Assembly: GCA_964454015.1 (NCBI GenBank)
Contig: CAYVQF010000041.1
Span: 1-25,991, forward strand
Direction of reading: 5' to 3'
DNA length: 25,991 nt
From: an uncultured Myxococcales bacterium
GTDB taxonomy: Bacteria > Myxococcota_A > Bradymonadia > UBA4248
Part shown: positions 1-25,991 of the stretch, one piece after another
Position numbering within the stretch: the stretch's first letter is position 1
Layout: each line of letters starts with the position of its first letter
Notes under the pieces: generated by a model
What the model was told of the DNA's origin: nothing
Seen by the model: the letters and a program-made list of their open reading frames with translations, nothing else
Databases searched by the model: none
Made by a program: the position numbers and the translations under genes

Positions 1-5
1 CTTGG

Positions 6-35
6 AAACCCAAGAACAACGGGGTTTTTTATTTT
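6..35 (+). terminator. Possible intrinsic terminator: short AAACCC/GGGTTT hairpin with 9-nt loop followed by TTTTTTATTTT run
   Basis: Read directly: the sequence ggAAACCCaagaacaacGGGGTTTTTTATTTT. The stem is short and AT-containing, which is atypical for this GC-rich genome. It may terminate a + strand gene lying upstream of the window. Confidence 0.25.
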
Positions 36-49
36 CTTGACCGTGGATC

Positions 50-400
50 AGGGGGCGGGGGTGCCGAAGAAAGTTGAAAATATCAAGTACTTCTAAATCA
101 ACGGAATTTCGGCATTGGAGTTTCTTTTTTTCCTGTCAGACAATTTACGACTTGCCTAGGCAGGGCTATTGCCTTAGACTCGACTTCATTGACCTGAACA
201 TCGATGCAGAGAACTTCCACATTTTGCATCGCAGGTTGATTTCGGGAGCCCATGCCGGCCCGCCCCCAGATCCCACCTAAACACTCTCGTAGTCTGTTTC
301 CCGTCACCGTATCCTTCAGTTTTAAAGTGTACATCCTTCCAAGCACCGGCATTGGTCCTCCCTAACCTACGCATCCTGATGGCCACCCTCGCGCGCTGCA
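50..400. other. Anomalously AT-rich, hairpin-dense non-coding segment (candidate structured ncRNA or foreign DNA remnant)
   Basis: GC content is visibly far below the window average. Several local inverted repeats are present: tgccgaa...ttcggca, gttga...tcaac, gatgca...tgcatc, ggca...tgcc. The segment is bounded by complementary G/C tracts, GGGGGCGGG at about 51-59 and CCCGCCCCC at about 262-270. The only ORFs here are short, begin with TTG, use AT-rich codons unlike the rest of the window, and have no SD sequence. Confidence 0.3.
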
Positions 401-449
401 CCCATTGTGTAAGCCCGGGGGTGGACGTCTAAACTCTGAACCGCTCCCC

Positions 450-785
450 ATGTTGACGCGCGCCGACCTCCAAGCCATTGGTCAGCATTTGGGCGCCGTG
501 ACGGCGCAGACCTACAAGCTCGAAGTGCGCGCGTGCACGCCACAGGCCACCTTGTGCCAGTGGCAGAACATCACCCGGGTGGGCTACGTCTTGGCCCTTG
601 ATGCCTTGGATTATCGGACCTTTCACCTCTGCCTGGGGCGCGTCCGCGGCACGGGCACAGCGGCGCCAGAGGTCGAAACCCTGTGCGATGTGGTCCTGGA
701 CAAGGCGGCCATGGCGCGCCTCGTGGGCGAACCGCGGCGCCTGGTGCGCATCCTCTTGGGCCAAGAGCGGGCGCCACAGCCTTGA
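450..785 (+). CDS. Hypothetical protein (111 aa)
   Basis: ORF-track frame 405..785. The ATG is at residue 16. Codon usage is strongly C/G-ending like the confirmed genes. No recognisable motif and no good SD sequence. Confidence 0.45.
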   Translation: MLTRADLQAIGQHLGAVTAQTYKLEVRACTPQATLCQWQNITRVGYVLALDALDYRTFHLCLGRVRGTGTAAPEVETLCDVVLDKAAMARLVGEPRRLVRILLGQERAPQP

Positions 786-833
786 CCGCGAAGGAAGCGG
801 CGCAGCCTCAGAACCCAGCCGGCGCAGCGCAGC

Positions 834-2723
834 TCAGGTGAAGCGCTCGCGCAGCACCTCGTGGATACCTTTGCGCATCTCGAACCAGAAGGACAGGGCT
901 GCCTCGTCCTTGTCGCGTTTGAAGGCGTCAATCCAATCCAACAGTGCGGGATCGTTGTTGCCGTCCACCTCGTGCATCCGCACGAGGGAGGTCTCGATGA
1001 GGGTGATGTTGCGGTCGCTCTCCCAGTAGACCGCCGCGTTGCGGCTGTTGATGCGACACGAGGTGGCGAAGGCGTTCGCGACCATCTCCGGCCCGACGCC
1101 GAAGAGGGAGTGGATGATGTCGGGCACCATGTCCTCGGCCCACAAGCGATGGAAACGGCAGAAGCCGGCGTTGTCCAAGAGGATCTCTTTCATCATCCGC
1201 TCAGCGTTGCGATGACCCAGCTCTCGCGGGGGGAAGAAATCGTTGCCGTAGTACATGTAGTACTTGCCCATGATGGGCATGGGGGCCAGCACGCCAGGCG
1301 TCCAATACTGGTTGGGGACCATCCAACCTTTGCGAGCGTTGGCGTTGAAGACAAAGCTGTCCATGATCGCCTTGCCCCGGGTGCGCGCCAGCTCGCGGGC
1401 CAGCTTGCGGGCGCCTTCCCGCAGATCCAAGAGCTTATCGTGGGCGATGATGCGGTCAAGCAGCTCAACGCCGAGCTCAGCGTTGTGCATGGAGTCGGTC
1501 GTGACGGCGAAGTCCACCGGTGAGAAGACGGGCCGGCGGCTCACGCCAAGCTCTGCGGGGCTGAGAGAGCCATTGTCGAGGCACTCCATGATCCAAGACA
1601 GGACGCCGCCGACAGAGATGGCATCGAAGCCGAGGGTGTCGGCGTGATGGTTGAGCAGCTCTGCGGCGCGCTGGTCGAAGATACCCGTCAGTGGGCCCAT
1701 GGTCTGGTAGGGCTCGTAGTCCTTTTTGAAGGTGCCATGCATCTTCTTGCACACGGCGGCGCAAGGCTCGCCGCAGTTGCGCATGGCCTCCCCTTTGGGG
1801 ACGGCGTGCAGGTCTTCGTTGAACTGGCGCAGGTAATGGTCAGACACCAGGCGTTGCCACATCCCGCTGCGCGCCTCCTCATCCATGAGCAGGGAGCGGT
1901 AGTTGAAAGCCAAGAGGCGACCCCCCATCTTGGCGTAGTTCACGCCGAAGGTGCCCCCCGTGTTGAGGGCTGGGTCGAGGCGATACTTGGTGGTCGCCTC
2001 CAGATCTTTGGCGGCCATTTTCTTGTTGTAGCGCGTCTCGAACCACTCGTTGGCGACGCTGCGATCGCGAAAATCTTCGTCGACGAAGGTGCCGCCGTAA
2101 ATCACCCCGACGATCCCGTGCTGCTGGAACATCTTCGTGCCGAAGCCACCCCGACCCGCCCAGGTGTCCACGTAGGTCGCGCTCTTGTTGGTCACCGGCA
2201 CGGACATGACGGCCCCGAAATCAGTCGCCGCCGCCGCAGGCCCCGTCGCCAAGACGCGCGGGTCCGTCAGATAGCGATCGCCCAAGTTCTCCAACGCCCA
2301 ATCGGTCACGGCGTAGACACCGCCCCGGCCCGAACGCCACAAGGCTTGGGGGTCCACTGGGTGCAGCTCCACTTCGATTTCTTCGCCGTGGACGCGGTTG
2401 AGATAGAGGATGGAGGGCCGGGCGGCGCAGTTGCGAATGGACAGCATGTTGATGCCCAGGTTGTCGAAGACCAAGCCAGCGCCGCCCATGGAGGAGATGA
2501 AAAAGTTGCCCCAGCAGGGAGAGAAGCCCGTGAAGAAGAGGCGGTTGGAACCCGGGAAAATGGAGCCACACAACAAGCCCGTCCCGATGTTCAGGCTGTT
2601 GTAGCGTCCTGCCAAGTGCAAACCCAAATCAATGGGACCAAAAAAGTGACCCACCTGATGGCGCTCGATGCGATAGAAGCCAGAGCTAGCGTCGACATGA
2701 AGAACTTTGAGTCGCATATCCAT
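834..2723 (-). CDS. Aldehyde:ferredoxin oxidoreductase (tungsten/molybdopterin AOR) family protein
   Basis: 629 aa, a typical AOR length. Blocks resembling P. furiosus AOR: SMGGAGLVFDNLG...YLNRVHGEEIEVE (N-domain), MGPLTGIFDQRAAELLNHHADTLGFDAISVGGVLSWIMEC (domain 2/3 core), and a Cys cluster NCGEPCAAVC. There is a long spurious antisense ORF on the + strand. Confidence 0.65.
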   Translation of the reverse strand: MDMRLKVLHVDASSGFYRIERHQVGHFFGPIDLGLHLAGRYNSLNIGTGLLCGSIFPGSNRLFFTGFSPCWGNFFISSMGGAGLVFDNLGINMLSIRNCAARPSILYLNRVHGEEIEVELHPVDPQALWRSGRGGVYAVTDWALENLGDRYLTDPRVLATGPAAAATDFGAVMSVPVTNKSATYVDTWAGRGGFGTKMFQQHGIVGVIYGGTFVDEDFRDRSVANEWFETRYNKKMAAKDLEATTKYRLDPALNTGGTFGVNYAKMGGRLLAFNYRSLLMDEEARSGMWQRLVSDHYLRQFNEDLHAVPKGEAMRNCGEPCAAVCKKMHGTFKKDYEPYQTMGPLTGIFDQRAAELLNHHADTLGFDAISVGGVLSWIMECLDNGSLSPAELGVSRRPVFSPVDFAVTTDSMHNAELGVELLDRIIAHDKLLDLREGARKLARELARTRGKAIMDSFVFNANARKGWMVPNQYWTPGVLAPMPIMGKYYMYYGNDFFPPRELGHRNAERMMKEILLDNAGFCRFHRLWAEDMVPDIIHSLFGVGPEMVANAFATSCRINSRNAAVYWESDRNITLIETSLVRMHEVDGNNDPALLDWIDAFKRDKDEAALSFWFEMRKGIHEVLRERFT

Positions 2724-2808
2724 GAGGGCACCCTCCTAGGCGCAAAGATAAGGCGTCAGCGGCCTCGGCACTTCCAGCCTGAGGCGCCGCGGCGCCGGGT
2801 CGCAACGT

Positions 2809-3510
2809 TCAGACGCTCACGGCATGGAGCGCGACGGGGATCATGCGGTGGATGGCGCGTTGCAGGAGCGCCTCATCGGCGCGCTTCTGCTCGGCGATGA
2901 GGTCGGACACGGCCAGCACACAGGCGGCCCGCAGACCCCGCTGCGCGGCGACCGTCAGGATGGCGCTGGCTTCCATCTCGAGCGCCAAGACACCAAAAGC
3001 ACGCAAGCGCTCGACCAGCTCCTGACGTGGATCATAGAAGAGATCCATCGTCCCCACGGGGCCACAATGGAAAGGAATGCCGAGCTCCTCGCAATAGGAG
3101 ACGGCGCGCCGCACCAGAAAAAAATCGGCCGTAGGGACGAAGCCGCCTCCCGCGAAGAGCCCGCGCGAGACCCCATCGAAGGGGCAGGCCGCCGTGGCCA
3201 CGATGGTGTCGCCCAAGCTCACCGCTGGCGACAGGGCGCCGCAAGTCCCGATGCGCACGAAGCCCTTGGCGCCGAGGCGACTCAACTCTTCGCACACGAT
3301 GGCGGCGCTCGGCGCGCCCATGCCCGTCGCTTGGACGGAGATGCGCTGGCCGTCGCGGACCCCCGTGAAGCCGTAGAGCTTGCGATAGGTCGTGTAACAC
3401 ACCACCTCTTCCAGAAAGCTCCAGGCCACCTGCTCTGCGCGCTCGGGATCACCCGGCAGCAACACCCAATCGGCCACCGCACCAGCCGTCCCACGTATAT
3501 GTATCTGCAT
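2809..3510 (-). CDS. Purine nucleoside phosphorylase, DeoD-type (PNP/UDP family 1)
   Basis: Motifs GDPERA, ATGMGAPSAAI, RIGTCG, EMEASA. Start refined to MQIHIRG (ATG at 3510), preceded by GGAG. The ORF-track ORF extends 16 codons further upstream. Confidence 0.8.
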   Translation of the reverse strand: MQIHIRGTAGAVADWVLLPGDPERAEQVAWSFLEEVVCYTTYRKLYGFTGVRDGQRISVQATGMGAPSAAIVCEELSRLGAKGFVRIGTCGALSPAVSLGDTIVATAACPFDGVSRGLFAGGGFVPTADFFLVRRAVSYCEELGIPFHCGPVGTMDLFYDPRQELVERLRAFGVLALEMEASAILTVAAQRGLRAACVLAVSDLIAEQKRADEALLQRAIHRMIPVALHAVSV

Positions 3511-3561
3511 GCGCTCCTGCTCCCTCCACCTACGACATAGCCTGCATAGGCCTACCATGTT

Positions 3562-4650
3562 TCAGGCCGCCGGCAAACCCTGCCGCGGCACGACCGTCGT
3601 CGGCCGCTGGCGCCGCGGGAAGGGCGCCCACCGCGAGCGGGCCGCGCAACGGCTGCCGGGTGCCGGCAAGGCGCACGCCAGGAGCGACTCGGCCAATGAC
3701 CGCACCCCGGCCACGGAGTAAGCCTCGCGCCGGTTGCTCGGGCACTGCAAGACCGCCCGCCGCCAGCGCGCCGGGATCGCCGACTCGCCGTAGTGTGCCC
3801 CCAAGAGCGCACCCGTCAGGGCGGCGTTGGTGTCCGTGTCACCCCCGGCGAGCACGGTCTGACGTAAAGCCGCGCTCAAATCACTTGCGTGGAGGAGCTG
3901 GTAGAAGGCGTTGTGTAGCGTGACCTGGGCCTTGCCCGTGGCCGCACCATCGCAACACGGCGCCGTGGCGCCCTGGGCGGCCCATAGGGTCTCCCGCACC
4001 ACGGCATGCTCCGCCGCCGTGTAGGCCGCCTGCCACATCGCGCGCCGACTCCCACCGCGCAGACCGCAGGCCATGGCCACCACCAGCGCCACAGAAGACT
4101 CCTGGGCCACGGCCGTCGGGTGGCTCAGGGCCGCATCCTGCCGCACCGCCAAGCCCAGATCGGCCGTCGGCCATGCCGCGCCAGCGATGGCAAAGGGAGG
4201 ATGGCGCATCATCGCGCCGTTGTCGCAGCCATTGAGGGGAGACCATGTCGCGGCGCTGCGCGCCGCGATGCGCTTGGCGTCTCGCTCGGCATCACGCACC
4301 CCAAAGGGAGCAAAGGCGCGACAGGTCGACCAGTCCATGTCCAGAGGCGCGCTGCGACACCACTGGGTGTAGGCGCTGGCCAGGGCATCGAGATCGAAGC
4401 CGTGGGCGAGCAAAGTGCGCGCCGTGACCAAGGCCAGCTCGGAGTCGTCCGTCACCTGGCCGTGGGCCATGAAGAGCGCGCCGCCCAAGCCCATCTCCCC
4501 TGGGCGCGCCTGGCGATACTTGCGAATCGCCGCCGCCGACTCGAACTCGAAGCGCGCACCGAGAGCGTCGCCAACCAAATGACCCAACAACAAGCCGCGC
4601 GCGCGCTGGACGCGTCGCGCCACCATCCGGCTCTCTTCCCTCTCCTTCAT
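3562..4650 (-). CDS. ADP-ribosylglycohydrolase family protein (ARH/DraG-like)
   Basis: N-terminal GLLLGHLVGDALG and C-terminal GGDTDTNAALTGALLGA signature blocks. GAGGTGA SD 5 nt upstream of the ATG at 4650. It lies 51 bp upstream of, and co-oriented with, the PNP gene. Confidence 0.75.
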   Translation of the reverse strand: MKEREESRMVARRVQRARGLLLGHLVGDALGARFEFESAAAIRKYRQARPGEMGLGGALFMAHGQVTDDSELALVTARTLLAHGFDLDALASAYTQWCRSAPLDMDWSTCRAFAPFGVRDAERDAKRIAARSAATWSPLNGCDNGAMMRHPPFAIAGAAWPTADLGLAVRQDAALSHPTAVAQESSVALVVAMACGLRGGSRRAMWQAAYTAAEHAVVRETLWAAQGATAPCCDGAATGKAQVTLHNAFYQLLHASDLSAALRQTVLAGGDTDTNAALTGALLGAHYGESAIPARWRRAVLQCPSNRREAYSVAGVRSLAESLLACALPAPGSRCAARSRWAPFPRRQRPTTVVPRQGLPAA

Positions 4651-4859
4651 GACTCACCTCGCGTAGACGTAGGGCCCGGTGGCCGCGGCCCGGTGTGCCC
4701 AATAGATGTCCGGCCCGGGGCGCTGGCCGTGCGCGAAAATGATCTCTTCTCCTCCATTTTCATTCCCGCCTTGCCCCTTCCTCCGCTGAGATCTATCTCT
4801 CACCCGCGCGCGGCGGCTGGTGTTGCGCCGCCCTCCCCCCAGCTCTCCAGGAGACAGCC

Positions 4860-5468
4860 ATGAACCCCACCCTTTGGAACGAGAAATGGACCGCCAAAGG
4901 CCCCGACGCGGCCCAACATCGACACAGCCCCCATCAGCCTGACCCCCTCCTGCCCCAGCTCGTCGGCCCTTGGCCCACCGGGCGCGCCCTCGACCTCGGC
5001 TGTGGTCTCGGCGCCAACGCCCGTTGGTTGGCTCGCCAGGGGTGGCAGGTCTGTGGCCTCGATTTCTCCTCAGTGGCCATCGACTTCGCCCGCCGCCTCG
5101 CCGAGCAGGACGAAAACCCTCCGGATTTTCGCGTCGCCGACGTGACCACTCTCGCCGCCGACGAGACCTTTGACCTGGTGACCGCCTTCTACCTCCACCT
5201 CAGCCAGGCCCAGCGTCAATCCCTTCTGGCCACGCTACACCAACACCTGCGCCCGGGGGGGCACGTGGTCTTCGTCGCCCATGACCGCAGCGACCAGAGC
5301 TGGTCACCCTCGGATCCCAAAGGACCACCGCCGGAAATCCTCACCACCCCGGAGGAGGTGAGGGCCGAACTGAGCGGCCTGCAGGTGCTGCGCGCCGAGG
5401 TCATCCTCCACGACGCCCACCAGGACGGACGGGCTGCGCCCGTCACGGTGGTCGTGGCGCAGCGCTAA
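4860..5468 (+). CDS. Class I SAM-dependent methyltransferase (TPMT/TehB-like)
   Basis: Motif I LDLGCGLGANARWLARQGWQVCGLDFS. AGGAGA SD 6 nt before the ATG. 202 aa. Confidence 0.7.
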   Translation: MNPTLWNEKWTAKGPDAAQHRHSPHQPDPLLPQLVGPWPTGRALDLGCGLGANARWLARQGWQVCGLDFSSVAIDFARRLAEQDENPPDFRVADVTTLAADETFDLVTAFYLHLSQAQRQSLLATLHQHLRPGGHVVFVAHDRSDQSWSPSDPKGPPPEILTTPEEVRAELSGLQVLRAEVILHDAHQDGRAAPVTVVVAQR

Positions 5469-5532
5469 TTCATGGGCGAGGCCTCGGGCGGGCCGCCACG
5501 GGAACGCACACAAAGCGCCCCAGCCGCGCCGC

Positions 5533-6459
5533 TCAGCCAATGGCGGCGTAAGAGGTGTTGTCGATGCGGAAGCGCAGCCACTTGGCCATGAACCACGGGG
5601 CGTAGATCCCGACGGTGATGAGGGTCAAGAGGTAGCCCACCAAGAACAACACGAAGAGCTGCCCACCCGTGCCGCCAAAGTTCCCGGCGAGGGTGCGCCC
5701 GGCCACGTGGACCCGGGTGTTGTTGACGAAGAACTGGGTCAATTTCACCGTGAACCACGGCATGTAGATGCCGAAGGTGATGAGGGTCAAGAGGTAGCCC
5801 ACCAAGAAGGTCACGAAGAGGCTGCCACCCGTGCCGACGAAGCTCAACTTGCCGATGGGCTGGTTATTCTCGAGGATCGCCATGTGGTCTTTGATGTAGC
5901 GCTGAATCTTGCACATGAACCACGGCATGTAGATGCCGATGGTGATGAGGGTCAAGAGGTAGCCCACCAGGAAGGTCACGAAGAGCTTGCCCCCCGTGCC
6001 ACCGAAGTGCAGCTTGTACTCCGTGCCATCCTGAGCCCGCGCGCTCGAATGGTCCGCCAAATAAGCGACGAGGTTGCGCATGAACCACGCGCCGTAGATC
6101 CCCAAGGTGAGCAGGGTCAGGAGGTAACCCACCAGGAAGAGCACGAAGAGCTTGCCCCCCGAGCCGACGAAGACCGGCACCAGCGTCCCGCGACGGGTGC
6201 CGGCGATGGTGCTGTTTTCAAAAATGTAACGGGTCATGCGCACCATGAACCACGGCATATAGATGCCGAAGGTGATCAAGGTCAGCAGGTAACCGATGAG
6301 AAAGTTGACGAAGAGACCGCCACCGGTGCCGTGAAACTTGAGCTCCACCTTGCCGCCGCCAGCGCCCATGTGGGGGATGGCACCCATGGCCTGGGTGGGC
6401 GCGTACTCGAGCGCCGGATCCTGCAGATAGGGGTCCTGTCCCCCTGCGATATAGCTCAT
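5533..6459 (-). CDS. Polytopic membrane protein made of five tandem ~55-aa repeats (DUF898/YjgN-like, tentative)
   Basis: Five copies of G(T/S)GGxLFVxFLVGYLLTL(I/L)TxGIYxPWFxxK with variable hydrophilic linkers. GGGAGA SD upstream of the ATG at 6459. The GIYxPW repeat is recalled from memory as a feature of the YjgN family. Confidence 0.75.
   Translation of the reverse strand: MSYIAGGQDPYLQDPALEYAPTQAMGAIPHMGAGGGKVELKFHGTGGGLFVNFLIGYLLTLITFGIYMPWFMVRMTRYIFENSTIAGTRRGTLVPVFVGSGGKLFVLFLVGYLLTLLTLGIYGAWFMRNLVAYLADHSSARAQDGTEYKLHFGGTGGKLFVTFLVGYLLTLITIGIYMPWFMCKIQRYIKDHMAILENNQPIGKLSFVGTGGSLFVTFLVGYLLTLITFGIYMPWFTVKLTQFFVNNTRVHVAGRTLAGNFGGTGGQLFVLFLVGYLLTLITVGIYAPWFMAKWLRFRIDNTSYAAIG
5585..6360. 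repeat. Five tandem ~160-167-bp direct repeats inside the CDS (intragenic duplication)
   Basis: Near-identical cores catgaaccacggcatgtagatgccgaaggtgatgagggtcaagaggtagcccaccaagaag... recur starting near 5591, 5751, 5911, 6080 and 6245. Confidence 0.8.
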
Positions 6460-6662
6460 GGCTTCTCCCTAGACGTGCATTGGACCAAAGAGTCTGTTCA
6501 GCGAAAGGTCGTAGAAGGTCATCTTCGTGTTCCCTCACCGACGCGAAACACCGATGGCGGCACGCTAACAAAGCGTGCGCCCGGCGTCAATTCACGTTCG
6601 GCCGCACCCTGACGAATTGGCGCGGGCCGCCGCGCCCCCAACCCGCCACGGCACACGGCAGA

Positions 6663-8195
6663 TCACGCCTCGGCCTCGTGCTCCAGCTCGACCTTTTTGC
6701 CGACGATGCGGTGATAGGCCAAGAGCATGAGGGCACAGGAGACCGACAGGCCGCCGAAGATCAGCCACATGATATCGGGCCGACCGAGGTCCCGCGCCAA
6801 GTAGCCGTAAAGACGGCCCGAGAGGATGCCGCCAAAGAGGTTCCCTAAAGCGTTGCACCACATGTAGTAGCCCATGTAGAGACCCACCTTGTCCCGGGGC
6901 GCCACGGCCCGCGCCGTGTACTCCTTGGCCTTGGGCGATGCCATCATCTCGCCGAAGCTGAAGACGAAGACCCCCATGACCACGAACCAGGGGTTCACCC
7001 CCAAGGTCAGGAGGGAGAAGGAGATGGCCGTGATCCCGATCCCGATCATGATGGTGATGAGCGGCTTCATGCGGGCGACCACGGACGAGACGATCACCTG
7101 GAAGAAGATAATGGCCAAGGCGTTGATGTTGATGATCTGCTCGGGCTTGATGTGTCCCGTCTCGGTGGCAAAAATGCTCTTCAAGGTCGCGACGCCGCCA
7201 TCACCGGCCCCCAAAGACGTCGCCAAACCAATGATGCTGTTCATCAGCTTGTCCGTCTCGGAGAAGTCGCGGATGTACTCGGGCAAGGTGAGAAAAATCT
7301 GATTGAAGGCCACCCAGAAGCTGGACAGCAGGAGTAAAAAGAGGAGAAAGCGGGCGTGACCGATGCGCATACAGTGCTGCCCTCTGCCCGTGGCGCGCAA
7401 AATCACGTCCAAGACGATGTTGGCCACGATCCAGCCCACGCCCCAAAGCGCGACCTCGGCCAAGGATAGCCAGCGCGACCCAAGGACCAAAACCACCAAG
7501 ACCACAAAGACAGCCAGGAAGAAGCGCGCGTTGCCAATGACCTCCATCATGTCGGTCATCACCTTCTTGAAGGATCGCTTGTTGGTGGACGTGGACTCGC
7601 CCTCGGGCTCCTTGTAGAAGAACAACAAAATCGGGATGTTCAACGCGATCCAAATGGAAGAAGCATAGAAGACGTACTCCCAGCCAGCGGTGCGCATCCA
7701 CGCCGCCAGGAAGGGACCGGCGAAGCCACCCATGTTCACCATCATGTAAAATATACCAAAACCAAGCGAAGCCGTTTTATCGGTTGTGGTTTTACCAATG
7801 GTCCCCACGATGAGAGGCTTGAAAATGGCCGCGCCCAGACCCACCAACATGAAAGCCCCGAAGAAGGCCGGGAAGGTCTTCATTTGCCCCAAAAGGAAAT
7901 AGGCAGGGGACAAAATACAGTAGGAAACCAACAGCATCTTCTTGAAGCCGTAACGATCGCCCAAGGCGCCCGTAAAGAACGGGAACAAGTAGATGAAGAA
8001 GGTCACCACCCCCTGCAGAAGCCCTCGATCTTCCGAGGAAAATCCCAAACCTCCCTCAGAGACCGAGCCCGTGATGTAGACCGTGGACAAGGCAAAAAAG
8101 CCATACCAGGACATCCGCTCGAAAATCTCCATCACGTTGGAGACCCAGAACGTAGAGGGAAAACGTTTGAAAACGTTCACTTTCTGCTCCGCCAT
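6663..8195 (-). CDS. POT/PTR2-family proton-dependent di-/tripeptide transporter (DtpT-like MFS permease)
   Basis: FWVSNVMEIFERMSWYG and FYMMVNMGGF signature regions with many TM segments. Start refined to MAEQKVN (ATG at 8195) with a GGAGAGGAG SD. The ORF-track ORF extends 24 codons upstream. Confidence 0.8.
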   Translation of the reverse strand: MAEQKVNVFKRFPSTFWVSNVMEIFERMSWYGFFALSTVYITGSVSEGGLGFSSEDRGLLQGVVTFFIYLFPFFTGALGDRYGFKKMLLVSYCILSPAYFLLGQMKTFPAFFGAFMLVGLGAAIFKPLIVGTIGKTTTDKTASLGFGIFYMMVNMGGFAGPFLAAWMRTAGWEYVFYASSIWIALNIPILLFFYKEPEGESTSTNKRSFKKVMTDMMEVIGNARFFLAVFVVLVVLVLGSRWLSLAEVALWGVGWIVANIVLDVILRATGRGQHCMRIGHARFLLFLLLLSSFWVAFNQIFLTLPEYIRDFSETDKLMNSIIGLATSLGAGDGGVATLKSIFATETGHIKPEQIININALAIIFFQVIVSSVVARMKPLITIMIGIGITAISFSLLTLGVNPWFVVMGVFVFSFGEMMASPKAKEYTARAVAPRDKVGLYMGYYMWCNALGNLFGGILSGRLYGYLARDLGRPDIMWLIFGGLSVSCALMLLAYHRIVGKKVELEHEAEA

Positions 8196-8384
8196 GCCTG
8201 CTCCTCTCCCCTGCGATTTTCGGCAACATTGCCCTTCGGCCAACCTCTTTAGCAGGTTCGCTCTCACTCACCAAGCCACCCGCCCTTGCGCCCATTGACC
8301 CCGACGCTGCCCCTCGCTAAGTTCCGCTCGGCCAAACTACCGCGGCGCCCCACGGCATGCGGCTCTCTCTGCCAGGATCTCATC

Positions 8385-15418: not shown

Positions 15419-18400
15419 GGCAGCTCCCGGACGCAGCGAAATCCCACACGCGGCAGGCGCGCGCAACCCAGCTCCCCCGACGGCGCTGGCGCCATCATCG
15501 CCGCCTGCCACCAGAACGGGGCGTCATCGCTCGCGCCGCCCATGATCCCAAAGCCGCCGCTGCAGTGCTGGCGCAAGCCCGGCTCACAGCGCACCCACTC
15601 CCCCACTGAGGCGGCCAAATCGAAAATCCCCTCGGGGGTCCGGTTCCACGCCACACTGGCAACCCCACGCTGCCCGCGCAGCGCCTCCTCCCGCGACTCA
15701 CTCAACTCACCGGCGAAGGCATAGTTGCGCCCCTCCAACCCCCGGGCCAAAGCCTCAAAGTCCCGCTCCGTCGGCAAGCGCATCCCCAAACTGGCACAAA
15801 AAGCCTCGGCCTCCAGCGCCCCCACCCCGGTCAAGGGCGCGCCATCCTCGGCACAGAGCGCCACCTGCCCCACGCACGCCGTCGCCGGCGCCTGGCCCGA
15901 CGCGAGCCACCGCCACAAGCCACACGTCACCTCAGTGCTCATCACCTCTAGCCGCGGCCGCTGCCAAGTCTCCCGCGCCAACACCGCCACCCCCGGACGC
16001 GCAAAATGGTGCAGGTCGCGATGAACCCGGCGCAGCCACTCTTGTTGCCGCTCGCTCAGGCCCAGCTCCACTTCGCCCGTCTCGACGCGCAACAGGGGCA
16101 CCTTGTCGGCGATCTCTCTGGGATCCACGTAAGGTAGTTGCCAACGCCCTTCAGCGTAACGCCCTTGACTCAGGGCGTGCGCCTCACCGTCCAAGCCGCG
16201 GCGCAGCACCCACAGTCGTACGGCCACCGCCGCAGCCTCCTCCCGCGCAGGCGGGAGCACGGGACCGGCAGCGCCGAGCACGCGCAGGGACTCACCCCGC
16301 TGCAGGCGCTGCGCCACATCGTCCAGCAGCATGGGCGCGGCGATGACCTCAGCGCCACTGCCGAGGCGCGCCAGCGCCTGCTGCCAGCCTTCCTCGCCCG
16401 CCGCGGGAACGGCCAGGATCAACCCCAGGCCGAGGCGCACCGTCGCGTCATAGACCGCAGCGCTGCGCTTGCTCAACGCCAGCTCGCCAAAGTCGGCGCG
16501 CACCGTCTCGGCCAAGGCCGCAAAGGCCGGCCCCTCGCCGCCCTCTCGCCCCACGATCTGCACCCGGTCCAGCAGGTCGCCCTGGCGCATCAGATCGAAG
16601 AGCGCCCGGGTGTGTGCCCAGTCCAGGGTGAGGTAGCGCGGCCCGCCCGCGGCAAAGGCCGCCTCGATGAAGCCAAGCACCTCTGCGCTCTCCTCTTCAC
16701 CAAGCAGAAGGAGCAAGTCCGCACCGGCGGCGGCCACCCGCTGCGCCATCGCGCGCCGCGCCTCTTCTTTGCCGCCATAGCGCTCGATCTGGGTCTGCAC
16801 TTGGCTCCCAGCCAGGGCGGGCAGCAACTCGGCGAGGAGGCGCTCGCCGCGCTCCCCATCGGGCACCACCACTGCCACCTGGCGCTGTTCTTGAAGTTGC
16901 ACAAAAGCCGCCACGGCGCGCAGCGTGTCCAAGGCATCGCCGCCCGCATAATGCAGGGACGTGTCGCCGCCCACCCCAAGCCCTGGCCCCGGGGCCGCCA
17001 GCCGCAACGGCCCCTCGGCCACGGCGCGCGCCACCAGAGTAGCGCGGCTCGAGGCCAGGGGCAGCACCAGGGCGTCGACCCCCACGTGGTTCACCAAGTG
17101 GGCGGCCGCCCGCGAGCTGCGTTGCCCATCACCACCGTCGTCACAGGAGATGAGCACCAGGGGCGGCGTCAAAGCCGCGCTGTTCAGCCCGCGCACGGCC
17201 AAGCGCGCCACCAGCATGGCCTGTCGCACCTCGCCGTTGGTGCCGTTGTCGATGTGGCCGATGAAGCGGGCCTGATCCACGCCGACGGCGCCTTCGACCA
17301 CGTGGCAGTCTTCAGACTGCCAGGACACACAGGCGCCCTCACGGCACAAGGTCTCACCGGGGCACTCACTGTGGCGGCGACAGGAGGGCGCCCCTTCTGG
17401 GCCCGCGCTGGCTTCGGTCGTTTGCGGGCGCGGTGTGGCGGTCTTCTCGTCACTCAGGAGGCGCAGGCCCACGGCGATGCCCAGAATCCCCAGGGCAAAG
17501 AGGGCCAGGAGCCAGATCCAGGTGCGCCGGGCCGCGCCGCTGTCGTCCGCGCCGGCCGCAGGTGCCGCAAGGGGAGCCGCCCCCGCAGGCGCACGCCCCG
17601 GCGCAGGTGGATCCAAAGAGGGGCGTTCGCCGCGGCGCCAGTCGTCGAGATCGGCCATCATGGTCTCGGCATTGGCGTAGCGCGCGCCGAGGTCCTTGGC
17701 GACGGCACAGCTCAGGATGGCGCGCAGCCCGGGATCGGTGATTTCGGCGGGGATGGCGATGGGGTCGTCGTCGACGTGGCGCAGGGCCACCTCGAAGTTG
17801 CTGTCGCCTTGGATGGCCACGCGGCCGCTCAGGGCCTCGATGAAGACCAGGCCCCAGGAGTAGAGGTCCGACTGGGGGGTCATGGGGCGCTGGCGGAGCT
17901 GTTCCGGCGAGATGTACTGGGGTGTGCCGCGTACTTCTTGCTTGGAGGTCAGGCTGACGTAGCTCTTGTCGCGGGCTTCGACCAGGATGCCGGCGATGCC
18001 GAAATCGAGGACCATGGCGTTGCGGCAGCGGCCCCCGGGGGTGAGCATGATGTTCTGCGGTTTGAGATCGCGGTGGATGATGCCTTGGCGGTGGGCATAG
18101 GCCAGGGCGTCGGCCACTTGGCTCATGAGGTGCACCGCTTCCTCGACGCCGAGCTTGCCCTCACGGCGGATGACATCGTGGAGGGTGTGGCCCTCGATGA
18201 AGTCCAGGACCAGGAAGAGTTCTTTGTCGCCCATGGTCCCGGCGTCGATGAGGCGGACGATGTTGGGATGCTTCAGGCGGGAGATGAGCTTCATCTCGCG
18301 GTTGAAGCGTTTGACCTCGCGCCACACCTCTTCCTTGCGCACGCTCTCCGTGAGGAGAAACTTGACCGCCACGGTTTGGCCCGTGGAGATCTGGGTGGCC

Positions 18401-18492
18401 CTATAGACGACTCCAAAACCGCCTTCGCCGATCTGCTCGTCGAGTCGAAAGCGGTCGTCGATGACCTCACCCTTGCGCGCGCGTCCAGCCAT
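15415..18492 (-). CDS. Receptor-type Ser/Thr protein kinase: kinase domain, single TM, PBP1-like (Leu/Ile/Val-binding-type) ectodomain, C-terminal FGE-sulfatase domain
   Basis: Kinase motifs GEGGFGVVY, VAVK, HRDLKPQNIML, DFG, SPEQ. TM WIWLLALFALGILGIAVGLRLL encoded at about 17462-17527. Cys-rich segment, then a periplasmic-binding-protein-like region. FGE-type C-terminus (VGEWVRCEP..., RVGFRCVRE). ATG at 18492 chosen over the track's TTG at 18591. Confidence 0.85.
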   Translation of the reverse strand: MAGRARKGEVIDDRFRLDEQIGEGGFGVVYRATQISTGQTVAVKFLLTESVRKEEVWREVKRFNREMKLISRLKHPNIVRLIDAGTMGDKELFLVLDFIEGHTLHDVIRREGKLGVEEAVHLMSQVADALAYAHRQGIIHRDLKPQNIMLTPGGRCRNAMVLDFGIAGILVEARDKSYVSLTSKQEVRGTPQYISPEQLRQRPMTPQSDLYSWGLVFIEALSGRVAIQGDSNFEVALRHVDDDPIAIPAEITDPGLRAILSCAVAKDLGARYANAETMMADLDDWRRGERPSLDPPAPGRAPAGAAPLAAPAAGADDSGAARRTWIWLLALFALGILGIAVGLRLLSDEKTATPRPQTTEASAGPEGAPSCRRHSECPGETLCREGACVSWQSEDCHVVEGAVGVDQARFIGHIDNGTNGEVRQAMLVARLAVRGLNSAALTPPLVLISCDDGGDGQRSSRAAAHLVNHVGVDALVLPLASSRATLVARAVAEGPLRLAAPGPGLGVGGDTSLHYAGGDALDTLRAVAAFVQLQEQRQVAVVVPDGERGERLLAELLPALAGSQVQTQIERYGGKEEARRAMAQRVAAAGADLLLLLGEEESAEVLGFIEAAFAAGGPRYLTLDWAHTRALFDLMRQGDLLDRVQIVGREGGEGPAFAALAETVRADFGELALSKRSAAVYDATVRLGLGLILAVPAAGEEGWQQALARLGSGAEVIAAPMLLDDVAQRLQRGESLRVLGAAGPVLPPAREEAAAVAVRLWVLRRGLDGEAHALSQGRYAEGRWQLPYVDPREIADKVPLLRVETGEVELGLSERQQEWLRRVHRDLHHFARPGVAVLARETWQRPRLEVMSTEVTCGLWRWLASGQAPATACVGQVALCAEDGAPLTGVGALEAEAFCASLGMRLPTERDFEALARGLEGRNYAFAGELSESREEALRGQRGVASVAWNRTPEGIFDLAASVGEWVRCEPGLRQHCSGGFGIMGGASDDAPFWWQAAMMAPAPSGELGCARLPRVGFRCVRELP

Positions 18493-18629
18493 CTCACCAC
18501 CTTGCGCCAAGTGCCCAGCGCGGCGCCTGATCTGCGCCCAGGGCCGCCGCGATCCAAGGATGGCACGCCGCCCGCGTTTTGTGCAAGCCAAGGCGCAGCG
18601 TGGGGTGATCCGCGCGTTGACATCGGGCC

Positions 18630-18658
18630 TTGCATCACCGGCCTATTGTGGCTATGAA
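18630..18658 (+). promoter_or_regulatory. Candidate sigma70-like promoter (TTGCAT, 17-nt spacer, TATGAA) for the downstream outer-membrane protein gene
   Basis: Read directly in the relatively AT-richer divergent intergenic region. Hexamers are only partial matches to consensus. Confidence 0.2.
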
Positions 18659-18789
18659 GCAAAGCCGGGCAGAGATTGGCTCTTCATGCGTTTATTGGAG
18701 CATCTTCAGCGAATTTTTTCCGCTCTTTTCTGCCACTGTTCGCACTTCTCGCGGCGGCGGCCTCACGTCACTTGGCTCATGAGGAACAC

Positions 18790-20037
18790 ATGCGCAAAAA
18801 CTTGTTTACATTGTTGGTTTTCTTTGCTGCCGTCACTTGCGGTGGCGTCGCGGCCATGGGCCAAGACGGTACGGCCACCACTTATGTCCCCGAAGGGGAG
18901 ATCGTCCAGACCGATACACCGAGTAAGGGGTGGGCCGGTGCGGTCGTGGTGGGTGCGTCCTTCAACATCGCCCAGAACTCCAACGTGGTCGGGCAGACCG
19001 AGGGTTATTCTCTGCTCCTGAGTGGCAACGCCACGGGCTCTCTGGACTACATCCACCTCGACCACGAGTGGCGCAACATCCTGCGCCTCACCCAGGGCTG
19101 GGCCCGCACGCCCGTCATCGATGAGTTCATCAAGAGCAACGACGTCCTGGCCCTCGAGAGCCTCTACAACTACTTCGTCACCTCTTGGTTCGGCCCCTTC
19201 GCGCGCCTCTCCTTCGAGACGGCCATGCTCGCCGCTGAGGACGTGCGCGCCAACGACACCACCTACGTGGTAACCCGTTCCAACGGTCAGGTCGACACCT
19301 ATGAGGGCGTGCGGCGGATTACCCTAGCCAACGCCTTCGAGCCCTTCTCCATGGAGCAGTCCATCGGTGTCTTCGCCCAGCCCATCAAGAGCAACCCCTT
19401 CACCCTGGCCGTGCGCGCTGGTGTGGGCGGTCGCGAGACCTTGGCCGATGGCGTCTTGGTCGTCAGCGACGACGGCGCCACGCCGGAGCTGGAAGTGCTC
19501 GAGCTCAGCAACGTCTTGCAGGCGGGTGCGGAGCTCTTCCTCACGATGAACGGCAAGGCCGTGGAAGACCGCTTGCGCTGGTCAGCCCTGGCCAGCGTGA
19601 TGTTTCCCTTCCTCACCAACGACGACACGGATCGCGGGGTGATGGACCTGACCAAGTGGGCCTTCGCCGCTAACCTCAGTATTTCCGTCTTCTCGTGGAT
19701 GTCTCTGGACTACCAACTGAAAGTTTTGCTCGACCCGCAGCTCTTGGACGAGTGGCAGATTCAGAACAACCTGCTCTTGACCTTCAACTACACCCTGATC
19801 GAAGCCAAGGCCCCCCCGGCGCCTCCGGCGCCAGACCCGGTCGCGGCCGAGAAAGAGGCCTTGGCGGCCGAGCTGAAAGCCGCCCAAGAGAAGGCACAAG
19901 AGGCTGAGAACAAGATCCAGGAGGCACAGGCCCAAGCGCTCGCCGCCGAGGAACGCGCCAAGGCCGCTGAAGCCCGCGCCGCTGCCGCTGAAGCCGCGGC
20001 GCCCGCGCCGGCTCCCGTGGAAGAAGGCAACGACTGA
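18790..20037 (+). CDS. Secreted or outer-membrane protein (beta-rich, possible barrel) with Ala/Glu/Lys-rich coiled-coil C-terminal tail
   Basis: AGGAA SD, ATG, then signal peptide MRKNLFTLLVFFAAVTCGGVAAMGQ. Alternating hydrophobic pattern ending LLLTFNYTLIEA. Then PPAPPAPDP...AEKEALAAELKAAQEKAQEAENKIQEAQAQALAAEERAKAAEARAAAAEAAAPAPAP. Confidence 0.6.
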   Translation: MRKNLFTLLVFFAAVTCGGVAAMGQDGTATTYVPEGEIVQTDTPSKGWAGAVVVGASFNIAQNSNVVGQTEGYSLLLSGNATGSLDYIHLDHEWRNILRLTQGWARTPVIDEFIKSNDVLALESLYNYFVTSWFGPFARLSFETAMLAAEDVRANDTTYVVTRSNGQVDTYEGVRRITLANAFEPFSMEQSIGVFAQPIKSNPFTLAVRAGVGGRETLADGVLVVSDDGATPELEVLELSNVLQAGAELFLTMNGKAVEDRLRWSALASVMFPFLTNDDTDRGVMDLTKWAFAANLSISVFSWMSLDYQLKVLLDPQLLDEWQIQNNLLLTFNYTLIEAKAPPAPPAPDPVAAEKEALAAELKAAQEKAQEAENKIQEAQAQALAAEERAKAAEARAAAAEAAAPAPAPVEEGND

Positions 20038-20057
20038 GGCCTAGGCCGGCCGGCGCC

Positions 20058-20084
20058 GGCTCCTGGTCCCGCGGCCGAGGTGCC
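20058..20084. terminator. GC-rich hairpin between convergent genes (possible bidirectional terminator, no U-tract)
   Basis: cccgcggccg-aggtgc-cggccgcgcgg imperfect inverted repeat, read directly. Confidence 0.2.
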
Positions 20085-20207
20085 GGCCGCGCGGCCACTC
20101 AAACAGAGCCCACGATAAACGATAACCTTGCCCGCATCTCCACGCCTGGAGCGGGGCTGGGGGGCGAGGTCTCGAGCGCTGGCGGGCACCCACCGGGCCC
20201 AGGTGGA

Positions 20208-20876
20208 TCAATCACCCAGCTCGAGCAGGGCGCGTTCGTGCATGCGGTTGATGCTGAGGTACACCGCCTCGAACTCGGCACCACTCATGACGAGTTGATG
20301 GGTCTCTTCACAGATGACGTCGGGCAAAGCCGCTGCCTGGGCGGCACCTTCGTAGCCCTGGAGAACGCCCACGACCATGGGCTCGGGCCCCAGAGCGCCC
20401 TCGACCCCGTAAACCAGGCGCAACAGGCTCGACTTGAGGGCAAACTCGAAGATGAACACGTGCTGGTCGTCATAGGCAGCGGCCAGGGCCGGGACGACCT
20501 CCTCCGCCAAAACATCGAGGAGATAGGTCAACGCAGCGGCGCCGTCCGTGGTGCCATCACCCGAGCGGGGTGGCAGCGTCGGCAGGACCAGGCCGAGCTC
20601 GCCGGCAATATTTTTGGCGGTGACGAAGGCCTCCTGCACGGCCTCATCGGGCGCGCCGCGGGAATGGGCCAACGCGGCGAGGGAGAGCTTGGCCGCAAAA
20701 ACCAAGGTCTTCTGCTTGCTGTTCCAGGTGGCCTTGGTGTGGGGTGTCCCTGGGTTCTCCTCTTGGGGTGCCGCGGCCGTTTTCGGCTGGGCGGCCGGTG
20801 CCGTCGGCGTCTCTTTGTCGCACGCCACAGGGGCAGCCAAAGCCAATAACATCCACATCAAGACCTTTCGCACCAT
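20208..20876 (-). CDS. Hypothetical lipoprotein or secreted protein
   Basis: GAGGTAGG SD before the ATG. Signal peptide MVRKVLMWMLLALAAPVAC with Cys right after a near-lipobox. No recognisable catalytic motif. Confidence 0.55.
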   Translation of the reverse strand: MVRKVLMWMLLALAAPVACDKETPTAPAAQPKTAAAPQEENPGTPHTKATWNSKQKTLVFAAKLSLAALAHSRGAPDEAVQEAFVTAKNIAGELGLVLPTLPPRSGDGTTDGAAALTYLLDVLAEEVVPALAAAYDDQHVFIFEFALKSSLLRLVYGVEGALGPEPMVVGVLQGYEGAAQAAALPDVICEETHQLVMSGAEFEAVYLSINRMHERALLELGD

Positions 20877-21086
20877 GCCTACCTCGAGATCAGTCGCAGC
20901 AAAAGCGCCGCTAGGGCGGCATGCTAATCCTTTGCGGCGCCCTTGTCTTCCTCTCTCGTTGGGCGACGCGAGTCTTTGTACTTGGACGACAACGCGTTAT
21001 GCTACGGTGATCTAGTCGCCCCCGGGCACCTCGCCTGGCGGTCGCCGCCAGCGCGCAGGCGCTCTCTCCCCTGATTTGGAGGTCTC

Positions 21087-22736
21087 ATGTCCGTCTCTCC
21101 TCTCGCCGGCCAAGCCGCGCCCAAGTCGATCCTGGTCCAAGTCCCACGACTCATGACGGCCTACTACACCCAGACCCCCGACCCAGAGCGCCCGGAAGAG
21201 CGGGTCGCTTTCGGCACCTCGGGCCACCGCGGCGTCTCCCTCAAGTCCAGCTTCAACGAAGCCCACATCGCCGCCATCACGCAAGCCGTGTGTGATTACC
21301 GCCAAGCCCAAGGCTTCTCGGGGCCCCTCTTCATGGGCATGGATCCCCACGCCCTCTCCGATCCGGCCCAGGTCACGGCCGTAGAGGTGTGCGCGGCCAA
21401 CGAGATCACCGTGATGATTCAGGCGGATCTGGGCTATACGCCGACGCCGGTCATCTCCCACGCCATCTTGGCCTATAACCGTGGCCGCAGCAGCGGCCTA
21501 GCCGACGGCGTCGTCATCACCCCCTCACACAACCCACCAGAGTACGGTGGCTTCAAGTACAATCCACCTCACGGTGGGCCCGCCGACACTGACGCCACCC
21601 GCTGGATCGAGTCCCGGGCCAACGACTACCTCCGCGCCAAGCTCACCGGCGTCAAGCGTATCCCCTGGCAGCGCGCTCGCCAGCTCAGCACCACCGTCTC
21701 TTACGACTATGTCACGCCCTACGTCGAAGACCTGGCCCAGGTCATCGACATGCCGGCCATCGCCGCCGCGGGCCTGCGCCTCGGCGTCGATCCCATGGGC
21801 GGCTCGGGCCTGGCCTATTGGGCTCCCATCGCCGAGCGCTACGGGCTCGACATCCACCTGGTCAACGACACCTTCGATCCCACCTTCGCCTTCATGCACG
21901 TCGACTGGGATGGGAAGATCCGCATGGATTGCTCCTCGCCCTACGCCATGGCCGGTCTCATCGCCCTGAAAGACCGCTTCGATCTGGCCTTCGGCAACGA
22001 CCCCGACTACGACCGCCACGGCATCGTCACCTCCCGCGGGCTGATGAATCCCAACCACTACCTCGCCGTGGTCATCGACTACCTTCTGGCCCACCGCCCG
22101 GAGTGGTCACCCCAAGCCGCCGTGGGCAAGACCCTGGTCTCGAGCAGCCTCATCGATCGGGTCGTGGCGGCGCACGATCGGCGCCTCCACGAGGTGCCCG
22201 TGGGCTTCAAGTGGTTCGTCCCGGGGCTGCGCGACGGTTCCTGCGTCTTTGGCGGCGAAGAGAGCGCTGGCGCCTCCTTCCTGCGCCGCGACGGCACCAC
22301 CTGGACCACCGACAAGGACGGCATCATCCTCGCCCTGGCCGCCGCCGAGCTCACCGCCAAGACCCAGCGCGACCCAGGCGAGCATTACCAGCGTCTCACC
22401 GAACGGTTTGGCGCACCGTGCTACGCCCGCGTCGACGCCCCGGCGAGCGCCGCGCGCCGCCAAGCCATGGCCAAGCTCAGCCCAGAGGACGTCAGCGCCG
22501 ACGTCCTGGCGGGCGATCCCATCCGCGCCAAGCTCACCCACGCCCCGGGCAATGGCGCCGCCATGGGCGGGCTGAAGGTGGTCAGCGAGCGCGGCTGGTT
22601 CGCGGCGCGGCCTTCAGGCACGGAGGACGTTTACAAGATCTACGCCGAGAGCTTCGTCGACGCGGCGCATCTGAGCCAGATCCAAGGCGAAGCCCAACAG
22701 ATCGTCGCCAGCGCCATGGAGAAGCTCGGCCTTTGA
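21087..22736 (+). CDS. pgm: Phosphoglucomutase, alpha-D-glucose phosphate-specific
   Basis: 549 aa. Active-site loop [43 protein letters not shown] before the ATG. Confidence 0.9.
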
Positions 22737-23872
22737 GAGACACATCAGGCGCTCCACCCGGTCTCCACCGAGACCTCCCGCTGGCTCCCTACACCACCCT
22801 CGGTGTCGGTGGCGCAGCCAAGTACTGGCTCGCCCCGACCAGCGTCACGGCGGCGCGCGAGGCTTGCGCGTGGGCTCACGCGCAGGCTCTCCCTCTCTTC
22901 ATCCTCGGGCAGGGTTCCAACCTCGTCGTCTGTGACGACGGTTTCTCCGGCCTGGTCCTGCACCCGGCTTTTGCTGGGATCAGCACCTGCGGCCAGGAGG
23001 ACAGGGACACGCTGGTCGTCGCCGAAGCCGGCGTGGACTGGGATGGGCTGGTGGCCTGGAGTGTGGAGCAAGCTCTGGGAGGACTCGAGACTTTGAGCGG
23101 CATCCCCGGGCAAGTGGGCGCCGCACCCGTGCAGAACATCGGCGCCTACGGCAACGAGGTGGGTGAGCGCATCGCTTGGGTCGAGGCCCTCGACCTCCAG
23201 CGCGGCACCATGACGACCCTGGCGCACGACGCCTGCGGCTTCTCCTACCGCAGCAGCCACTTCAAAGGGCCCTGGGCTGGGCGTTACCTCATCACGCGCG
23301 TCGCCTTGCGTCTGCCGCCAGCGGCACCACTGCGCCCGCACTACGCTGAGCTCGGCGCAACCCTCGGTGCGGGCGATCACCAGCCGGAGGTGGTCCGGGA
23401 GGCCGTGCTGGGCATCCGGCGCCGCAAGGCCATGCTCCACGACCCCCACGACCCCAACAGCCGCAGCGCCGGCTCCTTCTTTACCAACCCCATCATCGAT
23501 CAGGTCACGGCCGACGAGATCTTGGCGCGCAGCCAGCCAGCGCCACCGACCCTACACCGCACGCCCGATGGGCGTTGGAAAATCTCGGCCGCCTGGCTCA
23601 TCGAGCAGGCCGGCTTCCACCGTGGACACCAACACGGCCGGGCGGGACTCTCTGGGCGCCACTGCCTGGCGCTGATCAACCGCGGCGAAGCCACGGCCTG
23701 CGAAATCCTTGATCTTGCGCGGCAAATACGCCAGGCTGTGCGGGACATTTTTGCAGTGGACTTGACCCCTGAACCCGTCTGGCTCGACCAGCACGGTGCG
23801 GGGCCCATGCCCTTGGACGACAACCCTACACGAGGAGTTTGCGATGGCAGAATTGAAGGTCAACGTCGGTGA
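22733..23872 (+). CDS. murB: UDP-N-acetylenolpyruvoylglucosamine reductase (UDP-N-acetylmuramate dehydrogenase)
   Basis: [13 protein letters not shown] (compare E. coli LKPWNTFGID), [35 protein letters not shown]. There is no ATG/GTG after the pgm stop in this frame. The only canonical candidate is TTG at 22733, overlapping the pgm TGA (cTTTGA); CTG at 22781 is the alternative. The 3' end overlaps the next gene by 29 bp. Confidence 0.7.
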
Positions 23873-25367
23873 GTGGGTGCAGAAGAACGCCGTGATCTAC
23901 CCCAATAAGTGCGCCGTCAAGTCAGGCGAGCAAGCTTTCACCTACACCGAGATGGCGGAGCGGATGCACCGCATCGCCAACGGACTCAAAGGGCTGGGGC
24001 TGGCCAAAGGCGACCGGGTCATGCTCTATCTCCTGAACGGCATCGAGTACGTCGAAGCCGTCTTCGCTTGCTCCGCCATCGGCCTCATCGCCGTGCCCCT
24101 CAACTGGCGCCTGGGCCAACCCGAGATGGCCTTCATCGTCGAAGACTGCGGGCCCAAAGTGATGATCCACCACGCCGCCTTTGCCAAACGGGCCAAAGCG
24201 CTCCAGGAAGGCGCCAAGCATGAGCTACACCTCATCGAGGTCAAAGAAGGGGGCGGCGCCTCGGCCTACGAGTCCTTCATCGCCGCCGCGGCCCCCGACA
24301 ACGCCATCGATCCCGCCGTCGGCGGCGACGATCCCCACCTCATCATGTACACCGCCGGCACCACGGGCGATCCCAAGGGCGTGGTCCTGAGCCACGCCAA
24401 CTGCTTCTGGCAGTCCGTCAACGGCTGGGCCCTCGGGGTCTCGCCCAGCGCCATCTCACTGGTGCTCTTGCCCCTCTTCCACGTCGGCGGCCTCAACGGC
24501 TCGGTCACGCCCATGATTCACATCGGCGCCACCTGCATCCTGCCACCCAAGTTCGACGTCGAGGACACCTTGCGCACCATGGAGCGCGAGCAGGTGACCG
24601 GCATGGTCGCCGTGCCCGCGGTCTACCAGATGATGTACGAGCACCCCCTCTTTGCCACCACCGATCTGTCGCGGATCGAGGCCTTCATCTCCGGTGGCGC
24701 CCCCTTGAGTTACGACCTCATCTCCAAGTACCACGAACGCGGCCTCGAATTCCGTCAGGGTTACGGTCTGACCGAGACCTCGCCCGGCGCCACGGGCATG
24801 GGCCCCGGAGAGTGCCTCAATAAGGCCGGCACGGCGGGCCGCCCCTGTCTCTACGTCGACATCCGCATCGTCGACGACAACGATCAGCCCCTGCCCATGG
24901 GCCAAGCAGGCGAGGTGGTGATCCGCGGCCCCAACGTCATGCTCGGCTACTGGCAACGCCCCGAAGAGACGGCCAAGGCCATCCGCGACGGCTGGTTCCA
25001 CTCCGGGGACATCGGCTACCTCGACGCGGACAACTTCCTGACCCTGGTCGATCGCAAGAAAGACATGATCATCTCGGGCGGCGAGAATGTTTACCCCGCC
25101 GAAATCGAAAAACTCCTCGCCGGGCACCCGGACATCCAAGACGTGGCGGTCGTCGCGCGCCCTGACGCCAAGTGGGGGGAGGTCCCCGTGGCGGTGGTCG
25201 TGGCCCGGGCTGGCGCGGCGCTGAGCGCCGACAGTGTGCTGGAGATGTGCAACGCCCACCTGGCCCGCTACAAGGTCCCCAAGGCGGTCATCTTCAAAGA
25301 CAGCCTGCCGCGCAACGCCGCAGGCAAGCTGGTCAAAGCGGAGATCCGCAAGATGGTCAACGACTAA
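23844..25367 (+). CDS. AMP-dependent acyl-CoA synthetase/ligase (FadD-like)
   Basis: GAGGAG SD 6 nt before the ATG at 23844. AMP-binding motifs MYTAGTTGDPKGVVLSH, GYGLTETS, WFHSGDIGYLD, ISGGENVYPAEIE, PRNAAGKLVK. Confidence 0.85.
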   Translation: MAELKVNVGEWVQKNAVIYPNKCAVKSGEQAFTYTEMAERMHRIANGLKGLGLAKGDRVMLYLLNGIEYVEAVFACSAIGLIAVPLNWRLGQPEMAFIVEDCGPKVMIHHAAFAKRAKALQEGAKHELHLIEVKEGGGASAYESFIAAAAPDNAIDPAVGGDDPHLIMYTAGTTGDPKGVVLSHANCFWQSVNGWALGVSPSAISLVLLPLFHVGGLNGSVTPMIHIGATCILPPKFDVEDTLRTMEREQVTGMVAVPAVYQMMYEHPLFATTDLSRIEAFISGGAPLSYDLISKYHERGLEFRQGYGLTETSPGATGMGPGECLNKAGTAGRPCLYVDIRIVDDNDQPLPMGQAGEVVIRGPNVMLGYWQRPEETAKAIRDGWFHSGDIGYLDADNFLTLVDRKKDMIISGGENVYPAEIEKLLAGHPDIQDVAVVARPDAKWGEVPVAVVVARAGAALSADSVLEMCNAHLARYKVPKAVIFKDSLPRNAAGKLVKAEIRKMVND

Positions 25368-25375
25368 GCGCCCTG

Positions 25376-25415
25376 AGGGGAGGGCCGCGCCCCCTAGGCC
25401 GCCCCTCCCGATCCG
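25376..25415. terminator. Imperfect GC-rich inverted repeat between convergent gene ends (possible bidirectional terminator)
   Basis: gaGGGGAGGGCCGCGcccctagGCCGCCCCTCCCg read directly. No T-run. Confidence 0.2.
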
Positions 25416-25431
25416 TTAGGTGGCGCCACTT

Positions 25432-25991
25432 TCAGCGCGTGCGCCCCCGTTGGAGGCCCTTGACCCGCTTGGGCGCACAGTCCTGGCCAGGAGGACAAGC
25501 GGCCTCGTCCTCGTCGTCTGCTTGGTCAGGATCCTCACTTTCTTCACCCTCTTGTGGGGCATCCTGACCTTTGGTCTGCCCTGGGCGCTTGATCTTACTG
25601 CCACGCTCGCGCGCCGGCGCCGGGTCAGCGGCCTTCTCGTTGCGCTCCCGTTCCAGGCGCTCCCGCTCGGCCTGCTCGTTGCGCTCCCGTTCTTTGCGCT
25701 CGCGTTCGGCCTGGGCTGCCCGTTCATGCTCCTGACGATCCCGCGCAGCCTTCTCGTTGCGCTCGCGCTCCTGGCGTTCCTTCTCGGCCTTCTCGTTGCG
25801 CTCCCGTTCTTTGCGCTCGCGTTCGGCCTGGCTTGCCCGTTCATGCTCCTGACGATCCCGCTCGGCCTTCTCGTTGCGCTCGCGCTCCTGGCGTTCCCGC
25901 TCGGCCTTCTCGTTGCGCTCCCGTTCTTTGCGCTCACGTTCGGCCTGGCTTGCCCGTTCATGCTCCTGACGATCCCGCTCGGCCTTCTCGT
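25432..25991 (-). CDS. E/R/K-rich tandem-repeat protein, C-terminal part (5' end lies beyond the window); a different frame from ORF-track 25416..25961
   Basis: Minus-strand frame with codon first bases at positions divisible by 3 is open from the window edge to the TGA at 25434-25432. It encodes ...RDRQEHERASQAERERKERERNEKAEKERQERERNEKAA... repeats, then ...EGEESEDPDQADDEDEAACPPGQDCAPKRVKGLQRGRTR*. Arg is encoded by CGN in this frame. The track's frame needs rare AGG/AGA codons and yields low-complexity SATRRP text. The frame contains no ATG/GTG/TTG, which would explain why the ORF finder did not list it. Confidence 0.55.
   Translation of the reverse strand, partial: EKAERDRQEHERASQAERERKERERNEKAERERQERERNEKAERDRQEHERASQAERERKERERNEKAEKERQERERNEKAARDRQEHERAAQAERERKERERNEQAERERLERERNEKAADPAPARERGSKIKRPGQTKGQDAPQEGEESEDPDQADDEDEAACPPGQDCAPKRVKGLQRGRTR
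25615..25991. repeat. 120-bp tandem direct repeats (at least 3 full units, continuing past window end)
   Basis: The unit ...cgttcatgctcctgacgatcccgc(t/g)cggccttctcgttgcgctcgcgctcctggcgttcc... recurs at about 25726, 25846 and 25966 with few substitutions. Confidence 0.8.

What the first reader, a model, noticed from the sequence alone, without database searches (positions are those of the whole stretch)
50..400. AT-rich, hairpin-dense non-coding island in a 70% GC genome
About 330 bp with much lower GC than anything else in the window. It has at least four local stem-loops and flanking complementary GGGGGCGGG/CCCGCCCCC tracts that could close a ~210-nt domain. A weak terminator-like hairpin with a T-run precedes it at 6-35. 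The only ORFs are TTG-initiated with foreign codon usage. Candidates are a structured ncRNA, a leader or riboswitch-like element for the downstream small gene (450..785), or a remnant of horizontally acquired DNA such as an integration site scar. I could not match it by eye to tmRNA, RNase P RNA, SRP RNA or 6S RNA consensus.
Basis: seen in the sequence. Interest (0 to 1): 0.5.

Follow-up and report, generated by a model that had tools for sequence, protein, structure and literature searches.

The report
Insertion-sequence edge beside foreign orphan gene
The AT-rich patch is real, but it is not a structured RNA: its left edge is the tip of a multi-copy jumping gene, and the rest is about 300 bp of foreign-looking DNA with one orphan 84-codon reading frame, which is an ordinary kind of genome junction.

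Summary
The low-GC observation holds. Positions 71-370 are 47% GC, against 65.8% for the window and 59-77% for nine other intergenic gaps. The "island" is a composite, not one element.

- **Window 1-52 (or 1-53)** is the terminal stretch of a multicopy insertion sequence. The same end, CCTGATCCACGGTCAAG..., abuts 10 other, unrelated flanks in nine more contigs, all from the Wageningen anaerobic-digester metagenome series. Contigs that reach it break there.
- **The "terminator hairpin" at 6-35** is therefore inside the IS. The left GGGGGCGGG tract straddles the IS/flank junction.
It has a host-like GGGAGGA ribosome-binding site but foreign codon usage (GC3 0.49 against 0.80-0.89).
- **No relatives.** The ORF, the neighbouring 111-aa gene and the DNA itself match nothing but themselves in any database searched.
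- **No RNA evidence.** Rfam gives nothing, and folding energy for 53-352 is at chance (z -0.45 and +0.13).

Best reading: an IS-bounded scrap of acquired DNA with an orphan small gene.

One oddity is unexplained. A 15-nt inverted repeat (45-59 / 259-273, 14 of 15 paired; 0 of 400 shuffles reach it) spans the IS junction. Interest is low.

The parts
1..52 (-). Terminal 52 nt of a multicopy insertion sequence (the end upstream of its ORF, so 'IRL'). The body of the IS lies left of the window. The end may be at 53, because 10 of 11 junctions have a C before CCTGATCC on the IS strand.
   Evidence: A 35-mer from window 1-35 occurs in 9 further metagenome contigs, always at a contig end. These give 10 further junctions, each with a different flank immediately outside CCTGATCC. 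Contigs L001/L097 continue 85 nt left of window position 1 to ATG TCA CAA GGC... = MSQGVLGFQYK.
36..52 (-). 17-nt terminal sequence CCTGATCCACGGTCAAG, shared by all IS copies. It resembles IS1380-family (ISEcp1) terminal repeats.
   Evidence: Gapped alignment to ISEcp1 IRL CCTAGATTCTACGTCAG (read from plasmid pC15-1a) gives P about 0.005 against shuffles.
6..35 (+). It is an IS-internal sequence, not part of the flank.
   Evidence: It lies inside the shared IS end. The terminator scan does not call it. The fold of 1-52 has z -0.26. The stem is not kept in the variant IS copy L008:1-169.
53..97 (.). 45-nt spacer between the IS end and the ORF84 stop codon, GC 0.44. It contains GGGCGGGG (53-60) and the 3' arm of the hairpin 61-69/107-115.
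98..352 (-). ORF84: ATG at 352-350, TGA at 100-98, 84 codons, GC 0.49, GC3 0.49. It is an orphan with no homologue anywhere.
   Evidence: Gene callers of ENA, JGI and Logan assemblies call it, but the NCBI record does not. Only itself is found among 5.8e9 and 1.84e9 proteins. Pfam, NCBIfam, PHROGs, PADLOC and PDB give nothing. An ATG ORF of 84 codons or more with a Shine-Dalgarno site occurs in 0.3% of shuffles.
356..362 (-). Shine-Dalgarno-like GGGAGGA, 3 nt before the ORF84 ATG.
   Evidence: Most native genes of the window carry the same kind of motif 4-8 nt from the ATG.
45..59 (+). Left arm of the 15-nt inverted repeat GGATCAGGGGGCGGG. Positions 45-52 are the IS terminus and 53-59 are flank.
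259..273 (+). Right arm CCCGCCCCCAGATCC. It lies inside ORF84, where it codes G-I-W-G-R-A.
   Evidence: The motif is unique in about 90 kb of related DNA.
353..449 (.). 97-nt spacer (GC 0.63) between the divergent ORF84 and 111-aa gene. It holds a plus-strand hairpin at 378-429.
   Evidence: z -2.35 on the plus strand, +1.08 on the minus strand. No sigma-70 consensus is found.
450..785 (+). The 111-aa gene. It has native codon usage (GC3 0.82) but is also an orphan. This is the 'downstream small gene'.

Best explanation
The island is a junction, not an element.

**SHOWN.** Window 1-52/53 is the outermost end of an insertion sequence present at 11 or more different sites in the Wageningen anaerobic-digester metagenome series. 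Its putative transposase ORF starts about 85 nt left of the window and reads away from it.

**SHOWN.** The DNA to the right of that end (53 to about 370) is compositionally unlike anything else in the window, coding or intergenic. It has no detectable relative as DNA or as protein.

**INFERRED.** This roughly 300-bp patch is a scrap of horizontally acquired DNA. Its main content is a small protein-coding gene, or a recently dead one, on the minus strand (ATG 352 to TGA 98). It would be translated from a host-type GGGAGGA ribosome-binding site and transcribed leftward from the 353-449 spacer, divergently from the native 111-aa gene. The IS landed 45 nt past its stop codon, so whatever originally followed it (a terminator, or more of an acquired island) now lies beyond the IS.

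**INFERRED.** The low GC reflects origin, not function. The local hairpins are what a sequence of this composition gives by chance. The long-range G/C pairing that looked like a domain closure is half made of IS terminus, so it cannot be an ancestral RNA helix.
For: **IS end**
- Searches give 10 further junctions with identical sequence inside CCTGATCC and unrelated sequence outside. One search agrees.
- Of the ten contigs read across this locus, the three that reach the IS stop 123-137 nt inside it (about k-1), one stops 26 nt inside it, and the other six stop short of it.
- A 93%-identical variant copy exists.

**Foreign composition**
- GC is 0.47-0.49, against 0.59-0.77 for nine other intergenic gaps.
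- ORF84 GC3 is 0.49, against 0.80-0.89 for six native genes. The log-likelihood against the native codon table is negative in every frame.

**Coding reading**
- ATG plus GGGAGGA, as in native genes.
- An ORF this long with a Shine-Dalgarno site occurs in 0.3% of dinucleotide shuffles.
- Codon position 1 is purine-rich and T-poor, and position 2 is A/T-rich, as in real genes.
- Three independent pipelines call it.

**Against an RNA element**
- No Rfam hit, no tRNA or tmRNA, and fold z-scores of -0.45 and +0.13.

**Chromosomal, non-island context to the right**
- The remaining genes are ordinary enzymes and the region contains no recombinase.
Against: - ORF84 has no homologue at all, so there is no evolutionary evidence that it is translated.
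- The AlphaFold single-sequence model is poor, pLDDT 48.
- The NCBI annotation does not call it.
- Without the Shine-Dalgarno requirement, an 84-codon ATG ORF appears in 6.9% of shuffles.
- All recovered copies of the locus are 100% identical, so selection cannot be measured.
- The donor of the supposed foreign DNA is unknown, and the far side of the IS was never seen.
- The 15-nt inverted repeat spanning the IS junction is far beyond chance, and this account does not explain it.
Confidence: 0.6

Rival explanations
1. The patch is a native AT-rich regulatory spacer, such as a divergent promoter region or a nucleoid-protein binding region, for the 111-aa gene. ORF84 is a chance ORF.
For: - The patch sits upstream of a native-codon gene.
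- An ATG ORF of 84 codons or more arises in 6.9% of shuffles.
- The NCBI annotation omits ORF84.
- A weak TTGCCT-17-TAGACT promoter-like pair can be read at 152-180 on the plus strand (read by eye).
Against: - No other intergenic gap in this genome is below 0.59 GC, so AT-richness is not how this organism builds promoters.
- The promoter scan finds no sigma-70 site in 1-1000.
- The AT-rich core (71-170, 37% GC) is 280-380 nt from the 111-aa start.
- The host-type Shine-Dalgarno site before the ATG makes a chance ORF unlikely (0.3%).
Confidence: 0.17
2. The patch is passenger DNA that travelled with the IS as a one-off extended transposition unit, as ISEcp1-type elements capture neighbouring DNA. 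This copy would be the founder.
For: - The patch and the visible 138 nt of the IS have the same low GC (0.48-0.49) and are directly adjacent.
- The IS terminus resembles IS1380/ISEcp1 ends.
- An end-like 8-mer CCAGATCC lies at 266-273.
Against: - The patch lies on the IRL (upstream) side, whereas, as far as I recall, ISEcp1 capture happens past IRR.
- The 266-273 motif is in the wrong orientation to serve as an alternative IRL, and is not significantly end-like beyond 8 nt (P 0.07-0.09).
- None of the 10 other junctions carries any of this DNA.
- The flank has no similarity to the IS end.
Confidence: 0.08
3. The patch is an invertible (phase-variable) DNA segment. The 15-nt inverted repeats 45-59 and 259-273 would be recombination sites, and flipping 60-258 would swap the C-terminal part of ORF84.
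For: - The repeat is significant (0 of 400 shuffles). It flanks a 199-bp AT-rich segment, which is the size and shape of known invertons.
- In silico inversion keeps the frame open from the same ATG, giving 107 aa instead of 84.
Against: - All 8 contigs that extend left of 259, from several samples and three assembly pipelines, have the same orientation.
- No protein sharing the ORF84 N-terminus with another C-terminus exists in the protein collection.
- No recombinase gene is found in the 26-kb window.
- Eight or nine of the 15 left-arm bases are IS terminus, so the site would have had to arise by the insertion.
- The open flipped frame only requires that ORF84 and its 45-nt 3' spacer, read in the ORF84 frame, lack TTA, CTA and TCA triplets.
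Confidence: 0.04
4. The patch is a structured non-coding RNA, or a leader or riboswitch for the 450..785 gene.
For: Three local hairpins have z between -2.3 and -3.2, two of them stronger on the plus strand. The 378-429 hairpin lies 20 nt before the 111-aa ATG.
Against: - No Rfam match even at E<=10.
- Region-wide folding is at chance.
- The hairpins were picked after the fact from 40 scanned windows.
- The closing helix is half IS-derived.
- No homologues exist, so there is no covariation to test.
Confidence: 0.04

Closest known systems
IS1380-family insertion sequences (e.g. ISEcp1)
   Same: - The terminus begins with CC and aligns with the ISEcp1 ends: CCTGATCCACGGTCAAG against IRL CCTAGATTCTACGTCAG and IRR CCTAAATTCCACGTGTG.
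- A non-coding leader of about 140-190 nt separates the end from the transposase ATG: 138 nt here and 186 nt in ISEcp1.
- The element is multicopy with unrelated flanks.
- The N-terminus GFQYKAASKNTNMTG loosely recalls ISEcp1 DFKAKNLTSNAG.
   Different: - Only 11-21 codons of the ORF and only one end were seen.
- There is no hit to NCBIfam or Pfam, no tblastn or blastn hit in 72,556 plasmids, and no candidate in the protein collection.
- The right end, the target-site duplication and the DDE domain are unobserved, so family membership is a lead, not a result.
Orphan (ORFan) genes in small horizontally acquired, low-GC islets next to IS elements
   Same: A short gene has atypical GC and codon usage, has no homologues, sits beside a mobile element and is embedded in otherwise native chromosome.
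   Different: There is no tRNA, integrase or direct repeats to define an island. Only one edge is visible, and expression is untested.
Invertible DNA switches (E. coli fimS, Bacteroides invertible promoters, Hin/Gin-type C-terminal swapping)
   Same: Short inverted repeats bracket an AT-rich segment of about 200 bp next to a gene start, and both orientations keep an open frame.
   Different: No recombinase gene is present and only one orientation is observed. One arm is partly an IS terminus. The alternative coding parts overlap fully in antisense instead of lying head to head.
Rho-independent terminator (for the 6-35 hairpin)
   Same: A short stem is followed by TTTTTTATTTT on the plus strand.
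   Different: The stem has only three G-C pairs (the scan's minimum) and its loop of about 10 nt exceeds the scan's 3-8 nt limit, so it fails the scan criteria. Its folding is no better than shuffles. It lies inside the IS, pointing outward and antisense to the transposase, and is not kept in the variant copy.

Membership tests
Insertion sequence (generic) | The same terminal sequence is found at several genomic sites with unrelated flanking DNA | tested here: met
   There are 11 junctions, the window plus 10 others. They are identical inside CCTGATCC and unrelated outside it.
Insertion sequence (generic) | Terminal inverted repeats at both ends and a target-site duplication | not testable with these tools
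   No contig holds the other end, because every assembly breaks inside the IS. All-against-all comparison of contig ends gave left ends only.
Insertion sequence (generic) | Encodes a transposase | tested here: inconclusive
   Only the first 11-21 codons are visible (MSQGVLGFQYKAASKNTNMTG). There is no family hit and no candidate in the protein collection.
IS1380 family | Termini starting CC with an ISEcp1-like repeat sequence | tested here: met
   The gapped alignment to ISEcp1 IRL scores 7.0 against 2.9 +/- 1.2 for shuffles, P about 0.005. ISEcp1 ends were read from pC15-1a. The similarity needs four gaps, so this is weak.
IS1380 family | IS1380-type DDE transposase (NCBIfam or Pfam model hit) | tested here: inconclusive
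   The 21-aa fragment gives no hit at E<=10. The full protein could not be obtained.
Any Rfam RNA family (riboswitch, leader, sRNA, tmRNA, RNase P, SRP, 6S) | Covariance-model score at or above the family gathering threshold | tested here: not met
   There are 0 hits in the whole window at gathering threshold. Over 1-900 at E<=10 the only hit is CRISPR-DR35 at 17 bits against a gathering score of 35. ARAGORN finds no tRNA or tmRNA.
Structured ncRNA (unclassified) | Folding energy better than composition-matched shuffles, and conserved or covarying pairs | tested here: not met
   z is -0.45 and +0.13 for 53-352. Covariation cannot be tested because no homologous sequence exists.
Invertible DNA switch | Inverted repeats flanking the segment | tested here: met
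   The arms are 45-59 and 259-273, with 14 of 15 paired, and 0 of 400 shuffles reach that length.
Invertible DNA switch | Both orientations present in the population | tested here: not met
   All 8 assembled contigs that extend left of 259 are in one orientation. The flipped-state protein is absent from the 15-billion-protein collection. Raw reads were not available, so a minority state is not excluded.
Invertible DNA switch | Site-specific recombinase encoded nearby | tested here: not met
   No recombinase or integrase domain is found in any gene or large ORF of the 26-kb window. The left side beyond the IS is unseen.
MITE or other small repeated element | Multiple copies in the genome | tested here: not met
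   ORF84 occurs only at this locus, always next to the 111-aa gene. The arm motif is unique in about 90 kb. There is no hit in plasmids, phages or viral contigs.
Genomic island or integration scar | Deviant composition together with a tRNA or integrase and flanking direct repeats | tested here: inconclusive
   Composition is deviant. There is no tRNA, no integrase and no meaningful direct repeats. One side is hidden behind the IS.

The most novel reading that the evidence does not exclude
The 15-nt inverted repeat that spans the IS/flank junction (45-59 / 259-273) may not be an accident. It could mark a DNA-inversion switch, or a templated repair event, that formed after or together with the IS insertion. 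Flipping the 199-bp AT-rich segment would exchange the C-terminal two-thirds of an orphan small protein (84 aa to 107 aa, from the same ATG and ribosome-binding site). This would be an inverton whose recombination site is partly built from a transposon end.
Probability: 0.04. Interest if true: 0.5.

Novelty: new member of a known kind. Interest (0 to 1): 0.15.

Why it matters
It matters little beyond annotation.

- **For annotation.** The result stops a composite junction (IS tip, orphan ORF and spacer) from being catalogued as a candidate structured RNA or riboswitch. It also shows that the apparent "domain-closing" helix is half transposon end.
- **What it records.** An undescribed, actively multicopy insertion sequence, probably IS1380-like, in the anaerobic-digester community. 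It also records a compositionally foreign 84-codon ORFan with a host-type ribosome-binding site.
- **What might deserve more work.** Only the junction-spanning inverted repeat, which is statistically real and unexplained. A read-level check for inversion would be cheap.

Tried and rejected
**Searches that found nothing**
- Rfam at gathering threshold and at E<=10 gave nothing. tRNA/tmRNA search gave none.
- The promoter/terminator scan of 1-1000 gave no sites.
- Homologues of ORF84: only itself in the 5.8e9-sequence word-indexed search. In the full phmmer search against 1.84e9 representatives, the only other hits were two repeat-protein matches at E about 5e-4. I regard these as spurious, because their scores are summed over 3-8 repeats.
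- Homologues of the 111-aa protein: only itself.
- Pfam, NCBIfam, PHROGs, PADLOC and PDB on ORF84, the 111-aa protein and all small ORFs of 53-543 gave nothing.
- Synteny through the neighbouring AOR gene: 80 loci at 60-68% identity from many phyla. None has the 111-aa gene, ORF84 or the low-GC DNA.
- blastn of 53-449 against plasmids and phages, and an exact 28-mer against viral contigs, gave nothing.

**Attempts to recover the transposase or IS family**
- The 21-aa query was too short.
- A 40-aa query built from observed in-frame upstream codons found no candidate.
- tblastn and blastn against plasmids found nothing. Exact and degenerate DNA patterns in viral contigs found nothing.
- Contig-end clustering found left ends only.

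**Ideas tested and rejected**
- The flank is a decayed copy of the IS end: rejected, because the local alignment is at shuffle level.
- 60-258 is an eroded long palindrome: rejected, P 0.27.
- 266-285 is an alternative IS end: not significant beyond 8 nt, and in the wrong orientation.
- The junction-spanning repeat is a general feature of this IS: rejected, because none of the 10 other junctions has one.
- The arm motif is a genomic repeat: rejected.

**Uninformative**
- AlphaFold on ORF84 gave pLDDT 48.
- The flipped-allele protein look-up found it absent.
- The codon-permutation test for the flipped frame was degenerate. The antisense in-phase frame depends only on TTA/CTA/TCA codons, so it gave no P value.

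Full report

Partly. The window averages 65.8% GC, not 70%.

The lowest 300-nt window is 71-370 at 47%, and the next lowest anywhere is 50.7%. The lowest 100 nt, 71-170, is 37%.

That test fails to refute. Nine other intergenic gaps in the first 12.7 kb are 59-77% GC. In 51 kb of further contigs carrying the same mobile element, no 300-nt window is at or below 47%. So the compositional anomaly is genuine.

The rest of the description does not hold up as written.
- The region is not free of ATG ORFs. An 84-codon ATG ORF runs from 352 to 98 on the minus strand, with GGGAGGA 3 nt before the ATG.
- "Hairpin-dense" is not supported. The 300 nt from 53 to 352 fold no better than dinucleotide shuffles on either strand (z -0.45 and +0.13).
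- A sliding scan picks out three local hairpins with z between -2.3 and -3.2 after the fact.
- The impressive z of -4.4 for 50-270 is due to one long-range pairing.

**2. What lies at the left edge?**

Ten public contigs were read across this locus. They come from ENA, JGI and Logan assemblies of one sample series, are 100% identical to the window, and none continues past the window's left edge.
- The three contigs that reach furthest stop 123-137 nt past position 52, roughly one k-mer. That is the signature of a repeat.
- A 35-mer from window 1-35 then found nine more contigs. These give ten more junctions, always at a contig end. Each has the same sequence up to CCTGATCC and completely different DNA beyond it.
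- Window 1-52 is therefore the outer end of an insertion sequence present at 11 or more sites. The end may be at 53, because 10 of 11 junctions have a C before CCTGATCC.
- About 85 nt left of the window an ORF begins, MSQGVLGFQYK(AASKNTNMTG), reading away from the window.

The family of the IS could not be established.
- The terminus aligns with the ends of ISEcp1, which I read from plasmid pC15-1a. The alignment has P about 0.005 but needs gaps. The CC terminus and the leader length also fit IS1380-type elements.
- The transposase could not be retrieved, and the other end was never seen.
- The family is therefore only a lead.

Two consequences follow for the finding.
- The "terminator-like hairpin at 6-35" is IS-internal. 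It is not called by the scan, is not thermodynamically special, and is not conserved in a 93%-identical variant copy.
- The left GGGGGCGGG tract straddles the IS/flank boundary.

**3. What is the AT-rich DNA itself (53 to about 370)?**

It has no relatives.
- ORF84 matches only itself among 5.8 billion clustered proteins and among 1.84 billion representatives by exhaustive phmmer. The two marginal hits there are repeat proteins.
- No domain, phage, defence or PDB library matches it.
- The DNA matches nothing in plasmids, phages or viral contigs.
- Eighty loci around relatives of the neighbouring aldehyde:ferredoxin oxidoreductase-family gene (60-68% identity, many phyla) contain neither ORF84, nor the 111-aa gene, nor this DNA.
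- The patch is single-copy and always sits next to the 111-aa gene.

Arguments for coding:
- The ATG is preceded by the same GGAGG-type motif, at about the same distance, that most native genes of this window use.
- An ATG ORF this long with such a motif arises in 0.3% of shuffles, against 6.9% without the motif.
- Codon positions 1 and 2 have the usual purine-rich/T-poor and A/T-rich make-up.
- Three pipelines call it.

Arguments against coding, or neutral:
- GC3 is 0.49, against 0.80-0.89 for native genes, and the native codon model disfavours every frame.
- The NCBI record does not annotate it.
- The AlphaFold single-sequence model is poor.
- There is no variation on which to measure selection.

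The neighbouring 111-aa gene is also an orphan but has fully native codon usage. The boundary of the foreign composition therefore falls near 353-370.

**4. Most likely account**

I give this account about 0.6.
- **Shown:** this is an IS junction.
- **Shown:** the adjacent 300 bp is compositionally foreign and lineage-specific.
- **Inferred:** it is a scrap of acquired DNA whose content is one small gene, or a recently dead one. That gene would be read leftward from the 353-449 spacer, and the IS landed 45 nt past its stop.

The remaining window is ordinary chromosome: phosphoglucomutase, MurB, an acyl-CoA ligase, a Ser/Thr kinase, a vault-like protein and others. It has no recombinase or integrase and no tRNA.

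The samples come from an anaerobic digester in Wageningen (PMC10159854).

**5. The one thing that is not ordinary**

The inverted repeat is 15 nt long with 14 of 15 paired. Its arms are 45-59 (GGATCAGGGGGCGGG) and 259-273 (CCCGCCCCCAGATCC).
- No repeat of this length appeared in 400 shuffles. A junction-straddling repeat of 12 nt or more appeared in only 0.25%.
- The left arm is 8-9 nt of IS terminus plus 6-7 nt of flank. The right arm lies inside ORF84.
- It is not a property of the IS, since none of the 10 other junctions has one.
- It is not a dispersed motif, not the remnant of a longer palindrome, not a decayed IS copy, and not significantly IS-end-like beyond 8 nt.

- Inversion in silico would keep the frame open, giving 107 aa from the same ATG. 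This only requires the absence of three codons, so it is weak evidence.
- All eight contigs that extend left of 259 share one orientation.
- No protein with the ORF84 N-terminus and another C-terminus exists in the collection.
- No recombinase is in view.

I leave the repeat as unexplained. The candidates are insertion next to an end-like sequence, template switching at a quasi-palindrome after insertion, a rare inversion switch (about 4%), or coincidence.

**6. Comparison with the known, and verdict**

As an object this is an IS/flank junction with an ORFan, both thoroughly known kinds of thing. The particular IS and the particular ORF are undescribed, hence "new member of a known kind".

Its "horizontally acquired remnant" alternative is the nearest to what the evidence shows.

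Interest is low, at 0.15. The cheap follow-up is a read-level orientation test of 60-258, plus long reads across the IS.

Noticed in passing
window 1-52; L008:1-169; L008-L016 contig ends: An undescribed multicopy insertion sequence has 11 or more distinct junctions in the Wageningen digester metagenomes. At least two sequence variants exist, about 93% identical over the first 139-146 nt. Its first 138 nt are 49% GC. Several insertions lie just after stop codons or terminators of neighbouring genes.
   Followed up: partly
window 69 (L103 and L105 position 2): Two contigs from two different samples and pipelines both start at window 68 and carry T instead of G at 69. This could be a second allele whose sequence diverges left of about 68, perhaps an IS-free or differently rearranged version. 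Only 2 nt of it are visible.
   Followed up: no
window 25629-25991: The right end of the window runs into a 117-nt tandem repeat (3.1 copies, 93% matches) with a 39-nt sub-period, inside a minus-strand ORF. Both ends of the window therefore sit at assembly-breaking repeats.
   Followed up: partly
window 12170-15094 (+): A 951-974-aa protein has Major Vault Protein shoulder and Vault_3 repeat domains (E 1e-19 and 4e-9). This is a bacterial vault-like protein, which is uncommon.
   Followed up: no
window 834-2723 (-): A gene of the aldehyde:ferredoxin oxidoreductase family has relatives at only 60-68% identity. These are spread over Spirochaetota, Myxococcota, Bacteroidota, Desulfobacterota, Campylobacterota, Planctomycetota and others. 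No close species-level genome exists in the GTDB representative set, which suggests a widely exchanged gene and an unrepresented host.
   Followed up: partly
window 5587-6172: A 165-nt tandem repeat (about 2.6 copies, 77-78% matches) lies inside the DUF898 gene (5533-6459, minus strand). This matches the three DUF898 hits reported for the product.
   Followed up: no
window 15415-18591 (-): A 1058-aa protein combines a Ser/Thr protein kinase domain, a periplasmic-binding-protein domain and an FGE-sulfatase-like domain.
   Followed up: no
L012:4320-4340 and L013:10880-10900: Two IS junctions have similar flanks just outside the IS end (CAGCCCGGGTTATGAC and CAGCCGGGTTTAGC). They may be related or paralogous target sites, or a slightly longer shared end in a sub-lineage of the IS.
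   Followed up: no
window 74-280 (+) versus 98-352 (-): The antisense in-phase frame of ORF84 is open across the whole segment between the inverted repeats, because ORF84 uses no TTA, CTA or TCA codons there. That is why a 68-codon TTG ORF appears on the plus strand.
   Followed up: yes

Follow-up and report, generated by a model that had tools for sequence, protein, structure and literature searches.

Tandem repeats at a contig end encode the tail of a putatively exported DUF6600 protein and probably form an ER/K-type single alpha-helix

Among the described systems closest to the protein analysed here, Braun's lipoprotein Lpp is a 58-aa trimeric coiled coil whose C-terminal lysine is linked to peptidoglycan. 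Single alpha-helices (SAHs) of the ER/K type, e.g. those of myosin VI, myosin X and INCENP or the de novo AEEEXXX designs, are described as acting between domains, either as semi-rigid spacers or as constant-force springs (PMC4183817, PMC4571873, PMC5347031, PMC5378345). [quoted passage not shown] For DUF6600 (PF20245), the family to which we assign the present protein, a literature search found no papers and no experimental data on any member. The DUF6600 family and the ER/K helix type are both already known as such; what we add is modest, namely a single lineage in which the tail of a DUF6600 protein appears to join the two, with a varying number of repeats.

The window analysed here is the whole 25,991-nt contig of an uncultured Myxococcales bacterium (GCA_964454015.1 CAYVQF010000041.1:1-25991), and its right end cuts through a repeat-rich gene on the minus strand (Table 1). 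A first-pass annotation had proposed a frame rich in E, R and K at this place, made of 120-bp repeats encoding 40 aa each. Indeed, the frame is open for 185 codons from position 25989 to the TGA at 25434-25432, so that no stop had been missed in the hand translation, and it reads ...ERERNEKAERERQERERNEKAERDRQEHERASQAERERK..., followed by ADPAPARERGSKIKRPGQTKGQDAPQEGEESEDPDQADDEDEAACPPGQDCAPKRVKGLQRGRTR*. The period, however, had to be corrected: TRF reports an array of 3.1 copies of 117 bp (93% matches, score 642) with a sub-period of 39 bp (9.3 copies, 68% matches), which corresponds to a unit of 39 aa (3 x 13 aa) instead of 40 aa. At 93% identity, the 117-bp units must stem from recent tandem duplication. 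The 13-aa subunits are of the types ERERNEKAERERQ, ERERNEKAERDRQ and EHERASQAERERK, and the consensus sequences of the three types are ERERNEKAE(R/K)ERQ, ERERNEKA(E/A)RDRQ and EHERA(S/A)QAERERK. Scanning the whole window for a 24-nt core of the unit (up to 3 mismatches) gave six occurrences, all of them between 25630 and 25926, with 0 expected. The array degenerates toward ERERNEKAADPAP and is followed by a non-repetitive tail, in which both the acidic patch and the CPPGQDC segment mentioned in the first-pass annotation are found at the positions given in Table 1, together with a Pro/basic stretch; the protein terminates in ...QRGRTR, with three Arg among the last five residues (RGRTR). In the spacer that separates this gene from the convergent acyl-CoA synthetase gene, a search for a consensus terminator found none, the inverted repeat (-35.5 kcal/mol) folds no better than shuffled sequences (z = -0.55), and an Rfam search of 25000-25991 gave no match.

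Table 1. Features at the right end of the window (nucleotide positions) and segments of the 445-aa full-length allele (residue numbers)
Feature	Position	Strand	Basis or remark
Acyl-CoA synthetase gene, convergent neighbour	23844..25367	+	other side of the 64-bp spacer
Spacer, 64 bp, G+C-rich inverted repeat inside	25368..25431	.	between convergent genes
Listed 181-aa ORF, SATRRP-type text, shadow frame	25416..25961	-	+1-shifted; codon score; no Pfam match
Antisense open frame, hydrophobic LLVALPFFALAFGL-type text, shadow ORF	25420..25991	+	runs off the window; no Pfam match
3' part of the gene	25432..25991	-	last 185 codons and TGA; 5' part past the window end
C-terminal tail, 66 aa, non-repetitive, predicted disordered	25435..25632	-	translation; pLDDT about 60 or lower
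Basic end KRVKGLQRGRTR of the 66-aa tail	25435-25470	-	translation
CPPGQDC, two-Cys motif of the 66-aa tail	25477-25497	-	translation
Acidic patch in the 66-aa tail	25504-25551	-	translation
Tandem array, coding for the predicted ER/K-type helix	25629..25991	-	TRF and subunit layout; window end cuts the array
Signal-peptide helix	residues 2-13		AlphaFold2, 445-aa allele
Disordered tether, about 40 aa	residues 15-55		pLDDT below 50
Trp-rich beta-hairpin domain (DUF6600 and extension)	residues about 56-220		pLDDT above 90
Short helix	residues 241-265		pLDDT about 60-70
Long E/R/K-rich helix	residues 272-379		pLDDT about 90 or higher
Disordered tail	residues 380-445		low pLDDT

The identity of the gene emerged from other assemblies. 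When the 185-aa fragment was used as query, a word-indexed protein search gave nothing at E <= 0.001 among 8000 candidates, the candidate list probably having been filled by E/R/K words. An exhaustive phmmer search with the same query retrieved a protein of 445 aa (P0001; E = 2.7e-79, 93% identity), residues 265-445 of which align with residues 4-185 of the query. P0001 is encoded in contigs L082 and L083 from two sister ENA samples and in L091 from one JGI metagenome (the assemblies carrying the repeats are ENA ERZ27252304, ERZ27252295 and ERZ27252296 and JGI 3300033170). In all three contigs the E/R/K frame belongs to a single unbroken ORF, which leads from a GTG start through a signal peptide and DUF6600 into the repeats; the N-terminus and the domain context are thereby found, and the window holds the last 185 aa of a protein that starts past its end, just as the first-pass annotation had assumed. 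P0001 matches the Pfam model of DUF6600 (PF20245) with 86.3 bits (cut-off 27, E = 1.7e-24, residues 66-158), a domain that falls outside the window and is tied to it through the nucleotide sequence shared with L082 and L083. Across the intergenic spacer, the tail and about 2.3 repeat units, no nucleotide differences separate the window from L082, L083 and a further contig, L001 (ENA ERZ27252304), and L082 has the acyl-CoA synthetase of the window as its convergent downstream gene. L001 is identical to the window over the acyl-CoA synthetase gene, too, and likewise ends inside the repeats; on this identical contig the gene caller picked the E/R/K frame. From these identities we conclude that the coding sequence in the window represents the 3' end of a stand-alone gene encoding a DUF6600 protein with a predicted export signal, and we regard the gene, its frame and its family assignment as nearly certain. 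The annotation that would fit is 'DUF6600 domain-containing lipoprotein, C-terminal fragment'.

Pfam gave no match for the three candidate products of the region, since the window contains only the low-complexity part of the protein, and an exact look-up of the window's partial products in the protein collection found them absent. The tail peptide had no relative among the GTDB species genomes. The neighbouring acyl-CoA synthetase reached a best identity of 40% there, so the organism seems to have no close representative in that set. Those relatives of the neighbouring vault-protein gene and of the closest DUF6600 proteins that carry a name belong to Myxococcota, and the source would be a Myxococcota-like diderm. 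The locus is flanked by a Ser/Thr kinase gene (upstream) and the acyl-CoA synthetase gene. When the neighbourhoods of four relatives were compared, the kinase proved specific to this locus and no conserved partner was found, and gene context thus gives no hint of function.

A family search yielded 98 proteins of 171-454 aa, all of them with DUF6600, from Myxococcota, Ignavibacteriota and Bacteroidota, and the present case also adds to the description of a widespread, putatively exported family across these phyla. A signal peptide, a Trp-rich domain (invariant W/G/P, H-Y-G) and a charged low-complexity tail were present in 12 of the 12 relatives inspected in full. In the tails of the 98 members, D/E/K/R make up 45% at the median, and most of these tails are rich in Arg with a net positive charge; P0001, with 59% charged residues in its tail, lies at the top of the family range. 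At least three K/R among the last five residues occur in 71 of the 98 members (mean 2.77, compared with 1.22 expected from tail composition). P0001 follows the family plan in that it shares the signal peptide, the Trp-rich domain, a charged low-complexity tail of ~150-230 aa and the basic C-terminal cluster. It differs in its near-identical 39-aa units, which lie in an uninterrupted predicted ER/K helix with a net charge of about 0, and in the acidic patch and two-Cys motif after the helix, whereas the tails of most relatives are Pro/Gly-containing, Arg-rich and net positive, vary in length and have no long helix. Only five of the 97 other members possess a P/G-free ER/K-like stretch of at least 80 aa. 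Tandem repeats of other kinds are found in the tails of P0034 (PSR-type) and P0076 (a 13-aa unit, ERRMENQRPQGNQ, present three times), and the closest relatives, with 39-42% identity in the domain, have tails that are either PSR-repeat or short and R/H-rich. Judged by this comparison, the repeats of the window represent the charged tail found throughout the family in a form that is peculiar to one lineage, was duplicated recently and is unusually regular. NCBIfam gave no match, and the DUF6600 beta domain had no significant structural match in the PDB.

We built a full-length AlphaFold2 model of P0001 with the 98-sequence family alignment (Table 1). Its order of parts invites comparison with TolA and TonB, as the tails of DUF6600 proteins range from helical to disordered much like domain II of those proteins. 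Here, however, the order is reversed, with the predicted anchor and the globular domain first and the helix last; there is no folded C-terminal domain, and in place of tol/exb neighbours a Ser/Thr kinase and an acyl-CoA synthetase are encoded. Membership in the TolA/TonB group was considered and rejected on the C-terminal domain III and on the neighbours.

The composition and charge pattern of the repeat part point to a particular type of helix. Its 119 residues comprise 33% E, 27% R and 8% K (68% E+R+K) as well as 12% A, with a single hydrophobic residue and neither Pro nor Gly. Unlike charges are spaced at i,i+4 in 49 cases (28.9 +/- 4.0 in shuffles; z = 5.0), and like charges at this spacing are found in only 3 cases (28.2 +/- 4.0 in shuffles; z = -6.3). 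At i,i+3, unlike charges are slightly below chance (20 versus 29.2 in shuffles; z = -2.3), and the presumed salt-bridge network would therefore depend on i,i+4 alone. A plain (ER)n repeat places only like-charge pairs at i+4; in the 13-mer, the fixed uncharged positions reset the register. AlphaFold2 run on the single sequence draws one straight helix (residues 2-120, pLDDT above 90). Since the charges are patterned in this way, no hydrophobic seam is present and the model agrees, we think it likely that the repeat segment is a single alpha-helix of the ER/K type, which bears out in silico what the first-pass annotation had suggested; such a helix would be monomeric and stable.

Known ER/K SAHs resemble this segment in the content of E+R+K, the absence of a hydrophobic seam, the strong excess of unlike charges at i,i+4 and the prediction of a long isolated helix. 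This likeness is compositional and not one of homology, the other phmmer matches being unrelated multidomain proteins with similar repeats. There are also clear differences: the 13-aa unit alternates E and R, as opposed to the E4K4 and AEEEKRK types; the i,i+3 pairs are unfavourable; and the present protein is bacterial and probably exported, in contrast to the cytoplasmic eukaryotic examples. Moreover, the helix does not appear to bridge two domains, because no folded domain follows it.

Among the readings that compete with a single helix, the one that survives best is a disordered polyampholyte, i.e. nothing but a charged low-complexity tail in which the repeats are a neutral expansion. The tails of the relatives, which are low in complexity, Pro/Gly-containing, variable in length and net positive, would fit such a picture, as would the unrelated tandem repeats in the tails of P0034 (PSR-type) and P0076 (13-aa); in addition, AlphaFold2 can over-predict helices in sequences of this kind, and a preprint reports confident helices drawn for some disordered regions that fold conditionally (bioRxiv 10.1101/2022.02.18.481080). 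Nevertheless, we consider this reading unlikely, as like-charge pairs at i,i+4 are nearly removed (3 versus 28 expected) over 119 residues free of Pro and Gly, a charge pattern as helix-stabilising selection would give. A disordered tail of this sort might, for example, bind anionic polymers or act as an entropic bristle.

How a single ER/K helix could work in the context of the whole protein can be outlined as follows. The signal peptide would export the protein, and the lipobox residue Cys15 would anchor it in the envelope. The N-terminus MRKLWVLVALLGVSC matches a PROSITE-type lipobox pattern, the Gly at the -3 position being atypical; the same pattern is matched by six other members, including the closest relatives P0034 and P0035. 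Lipid anchoring at this Cys is probable, and we infer that the protein is lipidated and situated in the cell envelope. The aromatic-rich beta domain may bind an envelope component. In the tail, the fixed uncharged residues would set nearly every charge opposite an unlike charge at i+4 and so generate a stiff, monomeric, salt-bridged helix, which could keep the tail's acidic/Cys/basic end well apart from the beta domain. We tentatively see the tail as an extended charged envelope arm, a helical form of the charged tail common to the family, though our confidence in this particular step falls short of even. Taken together, the blend of gene and family, single helix and envelope arm is in our view the best overall explanation and one we hold with good confidence. 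A charged arm with a basic tip seems likelier than a fixed-length ruler, since the tails of most relatives are flexible and variable in length; a defined length is unlikely to be the conserved function, given that only the five members counted above have a long P/G-free ER/K-like stretch. It is improbable that DUF6600 proteins represent an unrecognised class of envelope tethers, in which the beta domain and the basic C-terminus would bind different layers and the tail, turned in this Myxococcota lineage into a rigid ER/K helix, would serve as an exported, copy-number-variable ruler. In such a tether, gain or loss of 39-aa units between strains would tune the length in steps of ~5.9 nm.

The number of repeats does seem to vary, as the first-pass annotation had expected. 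L082 and L083 enter the repeats from ...FKPGARKEKAEQERQ and have two EHERA-type units, and L091 encodes the same protein; the 445-aa form is thus represented by three independent assemblies. The window continues further upstream into an extra EHERASQAERERK subunit and a ...NEKAERDRQ subunit before it ends. Corresponding subunits are also distinguished by SNPs (ERERQ/NEK against EKERQ/NDK), which set the window and L001 apart from the other contigs. From the alignment of these subunits, the allele of the window and L001 has at least one 39-aa unit more than the 445-aa allele, which would give a protein of at least 484 aa. At 0.15 nm per residue, the helix would measure ~16 nm for the 445-aa allele and reach 22 nm or more for that of the window, each unit contributing ~5.9 nm. 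We read the difference as real, that is, as a copy-number polymorphism within one population seen through short-read assemblies; it would also explain why both contigs with the longer form break exactly inside the repeats. Should helix length matter for function, its effect in the envelope could be examined directly on these natural alleles. A scan of JGI data for the window-specific repeat junction gave 0 matches, and a scan for the tail motif returned only the already known 2.8-kb contig and no further alleles.

One could object that short-read metagenome assembly created the extra unit or the repeat structure as an artefact, given that the window and L001 both stop inside the repeats and that the units are 93% identical. 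We find this improbable: five contigs, which stem from at least four samples and two pipelines (ENA k141 assemblies and JGI), contain the same repeats, and since the SNPs that tell the two forms apart are no more than ~50 nt away from one another, which reads and 141-mers can span, each of the two junctions must exist in the reads.

As an alternative to the single helix, the first-pass annotation had also named coiled-coil rulers, and a dimeric or trimeric coiled coil that sets envelope spacing, as in Lpp, could be imagined for a long predicted helix in a predicted lipoprotein, Lpp itself being an established lipid-anchored helical ruler. The repeat region lacks what such a structure needs, and this option is very improbable and was dropped: whichever heptad register is chosen, no more than 3% of its a/d positions are hydrophobic (no more than 18% when Ala is counted), Ala and Leu are scattered over all sides of the helical wheel (resultant 0.13), the 119 residues include a single hydrophobic one, and the C-terminal residue is Arg instead of the peptidoglycan-linking Lys of Lpp. 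The likeness to Lpp consists in an N-terminal lipid anchor (predicted here) followed by a helical rod able to set an envelope distance; the differences are the missing heptad core, the Arg end and a large beta domain between anchor and helix. Assignment to the Lpp-like rulers accordingly fails on the heptad a/d core and on the C-terminal Lys.

Finally, the preference for the E/R/K frame over other frames deserves comment, as four of the six frames are free of stops across 25435-25991 in this DNA of 65% G+C and an open frame alone hence proves nothing. Using a codon table trained on the 15 long ORFs of the window with the expected GC3 pattern, we obtained log-likelihoods per codon of +0.30 for the E/R/K frame (training genes +0.18 to +0.68) and -0.57 for the 181-aa ORF given in the mechanical ORF list. 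The antisense frame on the plus strand scored +0.20 overall and +0.31 in the repeats, with a GC3 of 0.84-0.85. Codon usage thus excludes the listed ORF and does not exclude the antisense frame; between the latter and the E/R/K frame, it is homology that decides, and it does so for E/R/K. If the plus-strand frame from 25420 truly encoded a hydrophobic membrane protein with repeats, the E/R/K frame being its antisense shadow, the comparable codon score and GC3 and the lack of stops, up to a length of 366 aa in L082, would be accounted for. In L082, however, this frame runs backwards through the DUF6600-coding part without any family match of its own and is on that ground a shadow ORF, while the sense product has 98 homologues and a Pfam match. 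Furthermore, the exhaustive phmmer search retrieved the sense-strand protein complete with its N-terminal domain, the sense gene was called by gene callers in three sources, and a hydrophobic open antisense frame would be expected from GAG/CGC/AAG-rich coding in high-G+C DNA, all of which makes a plus-strand gene scarcely credible.

The listed ORF as the real gene, with ATG starts inside the window, can be set aside with the least hesitation: it is open, has four in-frame ATGs (the E/R/K frame has none, so that the only ATGs do lie in the listed ORF, as had been noticed) and a high GC3 of 0.84, but its codon score lies far outside the range of the window's long genes, 29 of its 36 Arg codons (81%) are AGA/AGG compared with 4% in those genes, it has no Pfam match, it was passed over by the gene caller on the identical contig, and it would sit wholly inside a gene with a conserved domain and homologues. 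In the E/R/K frame, by comparison, all 39 Arg codons are CGN and none is AGA/AGG. The first-pass annotation was therefore right to call the listed ORF a shifted frame and the E/R/K frame the gene, the latter being supported by its codon score, by the choice of the gene caller on L001 and by its continuity with DUF6600. The locus is a case of a mechanical ORF list choosing the wrong frame in high-G+C repeat DNA, the true gene being cut off where the contig breaks inside that gene's own repeats. Between the repeat units, in the E/R/K frame, variable columns number 12, 8 and 7 at codon positions 3, 2 and 1, respectively (small numbers).

The DUF6600 proteins, to which the charged repeat protein at the window edge belongs, often end in a cluster of basic residues. 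In the alignment of 98 such proteins, the last five residues hold at least three K/R in 71, usually as ...ERRR, ...RKR or ...RGR, and across these 98 proteins the cluster is far commoner than the composition of the tail predicts. The cluster may be conserved as a signal or anchor at the C-terminus; its counterpart in the window is listed in the table. Over the repeat and tail (25435-25991), four of the six reading frames are free of stop codons, and the antisense frame reaches a codon usage score on par with those of real genes. In G+C-rich repeat DNA, both ORF length and codon scores can therefore mislead.

On contig L082, the full-length DUF6600 gene is preceded on its own strand, at a distance of 92 bp, by a gene for a Ser/Thr protein kinase. 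Read by eye, the translation of the kinase gene shows a hydrophobic stretch that resembles a transmembrane segment, and its C-terminal part is rich in Cys. No such kinase-DUF6600 pairing was seen at the examined loci of DUF6600 relatives.

Long tandem repeats of the AERER/KERE type also occur in P0002-P0006, unrelated bacterial multidomain proteins which phmmer matched to the tail in the window, and whose sequences, read by eye, resemble a caspase, a trypsin or a TIR domain in the N-terminal part. Bacteria seem to have arrived at charged helical repeats of this type as a linker repeatedly and by convergence.

Features in the window and on contig L082
Feature	Coordinates	Strand	Remarks
Membrane-protein gene, DUF898/DUF4234/DUF6693	5533..6459	-	Tandem repeats inside at 5587-6172
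974-aa ORF	12170..15094	+	Pfam MVP_shoulder (1.2e-19), Vault_3 (4e-9)
Large Ser/Thr kinase fused to Peripla_BP_6 and FGE-sulfatase domains	15415..18492	-	Pfam annotation on identical contig L001
Counterpart of DUF6600 basic C-terminal cluster	25435-25470		
Ser/Thr protein kinase gene, 597 aa	L082 8115-9908 (off-window)	+	Directly upstream of full-length DUF6600 gene

Elsewhere in the window, the 974-aa ORF encodes, judged by its matches to the two vault families, a bacterial protein homologous to the major vault protein of eukaryotes. It has at least 280 relatives; among the matches listed, identities range from 53 to 68% (apart from one 100% identical JGI copy), the named relatives are for the most part Myxococcota/Polyangia, and some are already annotated as 'major vault protein'. 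The fusion of a Ser/Thr kinase with Peripla_BP_6 and FGE-sulfatase domains is probably a typical Myxococcota architecture. The repeats within the DUF898/DUF4234/DUF6693 gene have a unit of 165 bp (55 aa), reported by TRF as two overlapping rows of 2.6 copies each with 77-78% matches.
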